A stretch of 59,325 nucleotides of DNA from Octopus bimaculoides (GCF_001194135.2 NC_068988.1:68584526-68643850); one strand, 5' to 3'. Counted from the stretch's first letter, positions 1-59,325 are shown. Numbers and translations: made by a program. The notes: generated by a model from the letters alone, not told the origin.

Positions 1-171
1 CAAATATATATAACATACAGAAAATTGCACTACTGGGTACTGCACAAATTCTACGCAAAACACTTTCAATACAGTAACCATAAGAGCACCACAGCAAACC
101 ACAGCACATACCCAAGGCGCACAGAGCTGCGCTCGGTAGTGAAGTGAAAGCACGTTATAAAAATAAAACTA

Positions 172-243
<72 letters not shown>
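1..243 (+). mobile_element. 3' end of R4/Dong-like non-LTR retrotransposon (ORF end, 3'UTR, (AAT)n tail)
   Basis: Frame 3..77 reads NIYNIQKIALLGTAQILRKTLSIQ*, the typical C-terminus of REL-endonuclease R4/Dong ORFs. The 3'UTR ends in (AAT)n at 175-243. Positions 90-175 are nearly identical to the reverse complement of 58324-58410. Confidence 0.8.
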
Positions 244-245
<2 letters not shown>

Positions 246-319
246 CAATAAGAGACGAAAATACAAAATTTACCAATTTTATGAAAGGAGATAAATTCTA
301 TCACATATGTTGAAGGAAA

Positions 320-890
320 TTACGTAAGAGCTTCTGGGTAAACAATATTCTTTGTTTTCTGGCTTGGTGCATATCAAGTCTGGCCTTGAGCTTTATTAAT
401 AGACATTGCAAAGCAAAATCGCAATGGGTATTGTGTTCGTTTGAATTTAAATGGCATGTCTGTTAGTTTGATTGGAATTCTTGGAATGAAAACCTCTTCT
501 CCAGAGGCACATCCAGTGATGATGGTAGCTTCTATCATATTAGGTGATAATGTCTTCACAATCAACCTTGTCCCATTGCATAATTTAGAAGGATCCACAT
601 TTCTTAGAAGCATTATTAGGACTCCTAGCTTTAGAAAAAGTTTATGTCGAGGAGTTTCAGGTGGCTAACGAGAATTAAGGAACTCTGTTGTGTAATAGGC
701 AGCTTGATTTTCTTGATGAGCTGAATCAACCGATTTGTACTCCTTAATGACTATCGGAATCTACTTTATTAATTCATGGTTAATCCTTGCTACTCTCTCA
801 TTTTTTGGAGCAAGAATTACCCTTTCACACAGCCATTTATGTGAACTATTATTATTACTTAAGTCTGGAAATGCCCTATTTAGATAGAAA
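320..890 (-). pseudogene. Helitron RepHel PIF1-helicase C-terminal remnant
   Basis: Minus strand reads [77 protein letters not shown] then KTKNIVYPEAL*. It has in-frame stops and the motif VI region is deleted. A possible non-coding 5' part extends to about 1455. Confidence 0.85.
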
Positions 891-2035
891 CATAGATACA
901 AAAACACAGGCGAGCGTGTGTGACTGACTAAAAATACATAGAGCTGAACACAAGCGCAAAAAGTAAATAAATAAAAAGATGTTTACGGAAATTAACGAAG
1001 TGTGCGGGTTCAAGCGAAAGAATGCCCATGTACTTTTGGACGCCCAATGTTGAATTGCAAAATTTTAATGTGATATTTGTGTAGTAACGAAATCAAACCT
1101 GGAGTATGTGTGTGAGAGAGAGAGAGAGAGAGAAAGAGGATAGAAACATTACAAGGAATGAATGAAATAAACATGAAATGAAAAAATCGTACAAATAAAA
1201 GCACGTTAAAAACTTGTACCGAATATTCAACTTTGTGAAATTAGTAAATATTTCTTTCAGTAATTTATCGGTTTTTTTGGGGGTTTTTTTTTTAGAAATA
1301 GTGAACTAAAACCTGAAATAAAAACATTAAAAAATGGAGAGTGAGAAATTTCGCAAATGAAAACGGAAAGTTTCGCTGTTGCTACGTCAATACTGGAAGT
1401 TGACATTGAGAAACGTTTTTAAAGCAATATCATTTATATATATATATATATATAAAGCAATATAATTTATTTATAATAAAAAACATTAGACTTATGATCC
1501 TGTTATTCATCCAAGGTCAAATTATTCATGCATCCCAAGTATGGAAGCAATTCGCACAGCCATTTTCGGTTGAAAAGCGAACACGCACACACTGGCCTAT
1601 TTTGTTATAATAGATAAACAGACACAAATCTAATCTACACTTGGTATCTTTCTCTCTCCTTATCACATGCCAACACATGCATACAATAAATATGTAATGA
1701 TACATTAGCATATTTATGTGTATGCATATAATAATATACATATGTATATGAAAATATACACGTATCTATCTATGTCTTTCTCTCCCTCCCTCTGTCTCTC
1801 TGACTGTCTCTCTCTCTCTCTCTTTCCTTCTATATATATTATATCATATATATATATATATATATGTATATATNNNNNNNNNNNNNNNNNNNNNNNNNNN
1901 NNNNNNNNNNNNNNNNNNNNNNNNNNNNNNNNNNNNNNNNNNNNNNNNNNNNNNNNNNNNNNNNNNNNNNNNNNNNNNNNNNNNNNNNNNNNNNNNNNNN
2001 NNNNNNNNNNNNNNNNNNNNNNNNNNNNNNNNNNN

Positions 2036-2070
<35 letters not shown>

Positions 2071-3399
2071 CTATTATATACATACGTATATATATGTCTG
2101 TGTGTGTATGTGTGTCTGTGTGGCTGTGTGTGTTTGTGTGTATCAGCGGAATAAGCCAATAAACATGATTACTGTTTTTATAATAATAAGCAACTGTTGT
2201 CAGTTGAGCTAAAGTCCTCGTTAAAGATAAGGTGAGCAAGATATTTTATGGCTAACATTTAATAACCTTCTAATTAGCTTAGTGATCTAACGAGTCTTTT
2301 GAAGAAACGTTATCAAAGGGTGTAGGAAACGTTTACCTGGAGATATAAAATGTGCTCATATGAAAATTGATTTAGTTATCATATATAAATGTGATAACTC
2401 GTGTGAAATATTATTTATTTACTTGACGTTTCGTAGCTAATGCCTTCTATCATTGGATCTCACTTTATACAAAACTGATATAATGATATTTTGCTTTGGA
2501 GAATAGTGGGAGCAGTGTTTAATTTTTTTTTTTTTTTACTAATCATAACAGAACTGCTAACATATAATGAAATAAAAGAGAATTCGAAAATATAAGCCGT
2601 AATGATAATTAACGATGTAGTTTCAAAGATCTCGATCTTTCAATCTGTGTATCATTAATAAACTTCAATAAAATGGGATTTATAGGAGACCTCATATTCA
2701 CTGACCAGGATAACCGGGAAGGGGATGTTTCTGCTCTTTAACCTTGTGAGAGGGCTGAATGTAGAGAACAGTAGTGAAACGAGTTCAAGAAACCAAGTTT
2801 TTCCAGCTTTTATGTAGCAATATCACAATGCTCCCTTCCATTCCTAACGCACAAGTGTGAAAGTCGTGGGACAATATATGGCTATTTCTAGCGAAGGTGC
2901 TAGTGAATTAAACATGATGTGTCAATTAATGATCAGATTTAAGCAGGTGTACATGAAAATATTTCGGATTTGCATTCTCTAAACATTTCGTTCAACATTC
3001 AGGCATTTCTAGATTGTTCATGTATCCAGTTCTATACTTACTTTATTATGGTAGTTTTCTGAACAGCTTCTTATGTATTAGTAGTACATGTGAAGCGTGT
3101 AGAAGGAGATACATATATACATAATAATTATATTGATGACAAAATGAATACCATTTTAATGTCTCATATGTAGTGACTTGTGAATTAAGTGCAATGCATA
3201 CGCACACGCAAACACGCATACACACACATGCTCTCCCTCACTCACTCACACACACACACATACACACATATTTTAAAGTTATTTCTACATATTTTCAATA
3301 GAATTTGGTGCCAGCACTGATAGTTACGACTTATGAATCTTGTAATATACTCGGTAGTGTATGATGGTTGCAAAACGAAATAAAATGTCTCTACCAGTA

Positions 3400-3454
<55 letters not shown>

Positions 3455-3944
3455 AAGATAAGATCCAAGGCTCAAGGTGTAGGAAGTTAGTAAGCTTCGA
3501 GCAGACTGTAGAAGGTATAAAAAAACAACTTTTAGGAACAATACTGGATTGCTGAAGTAGAAGGTTGTAGAGTTTTCCTATATTGAAGTTTGATAAGCTG
3601 AAGTAAGTTATTTTATAGTTCACAGTTAGCAAATGGTTTTGCTGTGTATGCGAATAAAAATTCAAATTTAGGGAATGGAGATGCAAAATGCAAGCTACAT
3701 ATACTTCCTAGCTAGCAGAACCTCGGAAAAAGTAATTACTCAATGAGGGGTATTCAGCTAGTTGCTCATCAGACCAAATATATCTTATTCAAATGAAGGT
3801 TACATTGTCGTCAAGGGAGCCCATTCTAGCTCGCAGGAGATTTGATCGAAAATGCGCGGAAGCCCGCACATGTGTGCGTGTTTGCGTGCGCGCCCGCGCG
3901 TGTGTGTTTGCGCGCGCGCGCCCATGTGCCTATGTAGGTGTGTG

Positions 3945-4172
3945 CCGACTCATGACCTAATAGTGAGGGTTGTTGCACTCACGATTCCGGGATCGTGGTT
4001 TCAGTTACTAGACCGATTGGTGCGTTATATTCTTGAGCAGAACACTGATCTCACGCTGCTCTGCGATCACTTCCAAACCTGATATGTGGCACATCGTGCA
4101 CCTCTTTAGGCAACGTTGATTTGATGGAGGGTGTGAACTATTGTGCGGCACAAACATTTGATCACTATAAAT
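3945..4172 (+). mobile_element. tRNA-derived SINE (family C)
   Basis: Degenerate A/B-box head followed by TTCTTGAGCAGAACACT; similar to 55235-55500. Confidence 0.55.
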
Positions 4173-4313
4173 GTCTTCGACGGAGAATCCATCATATATA
4201 TATGTATGTGTGTGTGTGTGTGTGTACACACACGCATACACACACAAAGGCACACATAGGCACACACAAACACACACACATACATACAAACACACACTTA
4301 TATATATATATAA

Positions 4314-4505
4314 TTTTACTTGTTTCAGTCAGTCATTTGACTGCGGCGATGTTGGAGCACAGCCTTTAAGATTTTAGTCGAACCAGCCATGACTTATTTC
4401 TTTAGGCTTATTTCTTATTCTGTCGGTCTCTTTCGTCGAACCGCTAGACAACGGGGATGTAAACACACTAACATCAGTTGTCAAGCGGTGATGGGGGAAC
4501 AGACA
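4314..4505 (-). mobile_element. tRNA-derived SINE (family A, resembling Octopus OR-type SINEs), 3' half
   Basis: Reverse complement matches the 3' half of the full copies at 53891-54480 and 56333-56773. Confidence 0.7.
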
Positions 4506-5961
4506 CACACACACACATACACACGCACACATACACCTAGATATATATACATATATATATATCTATATAGATATATGTATACACACACCCACTTACACAC
4601 ACACATATGTATATACATACAAATATATTAGGCGGCCCAAAAGTAGGTTTACAGTTAACTCGTAGGCACTTTAGATTTCTTTTAAAACATTCAATTGCAT
4701 TTAAATTTCTATCTTACAATTAACTAAATTAGCATAGAATAATGATTTCATATGTTTTTAATAATTAAGATCTAAACTGTTAATATATGAATGCTAACGA
4801 GATAGTTGAATTCCTCCCATTTTAATTTCATGGATAGCTACGTTTTTTTCCATTTATTGGTTTCAGCTCAAAGCTGTGGCCATGCTGGGGTATGACCGTT
4901 TTGTTATGCTATAATGCGTAGAGCATATTTTAGAATAACACCAGCTTCTCTACATACAAAACGAATGTGCCAGGTTCCGGAGCCGTCTTGAGGCCATGTT
5001 GGAAGCCGAGGGCGGGTACTTTGAGTGAACTGTTATCTCCCAGTTTTAATCTGGTTGATATTTTTCAGTTGTTAAAATACCTCGTTTTGTGCAAACTGTT
5101 CAATTTAGTCCGAACACCTTCTATTTGTGTGTGTGTGTTTGTGTGCGCGCGCGTGAGCACGTGTGTGAGAGACAGAGAGACAGAGAGACAGAGAGTCAGA
5201 GTGCCGTCAATGCGAGTGAGATCGATTTGCATGCATATACACAACTGGCTAAAACGACCTTTAAGACCACCATATTTAGCAGAAAAGCATAAATTTAGCA
5301 GATTAAATTTAACATGTAGTTCATGCTTTAATTGTATTCGTTTGAAGTTTCATTAAGATAAGCACCACCCAATGTATAATTACACAATTGTGATAAATAT
5401 CTAATTTAAATTGTAATTTGTTTTCAAAATAGTATTTAAGCAATTTATCGAGAATATTACGTTATGTTAAACGGATACTCTTACGAGGAAAATATTTTAA
5501 GAGAGCAAATGGTTAAAAGAATTTTAAAAGTGTGACCATATACGTAATATGAATAAATAATATAAATATCTTCTACGGAGTGTATTTGCCCTTCCTTAGC
5601 TCATAGAAATCCAATAAACCTTACAATTCCACAATTCTCCAATGTCTGACTATAATTATGTTTCTTCTAAGAACCATCATATACAGAGTAAAATATATGT
5701 CTGTACTCTCAGCGTAACAGCTGTAAATTGACGCGGCCTACGTCACCTAAACATTTCGAGCAGACATTTCAATTTGAGTTATCTTTTACTTTTGCTTGTT
5801 GAGTTTGAGTACGCCTTAGGACTTTTACTTCACTAGATAATCGAAACATTTTCAACTTACTGTATACCATTTGCAAGATTATATAGTGCTGTGTCGACGC
5901 CCCAATGCGAAGAAGTAGGATCTCCCAAGACATATAAATAGAGGTAGTCTGGCCGTGGTAC

Positions 5962-6042
5962 GAGTGTTGAGTAGCTGTTGAGTAGCAGTCGAGTAGCAGT
6001 TGTGTAGCGGTTGAGTNNNNNNNNNNTGTAGCGGTTGAGTAG
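5962..6042. repeat. 11-bp minisatellite (GTAGCAGTTGA)n spanning a small gap
   Basis: About 6 visible copies, with a duplicated overlap across the 10-N gap. Confidence 0.75.
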
Positions 6043-9000
6043 AGATCATCCGAAGGTGCTAGATAGCAGTAGCTTGAGACATAACATATAGCATTAGAAT
6101 AAATACATAGCTTCCCATATATACTGACAAAAGGTGTTATGCGTAGGTAATATATTGTGGGCATCTTCTCAACAGTATATTTTACAGTGTTCAATCAGTC
6201 AAATTTATTAATATATTTTGATGGCATATATACAGCTCCTACGATGCAGAGAAAACTCAATTTGGAAGATTCGTTCCGCATAACACCCGAAACAAACTGG
6301 AAAGGATTTTGAACTTTATTACAGATGGCTCAGTTATTACCAAATTCTCTGAATAATTGATAGAACACTACAGGTATTATAGTGAACACGTGTTCACGTT
6401 TGTACCCTTATCTCCGGACAACCATTCTATCATATCCCTTAATGGCATGTCAGATTTGCAGAATACTCAATTCTGAAGTTTATCACTCCTTCTATGGAAC
6501 TTATCTTAATTACCATCGTGCAATTCTGACACATCCTCCAAAGACGCAGATAATTTCTGTAACGGAACAGAGGAATTCATGTTATTGGTTATTCAATATA
6601 CCTTTATTTGTCAATGTTCTTTAAATACATACCACTGGCCACTCATTTTTAGTTAAATAATGCAAATTACCTTGGTTACGACTAAGTCTGAGACCCTTGT
6701 GTACTGGAGTTTAGTTTGACTAAAGTTGCGCTGATGACTTCCAATGGGGAATAGACACTTGCTCACGGCTCTCCTATTACTTAATACAATGTAAAGCTTG
6801 GAGTATTTTGATTATCAAGATAATCTAACCTTCTCATATATAGATGGTCTTAATTGCCATTTTGTAATTATGACACATCATCTGGAGAGGAGATAATTTT
6901 GTTAAATCGAAATTCTGAGCTTCATGGTATTTGATATACCTGTATTTGTCTATGTAATTCAAATGCATGTCACTTACCACACTGAGTTATATCTTTTAAA
7001 AAAATGAATATAGGTATGAAGGAAATTATGTGTTTCGGTTTTATTTCATATTTTACTAATATTCAAAGTGTTGAGGTAAAACAAATTATGGTTTATCATT
7101 CAGAACAAACAACTTATTTGGTTGACTGTAATCTTCTTTAGTTTTCAATGGGAGCTGGCAATATTAAATCAATGTGGAAATTCCCCGGCCCGAACATCAT
7201 CTATCCTGTTAAACAAAGTGGGGAGAATTTGTGTACCGAAAATCTATTTACTGGAATGAAATCAAACAGCAGAAGGCTTTCAAAAATTTATACTTCAATT
7301 TTCAGCAATTTAGCTGGTGGTGATTATGTGTTTGACCCTAAATCAAAATTTGATCAAAGACGTTCTGACTGTGTTCACCCCCATATAATTCGAAGCTTTT
7401 AGGACATTATCGAAATAGTTGTCACTAAACTTATGACGATGGTATGGGATTTGATGTAGATTTATTTGCTATTTCCTTCAGACTTGATGCATTATTAAAA
7501 AATGATATATTAATTCAAATGTTCACACTTCTATGTTCGTTTTTAAAATCCTTCTAATTAATGCATTATGTATATTCCCTGCAATTCTGGGAACGTATCT
7601 ATAAAATAATAGATTCTATTGCAGTAACTATATTTATCAAATGTATAAGATTTAAACCTTGTATTGTTTAATTAGAAACCGTTACGTTAATTAGTGCAAC
7701 AACTCACATCGTATTAATTATCACGTTTATTATGAAATATGAAAATGGAACCGAACTAGATTTATCTGGTAAAATGTTCGATAATTTACAGATTAATTCA
7801 TTTAACCATATACAAAGGTCTATGAAGAATGTTATATCTAAACATTTCACGTTGTGCTTCTGAAGATTTTTCACTTTAGAAAGACTGCGTATATTTTATT
7901 TCAAAAATGGAGATTTATTATTTTGACAGATTGTGTTGACAGAATATCAGTATAATAATATACAATTAGTTCGATGAAGTGTATATCACTGTGAATATAC
8001 TGAGCAATTATTGTCATATAATTCATATATAGGACACATTTGACAGAAGTAAAATTAATATATCTCCGAGGAAGTCCAACATATTAAATTACAGAATTTT
8101 TCACAAATTGTTGCGATTCCTCTAGGCAGAATTTATATCCAATCAGACACGGTTGGTTGGAACGTAACATTATTTAAATTCGGTTTTCCTTATCATCGTT
8201 GCAATGATACAGTGTGTATTGTAATGTAGTAAACATGTTCACCTCTACAAGTCAAAAATGCATAATTTGAATATCTTTCGCGAAATATGCGAATGTACTA
8301 ATAATAATTCTTTATTTGCTAAGTGAAGATTTATAACGGGATCAGCTGATAGTGCCCCGTCACAAATGCATTTATATATAATGTATAACACACACACACA
8401 AGCGCGCGCACACACAAGCGCGCGCACATACAAGCGCGCACACACACACATATCGCTTAGTGTAGAACTCAATATACAATGCTTCAGAAAGAAGCGTTAG
8501 TCGAGTACAGAACGGTAATAAGATAATGAGATGACAAAAGAATAAACGATTACCTGATGAACTTTGTTAGCTTACTGCTGTTTTTGCAATAGGGTGCAGT
8601 GGACCCATATTTGTTCGACTGAGTAACACCTAATAGATTATTCGGAACATCAAATATGAAGTGCAAGTTAGTTTGCAAAAGCAATTGTATTTATGCATTT
8701 ACACAGAAATGTATTACAAGTGAGAAAGCAAGTATATAGGAAATGAAATCCAGAAGCTCCCCCTATAACTAGAGTAAGATCAATATTGAGGTGTGTATAA
8801 GGATAGGTGTGCTTCGATGTAGAGAAATTGTAATTAGACCTGTCAGTAAAAATATATGTATTCATATATATTACATGCACTCAGGAAAATATACCCTCAG
8901 AGACATTCATATACTGACATATACATTCCTACACACAGATATGGATGCAAATTGATAGATAGATAGATAGATAGGCGGACAAACAGACAGACAGACAGAC

Positions 9001-9383
9001 TGAGAAGAATACACACACACACACACACACATATGTATCTATCTATCTATCTATCTATATATATATATATATATAGATATATACGCACGGATAGAAATAT
9101 ATATTCTTCGGGATAGAGATAGAATAACTGAGCCAAGATTAGAGATGATGGAAGAAGTAGAAGGAGTGAAGAAAACAAGGGCAAAGGGATGCGGTGAGAT
9201 GAAAGGTTTTATCAAAATGAGCCCTTTGGGAAGAGAAGGGAAGGACAGTATGTGTGTGCATTTGTGTATGTTGATATAGAGAGAAGACGCAGTCATAAAA
9301 GAGAGGTATTATAGACAGTATACAGACAAAGCAACTGACCATATACTTCAGAATATGTAGTTAAAATACTGGCAGACATATAA

Positions 9384-9436
<53 letters not shown>

Positions 9437-10079
9437 TGTGTGCTTGCGTGTGTGTGTGTGTGTGTGCGCGTGTGCGTCCGTGTGCTTGTACCTATGTATG
9501 TAATCGTTTGTAGGATTCATTTGAATCAAGGGATTTTAATATTGACCCTAAGCGAGGTTCGAGATCCGCACATTCGTGTATATATTACATACAAACCCAC
9601 CCGCGTATACCCATGCATATACGGACATGTTAATACACTTACATATACATGGGCATGGACACATTAGTATGAACATAGATATATATGTACATGAAATTAT
9701 ATACCGATCCACACTCGCATGCAGTTTCATTGTAAATTCCAGATCCTACGTAGGGAAGCTTCTAGGTAAGGTGTTTAAATATGTGTTATCTACTAACTAT
9801 AATTTTCACTGAAGTTTCGCCAAGCCCTTCCACTTTGATGCGACAAAGTATTTTGTATACTGTCATTGGATCTTTTAGAAATATCAGCAAAATGATTCCA
9901 CCGTACAATCTCGAAAAGGGGAATTATACATTGATTAACTTAATTCTAGAATGAAAAAGAGAGGGTATTTCTGAATTGAATACTAGGACTGTGCGTAAAG
10001 GAATTTACCAATTAAATACTGTGGCCTATAATAGCAGCTAACCCTCTTCCTATTTGTGTGCCTTCTGCCTCCATCAGAA

Positions 10080-10500
10080 ACATTTATTATCAAGGCTGCG
10101 AGTTTGCAGAATTCTTACACGTCGGAGAAAATGCTTTGTGGTCTCTTCTCCGGTTCTCTACGTTTTGTGTTCAAATGCTGCTGAGATAAATTTTGCCTTT
10201 CATATAGTTGAGATCGATGAATTATAGTACTAGAAAGAAATGGAGTCGATACAATCGATTACTCCCTCATGCCAAACTTTGAAACAATTCAGGCAGGGAG
10301 TTAGAGGAATCATAAGCACGCCGGATAAAATGCATAGCGTTCATTTCTTCCGGTTCTTTACGGTCTGAGATCAAATTACGTCGCGGTTGACTTTGCCTTT
10401 TTATTCTTTCGCGGTTGGTAAAATAAGAAGCACTTGAGAACTGGGTTCCATGTAATGGACTAAACTCTTCCTCCAAAATCTCATAGTGTATGAGAACTGA
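10080..10500 (+). mobile_element. Two adjacent degenerate SINE copies (family B)
   Basis: Both carry TTCAAAT..GACTTTGCCTTT..GTCGAT motifs shared with 42676-42890 and 48495-48692. Confidence 0.6.
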
Positions 10501-10960
10501 TAATTATTACATTTTATTACACAATGTGCATGCAAAATATTCGGTTTATTGCTTTGTCTTCTTCATGCCGATTGACAGAAAGTATCTTTCTAAGAATATA
10601 AGCTATTCCAAGGAAGAGATATTATTCAGCATTTGCATGTCTGTCTTGCTATCCACCCGTTCCAATTTCCAGTTGATATCAATAATTTTGTTGGGTATTG
10701 AACTTGATGTTCCAATATAAGTGGTACTGATTTCACTTTTTCTGATAGTCTTCTCCCATCCTTGATATTTCTACTTTTAAATTAGTATATTTCCAAACCA
10801 TTATTTTCGGTTTCTTTGGTGAAATGTTATTGGCTCAAGGAAATTTAATAACTACGAGTTATTTCTTTATATGTCATGCATTTTTATATCTACAGCGTTC
10901 AATTATTCTGTGTATATGGATGTTAGAATTTTATAGAAATTTTGGTTTGCCAGATTCAAT
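10500..10960 (-). pseudogene. Old degraded R4/Dong-like REL/C-terminal fragment
   Basis: Minus strand gives ..KYTNLKVEISRM.. and ..LFLGIAYILRKILSV, matching the KYxDLExEIxRMW and LLGTAHILRKVL-type motifs, with multiple stops. Confidence 0.5.
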
Positions 10961-13592
10961 TAGAGATACCTTTTCTTTCTTGTAAAGTGATGTATCCAAG
11001 GTTTTTGCAAAGTCCCCCGTGTAAGTTAAGGAAAACAAAGAAGAAAATTCTAACATTATTTGTACTTTTTCTGAGCAAACATTTTGCAACCGGCTACTAA
11101 TTGCTTAATATTTCCAACTCACTGATTACATAAACTACACTTGTTCACTGAAGTGACGCAAACGATCCTCTTGCTCACTGAGTTTAACGCTTTGTGTTGA
11201 GCAGTAACCAAGAAATTTGTGGTCATGATGTTCGTGATATTTTTACGTTCCTACAGTCTCAAAGACTATCCATGTGACTACATTTTTCTAGCATTATTTT
11301 CTTCCACAATTTTTTTTCTACATTGATATGCACTCTATTCATTTCCACAAAAGTAAGTCCTAGTGCTATTGCAGTTGTTCTTTTTCACTCTTTTCACAAA
11401 GGTGGCTTACTGACATTTGGTATTCTTTCATATAAGCAGAGTTGATAAGTACTTTATGTTTCATACGTAAACGATTGACATTTACCCTTCGAAGAAGAAT
11501 CCAGTCATAATTAGGATCTTTCTCGCTTTTCTGGCTAATATTTGTAATTTCATTTTTTTCTTGGCTACTTAAACAAAATATCACATGACTGTAAACACTC
11601 ATGTGTTGATCGCTTTTATCAAATTCCTAAATTCAAGTACGGACTTCAGTATATGACTTAATCTCAACACTATTGATGTCATTGCTCTTCTTGGTCTTGA
11701 TAATGTGGTTAGAATTATTGTTGTAGTTGTTATCACTATCGTTATTATCATTAAGAGACGTGCTGGCAAAATCTCAATCAAATCATTCCTTAAAGTGTTA
11801 GAAAAAGTATATGTATATATATATATATATATNNNNNNNNNNNNNNNNNNNNNNNNNNNNNNNNNNNNNNNNNNNNNNNNNNNNNNNNNNNNNNNNNNNN
11901 NNNNNNNNNNNNNNNNNNNNNNNNNNNNNNNNNNNNNNNNNNNNNNNNNNNNNNNNNNNNNNNNNNNNNNNNNNNNNNNNNNNNNNNNNNNNNNNNNNNN
12001 NNNNNNNNNNNNNNNNNNNNNNNNNNNNNNNNNNNNNNNNNNNNNNNNNNNNNNNNNNNNNNNNNNNNNNNNNNNNNNNNNNNNNNNNNNNNNNNNNNNN
12101 NNNNNNNNNNNNNNNNNNNNNNNNNNNNNNNNNNNNNNNNNNNNNNNNNNNNNNNNNNNNNNNNNNNNNNNNNNNNNNNNNNNNNNNNNNNNNNNNNNNN
12201 NNNNNNNNNNNNNNNNNNNNNNNNNNNNNNNNNNNNNNNNNNNNNNNNNNNNNNNNNNNNNNNNNNNNNNNNNNNNNNNNNNNNNNNNNNNNNNNNNNNN
12301 NNNNNNNNNNNNNNNNNNNNNNNNNNNNNNNNNNNNNNNNNNNNNNNAAAATATGTGACACTTATTCAGTAGCCATGATAAAACTCCGAGTTTCGGATGC
12401 CATGGCTACTGAATAAGTGTCACAAATATTTACTGATAAATTTCTCTATTTGCATAATATCGAGGTCTCTTTCTCTCTTTTGTTGTCCTTCCTGTCAAAT
12501 ATATATATATATATATATATATATAATACAAATAATATGTGAGTATATGCACATTACCTACGTCTACATATATATATATAGATGCATATCTGGGTACAGG
12601 ACGTCACAATAAAACGTGGACAAAATGAAAGACAGAACATAAACAGAGCACAGAAACCACACAGGACACATAGAGAACATTTCCTTTATCAGCTGCTACC
12701 ATTCTAAAACTAATCGTTTCCAAGAGTTAGGGCAGGGTGCATTGTTAGAATGGCTCTTCCCGCGGAAACAAATTAAAATTGTAATGCGGGGGAATATAGT
12801 GGCGAACAGAAAACCCGACAGTAAAACGAAACTGCAAATAAACCAGAAGGGCTAGTGGGACCAGGTGTGAAAAAAATATATATGTATACTGAACGCTGTA
12901 ATGTGACGAACTGAAAGGAAGAGAGAAGAAAAAAGTTCGTGTGAGCTTGGCAGTGCCAAGATAAGACAGGAATCAGTAGCCGGACACATGTGACCAGCGA
13001 GGGGTAAGGAGAAAGAGTGGTAGATAGAGAAAAATAGGGGAGGAAGTAGAATGTAGGTGAGCAACGAGTGACAGGGAGGAATAGAGAGAGATATAGTAGT
13101 GAAGGGGAGAGGCGAAGAACAACAGAAGGAAGAACGAGAGGGGGAGAAAGATACAAAGATAGATCGAGTCACGTCAAAAATATAAGTTAAAACTTACTTG
13201 CAAAGATGACGCGTGCGTTCGATCATGAAATAATACAAATAACATGTGAGTATATGCATATATACGTACTTGTATGTACATAATATATATACATATATAT
13301 ATATATATATANNNNNNNNNNNNNNNNNNNNNNNNNNNNNNNNNNNNNNNNNNNNNNNNNNNNNNNNNNNNNNNNNNNNNNNNNNNNNNNNNNNNNNNNN
13401 NNNNNNNNNNNNNNNNNNNNNNNNNNNNNNNNNNNNNNNNNNNNNNNNNNNNNNNNNNNNNNNNNNNNNNNNNNNNNNNNNNNNNNNNNNNNNNNNNNNN
13501 NNNNNNNNNNNNNNNNNNNNNNNNNNNNNNNNNNNNNNNNNNNNNNNNNNNNNNNNNNNNNNNNNNNNNNNNNNNNNNNNNNNNNNNNNNNN

Positions 13593-13639
<47 letters not shown>

Positions 13640-14269
13640 TATATATATATATATGATATACAATTTTTGCTTTGCAGTGTCAGTCAGTCTAGTGTTGTGA
13701 CTGTACTCACGAATGACCGGGAATAGTTCCAGAATAGCTTAATGGTAAGAGGAGGTCATTCACACCTTCCAGACGCATGTCGTTTCTCGTTACTTCGGCA
13801 CTCACATCCTAACCATACAGTAAGCTCATATATACAGAATATATAGTATGTATGTGTTTCTTGATACTTGGAATAAGAATGAATGGTATAGTGGTGTCAC
13901 ATTTTTGAGCATAGGTTTTCTAGATAGGATCTGCTCTGTAGCTGACCAACAAGAAAATCTTCAACGTGTAAGTATAAACCACAGCATTAAAATTCGTGAA
14001 ATTACAATGCTATAAATATATTGTTGCGTGGGCAAGTGTAAATCATGTCTCTCATGACAAAGCTTGAATGTTACATGTTTTAATCTCTTGCGTTATGTAA
14101 GAAGTGCGGAGAAGTGAAACAAAGTCTTTTCGAAAGCATTAGAATCGATGTTGAAGATTATCTAACGGTATAATTCTCAATTATTTTCATTAGGCCAGCT
14201 GTATAAGTTAGATTATTACAGGAAAACCGTTTAAAATTAGCGTCTAGAGATGTATATTTACCATTTATC

Positions 14270-14470
14270 TTTTACTTCTTTCAGACATTAGACTGCAGAC
14301 AAGCTGGGGCCCACCTTCAAGAATTTTAGTCGAATGTATTGATCACAGTACTTAATTATTTTTAGCCTGGTGCTTACTTCTATCGGGCCCGTCTACCGTA
14401 CCTCTAAGTTACGGGGACGTAATCACGTCACTACGGTTGTCAAGCGGGGTAGGGGACAAAGACAGACACA
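14270..14470 (-). mobile_element. SINE family A, 3' half
   Basis: Similar to the reverse complement of 56540-56773. Confidence 0.65.
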
Positions 14471-14517
14471 AAACACACGCACAAATGCATACAAGCGCAC
14501 ATATGTATACATACATA

Positions 14518-14556
<39 letters not shown>

Positions 14557-14611
14557 ATAGATCGTTGTGTAGAAGCACGCCCTAAGATGAAGAGCGCTTA
14601 TTNNNNNNNNN

Positions 14612-14624
14612 NTATTATTATTAT

Positions 14625-14703
<79 letters not shown>
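14612..14703. repeat. Compound (ATT)n-(GTA)n microsatellite
   Basis: Directly visible. Confidence 0.95.
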
Positions 14704-14704
<1 letters not shown>

Positions 14705-14722
14705 TATACATATACATACATA

Positions 14723-15542
14723 CAGGGTGCAGTGATTAAATTGTGGTTTAAATAACGCAGAAGTGAAAATAACACGGGCATCTCATTTTAACAGATATAT
14801 ATACCAATATTACTTTAAAATATCTTGAAAATCTAAGGAGTAAATTTAGCTAATATAATCGCCATTGGCCTCTAACACAGCTAGATAAATTCGGAATCTC
14901 CTGCAACTCTTCTAGACTGCGTCCTTCTTTAAGTTGGTGAATGCTGCCATATTCTTTGCCTTCAGTTCATCTTTGGTGTTACAAAGAGTTTTGATAGTCT
15001 CTCGTTCAACTCCGCACCACACATAATAGTCAAGAGGGTTGCAGTCTGGGGAGTTAGGTGGCCAGATGTTGAAGATGTTGTGAACGCAGAAATTGCCTAA
15101 CAGTCATGACTGGGTTCTCCTGCTTGTGTGGCATAGTGTAGAGTCTTGTAACGAGATATACGGTATTCCAGCAGCCACCCTCTTGACTCAGAGTAGCGGT
15201 CTTTCCTCCAAGCACATTATGTAAGATTCCGTGTTGAGTATGAGGCCGTGTGGGAAGATTAATGGAGGCATAACGTCGCCATTACTATCGATAACTCGAA
15301 ACACCATGATGCTGATTGGTTGTTTGATTTTTATCACTCTCGTTACAAGTACTGTCCTCATATTGACATCCAAACACTCTGAAATGTTCGTATTGGAGCT
15401 TCTAGCGCGAATTTCAAGCAGTACAGCATGTCGTTTCTAAGTTTCTGCCAGAGTGAATTGCGTCATGGTGTCGTTTCTCTCACAGACGGTGTCCAATTGA
15501 CCCTACTGTACTGCGTTGGTGACAAAATCAAAAAACAAAACG

Positions 15543-15545
<3 letters not shown>
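14723..15545 (-). mobile_element. Degenerate Tc1/mariner-superfamily element (maT/DD37D-like)
   Basis: Minus-strand transposase remnant ..GDVMPPLIFPHG..QDSTLCHTSRRTQS..WPPNSPDCNPLDYYVW... TA dinucleotides flank CAGGGTG and CAGCG termini; the TIRs are poorly conserved. Confidence 0.75.
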
Positions 15546-15583
<38 letters not shown>

Positions 15584-16524
15584 AGTAAAAATAAATACAA
15601 AAAAAGGGGTTTTGTATGATTGTGTATAGAGGAATATATTATTTTGTTTAAAAGAGTTCCAACACTGTCTGTTTTTTTATGTTTTATTTATATTCCTGCA
15701 AAAACCAATGTGGGATATAGAATATGGAATATACAATATATAATATAATATACAATATATAATATAAAATAAAATAAAATAAAAATGGATGGTACANNNN
15801 NNNNNNNNNNNNNNNNNNNNNNNNNNNNNNNNNNNNNNNNNNNNNNNNNNNNNNNNNNNNNNNNNNNNNNNNNNNNNNNNNNNNNNNNNNNNNNNNNNNN
15901 NNNNNNNNNNNNNNNNNNNNNNNNNNNNNNNNNNNNNNNNNNNNNNNNNNNNNNNNNNNNNNNNNNNNNNNNNNNNNNNNNNNNNNNNNNNNNNNNNNNN
16001 NNNNNNNNNNNNNNNNNNNNNNNNNNNNNNNNNNNNNNNNNNNNNNNNNNNNNNNNNNNNNNNNNNNNNNNNNNNNNNNNNNNNNNNNNNNNNNNNNNNN
16101 NNNNNNNNNNNNNNNNNNNNNNNNNNNNNNNNNNNNNNNNNNNNNNNNNNNNNNNNNNNNNNNNNNNNNNNNNNNNNNNNNNNNNNNNNNNNNNNNNNNN
16201 NNNNNNNNNNNNNNNNNNNNNNNNNNNNNNNNNNNNNNNNNNNNNNNNNNNNNNNNNNNNNNNNNNNNNNNNNNNNNNNNNNNNNNNNNNNNNNNNNNNN
16301 NNNNNNNNNNNNNNNNNNNNNNNNNNNNNNNNNNNNNNNNNNNNNNNNNNNNNNNNNNNNNNNNNNNNNNNNNNNNNNNNNNNNNNNNNNNNNNNNNNNN
16401 NNNNNNNNNNNNNNNNNNNNNNNNNNGTGTACATATTTAACTGGAGTTTTTTGCATGTTTTGAAGGTATTGGCACTTCAAGCATGCTGGAGATAGGTCTT
16501 TTTCGCCCTAGCTCCCCTGATATG

Positions 16525-16560
<36 letters not shown>

Positions 16561-16561
<1 letters not shown>

Positions 16562-16760
16562 TCTTTTATTCTTTCTCTCACTTCAGTCATTTGACTGCGC
16601 TCATGCTGGATCACCGCCTTTACTCGAAGAAATCGACGCCATCGCTTATTATTTGTAAGCCTAGTACTTATTCTATCGCTGTCTTTGCCTAACCAGTAAG
16701 TCTCGGGTCGTAAGCACATCAACATTGGTTGTCATGTGATAGTGGGGGAACAAACACAGG
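16561..16760 (-). mobile_element. SINE family A, 3' half
   Basis: CAGTCATTTGACTGCG..CATGCTGGA..CACCGCCTTT motif. Confidence 0.7.
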
Positions 16761-16799
16761 GACACACACACATATATACATGTATACAAATATATACAA

Positions 16800-18040
16800 A
16801 ATTAAGATTACCAAAGTTCTTTTTTAATCTAAAATATACTTTCCTTCATTTCCTACAATGCTCATCCATCTATCTGGTAGACTTGCAAGGTCCCTCTTCC
16901 AAATTACACTTGTCTGTGACAAAAAATACTCCTCCATCACTTTTCTGAACTCGTCTAAAAAATTCATATTTTTCAGTTCAAAGGATTTTGAAGACTCCGG
17001 AATAAATGATAATCAAATGGGCCTGTGTCCGGCAAATACGGTGCGTGGGGCATCGTTTCAGATTCAAACTGCCCCAGCCTTTGGAATGTCATCCTCGCTG
17101 TACGCAACCGAGCATTATTCTATAAAAGAACACCCTTCGTCTTGAAACCAAAGATGGTCGTTTTTCTTCTAGCGTGACTAAAGCCAACCAAGCTGCTCAC
17201 AGTAGATCTCTTTTGCTATCGTCTGGTTTGGGTTTAAAAGTTCAAAGTGGACTAAACCTTTCATATCCTCTTACGTGGGTGAAGACCTTTTGTCATTCTT
17301 ACGTGGGTGAAGACCTTTTATAGCCTGGGGTGCAGGTGTTTCTCCTTTCCCTTCCCACTGTCTTCGCGCTTGACATTTTTTAGAGCACCCATTTCTCGTC
17401 GCCAGTCACTATTCGGTCCAAAAAAAGGTTCATTCGTGAGACATGACTGCAAAGAAGAGAAAACATCCACTCCCTGCGTACGATTAGAGTTGGAAAGTTT
17501 GTGAGGAACCCATTGACCCAATTTGCTGACTTTTTCCGATGACACGCAGGTGTCGATGAATGGTTGAATGACCAAATCTAAGCTTCTCCGCTAGTTCCTC
17601 AACAATTACCATGAGATTTTATTCCACCAGGGTTGGCAGGACGTCCTCGTCGAGTTCTACAGATCTTCCAGGATGAGGCTCATCTTCTAAGCTGTAGTTT
17701 CCGGTTCGGAATTTCTGGAAGCACCGTTGACAGTGACTTTCACTTATTGTCCGATCCCCATATACTGCATTAATACTCTTCGCACTTTCCGTTTCGTTGT
17801 TACCTTTATTGAACTCATTAAGCAAAATATGCTGAATATACTCCTTTGTCACTTCCATTATATCTTTGAAAAAATAACTGTTAAAATCGATCTACATTCT
17901 TCAAAGCTTGCACTAAGAATAAGGATATGGTATAACTACTACCGCCTTTTACAGCAAGTTGATGCAAGTACTTTATCTCATCCCTATCCGATTTTTGTTC
18001 AGGCAATTGAAAAAATCGCATTATTCGTGGATGACCCATT
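16800..18040 (-). mobile_element. Mariner (DD34D-type) element with pseudogenised transposase
   Basis: 17619-17858 encodes an HTH region (..CQRCFQKFRTGNYSLEDEPHPGRS..) and 17318-17575 contains WVPHKL. Further fragments continue to about 16830 with frameshifts. A 5' TIR-like TGGGTCATCCACGAATAATG lies at about 18019-18038; the 3' TIR was not seen. A 21-bp internal duplication lies at 17270-17318. Confidence 0.85.
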
Positions 18041-18061
18041 CTGTCAACCAAATTCACTAAC

Positions 18062-18165
18062 GAAACTTGGCCTGAGGAACTCGTCCAAGTTGCCATGCAG
18101 TGGGACTGCACTCTGAATCATGTGGTTTGGAAGCAAGCTCCTAGCCATACAGCCACTCTTGCGCC
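18062..18165 (-). mobile_element. SINE family A, tRNA-like 5' head
   Basis: Reverse complement GGCGCAAGAGTGGCTGTATGGC..CCACATGATTCAGAGTGCAGTCCCACTGCATGGC. Confidence 0.7.
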
Positions 18166-19088
18166 TCTGTATCATGATGATGTCTTAATAACTCCCTTAA
18201 ACCAATGTTAGCATAGAAATCCGATGAAATTGGACTGAATGATTAATGACCATATAGCTTTATGGACGATATGATACAGAGCTTCTAACAGATGACATGA
18301 TTCCGGTAATGGTGTAAATTCTCTAAGACAGAATTAGTGAACTGAAAGTATGAAGTTACTGGTCTGCTTCACAATTAGAGGAGATAATGAAAGAAATATT
18401 CTCCTCTAAATACATCATTAGTTACATAAGTCTTTGCTGCAGTTGTAGCTGTGGCTGTTCTTATTATTCTTGTTGTTGTTGGCAGTGGTGTTTAACCTCA
18501 GGTCATCTCTGATCCAACAGACATGATCAACTGTGTACTAACCATATTTATAGACACAGAGTGCATCTGTATGCTACATTGTCCAGTGTGTAATTGCCAT
18601 TTCTAAAGTAGGAAAATGTGATTTGCGGAGAAATTGACTGTTCTTTTTGTCAGCTTATTGGAGCTTGTTAATGTAATGTTAATGGGTCCATATAATATGA
18701 ATTTTAAAATAAAAATTCCACTTTATTCTTAATGCCTGATAGATCTTTTATGTAGTGATCTTACAGAATAATAAAACAATCAGCTAATCATATACAATGA
18801 TTATTAGATGCAATGAGGAGAAAGCTGGGTAGGCAGTGTCATAAGATTTCGGGAAAATAGTTTGTAGTATATCTTCCTGATCTATACCGTCATATGTTAT
18901 GCAATAGCTCCAATGTATACAATATATATATTCTTTCTTCTCACTTCTCTTCTTCTTTTCTTTCTTTCATTGTCTCTGATTCTGTATGTGTCATTCTACT
19001 TCTATCTCCAAAGATGTACATATGTGTGTGCGTGCGTGCGTGCGTGTGCGTTTGTGTACAGACACACACATGCACGCGCGCACACACA

Positions 19089-19169
<81 letters not shown>

Positions 19170-19670
19170 CTTAACCGGCAGTAAATAATGGACCCCGACG
19201 ATCCTTACCGTCACTAATACCAAAATGCACATCTAACAGTGTGCAGTCGATGTATCAGGTCAACCTGTAAGTTCTGTCCGAATTTTGAATAAAGAAGACA
19301 CGTGATCAAATGTTATATTTAATTGAAATTTAATCATNNNNNNNNNNNNNNNNNNNNNNNNNNNNNNNNNNNNNNNNNNNNNNNNNNNNNNNNNNNNNNN
19401 NNNNNNNNNNNNNNNNNNNNNNNNNNNNNNNNNNNNNNNNNNNNNNNNNNNNNNNNNNNNNNNNNNNNNNNNNNNNNNNNNNNNNNNNNNNNNNNNNNNN
19501 NNNNNNNNNNNNNNNNNNNNNNNNNNNNNNNNNNNNNNNNNNNNNNNNNNNNNNNNNNNNNNNNNNNNNNNNNNNNNNNNNNNNNNNNNNNNNNNNNNNN
19601 NNNNNNNNNNNNNNNNNNNNNNNNNNNNNNNNNNNNNNNNNNNNNNNNNNNNNNNNNNNNNNNNNNNNNN

Positions 19671-19870
19671 TGATTCTGTAAACTACGAAACAAATGGTCG
19701 TCTAAAAAGAGGAAGGTCGAGAGAAAAAGGTGGATGAGGAATTTTTTCCCAACCAAGTTCTTCGATCTTCTGTGATGTGATAGTTGAAACGCGTCTAGGT
19801 CCACAAAAGAATGCTATAAATGACTGTTTAATAACATTATAAATGTGGAAAATCTGCATTCTCCTGATTA
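19671..19870 (-). pseudogene. Mariner transposase C-terminal fragment
   Basis: ..TSQKIEELGWEKIPHPPFSLDL../DDHLFRSLQN, a variant of the YSPDL motif; runs into a gap. Confidence 0.8.
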
Positions 19871-19894
19871 TTATCAATACTATATATATATATA

Positions 19895-21960
19895 TCATCA
19901 TCATCGTTTAACATCCGTTTTCCATGCTGCCATGGGTTGGACGGTTTGACTGAGGTCTAGAGAGTCAGCTGCTGCACCAGGCTCCAATCTGATCTGGCAG
20001 TGTTTCTACAGCTGGATGCCCTTCCTAACACCAATCACCCAGACGGTGTACTGGGTGCTTATTACATGCCACGGGAACGGGATCCAGACAGGCGGGCCTG
20101 CCTGGCATCGGTCACGTTCGGATAGTTCGGATAGTGCTTTTTACGTTCCACCGGCACGGGGGCCAGTCAGGAGTTACTGGCATCGTTCACGTTCAGATGG
20201 TGCTATTTACGTGTCACCGGCACGGGAGCCAGGTACGCAGACTTGGCATCGACCACGTTCAGATGATGCATTTTACGTTCCACTGGCACGGCAGCCAGTC
20301 AGGAGGAACTGGCCACAGCTACGTTATTGGTTTTACTTGATTCAACAGGTTTTCTCAAGCATATCATATCGCCCGACGCATCAGGGGTATTCTTAACAGG
20401 GCCGGACATGCGTGGCTGCGATTTCAGCATATCTGCAAAGGTCCTGGTCTCCTATCACTACCTTTGTGAGGTCCAATTTTCGAAGGTTATGTTTCACAAC
20501 CTCATCCCATGTCTTCCTGGTTCTACCTCTACCACAGGTTCCTTTAACAGTTAGGGAGTGGTAAACTGCCTTCATTCATACGTAACACATCACAATACCA
20601 GCACAGTCGCCTCTTTTGTACACCACATTTGATGTTTCTTATGCCCAACTTTTCTCTCAGGGCACTTAAATTCTGTCGTGCATGCACACTGACATTACAC
20701 TTCCAGCGGATCATATTCGCTTCATTTCTTTCAAGCCTACGCCTGTCCTCAGCATTCATGGCCCATGTTTCACTGCCGTGTAGCATGGCAGTTCGCACAC
20801 ATGCATCATACAGTCTACCTTTCACCCTGAGCGAGAGGTCCTTAGTCACCAGCAGAGGTAGGAGTTCACTGAACTTTGCCCAGGCTATTCTTATTCTAGT
20901 CGCTACACTCTCAGAGCAACCAACCCCACTACAGACATGGTCACCTAGGTAGCAGAAGCTATTAACTACTTCTAGTTTCGGCCCCTGTCATGTGATGGAA
21001 TTTGTTTTCTGTACATCTTCAATGTTTATTGCTCCTGTGAATCTGCCACACAAAAACTATTTTCCCGGTTAACCTTCCTTTGATATTGCCGCACCTTTTA
21101 TGTGTCCATAGCTTTCACCGGAAACATCGCATGGAGTTTCTATACACACCTTTTCTACAGATCGAGCAGGGCCATCTACCTGAAGGGGATTGTGATTTGA
21201 CTGCCTTCCTACATACTAAGACTCTAGTTTTTGCTAGGTTAACCCTAAAGCTCATCGATTGTAGACCTTGCTTCCACACCTTAAACTTCGTCTCCAGTTC
21301 TGGCATTGACTTGGCTATTAAACCAAGGTCATCAGAATAGAGGAGCTTCCAGGGGCAGCCTGTCTTGAATTCCTCTGTTATCGCCTGGAGGGTTGTAGTG
21401 AATAAGAGGGGGCTGAGGACTGATCCTTAGTGAACCACTACTTCTACTTGGAATTCTTCACTATGCTCGTTGCCAACGCTCACCTTACTGCCAGTATCCC
21501 TGTACAGGACTTGTACAGCTCTTATCAACCGCTCGACTATCCCTAGTTTCCACATTGACCACCAGATAAGGGATCGGGAGACCCTGTCAAGGGCTTTCTC
21601 CAAGTCAGCAAAAGCCAACTACAGACGTTTATCTTTGACTAGGTATATCTCCTGCAGTTGCCTTACCAGAAATATAGCATCAGTGGTACTTCTGCCTGGT
21701 ACAAAACCAAACTGCATCTCATCTAGCCTAACTCCCTCCCTAATTAGTTGGGTTATGACCCTCTCTGTAACCTTCATCACCTGATCCAATAATTTGATAC
21801 CCCTGTAGTTATTTCTATCTAAAGCATAACCTTTCCCCTTGCAGCATTTGATTATGGTGCTACTACACCAGTTATTGGGTATAACTCCTTCGTGAACTAC
21901 CTGATTTACAATGCGGGTTACAAGAACATAACTCACACCTCCGATATTTTAAGCATCCTA
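19895..21960 (-). mobile_element. 5'-truncated RTE/RTEX-like LINE (RT with PHD-like insert, 3'UTR tandem repeats, (GAT)n tail)
   Basis: Fragments NYRGIKLL..QFGFVPGRSTTDAIF, AFADLEKALDRV, GSVLSPLLF, LLYSDDL, SFCYLGD, LHGSETW, RGRTRKTW. The 3'UTR contains GGATGCCCTTCCTAAC (plus strand), and the tail lies at 19895-19904. Multiple stops and frameshifts. Confidence 0.9.
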
Positions 21961-22279
21961 GCGATGATCCCATTTGTTCCTCTTTAATTTTGAGAGGAAT
22001 AAATGAAAAGAAATATAATTTAGGAACACTATGAATATAGTTACATTACAAATTTACCGCAAGTGTAAATTGCAGGAGGGAGAAAAATCTTAATGAAAGA
22101 GCAATAACTTGTGAAATATGCATATACATTCATTACCTATTTTTTTCTAATTCGATCGTATCGTTTGCATAGACGTATTCGTTTACGAAACGTCGTAAAT
22201 TTCTTTGCTGGCTGTGAAATCTACAAAACGTCTGAAGAGATAATTTGAAAATACATAGTTACATAGCTAGCAAGCTTTC

Positions 22280-22321
<42 letters not shown>

Positions 22322-22378
22322 CATACATACATACATACATACATACATACATAAATACATACATACATGCATACATAC
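22280..22378. repeat. (TAGA)n-(TACA)n compound microsatellite
   Basis: Directly visible. Confidence 0.95.
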
Positions 22379-23153
22379 ACATTCATGCATGTATGCTTAC
22401 CTCATACGCTTTGTCTATTGCAATCTGCACGTGTTAATTCCGTATCTATACTGTACTTTATCCACGTTATTCATTATTAATTAAAGGGGCGCTTGTAACA
22501 GTGAGCAGAAAAGTGTTGCAAGGTAGACACACTAGCAAATACATAATTTTCTCCTGTAAATTTCGTCTTATTCTTTTTGTTTCATTCAATACAATCAAAT
22601 GGTAATGTTAATTAAAATAATAAAATAGTTTTGATCGCACATGTGAGCTATCATCTTTGAACAAGTTTCCATTGATTCGCAAAACAAAAGGAAAATACTT
22701 TGGGCCATTTAAAATAAAGCTGTTGTGTTCGATATCATGATGGTGATACATCGCCCCTATCGTTTTAACGACGCTTCTGAAAAATATTTTTATGTATTAA
22801 AGTTGTTTCCAATAAAAAGAATATATTCAATTGTTAATAGCTTCCAGCAAGTACTTCAAGAAATTGTAAAAGACAACTCAAATATTTAAAAATAAAACAA
22901 GTCTACCGCAAGAGTAAATTGCACGAGGNNNNNNNNNNNNNNNNNNNNNNNNNNNNNNNNNNNNNNNNNNNNNNNNNNNNNNNNNNNNNNNNNNNNNNNN
23001 NNNNNNNNNNNNNNNNNNNNNNNNNNNNNNNNNNNNNNNNNNNNNNNNNNNNNNNNNNNNNNNNNNNNNNNNNNNNNNNNNNNNNNNNNNNNNNNNNNNN
23101 NNNNNNNNNNNNNNNNNNNNNNNNNNNNNNNNNNNNNNNNNNNNNNNNNNNNN

Positions 23154-23191
<38 letters not shown>

Positions 23192-26100
23192 TGCGTGTGT
23201 GTGTGTGTTTGCGTATGTACGTATGTTTATGAAATGCGTGTTTGTAGCGGCCACGGCAGTATACCCGTAATGCGTGTGTGAGTATGTTTGTGTGCGTACG
23301 TGTGTGGACATATATTAAGGTTTTCAACAAATACAGGCTTATAGTACTTAATGCACTTTTAACCGTTTTATGTATCTTAATGAATGTAGCTGCAAGTGAT
23401 AATGTTAGAGTTGTATTTAATTTTCGTGTTTTAATCAACTCCATCTTGTTTCAAGAAATCATATTCCCAGCGCTTCTAACTCTTTTTCAAGTACAATCCT
23501 ATAAAATAAATAAAAGACAGTTCAATAAATTATAGTGGTTCTTATGAAGCAGCAATTATAAGAAAACGAGCGAGTCTAAGAGAAACAATGTTGTAGTAGT
23601 TTATCGTTACTATTTTCATTTGTCTTATGTTGATCTGTTAAAGAAAAGCGTTGCAGAGAGATAAAGTTTAGTAAATTATGTGTGTATCAGTAAAGATACA
23701 AACTGGTAAAACTCAACAAGCATCAAATAAATTCTATAGACGTCATTTCTGCCAGTATATTAAAAGAAGCAGTAAATGAGAAGATACATATAGCTATAGG
23801 TGAAAGATAGAAAATAGAAAATACGTATCGAAGAGAGTAAATTGTTCATACAATTGAAGGAACATAAAACAGCAGCATCATATATCGACAGGAGCTGCAT
23901 AAATTTAACATTTGCTACTCCAATGTTTCCATAGATTCCTCCGGAGTTATGAACATTTGAAATAACGGTAGGAAATCTGTTTTACCCAAATATTTTAGAA
24001 ACCCGGCGTTTATATATAATTAAAAGGATACTTTTTAACTTAAAATATGCCAGGAATATAGTTACATTACTATGTGTACTTCGTTATGCATATTTTTGTC
24101 AAAAAACAAAGCTGAGTATTATAATAATTAGCCTAGGGATTAATTACTAAACTCTGAATATAACAATGGAGTAGCAGGTGATTTGTTCCTCTCTTTGACG
24201 CACAGAGGTATGATTAGTTTCGTTTTTAACAATGTGTTCAAATATCGTCCTCCCTCTGAGCACCGTTAATTTGGCGGTATTCTTTTAATTGGCAACTCCT
24301 CATCCTCCCATAATATAATTTTAATATAACTAAAAACGGTTGTAATATATACGAACGTAAACTGCCATGAGCGTAGGTTCTTTACTGCATACTGAAAGTC
24401 TTAGCTAGGCTGGTTTTAAAGTTGGTGTTCTACATTCTAATATATCTATAATTAAAGATGCAATATATTTAGAGATATTTTGTATTCATAAAAGAAGTGA
24501 AATCAACATCTGAAATATTCTGCATTTTAAAACTTTACAAGTATTACAATAACTCCACACATTAAGATTTCAGATGAATTAATTCAATAAAAATAGCCAG
24601 TCAGGTTATGGATTATACACTGATTTCTGTGATATGTATATTGTGAATTTCATTCGCATTTATTGATAACTAGTCACCTTTACAGCTAAGAAAACTTGAT
24701 TCTTTTCATTTAAAAATAATTTACCCCGAAGATCACATGCATTAAGTTAGTTTCATTTTTCCAATTTTAATGTTTTCTAAGCATTATCTGAATGACAGCT
24801 CTGTGGAATCCCGCCGTGTGTTCCTAAATTCTATTTCTCTTCATTTGTTCCTCTCAAAATTAAAGAGGAATATTTTAAAACAATTTCTAGAAAAATATCA
24901 AATTAATATAAAGGTTACTTCGTTTACTCATAAACTTTAATTTGTGCTTTCATTAGTCTTGTATGTTCATCACGTTTTCTTGTGGTGAAAAGAGGTTTTT
25001 ACCTGTTATATAAAACAGCGAGTGAGAAAAACGTGTGAGTACTTAACTATTAAGTATTTCAAGCCGTTGATTCAGTGAAAGACAGAGTAGAAAGGGTGTA
25101 TTAAATACTCAAGAATAACATTTGCCATTCCAAACATGTGCTGTAAGGAAGCAAAGAATAAAGGTAATTATTCAATTTCTGCGAGCAAAGCGGTTGACAG
25201 AGATATTAATTCAATTTAGCGTGTGTAAGATTTTTAAATCATTGGGAAACGATATAGGTTGTGATTTTAACGTAACAAGAACATGTCATTGAACTAGAAA
25301 TTTTACGTAGAATCATTGCAAATAAAGACAGAAAATGCTGAAAAGACACTGGTCTTATTTCTTAAAAATTAGATAAAGGGTATCGTCAATAGCGTCCTCT
25401 GATATCTAGATCTGACAGATTACTGAATTCGGCATATATTTTGTCTCCGTATTCCTCAGCTGATGTCGACATCAACCAACATTGTCGTGACAAACACCTC
25501 ATAATCAACGTTTTACGCCATTTTCAACAACTTTTTATTACTATTATTACTGTTAATATATATTATAAACTTTTCTTCTCTCTATTTTGTTGTAGGGCCG
25601 TGGATTAACAGAATCGTCAGATCTTCGATGTAGCTCATATGACTTCTGTTATTTCTGTCGGAATTTTGCGTTTTTAATTAATATCTATAGTCTTCTGAAG
25701 TTACTTTTGCGTTTAATACTCCCGAAATTGATGAAACAAAGTACCAGTCAAATGCTGAGTCCGATTTAATCGATTATAAGGTTTCTACAAAGTTTATGGC
25801 CTTCTGCTTATGTAAAATGTATTTTGCAAAATACTTTCGGTTAGTTAGAAATAGAGGGCGAATCATCCTCCTCTAATTATACGCTGTCGTTTTGGAGATA
25901 CTGATCACGTTATCTAATCAACACCCACACCAAATCTTTGAAATAAGCTACCTGCATATTCAGATAATGTTTTAGATTAAATGTTATTAACACTACATTC
26001 TAACTTCTCTGGAACAGTTGGAACAGCTTTACTACTAAAACTAAGAGTAAGATTTCTCAAAATTCCAAACCTTCCCACTTAAAGCACATAAGAAACGGAA

Positions 26101-26614
26101 GTCTCAGGAACATTTTATATGAATGAAAGCATGTTCACGACAGGAATGATTCCCTTAATAGGTGTTTTTTTGATCAGAGATGACTTGGGGCTATAAAAAG
26201 ATAAAAATATTACATTCTGCACTAAACAATTTTCCAAACGGCTCATCAAACTATGATTTCTTCCCCTTCATTTTGTCTTAGATTTACACCTTTAGACCAA
26301 CAAAATGAAGTTTCCATCTCGCCGAAACATTAAAACGAGCATCTTATCACGGCATGCCACTTATTGTGCTTGAAAAAAATCGTTAAATATACTTCAATGA
26401 AAATCAATACCGGGAAGTTCAATTTATCGACTTTGGCAAGAAGAAACCACTTACAAGCCTAATTCTGTTTATACTGCAGTTTTAATCTATTACAGTAGGT
26501 GGAAGTTAACGAATGGGTTCTATGTGAATGTACAATATTTTATACATTCAAGAACATATAAGAAAATAGATATATGCGCAAGATACATTCAATTAAATAG
26601 ATTTTTTTCTTTAT

Positions 26615-26790
26615 GTAGCATGACCAAATGATAAAGAAACTTACTTTACAATTAAGTGGTTTGGATTCAATCCCACTGCGTGGTTTTTGAGCGATGATCT
26701 TTTAACATAGCCTTAGATCAACCAATGCATCGTACATTTAATTTAGTTGACGGCAACTTTGTTGAAGCATATCGGAAGGACCTTTCTTGT
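26615..26790 (+). mobile_element. SINE family A, degenerate 5' half
   Basis: GGATTCAATCCCACTGCGTGG..TAGCCTTAGATCAACCAATGC matches the family head. Confidence 0.55.
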
Positions 26791-27657
26791 TTTCTGATGG
26801 CAGACTTAGCACGTCGCTCTGTTTAAAGTCACCAGCTGGCTCTTGGTTGTCTTTAACAGTATCCACTGTCTTGTAAGACTTTCACGCCCATAGGTTGGTG
26901 ATAATATTATTTTTTTCTTCCACGAGATTTGATTGTCCAGAAATGAGTTATTGACGCTGTTCTTCGCACTAACTAACCAACAAATACCTGCAAGAAATAA
27001 CAGCCACATCTCTTACAAAATACATCCTATCACCATAAAAATATGAAGGACGTGTCAGATAATGTAGTTCAAGATAAAATATCCTTGGACAAAGGAAGAT
27101 GGGTCACAGTTAAAACATCTTTCATTACAGGCTTCTACGATCAGGACAGTGAAATATAAGAGGGAAAACAGAGAGTATTTGAGAAAAATCAATATCTTTT
27201 CTGTGGAGAAATGAAAAATTTCTCAAGCTATTAAAAATATCAAACGACAAGCAGGAATTGAATTTCATATCTCCAGTACTTACTAAGTTGTATTACGAAG
27301 TTGTCAAATAATATTTCTGCTAAGAAACCTCAGATATCTTCTCATCCCATGGTGTGCATCGTAAGAAATTATATTTTATGAATATTAAATGTTTTTCCGG
27401 AGCCAAATTGTCATCAGATTTCATGGATTTTTTGTAGCTTTCTTTTTTTTTTTTTACCCAAGTGTGTTAATTGATTNNNNNNNNNNNNNNNNNNNNNNNN
27501 NNNNNNNNNNNNNNNNNNNNNNNNNNNNNNNNNNNNNNNNNNNNNNNNNNNNNNNNNNNNNNNNNNNNNNNNNNNNNNNNNNNNNNNNNNNNNNNNNNNN
27601 NNNNNNNNNNNNNNNNNNNNNNNNNNNNNNNNNNNNNNNNNNNNNNNNNNNNNNNNN

Positions 27658-27740
27658 GAAGAAGAAGAAGAAGAAGAAGAAGAAGAAGAAGAAGAAGAAG
27701 AAGAAGAAGAAGAAGAAGAAGAAGAAGAAGAAGAAGAAGA
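27658..27740. repeat. (GAA)n microsatellite next to a gap
   Basis: Directly visible. Confidence 0.95.
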
Positions 27741-28874
27741 CCTCAATCAATTACTTTCTATTTTAGAGGCGATAATATACATCTTTCATTGAACAAAATG
27801 GAATTCCAGTATTGCACAAAACAAACTATAAATTCAATAATACTGTACATGTTTAACATTTAATACCAGTTATGAAACCAACAGCACAATAATAACAAAG
27901 ATACTACCTACGTATGCAAAACTTAGTTCAAATTCCATAATCGTTTTGTGATCACCAATTTTATGATTTCGATTTATTTGATAGATTCCACAAAAGAGTG
28001 GAACCAACTGTAATCAGCACCGAGCTATTAGTTGTCTGTAAAAAACTCACTTTGGAAAATATAAGGATTTAATTGAATTTTTATGAATAGGGTTTTTCTG
28101 TTAAGTTCTTCAGCGAAGGGAAGGGACATGCGGATGAAGACATGTGAGTCATCTGGAATTTGATATTAACGTAGAGTGTTTTTGTTGTTACTGTGAATAT
28201 TGTCTGTTGTTATTCTCTTCGTCTTCACTTTTTCTCCGTTCTTTATTATTAATAAGGGGAACACAACAACAACAGTAGCAGCATCAGCAGTACTAACGTT
28301 AATAGACTTTCCCATACTCTACTCACTGATGTCGAACTGAATTTTATAAAAGACACCTAATATGTTATCAGCTCTTGAATAATTCTAGGCACAACATGAA
28401 ATATGAATGAGAAACTATATGATCAATATGTTTGATGCATTAATTTGTCGATCTCTTTCTGCAGTTCTTGAAGACTATCTTATTCTGCTGTTCCTCTCTT
28501 TTTGATAGGATCTCTGTTCATTAGGCATTCATAATTATCCTTGTTAGGAATTTCTACATAATTGGTAGACATGTAATTGATCGGAGATTTTAAGTAGGCT
28601 TTCCTTTCAATTTATCTTTCAGTATTAGACTGTCTCTTGCTTTTCTTAACTACATTGGCACACATCCCTTACAATATGGTTATTGACTTTTAGTGACATT
28701 TCAGTGGTTTCAGGGAGACTCGTAAATCCGTTGTCAGGTTCTTATCCAACAGTTTTTCTCTTTCCCACTTTTTCCATTTACTTTCGAACGTTTGTTTTTG
28801 TGACGGTAATAGTACTTTACATTATTTACATTATTTGCATTTCATGGATATCTGTTCTCATTATGTTTGTTGTT

Positions 28875-28920
28875 AACACGACGTTTCGGCTGATATACCC
28901 TCCAGCCTTCACCAGGTGTC
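28875..28920 (-). ncRNA. Minimal type I hammerhead ribozyme (PLE-type), core variant CUGGUGA
   Basis: GACAC-CUGGUGA-A-GGCUG[GAGGGUAUAU]CAGCC-GAAA-CGUC-GUGUU. Stem I GACAC/GUGUU, palindromic ACGU helix III, GUC cleavage triplet. Confidence 0.7.
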
Positions 28921-28983
28921 TTGGGGAAATTTCGAACCTGGGTTCTCATTCCTAAGATATTTTTCGATGTTATTATTATTATT

Positions 28984-29783
28984 CAGTAGTTTTATTTTTA
29001 AAACGTGCTTTCACTTCACCACTGAGTGCAGCTCTGTGTGCCTTGTGTGTGTGTGTATATTTGTGTTTATGTATGTGTGAATGTGTGTATGTANNNNNNN
29101 NNNNNNNNNNNNNNNNNNNNNNNNNNNNNNNNNNNNNNNNNNNNNNNNNNNNNNNNNNNNNNNNNNNNNNNNNNNNNNNNNNNNNNNNNNNNNNNNNNNN
29201 NNNNNNNNNNNNNNNNNNNNNNNNNNNNNNNNNNNNNNNNNNNNNNNNNNNNNNNNNNNNNNNNNNNNNNNNNNNNNNNNNNNNNNNNNNNNNNNNNNNN
29301 NNNNNNNNNNNNNNNNNNNNNNNNNNNNNNNNNNNNNNNNNNNNNNNNNNNNNNNNNNNNNNNNNNNNNNNNNNNNNNNNNNNNNNNNNNNNNNNNNNNN
29401 NNNNNNNNNNNNNNNNNNNNNNNNNNNNNNNNNNNNNNNNNNNNNNNNNNNNNNNNNNNNNNNNNNNNNNNNNNNNNNNNNNNNNTTCCAGGTCTTTGTA
29501 TTTTAAAAGTGTTTCCATTTCTTTTAGAGAAACGTTGTCATCTGCTGGTATTGATACATCAATTAGAAAGCATTTTTTTTCTTCATGATCTTTGACAACT
29601 ATATCTGGTCTATTTGCCTTAATTTCTCTATCTGTGTGTATTGGCATATCCCAGAGTATGGTTGCTTTCTCGTTTTCTGTGACCTTTTCTGGCGTGTGTT
29701 TATACCATCTTTTTTCTGTTGTTATTCCATAGTGTTGGCATAGCTTCCAGTGTATATAGGTCCCAGCTCTGTCGTGTCTGTGA
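28984..29783 (-). mobile_element. 5'-truncated younger R4/Dong-like element inserted in (AAT)n
   Basis: HRHDRAGTYIHWKLCQHY..WDMPIHTDREIKANRPDIVVKDHEEKKCFLIDVSIPADDN..KYKDLE is a REL endonuclease (PD..D..K). The 3'UTR matches 120-175. (ATT)n tracts lie on both sides. Confidence 0.85.
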
Positions 29784-29815
<32 letters not shown>

Positions 29816-29878
29816 CATTATTATTATACCATCAAAAAATACCTTAGTAATGAGAATCCAGGCTCGAAATTTCCCGAA

Positions 29879-29924
29879 GACACCTGATGAAGGCTGGACA
29901 GTAAATCAGTCGAAATGTTGTGTT
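29879..29924 (+). ncRNA. Minimal type I hammerhead ribozyme (PLE-type)
   Basis: GACAC-CUGAUGA-A-GGCUG[GACAGUAAAU]CAGUC-GAAA-UGUU-GUGUU. The core is intact; helix III shows a C-to-T change. Confidence 0.7.
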
Positions 29925-31244
29925 AACAGTAACAAGATGAGGACAAATATCCGTCAAATGTAAATAATGTAAATAATGTACATAATTCCTTATCTCTTAA
30001 ATATAGAACTGTAATAGTCTTTTGTGCTTAAAAATTTCGACTTACTTTATCCCCTCCTCTTGTTATTGTCTTTGACATTCTTGTCAAATTTCTTCTCCCG
30101 AAACTTGCTTTCTTCAACATTCGGTTTTATGTTATCAGTTCTCTCATTTCCTTTAAGAATATTAAAGTGACGCTTCTGGTTTATTGAAAAAGGCAATTTT
30201 GCTTATATGGGTCTTTTTCTTCGTTTTTTCTGATTTTGGCAGCTTTTGCCTTGGATCTCTGCTTTATAAGTTTTTCCTATCGCTGCCCAAATTCTTATAT
30301 TCCTGACATGATATACTTCATCTAATCTACCTTATTTTCTTCCCTTAATTTACTGTGCTTCCACTGATTTAGCTTATATCTTCTCTATTGTCACTAACTT
30401 GCATAAGCAACTGCCATTTTTTAGAATAAAGTATCTTCCGATATTTCTTTTTCCCCAGCATTTATACAACCACATTAGCACCCACTAATATTAATGGGTT
30501 GGTATTTTAATGCTTTCGCATATAACACCATTTACTTTTGATGCATTTCTTTAACATTTGCTGGATCCGCAGTTCTTAAATTAACTGACGCGTGGACCTC
30601 AGTTTCTGCCTTATTTTTTAAAAGCTGTCTAGTTCATCTTTATCAAGGCATCCATAGTGAATTCCCCTTTCTTTTAGTATTCTTCTTCCTTTTGTTTTAA
30701 AAGCGAACGTTCCTATTGTATTCTGTTTGATAGCCATAATGGTTGCATTTTAAGGATTCACAGAGTAATCATTTTCATTCATTTGGTTTCAATATGTCGA
30801 TTTTCATAATTCTGGTTTCATCCCTCTCTAGGTGACAAATGGCTTTCAATATTTGTCCCGTTTTCTTCTCATTCAATTTTGTTCCTTCGTTCTTGGCGGC
30901 CTATATCCTTACTTAATTTTTTCATCCTCTTCCTAAACTTTCTTCGTTTCTCTCAATCCTAATTTATATATTCATCTCTAATTTATATACAAAATTAATT
31001 ATAAATATGAGAGAAATCGACAGAAAAGTATGCTTCTTCAATGTACGTTCGCATGTTTTAGTTATAATTTTTCTCCTCTCATCACTTTCCGCTCCATTGT
31101 TTTTACTGTGGTAAATATCTATTTACTTATTATATATCTTTGTCTTAAAAATTTCTTCTTTTATCTCAGTCTCAAATTTTACATCTTTGTAATTAAAATC
31201 AACTGTAAATAGAAGTCTACTTCTATTTTTTTTTCTTTCATTCT

Positions 31245-31530
31245 TTGACTTGCTTCATTCATTGCGCTTAGGCCATGCTGGGGCACCGTCTCGAAGTATT
31301 TAGTAGGACAAACCAGCCCTCGTAGTTATTTTTTAATGCTTATTACGTATTCTTTTGGTTTCTTTCGCCGAAACGATAAATTTCTGAGATGTAAACAATC
31401 CAACATCGGTAGTCAAGCGTTTCTGAGGTGGTCCGGTGCTACAGTAGAAGATACTTGCCCAAGTTACCTTGCAGTGGGACTGAAACCAAGTCACATAGTT
31501 GCGAAGCAATCTTCTCAAACATACACTCAC
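31245..31530 (-). mobile_element. SINE family A, near full length with internal deletion
   Basis: Both the head (GCAGTGGGACTGAAACC) and the tail (GGCCATGCTGGGGCACC) are present. Confidence 0.7.
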
Positions 31531-34500
31531 GCTTGTACTACTCAGCGGCACTTGCATCTACGCACCAATACCTACGCATACACTGACACACCTGCACTTT
31601 CACTGTCCTATCCCTTCTTTTAGACTTTGTGTCCCTTGTTTATATGCAAATTTATAGTTTACCGACGAATATGAAACCATTATTGCTGTTACTGTACTGC
31701 AATGTGGAATCTGTCAAATCTGTCAAATCTATCAAACCGTCTCATACATAAATCAAGGTTACAAAAATATGCTGATATCAATATGGAGACATGCCCTGTC
31801 GTGTTAAGTAAAGATTCACTTCGTAACTACATGGTTCAGCGTTTGATCTCATCGATGACTACCTTCATCAAGGAACTTCTACCGTAACTTTACGCCAGCC
31901 CTAGACTTCTAAGTAAAACTTGATAGACGAAAACTGTACTGATGCACTGGATTGAGTGTTCCCAATTCTGGGCACTTGAAATCCATCGCTTAAATTTGAT
32001 ATCTCCACCACTCGCTTGAGTGTCTTTGGTAAAGTCTAGAACTGTTGCAAGCATCTTAACAAAATTTCTGATCTCAGGATAACTTTCTTTCTTTCTTTCT
32101 CCGATTAGTTTCGAAGCCCAGCAAAATCACCATCACTTATCACTTATATTTATTCTATACACAAGCTACTAGATAGTTAAAACCCTTTTTGTCCCGAAAC
32201 ATTTGTAGCTGCTAACAAAATTGAGATTATTACTATTATCATAGCTAATTACTTTTGGAAGTAATTCCTGATTTGAACTGCTGGATTTTGTTTTCGTTAC
32301 AGTGTATGTGTATCTGATTTTCTATTATTTTCTTGTATGAATAAACAAGAGGAGAGAAAATCGTTGTGTCTTTCCTTCCTGGCAGATTTTGCAGCCTGTT
32401 TGAATTCAATCCCACTTATCTTCTAATTCTAATCCAGTAGAACTCAACTGTACCTCAATAATCTGAGAAAGCATAAAAATAATAGTTACTTCACTTCGCC
32501 TGCTAATTGATTAAAAGTGAAATTTTTAATTAAGCCTAATTTAATCCGAGTTATGCTATTTAGCTGAAACTTGAATTTCGAAACCTTCTTTCTTAAACTT
32601 AATTACAAGATTGTTGATTTTACTTCAGTTACTAACATCTAAGTAAAACTATATTTGTTGAAGAACGTGACATTTTTTCTAATTTTCGAACAGGAATTTC
32701 AAATAAAAGTAAAATTTATCTATATTACGCTGAGACACAAATACATCATTGTATAGATGATTAAACAAAATCTCCTGCTAGCAGATTTAACCATTTTACG
32801 TTCTTTGCCAGTGACCACACAAATAACGTGCTTAATTTGTGGCATTTTATCTTCCTTTGAATTATTCTTAGACTGATTATTTTGAAGACATTGAATCAAT
32901 CTTGAAAATTAATTGCTCACTGTTACGGCCATCAGATGTAGCAAAAACTAAACCGAAATCATGTATTGAATATTTTCTATTTCTCACTTTCTCGGTTTAC
33001 ATCGTCTTACTTTAATTAAATTTCAAGTCTTTCATCTACTTCGTTTATAATTGCCGACGGAAGTGCAAAACCGGAAATTATCGTCTTTAACTTAAAGATT
33101 GCTAGTAGAGTGACTTCTTACGATACATCTAGTTTGACGTTTTGATCAGAAATGTTTTATATAAAAAAAAAAAAAACGTACAGACAATCAAGCGCACCAA
33201 CGCAAAATATTCTTTTACGTATAAATCTGTACACACGTCTGTGTGAGCATTTACGTTGAAGATTTTCATTGCTGTAAAACACGCATTTACAGACAAGCAG
33301 ATACATACACGCACACACAAATACTTGTAAACACTCATATATACACACACACGCATAGACATTCCCATACACATATTAACACGAAAATAACTAACAACAA
33401 TGGACGTNNNNNNNNNNCCCATACACATATTAACACGAAAATAACTAACAACAATGGACGTTAACAGAATGCTGAATTGTTCAGACTAGGAATTGGAAAG
33501 GCCGGAAAATAAGGGACAAATAGACGTGTTAGATGGGTGAGTGAGAAGAAGGAAAGCACTAAAGCTGGTGTGAGACAGTGCCTAGTTGTAGTTAATTAGA
33601 GATAAAATGAAAGTTTGCAGGTTTTTGAAGTTAATGTTACATAGTAGAATAGTACAGGAGATAAGTATGAATGTTCTAAGGATCAGGATGGTGCAACAAA
33701 TTAGTGGTTAAAATGTATGTGTTGGAGGAGCACTTAATGATAGCAAGCTTATTTAAAATTCGGGACAGTTAAAAAGATTTAGTTGCAAATATTTTTACCT
33801 CTGGAGATAGAGACTGACACATTCTTGCCACATAAATGCAACACTGTACGTCCAAATGACCTTCATACTCGTGACGTTAATCTTTTCCAATCTTCTATGA
33901 AAAATATGCTTGGCTTGCCCAGTGGCAATGTTCCCTTGCTTAAAAATAGGTAAAGATTAACGAGAAGAATGTCTTGCGACCACAAAACATGCCTCACAAT
34001 GAATTCCGTCCAAATCATAGTAGCAAGGAAAAGTGGAGGTTAACAGGATGATAATATATTATATATCTAGCTAGCTATATAGCTATTTGTGAATTCATCT
34101 ATCATTATAATAGTGAGTCATGCATTTTTGAGCACAACAAGATGTAACTACATAAATATTGCACTTCTTGAAATAATTGTATCTGACTGACACCTCTTCC
34201 TAAATTTCAGAATCAGAATTAATTCCCTTGATCCACCATTTCTTAGTTATATGTCAGAAACTATCGATTTTGAAACTGTACATTTTATTATGTATTCTTG
34301 TCACATAATTATACTTATACCTCTAGCTATATGTTGCTCTTTTTTACTTTTTACTTTTGCTTCAGTTTTATTAAAATATTTCTCTGAAATCTTATATAAA
34401 AATAGCTTCCTCCTTCACACCAAGTTACAAAGCGTCTTTGGTATTTATTTTATCTTTAGTTTTATTGGTTTCATTGATTAGTTTTAGATGTGTGTTTTCC

Positions 34501-34721
34501 TTACTACCAAACAGGAGGAAAAGTGAAAAAAAAATCTGTTTTCTGAAGAACGAACAGAATACAAAAAAGAAATTTGTTAATTGAAATATCGTATTATTAG
34601 GCAATACGTAGCATTGAATTGGAGTTACAACACACACAGAAACCTAAAACACAAACACATACATCTAAATATGACACATACATGTATACACACGCACGCA
34701 CATACATATATTTGTATGTAT

Positions 34722-34753
<32 letters not shown>

Positions 34754-35837
34754 CTTAGGTTTCTGAATTATGAGAATTAATTAATGCTGTTTGCTGAGTG
34801 GTTTCCAATTTTTAATTTTTGAATGGAAAATCAGACACAAAAACACATATTATCTCCTGATATTTTGAGGAGACGAAGCCAGACTAGCCATTTATAATTT
34901 ATGAACCAATGGAGAAAAATATGAAATCTCATGATAGAAACGTTGGTTAAATCTTCATTGACATCAATCTACTGACTACTTTTCTCGAAACCTACCGGAA
35001 GCTGAATATCCGGGGAGGTTAAATGTTATTTTAAATATCTCAACTTGAAATACTAACATAGAATTCCATTGTATTTTCTATTCCATTTGTTATTTATAGG
35101 TTTCATTAGACTGCTGCTGTACTGGACTATTGCATTCAAGTGTTAAGTAGATCATATCCATAGTAGAAACTTTTACTACGGAGAATTGTTTATAGATTTT
35201 CTGTTTGTCAAACAGCACAGTATGGAATAAAATTACAATATTGCATAAAAAAGGTTGGCGTATTTCGGTACAAACATAATTACAAACAGCAAGACAGATG
35301 TGTGTGTATGAAAGCGCGTGTGTGTGTATCTATACGTATATATTACATGTACATCTGGGGACTTATAAATTGTCAAATACTGTATTAGTTAATTGATAGA
35401 AAATACTTGTCCAAGATGCTACGCATAGAGTTAGCCCCATTTAACAAGTAATTACGAAGCGGCGGATTTCTTAGAGACAAAGTGAAAACTGTGTCTTTGT
35501 TAACAAAGGGATTGCGTTTTTACAGCAATGTATGCTACAGTGGTTGATGTTGACTTAAATAGGCTGGAATGCTTTTTATCACAGTTTTACTCCATCCTCT
35601 CAATGATAGTTCAGCTATGAACCAATCGTACTTAAATACAGCAACATTGTAGCCTTCAAATTGCTTCTAAAATTGAACTCAAAGAATACATAACGTTAAA
35701 AATAGGGAGTAGCATAAGGAAAGCGTTGAATGGAAGTTGTCTATGTGGAGTTCTGCTGTTTTTGTCAATAACAAAGATGGTTGAATATGTCAGTTGATGC
35801 ATATATACATACATACATATATCTATCTATCTATATA

Positions 35838-35890
<53 letters not shown>

Positions 35891-36374
35891 GTGTGTGTGT
35901 GTGTGTACATATATATGTATATATATGTACGTATGAATGTATCTTGCACATATATACGCACACATATATATTGAATGATATACCGTGTATAATTTCTAAT
36001 TACCTCTGCTTTCTCAAAATGTAAATTAGTTCATTTTATATCACGCAACTATTTCAAAACATCCTTGCATGCCAAGCAACTTGGTTTTGACATCTATTGC
36101 CTATGTCTGTTCGGTTATGAGCAAATCATATTCACACACACACACACATACACACACACACGCATGCAAATATAATTAACAGCTTCAGAAGTGGTATTAA
36201 TACCGAAAGGTAATATTGATCTCCCGCTAAAACTGGATGTGCTAGAATACAGATTACTCTGTTATTTACCATAAAAGAACCGTCCCGTATGGACTTGTGC
36301 ATATAAATACTTGTATTTGTATCGCTGAGAGGTGATAACTATATATATTAATATATAAATACAAATGGATATGT

Positions 36375-36411
<37 letters not shown>

Positions 36412-36527
36412 GGGAAGGAGGGACGGAGAAAGAGAAATAGAAAGATAAAAGTTGAATACCTGGTGATTATGAATGCAAGCTGCAATACGCAATCATATAT
36501 ATATACATACATATATATATATATATA

Positions 36528-37315
36528 CATGGTGGTTGTCTACTCCTTATGCAGAGTTTGACCACCTCCTGTGCCTGCACCTTATCACCATCATGGCATC
36601 TGATGCGGCTTTTTTAAACTAGGCAATGTTCTCGAAAGGCACCCACATAGATTGCACCACCGATTTGGACCACCAAGAAATGCAGATAACTTCTGCTTTT
36701 TGTAGATCTTAAAATGTCTCTTGAGGCCTCCGTTGGATTTCCAAACCTTCTGACATACACTGCATTCAAAGGTGCGCACAGGCATTTAGGCAGCATAGTT
36801 GGTGGAGGTTTGTTTTCCATACGTTCGCAGATGAGATTTATGGCCAGTAAAAGGCAGGCATTGTCTGTCGCAAACTGTGCACACAAAACGGTCATTGTCA
36901 TTCACCTTCTCGATCATTACATTCTTCCTTAGATCTCATTTGAATCTTACTTGCGTTATCCTGGCCTCTTCAAATGCCTTCACACTACTCCACATTTTTG
37001 TTCGCCATCTAACTTACCCGAAGCAAGGGTTTCTATATCTTCTGGAACTACTCCCAGTGACTTCATAGTAGTCCTCATGCCGTCCTTAAACCTTTTTTTA
37101 AGTTTACGCCGATAGCGTTTCCCCTCTGCAAGCTCACCATAAAACAGCTGTTTCGGCATGCGTTCATGTGCCATTCGAACAATATGGTCACACCATCTCA
37201 ATTGGTTCTTCAAAATCATAGGTTTAATTGAGGTGATGCCTGCAGATGCAAGGACATCTTTGTTTAGAGTAAAAGAAATCCATTTAATTTTAAAATGTTA
37301 TAACGGCATGTATAT
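36528..37315 (-). mobile_element. RTE-like LINE 3' fragment with C-terminal C2H2-like zinc fingers
   Basis: QLRWCDHIVRMAHERMPKQLFYGELAEGKR..KKRFKD, followed later by FECSVCQKVWKSNGGLKRHF. Runs into a gap. Confidence 0.8.
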
Positions 37316-38289
37316 NNNNNNNNNNNNNNNNNNNNNNNNNNNNNNNNNNNNNNNNNNNNNNNNNNNNNNNNNNNNNNNNNNNNNNNNNNNNNNNNNNNNN
37401 NNNNNNNNNNNNNNNNNNNNNNNNNNNNNNNNNNNNNNNNNNNNNNNNNNNNNNNNNNNNNNNNNNNNNNNNNNNNNNNNNNNNNNNNNNNNNNNNNNNN
37501 NNNNNNNNNNNNNNNNNNNNNNNNNNNNNNNNNNNNNNNNNNNNNNNNNNNNNNNNNNNNNNNNNNNNNNNNNNNNNNNNNNNNNNNNNNNNNNNNNNNN
37601 NNNNNNNNNNNNNNNNNNNNNNNNNNNNNNNNNNNNNNNNNNNNNNNNNNNNNNNNNNNNNNNNNNNNNNNNNNNNNNNNNNNNNNNNNNNNNNNNNNNN
37701 NNNNNNNNNNNNNNNNNNNNNNNNNNNNNNNNNNNNNNNNNNNNNNNNNNNNNNNNNNNNNNNNNNNNNNNNNNNNNNNNNNNNNNNNNNNNNNNNNNNN
37801 NNNNNNNNNNNNNNNNNNNNNNNNNNNNNNNNNNNNNNNNNNNNNNNNNNNNNNNNNNNNNNNNNNNNNNNNNNNNNNNNNNNNNNNNNNNNNNNNNNNN
37901 NNNNNNNNNNNNNNNNNNNNNNNNNNNNNNNNNNNNNNNNNNNNNNNNNNNNNNNNNNNNNNNNNNNNNNNNNNNNNNNNNNNNNNNNNNNNNNNNNNNN
38001 NNNNNNNNNNNNNNNNNNNNNNNNNNNNNNNNNNNNNNNNNNNNNNNNNNNNNNNNNNNNNNNNNNNNNNNNNNNNNNNNNNNNNNNNNNNNNNNNNNNN
38101 NNNNNNNNNNNNNNNNNNNNNNNNNNNNNNNNNNNNNNNNNNNNNNNNNNNNNNNNNNNNNNNNNNNNNNNNNNNNNNNNNNNNNNNNNNNNNNNNNNNN
38201 NNNTATGTATGTATGTATGTATGTATGTATGTATGTATGTATGTATGTATGTATGTATGTATGGGTACTTTCTTTAGGTGCCAGATCCA

Positions 38290-40260
38290 GAATGTAGAAC
38301 ATAGACCATTACGTCCTGCCCCAATTCTTCGTTCTGTATTTTCTGTAACAGTTCCACTTCCTGATTTTTAATGCTTGTTTCTATCAACCGGTTCATCAAG
38401 TTTGACATCCAAATCACACTTCTCCTTCCTCTACTCCTCCCTTTCCCCTAAATCATTCCGCTTATCGTTAAATTCTCCAAGCCCTCTTTCCGCATCACAT
38501 GACCAAGAAAACTCCGTGGCTTAGCCCTTATCTCACGAAGCAGTTATCTATTTACCCTGGTCATCATTTTTCATTAAACACTTTGTTCATACTATCTTCA
38601 ATATTTTTCTTAAGAACCACATTTCACAGCTTTCTAATTACCTTCCCATTTCTGATGTCATAGATTATGACTCACAGTCATACATTAACACATGATAAAA
38701 ACAGCAGTTCAATATATGGATCTTACTTTTGATGATCAGAGTACATTTTCTCAAGATTTCATACATTTTTGGGAATGCAGGTTTTACCAGCACTATTCGT
38801 CTTTTGATATTCTTCACACATTTTGTGTCTTCTGTGATCAACTTTCCAAAGTGGTTGAATGATGATACCTGCTTAATGATTTGATTGTTAATTTTCAGCA
38901 TGCACTTTAGGCTTCTCTTCTTTCTCACCACCATACATTCTACTTTGCAATTTATGACTAGACTCTTCCATTCACTTTCTATGACCGCTTCAACCAGAAG
39001 TTCTGAAGTCTCTGAAGTTCTTTTTTCATTCTGCAAGGAAGACTGCATATCTTATGCATCTCATCTGCATATTTTGCGTTTGTAATCTTTCTGCCTGCTA
39101 CTCTAAGACTTTTTTTTCCTTTTTCAGTTCTCTTACGATTAATTTTCTATAGTAATTGAAGAAATCCGGTGACATAGCACATCCTTTTCTAAGCTTTCCA
39201 TATGCTAGTATATTTACTGCATTTTCCATCTACCTTTTTGCACGCTAATTGGTTCCAGTACAGACTCGGCAAGATTCGATAGATCTAAGTTACAATCCTT
39301 CAAATAACATGTCATATGTTACTTCGTTAAAGGCTCCTATGTAATTTATGACACACATGAAAATGTAGTTTTGCATCTCCACAACCCGCTCCGTTATCAT
39401 TCTCAATAGAAAATATTCCTTGTACTAGCACCATTTAAAAAAACAAACTGTTCAATTCTAATTCTCAGAATGTTCTTTATAACATGACACATGAGACTCA
39501 TCTGCGACATTGCTCATAGTCCCACACTCTTGTTTTATTTGGGAGTGCAATAAAGATGGATTTACTCAGATCTTCTTGACATTTCCCATCATTATTGATC
39601 TTTTTAATTAAATCTATCACTTTTCTAATTCCATATTCTTCTAATGATTTTATCATCTCAATGACAATTCCGTCTACCCCAGCAGCATTGGAGACAGGAA
39701 AACTAGACAAGGTTGCTCTGGCATTACAGAATAAATCTCTTATATATGCTGTCAATGTATTCAGTCTCCTCATCCAGCATGGCACCACCTTTTGCTCTGA
39801 TACACACGGCTTTTGAGCATCCTGACTTTCTGCCAAAGATCTCATTTATATTCAGATGTACATTGTATCCGACTGGACATTGCTTTTCAATTTTTTCACA
39901 CTATCCATTCAGCCAGGCCTCATTCGCCTCGCTACATTTCCGTTAAATCAGTCTATCCAGCTTCCTATACTCTTTGGATTTCCTGATACTGATCTTCTGT
40001 TTTTAACTCATTATCGAAAAGGTCTCCTTTGTCATCCATTTCCTGTTGATTCATATCTTTTATTTTGTACTACGGTGTTTTTCATTACTTCCCAGGTAAT
40101 TTCCTCACCATTATCAAACAGCTGATTAAATTTGATCTCCACATTTATGGAATAGCCCAGCTGTACCTCTGAATTATCCATTTGTTTCTGTTGTTCTTAC
40201 TCTCTTCAATTTCTTTAATTTACATAGGAATGTGTATACCACTGGTACATGATCACTCCC
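38290..40260 (-). mobile_element. Degenerate RTE-like LINE
   Basis: ..NAAGVDGIVIEMIK..SIFIALP.. and ..KQVSSFNHFGKLITED..IKRRIVLVK..VLMYDCES; many disruptions. Confidence 0.75.
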
Positions 40261-41068
40261 ACAGTGTGATTCTGGGTGTAAATGAATCGGGAACGTATAA
40301 ACACGTGTGTGTGTGTGCGTATGTATATATATTAATGTGATCGTTTTACGTTACTAAACCAGCAGTTAACCTCTGAGGTCGGTTGAAGTTCTATATGCGC
40401 ATTTCTCCCATATTCTCTACTTCTTCCCTCACATCGCAGCTCTTTACCACACCTGTCATTTGTCTCTTCAGTACAATCATTAAATAGTCCGAACACCGAT
40501 GACTGCTAACGCTCAAGAATCCTAGAGAGCTATCCATACTACCAACCGCCTGGACCACCAAGTCTTTCTAACTAAATTTGCCTGGAGTCCTGAATAGCAT
40601 TACTGGAACCCTGAATATCATTACTGTTATAAAATTAAAAGACAATTAATATAATCTCACATTTTGATAATGGCATTTTTCTCATATATGCTCGACAATA
40701 CATAATTGTAGAGACATAAGAAGGCGTGTGTGGTAACAGCCCGTCGCTGTACCCACCACATGTTTGTATCCCCTACTACTGTACGTGGATGACGCCTTTG
40801 CACCATTCAGGTAACAACACTCCCATCTATGGGCTTATTTGTGTAGTTGTTGCCAGTGAGAGTTCTAGGAGGTCAGAGTCCAAATTCCTGACTGTCTTCT
40901 TTTAATCGATTTTATCCTTCCTCGAAGTCCAACCCTTGACGTTATCGTTGTGGAAAGATTAAACGAGTGTTTGTCAGTGCTATGTCATCGGGGACTTCGA
41001 ATCCCTGGTAGGGCCATCCATGGTGGACAGATCAGACACTGGTTGTGCTAGGGTCGCATCACGGCTAA

Positions 41069-41345
41069 CTGGGGGAGAGGTGGCAATGGTGAATTCCAGG
41101 CGGCTGTTGTCCGGAATTCAGCGGCGTCCTGCTGGCGTTGGATCGCGTCTGCGGGTATTAAGCTGTGAGAAGGGGTAACACGAGGACGACCTGTCACCGG
41201 TCGCGTACGGTGGCTTACAAAAACAGACGGGAACTGTTTTCGCGGAATCTGATCGTCCTTTGAAACACTTATGTACAGACAACTCGGTGAATTCAATAGG
41301 AGTCGTTTTAACTCCTCACGGGTGAATGCCGTGTCTAGACAAGAC
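41069..41345 (+). mobile_element. Possible LTR-retroelement polypurine tract plus start of a 3' LTR
   Basis: GGGGGAGAGG is immediately followed by TGGCAATGG and a GC/CpG-rich segment running into a gap. No second LTR is visible. Confidence 0.3.
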
Positions 41346-42384
41346 GAAGCAGAAGACAATGCTTTNNNNNNNNNNNNNNNNNNNNNNNNNNNNNNNNNNN
41401 NNNNNNNNNNNNNNNNNNNNNNNNNNNNNNNNNNNNNNNNNNNNNNNNNNNNNNNNNNNNNNNNNNNNNNNNNNNNNNNNNNNNNNNNNNNNNNNNNNNN
41501 NNNNNNNNNNNNNNNNNNNNNNNNNNNNNNNNNNNNNNNNNNNNNNNNNNNNNNNNNNNNNNNNNNNNNNNNNNNNNNNNNNNNNNNNNNNNNNNNNNNN
41601 NNNNNNNNNNNNNNNNNNNNNNNNNNNNNNNNNNNNNNNNNNNNNNNNNNNNNNNNNNNNNNNNNNNNNNNNNNNNNNNNNNNNNNNNNNNNNNNNNNNN
41701 NNNNNNNNNNNNNNNNNNNNNNNNNNNNNNNNNNNNNNNNNNNNNNNNNNNNNNNNNNNNNNNNNNNNNNNNNNNNNNNNNNNNNNNNNNNNNNNNNNNN
41801 NNNNNNNNNNNNNNNNNNNNNNNNNNNNNNNNNNNNNNNNNNNNNNNNNNNNNNNNNNNNNNNNNNNNNNNNNNNNNNNNNNNNNNNNNNNNNNNNNNNN
41901 NNNNNNNNNNNNNNNNNNNNNNNNNNNNNNNNNNNNNNNNNNNNNNNNNNNNNATTGTGAAAGAGAAAGCATGTATAGCATATACATCATGTATGCATAT
42001 ACATTTGTATACGCATTAGCTGCGAATTTTGCTCACGTAAGAACATTCAAATATCTCATATATTCTGTAAATATTATATCACACACGCGCGTACGCGCAT
42101 GCACACACACACATATATACATTTGTGTACGTATGTAGGTTGTGGGTGAGTGTATGAGTTTTTTTTTTACATTGCACTAATCTCCTTGCATTTTTACTTG
42201 CAAAGATAATTCAATCTGTTTTGGTCTGGTCAGAATGTTCTACGTTGCCATCGGAATAATATGAATGCGTTAAGATGTCGTTAACGTCAATGTTTTTGTT
42301 TTAAATTTGATTTTATTTACAAATTATTTGTAATGTGGTACTAATCACTGGGTGAAGTGATGTATATCCGATTAAAAAAAGGAT

Positions 42385-42404
42385 AATGATAATAATAATA
42401 ATAA

Positions 42405-42435
<31 letters not shown>

Positions 42436-42461
42436 AAGAAGAAGAAGAAGAAGAAGAAGAA

Positions 42462-42492
<31 letters not shown>

Positions 42493-42678
42493 AAGAAGAA
42501 GAAGAAGAAGAAGAAGAAGAAGAAGAAGAAGAAGAAGAAGAAGAAGAACAAGAAGAAGAAGAAGAAGAACAAGAAGAAGAAGAAGAAGAAGAAGAAGAAG
42601 AAGAAGAAGAAGAAGAAGAAGAAGAAGAACAACAACAACAACAACAACAACAATAATAATAATAATAATAATAATACT
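42385..42678. repeat. Compound (TAA)n-(GAA)n-(CAA)n-(TAA)n microsatellite
   Basis: Directly visible; explains the poly-R/E/K ORFs. Confidence 0.95.
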
Positions 42679-42890
42679 GAAGGCACAAGGCCTGAAATTT
42701 AGAGAGTGGGGTCTAGTCGATTACATCTACCTCAGTGTTGTTTCAGTGGTACTTAATTTATCAACCCCGAAAGGATGAAAGGTAAAGTCGATCTCAGCAG
42801 AATTTGAACTCAGAACGTAAAGACGGACGAAAAGCTGTTTAGTATCCTTCTCGGTGCGGAAGCGCGTCTGTCAGCTTACTTCAAATGTTG
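42676..42890 (-). mobile_element. SINE family B
   Basis: CCCCGAAAGGATGAAAGGTAAAGTCGATCTCAGCAGAATTTGAACTCAGAACG is the reverse complement of the family core. Confidence 0.75.
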
Positions 42891-42979
42891 GCACATGGTT
42901 AGCAAGTTTAGATGTGAGAGTAAATCAATTACAACGACGTCAGCTCACCTTCTTAATAATAATAATGTTGATGATGATG

Positions 42980-43041
<62 letters not shown>

Positions 43042-43373
43042 CTATACTACAATGGAGAAAGCTGCTTATTAATTAGGTGTGTAACAATTACTAAAAGTAC
43101 TAAAAGAAAGCAATGTTAAAACATTGACCGTCTGGAAATATTTTTATAAATTCATGTTCTAAGAAATTGGCTATAGTTTATTCAAGTTTTAAACTCTATA
43201 TTCAGGCAAATTTAAATGTTCATTGCATTCACTGTGTTCAGTTCTTCATGGATTTAAATATTCATTGCATTCACTGTGAAGTAGATTTTAATATTTAATA
43301 ATAAACACTATTAATTCGTTACAACCGTCACTCATTCTCGCTCGCCTCTATTTGCATTAATGATAATTTAACA

Positions 43374-43645
43374 ATAGCTGTATAACTTGATACGAGACGC
43401 AATTTCAAGAATATTATTAATTTACGGGGTTTGTTAAAATAATATTTTTGATAAAATGAATTTTTTTTAATACATCGGTATAATTTTAAAGTGATTTCGT
43501 GTTGAATGAATGCCTGGTATTACGCAAAATAGCTGTATAACTTTGATACGAGGCACAAATTCAAGAATATTATCAGTTCCCGGAGTTTGTTAAATGAATA
43601 TTTTTTGATAAAATGATAATTCTTTTATATACCGATATAATTTTA
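43374..43645 (+). repeat. Tandem duplication of an approximately 120-bp unit (period about 155 bp)
   Basis: ATAGCTGTATAACTT(T)GATACGAG..TCAAGAATATTAT..TTTGTTAAA..TTTTGATAAAATGA appears at 43374 and 43529. Confidence 0.8.
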
Positions 43646-43779
43646 TTTTTATTATTATTGAAGAAGTGATTTTGTTGGTATCGCTACTTGGCACGCTATA
43701 AATCTTACAATAATAACTATGCGATCGCTACTATTTCTAGCACGCTAAACAAGATAGTTTTTAACGAGCTTTCATTTAT

Positions 43780-44225
43780 ATATAATATGCGACTGAAAAA
43801 GAAAATTTAGCAGCAAACGCACAACGGCAGAGAGAAAGACGAGCAACTGAATCAGATGAAACCAGGGCAAAGCGACTGAAACAGATGCCTGAATATGCAC
43901 GAAGACGTAGACATGGTTTTGTTTCCGCTACGCATGACCGACTGATTAGGGCATCTCGAGAGGAGAATATTCTACTTAAAAATAATGATGTCAGATCACA
44001 AATTGTTGATGCAACACTAAAGAGATCTTTTATCTGCGATAATGTGGAAGTAGTGGAGCTGACAACCACTCTAAGACTTCTTACAGAAGGTCATTCTGAT
44101 GAAAGGGATTATCATTATCATCTTTTATTATCTACTTTTAATCTGCATGTTTGTTACAATCACTTGCCGAGACACAGAATGGTTTGTCGTTAAGTGTAAC
44201 GTGTAGTCAAATTACGTCACACTAG
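43780..44225 (+). mobile_element. Internally deleted Helitron remnant
   Basis: An R/E-rich N-terminal-like stretch (AQRQRERRATESDETRAKRL) is followed by IVDATLKRSFICDNVEVVELTTTLRL, resembling the helicase segment LKxSxLW..LTxNMR. CTAG|T at 44222-44226 follows a weak palindrome. Confidence 0.5.
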
Positions 44226-46293
44226 TTTTAGGTTGACTGACACTAGATGACCGAAGGATAAGCAGGAATTAATCTGTATGTGTTTCGAACATAGATCGTA
44301 TTAGTAAACAATTAAAATCCGTAAACCTGACATCAAATGGTATCTGTTTACTCCTAGTTTGCATATACTGTAAAAATAACGTTATACTGTAAATATAACC
44401 ACAATTTCCCTAGCCTTGTTATTCATCTTACTAGAATTAGCAACCAAATTATCTCATTTCATATTATATCCTTCTGTCTTTTAAAATTTTAAATTATTGG
44501 ATAGTTTAGTCTTAGATATACCTTATCTTAAAATGAAAGTGGAGTGTCATAGGTGAAAAGGTTTTGCATTAATCAAGGCTAACACAGGATTAAACAACAA
44601 TTACAAGATTTATCACGTCTGACAGTATAATCTAGAAATGTTGAAGTTAAAATATTTTTGAGATTATTTATTTATATTTTATTATGATAAACTAGCAAAT
44701 AAATATGATTAATATATCGAATGCGCCATTGTTAAAGAATTTCCTATCAAGCTGCTTCTATGTGAAACATATCATTTTTGTTATAAACCATCTGTATTTT
44801 TATGTGTATAAAAGTTTAGTCAGAACTGCCAGCCCTTTAACTAAATTCTTGTTCGTGAAGAATGTTTCCCCCAGTAATAGGATTGAGAAAGAAGCCAATT
44901 TTTCCAGGTTAAACTTTGATCTTGCACCACTATTTAATTGTCAGTTTGGTACACACCAAATAGAATTCCACGGGATTCATTTACTTCAATTTCTCTTTTG
45001 TCATGTGCTCTATTTTACCTGAATATTTTCTTTATTTTCATTTTCTGCTATGGATGATACAGACTTGTATAACATGTATGTCACTATTTCTTTTTTCACC
45101 AGTCCTACGCATGTATCTTTTATTCTTAGATTTATCGACTTTAAAGTTGGCTATAAAATTTATGTTATTGCCCAGTTTGCCTCTTTTTTCTGCTTACATT
45201 TGCCGATTACAGGAAGGAAGGATGTTTCTTGTTACTGCTACCGTTCCTGTTGTGTTTCATTTAATGCATTCTTGTCACTTGTTTATTCTTTTACGCTATA
45301 TTGTTGTTATGCCAACTGTTGTGGTTTTGTCATTTTTGCAGCCACATCCTATCTGCATTTCTAATAATGCCAATTCTTACAATAAAGTTCTATAACTGCC
45401 ATTATCTCACTCTGATTTAAAAAATATTTGAGCTTCTTCGTGAAGAATTTAGATAACATAATGTTTCGGTTTAAAAGCACGTTGGTAGTTATATATCCTA
45501 TCTAACTACTCACTAGCCGAGACATTTTTTTAAAATCACTCATCTCTCCTATCTCAATCGTAGATTATACCAAATATATTTTCTAGCTTCAATATTTTCA
45601 TCGTATTTTATAAACTAAATTCGGGTCCCAAAATATACAATCATTGACAAAGATTATAGTTCTTCTCCAGAGACAGAAAACACTTCAGTTTCCAAGTACT
45701 CTCAAAAGACTGCATAGAAAAGTGGTTACTGATTCATTGGAATGGAATAACACACTCCAAACTCTGACCTATAAATGAGCTGTCTTCTCTCTTTACACCT
45801 AGTTCAGTAGTATGAGCTGGCTTGTTTTTGATATCTCTATTCAAATACCTACGTGTCACTCCTTTCCCTTTCTCTCATTATTTATAGGTTCTGGAGCCCC
45901 TTTCGTAAATTTTCTACATAGCAATCGACTAGTAGTAGAGTGATTTAACTTTTAAACTATCACTGAGACGTTTGATAAGATCCAGCATGTCATTATTGTT
46001 CAGAGGTTAGTTCACCTCACAACCACACGGTTTCTGTGTCCAGCATACTGCTCTGTAAGTGGTCAAATATCACCAGCTGTCTTCTCGGATTAAGAAATAC
46101 TTTGTGAGTGGAATTTAATAGACGCAATTTGGGTCGACATCCGAAATTTCAATGATAACTTGTTGATGGTGGTAAAAAGAGTATTAGTTACGTTTATTTT
46201 TGTTTTGCTATCTGAACTTTTTTCTATCTTACATATATTATAGCACACGCAACTCATTATTCAACAACAGTCTGTGTTTACCGTCGTAATCAC

Positions 46294-46331
<38 letters not shown>

Positions 46332-47447
46332 CCTGTATTATTATCTAAACTTCTCTATCTCTACTCCCTCTGTTATTGTCTAAACTTCTCTCTCTCTCTC
46401 TACTTCTCATGTCTACACGTTATCGCTTTTCTATTTGTTGCTTATTTTACACAGATATTATTACACGGCATCACTCTCACGTCTCTCTTTATTTTCTCCA
46501 TTCATTCTTTTTTTTTTCGATCACACATGTGATACTTTGCTTTGCTTTCTTCTTGCATTTCAAGATTTGCCCAAATCAAAAGGTCACAGACTAATTTTCA
46601 TTTTGGCATTCATCCTTGAGCACACATCTTTTTCGAAACGAAACTCTATCTACTTTCCTCTTTTTGTCCTGTAATTTTCTGTTATCATCCTGTTCTGTAA
46701 TGTTTATCTCAGCCAACCGCAACACAACTAACACCACTAGACTGAAATATTTTGTCAATGTGCGCAAATTGTAATGATATTTAATTGTCGGTTGATGAAG
46801 CGCGTTTACGCCTTTGTGTGTATTTTTGCTCTTTGATTTTGGTTTTCGTTTTTCTATACATTCTCCACATACAGTTACATTCATATATTTATATGCATAC
46901 AGATATGTACCTATGTGTGTATGTGTGTGTGCGCGCTTCTGTATATGTGTTCGTGCATGTGCCTGTGTGTGTGCGTGTGTATCTAGATATCCTAAGATTT
47001 GGCTAATGCGAATGGAGTAAATAATGACGAAAAACCGATAAATAAGTATTGATGATAAAGATGCTAGTAATATTTGTTGCGTCCGATTTCCACTGATAGT
47101 CAATACCACTGTTAAGCTGTCAGCACAAAGCCGTTAGTTAAGAAACTAAAATAACTATTACTAAAGTAGATAAGTATCTTTTGATGATACCACTGAAAAA
47201 AAAATTGCAAATTTACCATCAGCATTTAAATTACTTATGCACCGTATTGCTGTTAAAGTAGCGTATCATGCACAGTAAAACTACACAAGCCTTGCTTCCT
47301 CCAAATACTTCAAGCAGCTCGTTGTAATTGGTACCTTGCCTGACCGAAGTATTTCCTTATAATGCTGCAGGTATTACGATAAGGAAAGTGACAAATGGAT
47401 AATATGGAGAAGCTGAAAAAAGGAAGGCCGTGAGCAGAAAGAGAAAA

Positions 47448-47504
47448 GACAGAGGCAGATGCTGCATATGTCAACTCTGTTTGGAATTTCATCAGCAGCT
47501 TTGT
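47448..47504 (-). ncRNA. Degenerate type I hammerhead (array copy 1)
   Basis: CUGAUGA-AAUUC[CAAACA]GAGUU-GACA..; the left core and stem II are intact and the right core is mutated. Confidence 0.6.
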
Positions 47505-48052
47505 GATTGGGTACCTCTCCACGAACCCACTGATTTTAATGACTAATGTATACAGCGTAGATCAATTTTAATATGTAACAAATGTTTGCCAGCAACATCT
47601 AACATTAAACTATTTATGCTAACAATGTTAGGTTTCATTAATATAATGTTCTATAGAACATATTTATAGATTTTCTGCCAATACTATGTTGCTACGAATG
47701 TAAATGTTACGTCAGCTACATACATACATACATACATACATAATATGCTCGTGGTAAGAAAGAAACGAAACGGCTGTATGTGGTGAACATTTCAACTTAG
47801 CGTGCAGCCTTCTAATAATTGTATTGTGCCTTCCATCATTATCAACGATCACGCTTCTTATGAACCTATTGATATTATTGGCCAAACTTTTTGTAAACGA
47901 TATCTTATTCTTTAGTCTTATTATTAAACTGCTGACGTATTAATACTATTTTGTTTATTTGCAGTAGTTTATTTCATATAAAATTGTATACTGCGATGAA
48001 TGTAACCGTTACGTCAATCTATACACAATACTCCCGTGGGCAGAAAGGAAAG

Positions 48053-48118
48053 GAACAACTCTATGTGCAACGCATTTCAACTCTTACCGGAGTTTTCAGA
48101 GCAGCTAAGCAATGTTTC
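48053..48118 (-). ncRNA. Degenerate type I hammerhead (array copy 3)
   Basis: CUGAAAA-AACUC[CGGUAA]GAGUU-GAA-AUG[CGUUGCA]CAU-A; perfect 5-bp stem II. Confidence 0.55.
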
Positions 48119-48494
48119 TTAAACATTCACGAAGTCACAGCTTATAAATCTAACAACAGTGGCTACAATAAAATAGATAGACGAATCCAACACAACTAGA
48201 TTCCAGAAAACGTCACTTATGCAGAGTATCTATCCAGTTTAATTTAGCGACTAATATCATTGGATTTATAAGCTGTAGGTTCGTGCATAATTAATGAAAG
48301 AACACGTTGTTGATGAGATTTCACTGAGTTGAAGTGCCTTTTCTTTCTGTCCTAAAGCACATTTATATACAGACGTAATGTTTTCTCGTAACAGACTATT
48401 GCCTTTCGCTATATACTATACTACACTACTTGACAGTAATTTAACGAAAATATAATGTTAATATTCTAATGAGTTATTCGAACCAGCTGCCAAT

Positions 48495-48692
48495 GAAGTA
48501 TTAAGCACGCTAAAAAATGCTAAGTGGCATTTCGTCCGTCTTTAAGTTGAGTTCAAATTTCGCCTAGGTCGACTTTGCCGTTCATTCTTTCGGTGTCGAT
48601 AAAATAAATGCTAGTTGAACACTAGGGTCCATTTAATCAACTTATACCCACTACCCCAAAATTGCTGACCTTGTGCCAAAATGTGAAATCAA
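48495..48692 (+). mobile_element. SINE family B inserted within the hammerhead array
   Basis: GAGTTCAAATTTCGCCTAGGTCGACTTTGCC..GTCGATAAAATAA..AAATTGCTGACCTTGTGCCAAAA. Confidence 0.75.
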
Positions 48693-49026
48693 AATTAGAG
48701 GGTCCATACTGCAATAAATTTGTGGATATGTCAAAAAGGTGTGCAGCAGCTAACGAGACTGCAAGCAAAGCTGAAATTTTCAGCATATACAGTTGACGCG
48801 TTTATTTTCTGTGCACGTACATAGTGTATATAGTCGTAATATTTATAGTAAAATATTGTTTTAGTTAATTTTTAAATATCTTTTTCTATAGTTCATTAAA
48901 TCAAAGAAATAATATTCGAACTTGGTGCCAAAGATGTTAAATGTGCAATTTTATTTGTCCAGTATATTTTAGCCACAAATAGCTATAAGCTTATAAGCAG
49001 TGTGTTCATGGATAGTTCAGGAGAAT

Positions 49027-49083
49027 AAATAGCTGCTGACGAAACTTCAAGCAGAGTTGAATGTACAACATATAAATTTGTTT
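49027..49083 (+). ncRNA. Degenerate type I hammerhead (array copy 6)
   Basis: CUGACGA-AACUU[CAAGCA]GAGUU-GA-AUGU[ACAAC]AUAU-A; one A is missing from GAAA. Confidence 0.6.
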
Positions 49084-49602
49084 CCTCCTTTTTGTCGGCG
49101 TTCGTATTATGTATATAGACAGCAATGAAACGAAACATTGTAATACATTTGTGATTTCATATCCGACCTTTCTGCTAGTAAATTGTTGAATATACAATTT
49201 CGTATATGCAGTTACTGTAGTCACCAATATCAGTAACCTGATATTGTAGCGTATTCCTGTTTTGCGGCTCAGCTGAGGAGACACCAAGAGCTGTTAAAAT
49301 GTGCAGTGATTATTAGGTGTTTCCTATTTCTTTTTTTTTTTTTTTTGCAAGAGGATACTGAGTATATTAACGCAATGTTTACATTCGCTGTACCACATAG
49401 TGTTGGGACGAAATATGTAGATATAAACTATACAATATAATAGTATTGAAAAGAAACATTGTTTATATATGACCATTCTGAGTTAATATCTGAACATTCT
49501 GCCAAAAATTTCTAAAGATGAAAATTAGTCTATCCCGTTTGATTCTCACCCATTTATCAGAGGGTTTATAAGTAATGTGTTCCTTGGATAGTTAATGAAT
49601 GT

Positions 49603-49660
49603 ACAAAGTTGCCGTAGAGATACCAAACTGGGTTGAAATGTACTGCATATACAGCTGTTC
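49603..49660 (+). ncRNA. Degenerate type I hammerhead (array copy 8)
   Basis: CCGUAGA-GAUAC[CAAACU]GGGUU-GAA-AUGU[ACUGC]AUAU-A^CAGCUGUUC; the right half is intact. Confidence 0.55.
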
Positions 49661-49920
49661 TCTCTTTTTCTGTCCGTGATCATACAGTGTATATAAACGT
49701 AATGTTTCCATTAATTGTGTTATACAGAGTTACTTCATTTTTTTTTTAGATATGCTTTGTGGTACATTATACCAATGAGACAAAACACTGTTAAAACAAC
49801 ATTAATTCAGTATTAAATGTCAAGAAAGTGTTAAATATACATATTGGTCTATCCAGTTTCCTTTAGCCACTAATATTAATGGGTTTGTAAACAGTATAGT
49901 CGGGAAGAATCAAGGAAGCT

Positions 49921-49978
49921 GGACAACTACTGACGAGACTTCAAGCATAGTTGAAATATTCAGTATATGCAACTGTTC
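49921..49978 (+). ncRNA. Degenerate type I hammerhead (array copy 9)
   Basis: CUGACGA-GACUU[CAAGCA]UAGUU-GAA-AUAU[UCAGU]AUAU-G; the core is intact but the cleavage nucleotide is G. Confidence 0.65.
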
Positions 49979-50591
49979 TTTTTTTTATGTAAGCGAGAAT
50001 TCTGTGTATATAAACATACTGTTTACATTCATCGTAGAATACAGTCTTGGAAAAATATATTTTCATGAACTATAGTATATGATGTCAATAAAACAAAACG
50101 TTAACACTCAAGTAATTCAATACGCAAACTTACTGCCGACAAATTCATGTTAACTATGTATATTAGCGAAACCAATATTTTAGTCGTCAACATAGTTATA
50201 TTTACAAGTAGTGTGTCGGTTGATATTTAAGTAACCTGCAGAGCTTCTGACGCGATTCCATAAGCTCTGTTGAGATGCTCAGCAAATACACCTGTTCTTA
50301 ATTCTCCTAACAGTGAGCATAGTATTATATAAAGGTAATATTTATATTTGTCATATGGTGACGGCTAGGGAGCTCTAGATATATTGCTACAAGATGTATA
50401 GATACACTGCAATAAGAGCATTACAACACGCAGTTAACATACAAATACGAAACGCACTTAACGTACTAACATTTAAATATTGGAAAAGTCACCCCAAAAA
50501 CTGTTGAATTCGCAAATTTGTCTATCCAATTTACTTTATCAGCGTGATTTTTGTGCTTTATGCAGTGTTTTTGTGTATTATTGAGGAAAGT

Positions 50592-50648
50592 GCACAGCTG
50601 CTGAAGATACTCCAAATATTGTTAAAACGCACAGTATATACACTGTTA
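50592..50648 (+). ncRNA. Degenerate type I hammerhead (array copy 11)
   Basis: ACAGCUG-CUGAAGA-UACUC[CAAAUA]UUGUU-AAAA..AUAU-A-CACUGUU. Confidence 0.5.
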
Positions 50649-51755
50649 CCGTTTTGCTACCTGCGAGCAAATTGTATATGCGGATGTATTGTTTACATAA
50701 GTCGAAACATGCAGGTTTGGCTAAATGTCTATTGACATGTTCTATATCACATTACAGTAATGAAACACAAAGCACAAAAGACACAGCAGTAATTTAATGC
50801 ACATATATATATATATATATATATATANNNNNNNNNNNNNNNNNNNNNNNNNNNNNNNNNNNNNNNNNNNNNNNNNNNNNNNNNNNNNNNNNNNNNNNNN
50901 NNNNNNNNNNNNNNNNNNNNNNNNNNNNNNNNNNNNNNNNNNNNNNNNNNNNNNNNNNNNNNNNNNNNNNNNNNNNNNNNNNNNNNNNNNNNNNNNNNNN
51001 NNNNNNNNNNNNNNNNNNNNNNNNNNNNNNNNNNNNNNNNNNNNNNNNNNNNNNNNNNNNNNNNNNNNNNNNNNNNNNNNNNNNNNNNNNNNNNNNNNNN
51101 NNNNNNNNNNNNNNTGTATGTATATATATATGTATGTATGTATGTATGTATATAAAACATCAGGTCATATCATCTTACATATATATACAAATTCTCACAT
51201 CCACACGAAAAAGCATAGTTGGAAATAGAAATGATAAAGTTACTAAGACTGAACAAAAGCTGTTATTGGTAGAACGTATATTCATGGAACAGTAAGAAAT
51301 CAATATAAAACAAAAAGAAGAAAAAATTATCAGGATATTATTTCACAACAATAATGAAGTAAATATTAAGACAGATGTTATACGGCATCATTGAGAAACC
51401 TTGAAAGATATTATTGGCTTGTGCACATTATTATAATTCCTTCCTAGGCCCTATGACATATTCAAACACAAGAACGCAAAGATTGTAGTACGCGAATTTA
51501 ACTCATAAAATCTCTGAAGTACAGGAAAGTTTTCATCTGATTTTCTATTGAGTCTCTTGCCGCTGACGACAAAGATGATGATAATGAAGATGTCGAAGAC
51601 GATAATGAAGTTGAGGATGAGTAAGAGGACGTTGATGATAGTGGTTGTGTTGATAATGGTCGTATCAGTGATACAACTTTTTACCACAAATTCAAAATCT
51701 GGAATTCAATTTCTTCTCTTAGTCCAACTGTAATATAATATTCTGCAAGTAATCA

Positions 51756-51781
51756 TCTATATATATATAAATGAGAATGTG

Positions 51782-51828
<47 letters not shown>

Positions 51829-52909
51829 GTGAATCCCTAAAACTCGAGAACTACGCAACCAATTTCATTCAAATTTTACAGATGCCTTACTTAGGGTTTC
51901 AGTTGTGTTTTAGTCAAAAAACATTTTTAACTTCTTGCAGAGTTCGAGCCCACGGCAACATAATATCTCCTCCACTATTTAAGTATTACGTGTCAAAAGT
52001 GAAACAAAAACACTCATGTCAAATACTTTCACTTTAAAAATGAAACTATTCCACTAACTGAAACAATCACATTTCGATACTGTAATGACNNNNNNNNNNN
52101 NNNNNNNNNNNNNNNNNNNNNNNNNNNNNNNNNNNNNNNNNNNNNNNNNNNNNNNNNNNNNNNNNNNNNNNNNNNNNNNNNNNNNNNNNNNNNNNNNNNN
52201 NNNNNNNNNNNNNNNNNNNNNNNNNNNNNNNNNNNNNNNNNNNNNNNNNNNNNNNNNNNNNNNNNNNNNNNNNNNNNNNNNNNNNNNNNNNNNNNNNNNN
52301 NNNNNNNNNNNNNNNNNNNNNNNNNNNNNNNNNNNNNNNNNNNNNNNNNNNNNNNNNNNNNNNNNNNNNNNNNNNNNNNNNNNNNNNNNNNNNNNNNNNN
52401 NNNNNNNNNNNNNNNNNNNNNNNNNNNNNNNNNNNNNNNNNNNNNNNNNNNNNNNNNNNNNNNNNNNNNNNNNNNNNNNNNNNNNNNNNNNNNNNNNNNN
52501 NNNNNNNNNNNNNNNNNNNNNNNNNNNNNNNNNNNNNNNNNNNNNNNNNNNNNNNNNNNNNNNNNNNNNNNNNNNNNNNNNNNNNNNNNNNNNNNNNNNN
52601 NNNNNNNNNNNNNNNNNNNNNNNNNNNNNNNNNNNNNNNNNNNNNNNNNNNNNNNNNNNNNNNNNNNNNNNNNNNNNNNNNNNNNNNNNNNNNNNNNNNN
52701 NNNNNNNNNNNNNNNNNNNNNNNNNNNNNNNNNNNNNNNNNNNNNNNNNNNNNNNNNNNNNNNNNNNNNNNNNNNNNNNNNNNNNNNNNNNNNNNNNNNN
52801 NNNNNNNNNNNNNNNNNNNNNNNNNNNNNNGAGGGTTGCGTAGTCTAGACGGCGTTTTTAGATTTCATTATTCGCTTTAACCCGGGCAAAGCCGGGTATT
52901 TCTGCTAAG
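51756..52909 (+). mobile_element. Non-autonomous Helitron
   Basis: A|TCTATATATATAA 5' end, (CTGT)n, 3' hairpin CCCGGGCAAAGCCGGG at 52881-52896, then CTAAG|T (a CTAG variant). A^T target site; interior is gapped. Confidence 0.8.
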
Positions 52910-52950
52910 TCTTATATATGTGTGTATGTGGGTGTTTAACTATTTATAAA

Positions 52951-52987
<37 letters not shown>

Positions 52988-53890
52988 ATGGATGGATAGG
53001 TGGCTGTATGGAAGGATGATGGATGGGTAGATGCACGGATAGATAGGTAGATAGACAGAGAGACAGACGAATGAAAAGATAGAGGTTTAGCTGACAGTCG
53101 CAAATTATAACGCTCCGTACCATAGTATAGCTTAATGATATTTTTATTTTGGTCGAGTCAGTCTCTTTTGCAGGTAAATGCACAAGGTCTTTACATTTCT
53201 TTTCATCTTTTCACTTCTTCATTTCCGTTTTTTGCTGTTTTTTGATTTTATTTTTGTTTTTGTTTTTCCACTTTTTCTTCTATCTCAGCTTCACCTTCAC
53301 TATCACCCAACGTCTCAAGATATAACTGGAGAAGGTCGTGTTGATAGCTGCATAATGCTTATCGCGTTGGAAAGATATAGAGCAGGAGAAAATGATTGCT
53401 CAAATTTTCCCAACTGGAAGTCAAACCATTTTTCATTGCTTTGGCAAGGACATTGGGAGTCTATGATCCAAATGTTATATTATCTCCGCAGATTTAGAGT
53501 CATTACCAGCATTACAACCTCCAGTCATGAATTTGAATAATCGAAGGAGAATTGTAAATTCCTGGAAACACTCTTCATCCAACTGCTTGTCTCTAAGTTA
53601 CACCTGAACCAAGATTGTATTTCAGTCATCAGTGAGGTCAGACTAGAAATACTTCCATTGAAAGAACACTAAAAAAGCAATTTCATTCGTTTCCTTTGCA
53701 TATAATTTTGTCGCGCAGACAGCACTGTTTGCACTCAATGAGTAAGTATTGTTAGTAATTATCAAATAAATGTCTTTAGTATATGTTTGTATAGTATGAA
53801 CTAATGAAACATGTTCATGTCTAGTGTATTTTACATCTGCTAGACTTCCTAGTTTAGTATTTAACAAAGGTGTTAGGCACAGGCGCAACT

Positions 53891-54047
53891 TGGCGCAGGT
53901 GTATTTGAGGGGTAAGAAGCTTGCTTCCCAGCTACCTGGTTCCGCGTGCAGTCCTACAGCGTAGCATCTGGTGAAAGAATTTTCTATTACCGACCAAAGC
54001 CAGCCTTATGTGTGGATTTGGTTGACGGAAAATGAAAGAGGCCCGTC

Positions 54048-54128
<81 letters not shown>

Positions 54129-54480
54129 NNNNNNNNNNNNNNNNNNNNNNNNNNNNNNNNNNNNNNNNNNNNNNNNNNNNNNNNNNNNNNNNNNNNNNNN
54201 NNNNNNNNNNNNNNNNNNNNNNNNNNNNNNNNNNNNNNNNNNNNNNNNNNNNNNNNNNNNNNNNNNNNNNNNNNNNNNNNNNNNNNNNNNNNNNNNNNNN
54301 NNNNNNNNNNNNNGTCACCGTGATTTAGCAGTTCGGCAAAAAGTGACTGGTAGAATAACTACCAGATTAATAAAAAAAAAAAATTATAAGTACTGTAGTT
54401 AATTCATTCAACTAAAAATTCTTCAAAGTGGTGCCCCAGCATCGCCGCAGTCTAATGAATGAAACAAGTAAAGCATTAAA
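53891..54480 (+). mobile_element. SINE family A, full length (gap inside the GT tract)
   Basis: GGCGCAGGTG head, central (GT)n, GCCGCAGTCTAATGAATGAAACAAGTAAA tail. Confidence 0.8.
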
Positions 54481-55234
54481 GATATATGATGGCATTTCCA
54501 GAGGCCAAAGTATATCGCTTGCAGACTGCGTAACACAAATGAGTTAGCATTTTAACATTATTATGCAAAACTGTCATATACGTATGCAAATAGCCATACG
54601 CACGTATGTGAATTTCATATAGCTGATATATGTGTTTGTTTACGTAAATATGCAAATGCGTGTATGTGCATGTATGCAGGAATGTGTGTGGATGTATGCT
54701 TGTGAATGCATTTATAAATCTTCCATCTTACCATCTGTAGACCACTTCTTTATTATCCCTTTTTCTTGCTCTCGTTCATTTACATACTTGCATATGCACA
54801 TGTGCACACATGCACATGTATATATNNNNNNNNNNTTTTTAAAATTTAACCCTTTCTATTTCCCTCTCTTCTTCTCTCTCTACTTTACAAACACACACAT
54901 AAGCACGCGCGCAAATAATACTGTTTCTCTTATTGCAGTCATTTGAATGCAGTCATGTTGAAACCCTATCATAAAGGTGTAGGCTAATAGCTCTTCCAAA
55001 GTATTTGAGTCTGCTACAAATTTTATTGAATATTTTGCACAACTGCTATGTCAAACGGACGTAAACAAAACAACATTTGTTATCAAGCGTTGGGTGCGTG
55101 TCGCATACAAAACCAGACCAGGATATACACGCATATACAAATATGCATGCATTGAATGTGCGTGTGTGTTTGTGCGTGTGTGTGTGCGTGTGTGTGTGTG
55201 TGTGTGTGTCTGTATGAGTGTGTGCGTTTGAATT

Positions 55235-55500
55235 TGCATAGCCTAGTGTTTGGGGTGTTACACTCACGATCGTTAAATTGTGGTTTCGATTTCTGGGCCG
55301 AGCAGTGCGTTGTGTTTTTGAGAAAAATACTTCATTATTCCACGTTGCCGAGCTATCATTTAAACATCTGACATGTAACAGACTTTTTTTTTTTTTACAG
55401 ATGTACGGGCAATGTCGATTTGATCTAAACAAATCATCTGTGTGATTGCTCAGCAATAAATTGCGGAACCGTTACTAGTCGTCTAACGAGAAGAGAATCA
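55235..55500 (+). mobile_element. tRNA-derived SINE (family C)
   Basis: GCCTAGTGTTTGGG A-box-like and GGTTTCGATTTC B-box-like motifs, then GCGTTGTGTTTTTGAGAAAAATACTT. Confidence 0.55.
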
Positions 55501-56332
55501 ACTATNNNNNNNNNNNNNNNNNNNNNNNNNNNNNNNNNNNNNNNNNNNNNNNNNNNNNNNNNNNNNNNNNNNNNNNNNNNNNNNNNNNNNNNNNNNNNNN
55601 NNNNNNNNNNNNNNNNNNNNNNNNNNNNNNNNNNNNNNNNNNNNNNNNNNNNNNNNNNNNNNNNNNNNNNNNNNNNNNNNNNNNNNNNNNNNNNNNNNNN
55701 NNNNNNNNNNNNNNNNNNNNNNNNNNNNNNNNNNNNNNNNNNNNNNNNNNNNNNNNNNNNNNNNNNNNNNNNNNNNNNNNNNNNNNNNNNNNNNNNNNNN
55801 NNNNNNNNNNNNNNNNNNNNNNNNNNNNNNNNNNNNNNNNNNNNNNNNNNNNNNNNNNNNNNNNNNNNNNNNNNNNNNNNNNNNNNNNNNNNNNNNNNNN
55901 NNNNNNNNNNNNNNNNNNNNNNNNNNNNNNNNNNNNNNNNNNNNNNNNNNNNNNNNNNNNNNNNNNNNNNNNNNNNNNNNNNNNNNNNNNNNNNNNNNNN
56001 NNNNNNNNNNNNNNNNNNNNNNNNNNNNNNNNNNNNNNNNNNNNNNNNNNNNNNNNNNNNNNNNNNNNNNNNNNNNNNNNNNNNNNNNNNNNNNNNNNNN
56101 NNNNNNNNNNNNNNNNNNNNNNNNNNNNNNNNNNNNNNNNNNNNNNNNNNNNNNNNNNNNNNNNNNNNNNNNNNNNNNNNNNNNNNNNNNNNNNNNNNNN
56201 NNNNNNNNNNNNNNNNNNCTTATATGTTTAGTAATCTGAATCAGCAGAATTGGCAGGAGAAAGGTGTCGCCTAAAACCATTCACATGGCCCTTTGACAAG
56301 AAAAGAAGGTTTGAGAGAAGGATCTTTAGAGA

Positions 56333-56773
56333 CATAGGTGTGGCTGTGTGGTATGAAGCCTGCTTTCCAACCACATGGTTCCGGGTTTAGTCCCACTGCG
56401 TGGCACCTTGGGCAGCCGTCTCTTCCTATAGCCTCGAAAGGACCAAAGCCTTGTGAATGGATGTGGTAGGCTGAGACTGAAAGAAGCCTGTTGCATATAT
56501 ATGTGTGTGTATGTGTACGTGTGTGCGTGTGCGTGTATGTCCCCACACTACTGCTTAACCATCATCCCTGGTTTGTTTACGTCCCCGTAACTTAGTGGGT
56601 CGGCAAAAAAGACAGATAGAACAATTACAAGGCTTTTTAAAAAGTACTGTGGAAGAAAAGCTATCAGGATTAATAAAAAAATAAGTACTGAGGTTAATTC
56701 ATTCAACTAAAAGCTCTTCTAGGCGGTGTCCCAGCATGGCCGCAGTCTAATGATTGAAACATATAAAAGATAA
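56333..56773 (+). mobile_element. SINE family A, full length
   Basis: GTGGCTGTGTGGT..GGTTTAGTCCCACTGCGTGGCACCTTGGGC..(GT)n..CAGCATGGCCGCAGTCTAATGATTGAAAC. Confidence 0.85.
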
Positions 56774-57990
56774 CAGATCGACTAAATGATGTGTCACATC
56801 AGGACTGTCAAGGACAGATCGATTTTAATATTCGTATCTACATGTGAGTATATGTATACATGTATATGTATGCATGTATACATGTATGATTGTATGAATA
56901 AACATAATTTTGTGTTTAGAGAGTATCTACGAGAGTTTACATGTATGCGTCTGCACAGGCACATGCAGAATGAACATCCAATTATTAATTATACATTGCA
57001 TAAAAGTATAATTTTAGAACATTGCTTCAATAGCAACGCCGTTTCATGACTTCGATTATATGGAATTTATTGCGTTTATAATAATATTACCATGAAAACC
57101 AGCAATGAATACAAGCGCATGAGCTTCAAGCAGTCGTTTTCTTACATGTCATGTACAAAGGTTTTTACTCGAAGGTATATAACGATCAGCATCTCCTTCA
57201 AACTTTCATATCATATTTCAAAAAATATTCAGAGCGGGATCACTCAGAAGAAAACCTGCTTCGATTCATCAGCTGATGATCGGAAATGAGGAACTCGGTC
57301 CCGTTCAGTTATAGTGAATTAAATAATATTCTGCATTTGTATTGAGTCCTGATCGCTTCTGGTAAATCAAGAATATATATATATATATATATATATTGTT
57401 GTACTTGGGGATGGTCATATTGCCAGTTTAGCCAATATATATATATATATATATANNNNNNNNNNNNNNNNNNNNNNNNNNNNNNNNNNNNNNNNNNNNN
57501 NNNNNNNNNNNNNNNNNNNNNNNNNNNNNNNNNNNNNNNNNNNNNNNNNNNNNNNNNNNNNNNNNNNNNNNNNNNNNNNNNNNNNNNNNNNNNNNNNNNN
57601 NNNNNNNNNNNNNNNNNNNNNNNNNNNNNNNNNNNNNNNNNNNNNNNNNNNNNNNNNNNNNNNNNNNNNNNNNNNNNNNNNNNNNNNNNNNNNNNNNNNN
57701 NNNNNNNNNNNNNNNNNNNNNNNNNNNNNNNNNNNNNNNNNNNNNNNNNNNNNNNNNNNNNNNNNNNNNNNNNNNNNNNNNNNNNNNNNNNNNNNNNNNN
57801 NNNNNNNNNNNNNNNNNNNNNNNNNNNNNNNNNNNNNNNNNNNNNNNNNNNNNNNNNNNNNNNNNNNNNNNNNNNNNNNNNNNNNNNNNNNNNNNNNNNN
57901 NNNNNNNNNNNNNNNNNNNNNNNNNNNNNNNNNNNNNNNNNNNNNNNNNNNNNNNNNNNNNNNNNNNNNNNNNNNNNNNNNNNTGCCCAC

Positions 57991-58074
57991 GGGCATATGA
58001 CATAGTGGTAAAGAGCGTGGGCTACTAACCCCAAAATTCCGAGTTCGATTCCAAGCAGTGACCTGAACAACAAC

Positions 58075-58112
<38 letters not shown>

Positions 58113-58293
58113 CAACAACATCGAAAAATACCTTAGGAATGAGAACCCAGGGGTTCGAAATTTCCCCAAGACACCTGATGAAGACTCGAAGATATATCAG
58201 CCGAAACGGTGTGTTAACAAACAAGATGAGGACAAATATTCGTCGAATGTAAATGATGTACATAATTCCTCATCTCTTAAATATAGAACTGTA
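57991..58293 (+). mobile_element. tRNA-headed SINE-like element with (AAT)n linker and minimal hammerhead tail
   Basis: tRNA-like head 57991-58063 (A box 57998-58008, B box GAGTTCGATTCC 58041-58052), (AAT/AAC)n 58066-58118, tail homologous to 29826-30013 and to the reverse complement of 28814-28970. Confidence 0.75.
58170..58215 (+). ncRNA. Degenerate minimal type I hammerhead
   Basis: GACAC-CUGAUGA-A-GACUC..CAGCC-GAAA-CGGU-GUGUU; stem II and helix III are damaged. Confidence 0.55.
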
Positions 58294-58323
58294 TAGTAGA
58301 AATATGTATTATTATTATTATTG

Positions 58324-58410
58324 TTCAGTAGTTTTATTTTTATAACGTGCTTTCACTTCACTACCGAGCGCAGCTCTGTGTGCCTTGGGTATGTGCTGTG
58401 GTTTGCTGTG
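58324..58410 (-). mobile_element. Severely 5'-truncated R4/Dong-like 3'UTR within an (ATT)n tract
   Basis: About 86 nt, with one visible mismatch to window positions 90-175. Confidence 0.85.
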
Positions 58411-58461
<51 letters not shown>

Positions 58462-58474
58462 ACTATAATTATTA

Positions 58475-58839
58475 GGATGTGGTCATGGCTAACCCATAGT
58501 TAAACCCTCCTCTTTTCAATATATATCAGTGTCCATACTGAAGTAGGTAGTTTCTACACAGAAGGTCAACATTTTCATCAAGTTTCTTATAGGTATACTA
58601 GTGCGCTCTTTTAGATGGGTGTCTGTCACTAGTTTTTCTTGTATCACCGATAGTGCTTCACCAGTTGGGACTTTGGTGAACAGACTTATCACATCTTGAC
58701 TCACCATCTGGTTGGATTCAATGGGGGTATCATTGATCAATTCTGTGAAGTGGGTGGAATTCTCACGTACGATGTTGACTTTCCTGCTATGGGTTCGCCA
58801 TTATTACCGGTAATAACCAATATATACATGGAATACTTT
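58475..58839. pseudogene. Penelope-like (PLE) reverse-transcriptase fragment with internal inversion
   Basis: Minus 58784-58481 reads GKSTSYV/NSTHFTELIND..MVSQDVISLFTKVP..RTSIP..FCVETTYF..EGLTMG*P. Plus 58786-58839 reads AMGSPLLPVITNIYMEYF. Confidence 0.85.
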
Positions 58840-58847
58840 AATAATAA

Positions 58848-58977
58848 TTGCTTGGAGCTACAAGAATTCTTCGTAAGGTTCTTGAAGCAGGACCAGTAAA
58901 CAAGTGTTACTTTAGTCTACTGGATGTGGACAGCTGACGCTTTCCATCATACCCATCAAAATAAGCTAGAGATTTTC

Positions 58978-59013
<36 letters not shown>
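58848..59013 (+). mobile_element. 5'-truncated R4/Dong-like 3' end, second subfamily, with (TAA)n tail
   Basis: LLGATRILRKVLE.. followed by a 3'UTR unlike that at 78-175; (TAA)3 precedes and a long (TAA)n follows. Confidence 0.7.
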
Positions 59014-59016
<3 letters not shown>

Positions 59017-59021
59017 TTTAA

Positions 59022-59325
59022 AAAAAGAGAAAAGATTTATCGATTCTCAACGAAATTAGTAAACAATCAACACTACTAAGTAACAAGAAGAAAACAAAAA
59101 TACTGTACAAATACAGCATTACAGAAAAAGATTTACCTGAGGCAAAAGAAAAACTAAAGCAAGACATCCTTGCCAAAGCACAAAGGATCCGCCGGTATGA
59201 GAAACGCCAACGTTTCTTTGAACAAAACAAACAGTTCAAATCCAACCCCAAAAAACTCTACCAAGAACTGGGTAAAAATAAAATAGACATTACTTCAGCA
59301 CCAACAGCAGAAGAACTAGAGAAAT
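59022..59325 (+). CDS. R4/Dong-like ORF fragment (pre-RT region), 5'-truncated, runs off the window
   Basis: Open frame RKDLSILNEISK..EKLKQDILAKAQRIRRYEKRQRFFEQNKQFKSNPKKLYQELG..PTAEELEK, starting right after (TAA)n. Confidence 0.75.

What the first reader, a model, noticed from the sequence alone, without database searches (positions are those of the whole stretch)
47400..50800. Hidden array of about 11 type I hammerhead ribozymes in ~320-bp units: a retrozyme-like system
Seen in sequence: a diverged unit recurs with cores at 47448(-), 47767(-), 48053(-), 48300, 48742, 49027, 49265, 49603, 49921, 50238 and 50592(+). The hand-built consensus is GAACAGCUG-CUGANGA-GACUC[CAAAYA]GAGUU-GAA-AUGU[NCAGC]AUAU-A^CAGCUGUUC, a complete type I hammerhead with a 9-bp stem I, a 5-bp stem II with a 6-nt loop, a 4-bp stem III and an AUA cleavage triplet. 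Stem II pairing survives different sequences in different copies (AAUUC/GAGUU, AACUC/GAGUU, AACUU/GAGUU). Established: metazoan non-LTR retrozymes are tandem repeats of a few hundred nt with one type I hammerhead per monomer, which produce circular RNAs, and the CAAAUA-type loop resembles Schistosoma Sm-alpha. Inference: this is a fossil array of a cephalopod retrozyme family that may be undescribed. No copy here has a fully intact core, so active relatives would lie elsewhere.
Basis: partly seen in the sequence, partly recalled or inferred. Interest (0 to 1): 0.92.

Follow-up and report, generated by a model that had tools for sequence, protein, structure and literature searches.

The report
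Decayed hammerhead-ribozyme tandem repeat array
This 3.4-kb stretch is an old, dead array of eleven ~315-bp repeats that each once carried a self-cutting hammerhead RNA, a kind of mobile repeat (retrozyme) already known from many animals, so it is a real but fairly ordinary find.

Summary
Eleven copies of a ~311-320-bp repeat lie at 47,426-50,798: three on the minus strand, eight on the plus strand, joined head to head near 48,190-48,204.

An unsupervised MAFFT majority consensus contains a complete type I hammerhead: ACAGCUG-CUGACGA-GACUC[CAAGCA]GAGUU-GAA-AUGU[UCAGC]AUAU-A^CAGYUGU. A textbook descriptor matches it. The same descriptor gave 0 hits in 20 Mb of random sequence.

- Each catalytic position is held by 8-10 of the 11 copies.
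- Every copy has at least one different core lesion.
- The 12 catalytic positions are conserved 87%, against 72% for the unit (composition-matched p about 7.5e-5).

- There is no covariation. The stem II variants are one-sided transitions.
- Objective stem I is 7 bp, not 9.
- The base of helix II is G.U in all copies.
- The hammerhead fold is not the predicted minimum-energy fold.
- Neither Rfam nor a model built from four validated retrozyme hammerheads detects any extant copy.

Best reading: a fossil non-LTR retrozyme (hammerhead satellite) array in a probable octopod genome, K2P 0.25-0.5 from its consensus. It is a new member of a known kind. No intact or independent copies could be retrieved; there is only a weak lead in Argonauta hians. 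Interest is moderate to low.

The parts
47426..50798 (.). Whole array: 11 diverged units of a ~311-320-bp repeat. GC is about 0.33. The only ORF is a spurious 93-aa one.
   Evidence: nhmmer hits; unit alignment and consensus; ORF list; ORF not on record.
47426..48190 (-). Minus-strand arm: two full units and one 3'-truncated unit. It ends about 35-45 nt past the last cleavage-site equivalent.
   Evidence: nhmmer; reading of the sequence.
48204..50798 (+). Plus-strand arm: eight units. It runs into an (AT)n microsatellite and an assembly gap (N run 50,828-51,114).
48186..48218 (.). Head-to-head junction. Both arms start at about unit position 225-259 and read outward. The arms are no more alike than any other pair of units.
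   Evidence: nhmmer model coordinates; inverted repeat I6; identity matrix.
47449..47502 (-). Hammerhead remnant m47495. Lesions: A14>C, H17>G. Helices paired: I 4/7, II 5/5, III 3/4.
47770..47822 (-). Hammerhead remnant m47815. Lesions: C3 deleted, G5>U, G8>A.
48055..48108 (-). Hammerhead remnant m48099. Lesions: G5>C, A6>U, G8>A.
48303..48337 (+). Hammerhead remnant p48310. Lesion: C3>U. Helix III, the cleavage site and the stem I 3' strand are deleted.
48743..48796 (+). Hammerhead remnant p48750. Lesion: G5>A.
49029..49081 (+). Hammerhead remnant p49036. Lesion: one A of GAA-A deleted. Helices II and III are fully paired.
49266..49320 (+). Hammerhead remnant p49273. Lesion: G12>A.
49605..49658 (+). 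Hammerhead remnant p49612. Lesions: U4>C, A6>U. Stem I 6/7, stem III 4/4.
49923..49976 (+). Hammerhead remnant p49930. The only core lesion is H17>G, at the cleavage-site nucleotide. Stem I 4/7.
   Evidence: Top (non-significant) hit of the independent model R1.
50240..50295 (+). Hammerhead remnant p50247. Lesions: A9>C, A14>G.
50594..50647 (+). Hammerhead remnant p50601. Lesion: G12>A. Loop 2 is CAAAUA.
48505..48712 (+). SINE-like interspersed repeat inserted into unit p48310, replacing about 50 nt of the unit. It post-dates the array.
   Evidence: Alignment gap. Two further diverged copies in the window, at 42,682-42,835 (-) and 10,327-10,456 (+).
49686..49714 (+). Example of the second conserved block of the unit (consensus TGTGTATATAGACGTAATGTTTACATTC, 30-60 nt 3' of the cleavage site). 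It is the best-conserved stretch outside the ribozyme. Function unknown.
   Evidence: Repeat families D6, D8, D9 and D11; sliding conservation 0.67-0.73.

Best explanation
This is a fossil array of a non-LTR retrozyme, also called a hammerhead satellite. It is a non-coding, AT-rich tandem repeat of ~315 bp whose ancestral monomer encoded one type I hammerhead ribozyme.

Inferred life cycle, by analogy with the coral, mussel and axolotl elements tested in PMC7229834:
1. The array (or its source locus) was transcribed as a multimer.
2. Each hammerhead cut after the A of AUA^C and released ~315-nt monomers.
3. A host RNA ligase closed the monomers into circles.
4. A reverse transcriptase borrowed from an autonomous element copied the circle into tandem cDNA, which integrated. 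Penelope-like elements are the published candidate.

Shown here: the repeat, its anatomy, the complete hammerhead in the consensus, excess conservation of the catalytic nucleotides, and the decay of every copy.

Inferred only: transcription, self-cleavage, circularisation and retro-mobility.

At this locus the system is dead. Every copy carries a lesion at a catalytic nucleotide or at the cleavage-site nucleotide. Units are 63-79% identical to their consensus, and a SINE-like element has since been inserted.
For: (1) Homologous units. nhmmer E-values run from 1e-10 to 1e-73, including copies not used to build the profile.

(2) Complete hammerhead in an unsupervised consensus. It has CUGACGA, GAA, A15.1-U16.1, H17 = A (AUA obeys the NUH rule), and helices I/II/III of 7/5/4 bp in type I order.

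(3) Descriptor test. My descriptor finds the consensus at strict settings and finds all four experimentally validated retrozyme hammerheads at loose settings. Random sequence gave 0 hits (strict) and 1 hit (loose) in 20 Mb. The chance of a hit in a 622-nt search is therefore below about 1e-4.

(4) Ancestral core was intact. Each catalytic position is supported by 8-10 of 11 copies, and the lesions fall at mostly different positions in different copies.

(5) The catalytic core is better conserved than the rest. The 12 positions chosen in advance are conserved 87%, against 72% for all unit columns (composition-matched permutation p = 7.5e-5) and 70% for non-core columns of the ribozyme block (p about 9e-4).

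(6) Class features from PMC7229834 are met: ~300-bp tandem monomers, GC 0.33 (<0.45), no ORF, one type I hammerhead per monomer.

(7) The oddities have precedent. Axolotl HHR_Amex2 has a U.U at the base of helix II and a GUA site and still self-cleaves. Axolotl Ax330 has a 4-bp helix II with a CAAAAA loop, close to CAAGCA here.

(8) The head-to-head arrangement of 5'-truncated arms matches the insertion pattern drawn for Penelope-like elements (PMC8557442, Fig. 2 legend).
Against: - No extant copy is recognised as a hammerhead. Rfam gave no hit at gathering score, at E<=10 over 4.2 kb, or at E<=10 in 81-nt searches of the two least damaged copies.
- A model built from four validated retrozyme hammerheads gives 11.6 bits, E 0.55, for its best copy. 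That equals a noise hit elsewhere in the window.
- There is no covariation: 2 double changes against 3.7 expected, and 72.7% of cells paired against 73.8% in shuffles.
- 10.1-11.1 is G.U (U in all 11 copies) instead of the usual G-C.
- The hammerhead fold of the consensus is -7.6 kcal/mol against an MFE of -12.5, in which GCUGA pairs with loop 3 UCAGC.
- The circular monomer is only modestly structured (66% paired, z = -2.3).
- The array ends do not coincide with cleavage sites.
- There is only one locus in the window.
- No independent intact copies were found.
- Nothing here shows transcription, cleavage or circles.
Confidence: 0.8

Rival explanations
1. The repeat is not a separate retrozyme. 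It is a tandemised piece (pseudo-LTR or tail) of a Penelope-like element, whose own hammerhead and insertion mechanism produced the head-to-head tandem structure.
For: Penelope-like elements carry type I hammerheads in pLTRs, form partial tandems, and often have an inverted 5'-truncated copy upstream (PMC8557442). A 2026 preprint argues that animal retrozymes derive from PLE pLTRs. The array here is head to head, with both arms 5'-truncated at nearly the same unit position.
Against: There is no reverse transcriptase or GIY-YIG reading frame inside the array; the only ORF is a spurious 93 aa. The few large ORFs tested in the window gave only one weak RVT_1 hit, at 21.6 kb. PLE hammerheads are described as minimal variants with very short helices, whereas this one has a 4-bp helix III with a 5-nt loop and a 5-bp helix II.
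Confidence: 0.1
2. It is an ordinary satellite or tandem duplication, and its consensus looks like a hammerhead only by chance.
For: No covariation. No covariance-model hit on any copy. The hammerhead fold is not the MFE.
Against: The descriptor gave 0 hits in 20 Mb of composition-matched random sequence, yet the consensus passes with margin at 7/5/4 bp. The catalytic positions, chosen before looking at conservation, are significantly better conserved than the rest (p = 7.5e-5). Unit size, composition and tandem form are those of the known class.
Confidence: 0.04
3. The palindromic arrangement is a secondary fold-back (inverted) duplication of one end of a simple direct array, unrelated to how the element integrates.
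For: The two arms begin within about 15-30 nt of the same unit position, and there is an 80%-complementary 35-nt inverted repeat across the junction.
Against: Mirror-image units are no more similar to each other than any other pair: 52% over whole units and 70% over the junction-proximal 95 nt, inside the 60-79% range of all pairs. An inversion would therefore have to be as old as the array. This concerns only the arrangement, not the nature of the repeat.
Confidence: 0.3

Closest known systems
Metazoan non-LTR retrozymes (Cervera & de la Pena 2020, PMC7229834): coral Amil224, mussel Mg353, axolotl Rtz331/Rtz353
   Same: Tandem monomers of a few hundred bp (here ~315; mussel ~350, axolotl 330/350). 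One type I hammerhead per monomer. GC well below 45%. No coding capacity. Helix II of 4-5 bp with a 6-nt CAA-type loop, like axolotl Ax330. A weak base pair at 10.1-11.1 and an A at the cleavage site, as in axolotl Ax353.
   Different: Every copy here is inactivated, and the units are far more diverged (45-65% pairwise). Helix III is longer (4 bp plus a 5-nt loop) than the 1-2 bp plus tetraloop of the mussel and axolotl motifs. There is no recognisable sequence similarity outside the catalytic core. No RNA evidence. Only one locus was seen.
Newt/salamander satellite 2 and Schistosoma Sm-alpha hammerhead repeats (classical type I hammerhead satellites)
   Same: ~330-bp tandem satellite units with one type I hammerhead. 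The loop 2 type CAAAUA, which I recall for Sm-alpha, is seen in one copy here, and the consensus is CAAGCA.
   Different: Those are abundant, homogeneous, transcribed and catalytically active. This array is a short, decayed relic. The Sm-alpha loop comparison rests on memory, not on a test made here.
Penelope-like element pLTR hammerheads
   Same: Type I topology, tandem arrangement, and a head-to-head inverted 5'-truncated copy (PMC8557442).
   Different: No RT/GIY-YIG ORF. The hammerhead is canonical-sized, not the minimal variant.
Rfam RF00163 Hammerhead_1
   Same: The consensus has all the conserved core nucleotides and the three helices in type I order.
   Different: No extant copy reaches even E<=10. 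The consensus itself could not be scored with the tools available.

Membership tests
Type I hammerhead ribozyme | Catalytic core C3 U4 G5 A6 N7 G8 A9 ... G12 A13 A14 | tested here: met
   Met by the unsupervised majority consensus, with each position held by 8-10 of 11 copies. Not met by any single extant copy.
Type I hammerhead ribozyme | A15.1-U16.1 pair and a cleavage triplet N-U-H | tested here: met
   A15.1 is present in 10/11 copies, U16.1 in 10/10, and H17 = A in 8/10. The triplet is AUA.
Type I hammerhead ribozyme | Three helices around the core, with the open ends in helix I | tested here: met
   The consensus has helices I/II/III of 7/5/4 bp in the order I5'-core-II-GAA-III-H-I3'. 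In the copies, 72.7% of cells are paired, against 26-48% when the 3' partners are slid by 1-3 columns. That control is biased, because the structure was derived from the consensus.
Type I hammerhead ribozyme | G10.1-C11.1 pair closing helix II | tested here: not met
   11.1 is U in all 11 copies. 10.1 is G in 7, A in 3 and U in 1. An active natural precedent for a weak pair here is U.U in axolotl HHR_Amex2.
Type I hammerhead ribozyme | Compensatory covariation in the helices | tested here: not met
   2 cells with changes on both sides, against 4.5 expected. 484-486 of 500 shuffles reach the observed value. Eleven decayed copies give little power.
Type I hammerhead ribozyme | Score at or above the Rfam Hammerhead_1 gathering threshold | tested here: not met
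   No hit for any copy at gathering score or at E<=10. The consensus cannot be submitted to that tool.
Type I hammerhead ribozyme | Loop 1-loop 2 tertiary contact | not testable with these tools
   Helix I can extend past an internal loop in the context fold, but the contacts cannot be assessed.
Type I hammerhead ribozyme | Self-cleavage | not testable with these tools
   Needs in vitro transcription. The predicted hammerhead fold is 4.9 kcal/mol above the MFE.
Metazoan non-LTR retrozyme | Short tandem repeats, monomer 150-450 bp, from dimers to large multimers | tested here: met
   11 units with a modal spacing of 317-320 bp.
Metazoan non-LTR retrozyme | One canonical type I hammerhead per monomer | tested here: met
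   One remnant per unit, at the same unit position in all 11.
Metazoan non-LTR retrozyme | Low GC (<45%), no LTR, PBS, PPT or ORF | tested here: met
   Consensus GC is 0.325. The only ORF is one spurious 93 aa.
Metazoan non-LTR retrozyme | Highly self-paired monomeric circle | tested here: inconclusive
   Circular consensus: -67.2 kcal/mol, 66% paired, z = -2.3 against mononucleotide shuffles. The consensus of a decayed array is noisy.
Metazoan non-LTR retrozyme | Expression as linear and circular monomer RNA | not testable with these tools
   No transcriptome access.
Metazoan non-LTR retrozyme | Many dispersed arrays in the genome (mobility) | tested here: inconclusive
   One array in 59 kb. 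About 160 kb of LINE-bearing contigs fetched from other assemblies held only one weak relative, in Argonauta hians L023: 13.1 bits, E 0.009, with a second copy 553 nt away. The source genome itself could not be searched.
Metazoan non-LTR retrozyme | Co-existence with Penelope-like elements in the genome | not tested
   No PLE was identified in the window. The literature reports PLE (Naiad) remnants in Octopus spp..
Penelope-like element | RT plus GIY-YIG endonuclease ORF between pLTRs | tested here: not met
   No such ORF in or next to the array.

The most novel reading that the evidence does not exclude
This locus is the worn-out trace of an octopod retrozyme family that is still active elsewhere in the genome. 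That family would produce abundant ~315-nt circular RNAs from a hammerhead with an unusual G.U (or A-U) closing pair in helix II and a long helix III. The head-to-head form of the array would record integration by Penelope-like machinery. That would give cephalopods an undescribed class of ribozyme-made circRNAs.
Probability: 0.25. Interest if true: 0.55.

Novelty: new member of a known kind. Interest (0 to 1): 0.35.

Why it matters
If the family has living members, it would extend ribozyme-processed circRNA retroelements to cephalopods. It would also give a natural hammerhead variant with a wobble pair at 10.1-11.1 to test.

As it stands, the locus adds one more lineage to a class already described as widespread but patchy in animals. 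It is also a worked example showing that covariance-model scans (Rfam) miss old arrays whose ribozyme survives only in the consensus.

The excess conservation of the catalytic nucleotides suggests that the units diverged partly while self-cleavage still mattered. That bears on how such arrays grow.

Tried and rejected
1. **Rfam scans.** Whole window at gathering score; 4.2 kb at E<=10; 81-nt windows on the two best copies. No hammerhead hit in any, only noise such as miRNA and sRNA models.
2. **Independent covariance model R1.** Built from four validated retrozyme hammerheads taken from the supplement of PMC7229834. The best copy scores 11.6 bits, E 0.55, no better than an unrelated site at 53,607-53,638 that lacks helix II.
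3. **Covariation count.** None found.
4. **Looking for relatives through spurious ORFs.** The exact ORF is not on record. A 296-aa chimera of all six reading frames of the consensus found nothing at E<=10.
5. **Exact-pattern scan of metagenome contigs for the core-helix II-GAAAU motif.** 17 hits, none with unit homology or a hammerhead.
6. **Nine contigs fetched through relatives of the window's LINE reverse transcriptase (about 160 kb).** Only the Argonauta hians locus gave a weak match. It is not a clean hammerhead.
7. **Fold-back duplication as the origin of the inverted arms.** Not supported.
8. **Organism identification by protein names.** The only named hit is Argonauta hians. The second search returned no names.

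Full report
**What is there**

The window is an AT-rich eukaryotic draft assembly. About 11% of it is N, in 19 gaps. It is full of microsatellites and LINE remnants.

Between 47,426 and 50,798 lies a repeat that Tandem Repeats Finder missed. The repeat finder shows it as many short families spaced 317-327 bp apart.

A profile HMM built from seven plus-strand units recovers the other four copies, which were not used to build it. Their E-values run from 2.8e-34 to 2.5e-10. The profile finds nothing else in the window.

The array has two arms:
- Three units on the minus strand, with core heptamers starting at 47,495, 47,815 and 48,099.
- Eight units on the plus strand, at 48,310, 48,750, 49,036, 49,273, 49,612, 49,930, 50,247 and 50,601.

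The arms meet head to head at about 48,190-48,204. Each starts near unit position 225-259 and reads outward.

The right end runs into (AT)n and an assembly gap. The left end stops 35-45 nt after the last cleavage-site equivalent.

Unit p48310 is interrupted by a ~210-bp SINE-like element (48,505-48,712). That element has two more diverged copies in the window, so the array is older than that insertion.

**Age**

Units are 45-65% identical to each other and 63-79% identical to their consensus (K2P 0.25-0.53). Mirror-image units across the junction are no more alike than any other pair. The inversion is therefore as old as the array, or was made at integration.

**Is there a hammerhead?**

Three MAFFT alignments give the same majority consensus over the relevant 54 nt:

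ACAGCUG CUGACGA GACUC CAAGCA GAGUU GAA AUGU UCAGC AUAU A CAGYUGU

This reads as helix I 5' strand, core, helix II hairpin, GAA, helix III hairpin, H17, helix I 3' strand. That order is type I.

- A descriptor I wrote from the textbook definition matches it with helices of 7/5/4 bp. The definition is CUGANGA, GAA, A15.1-U16.1, H17 not G, and three helices.
- The same descriptor, loosened, finds all four experimentally validated retrozyme hammerheads printed in the supplement of PMC7229834.
- In 20 Mb of first-order Markov sequence of matching composition, the strict form hits 0 times and the loose form once.
- No site in the real window passes either form.
- Each catalytic position is held by 8-10 of the 11 copies. 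The lesions are scattered: G5A, G12A (twice), A13 deleted, H17G (twice), U4C+A6U, A9C+A14G, and others. That is the pattern expected from independent decay of an intact ancestor.

It is. The 12 catalytic positions, fixed in advance by the definition of the ribozyme, agree with the consensus in 87% of cells. The comparisons are:
- All 300 well-occupied unit columns: 72%. Random 12-column sets reach 87% with p = 3.4e-4; composition-matched sets with p = 7.5e-5.
- The 48 non-core columns inside the ribozyme block: 70% (p about 9e-4).

This is hard to explain if all units were born identical and then drifted. It suggests that part of the divergence arose while cleavage was under selection.

**What does not support the reading**

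- *Covariation is absent.* 72.7% of cells are paired, against 73.8% in shuffles. Two cells have changes on both sides, against 4.5 expected.
- *Helix I is shorter than claimed.* It has 7 contiguous pairs in the objective consensus, not 9.
- *The base of helix II is non-canonical.* 11.1 is U in all copies, so the pair is G.U (A-U in three copies), not G-C.
- *The hammerhead fold is not the minimum-energy fold.* It scores -7.6 kcal/mol, while the MFE (-12.5) pairs GCUGA of the core with loop 3 UCAGC.
- *Rfam reports no hammerhead for any copy at any threshold tried*.
- *A model built only from the four validated retrozyme hammerheads does no better.* It puts copy p49930 on top, but at 11.6 bits, E 0.55, level with noise.

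The ribozyme therefore exists here only at the level of the reconstructed ancestor.

**What it is**

The anatomy matches the class defined in PMC7229834:
- Canonical type I hammerheads in animals sit in tandem repeats of about 300 bp with GC below 45%.
- They have no LTR, PBS or ORF.
- They are transcribed, self-cleaved and circularised into 170-400-nt circRNAs.
- They are thought to be mobilised by Penelope-like elements.

The class is reported in cnidarians, molluscs (mussel), rotifers, flatworms, annelids, arthropods and amphibians.

The oddities seen here have precedents in active members. Axolotl HHR_Amex2 has a U.U at the base of helix II and cleaves after GUA (22% in 1 h, and better as a dimer). 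Axolotl Ax330 has a 4-bp helix II capped by CAAAAA.

The head-to-head pair of 5'-truncated arms resembles the insertion structure drawn for Penelope-like elements. It fits the proposed mobilising machinery, but it is not proof.

**Organism and novelty**

The only named relative of a LINE fragment in the window is from Argonauta hians. The SINE-like insert resembles, from my memory, the common octopus SINE, and it has a partial match in the Argonauta locus. An octopod origin is therefore likely but not proven.

I found no paper describing cephalopod retrozymes. The giant squid genome paper does list 235 Rfam Hammerhead_1 loci, so type I hammerheads in cephalopods are not new.

**Relatives elsewhere**

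Attempts to find independent copies mostly failed. The one lead is in Argonauta hians:
- L023:19,814-19,852 reads CTGATGAAATACAAAGCTGAGTTGAAATAACTGCAC.
- It matches the core-helix II-GAAA part of the profile at 13.1 bits, E 0.009 in 160 kb.
- A second copy lies 553 nt downstream, at the edge of the fetched DNA.
- It does not fold into a clean hammerhead and may be a decayed cousin.

**Verdict**

It is a dead new member of a well-described class. Its membership rests on a consensus and on conservation statistics, not on covariation, model scores or RNA data. Interest is 0.35.

Noticed in passing
window 49,686-49,714 and the same unit position in other copies (48,366-48,383, 48,827-48,844, 49,363-49,380, 50,007-50,024, 50,326-50,343, 50,677-50,694): A second conserved block, TGTGTATATA(G/A)ACGTAATGTTTACATTC, lies 30-60 nt 3' of the cleavage site. 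It is the best-conserved stretch of the unit (pairwise column identity 0.67-0.73) and contains a TATA-like word. It could be an internal promoter or a recognition element. Newt satellite 2 is, from memory, driven by an internal snRNA-type promoter.
   Followed up: partly
window 48,186-48,218: Head-to-head junction of the two arms. Both are truncated at nearly the same unit position, and the arms are not more similar to each other than to other units. This resembles the inverted 5'-truncated copies of Penelope-like element insertions.
   Followed up: partly
window 48,505-48,712; 42,682-42,835 (-); 10,327-10,456 (+): A SINE-like interspersed repeat with three diverged copies (about 74% identity). 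One copy is inserted in the array. There is a 49-nt match in the Argonauta hians locus L023:14,410-14,458.
   Followed up: partly
L023 (Argonauta hians, GCA_054771915.1 BAAFZT010000001.1) 19,795-19,876 and 20,347-20,429: Two copies, 553 nt apart, of a motif that matches the hammerhead core, helix II and GAAA part of the window's unit (13.1 bits, E 0.009). It is not a clean hammerhead, and the locus ends before a third copy could be seen.
   Followed up: partly
window 20,544-21,936 (-) and 38,665-39,845 (-); 28,979-29,818 (-): Broken LINE-type retrotransposon reading frames. There is a weak RVT_1 hit at 21,619-21,936, with relatives at 50-74% identity in many ENA contigs. None looks like a Penelope-like element.
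   Followed up: partly
window 20,125-20,325: A 66-bp tandem repeat (2.8 copies, 67-77% matches) in the only GC-rich stretch of the window (GC 0.47), next to the LINE remnant.
   Followed up: no
window 42,406-42,676 and 27,658-27,740: Very long pure trinucleotide runs: (AAG)75 followed by (AAC)9 and (AAT)8, and (GAA)28.
   Followed up: no
window 53,607-53,638 (-): ACCUCACUGAUGA-CU-GAAAUACAAUCUUGGUU scored 11.6 bits with the retrozyme-hammerhead model. It has no helix II, so it is a chance match.
   Followed up: yes
consensus hammerhead (e.g. window 49,605-49,658): The word CAGC(U)G occurs three times in the motif: in both strands of helix I and in loop 3. As a result the predicted MFE pairs the catalytic GCUGA with loop 3. 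This may be an inactive alternative fold, or a handle for dimeric (double-hammerhead) cleavage.
   Followed up: no
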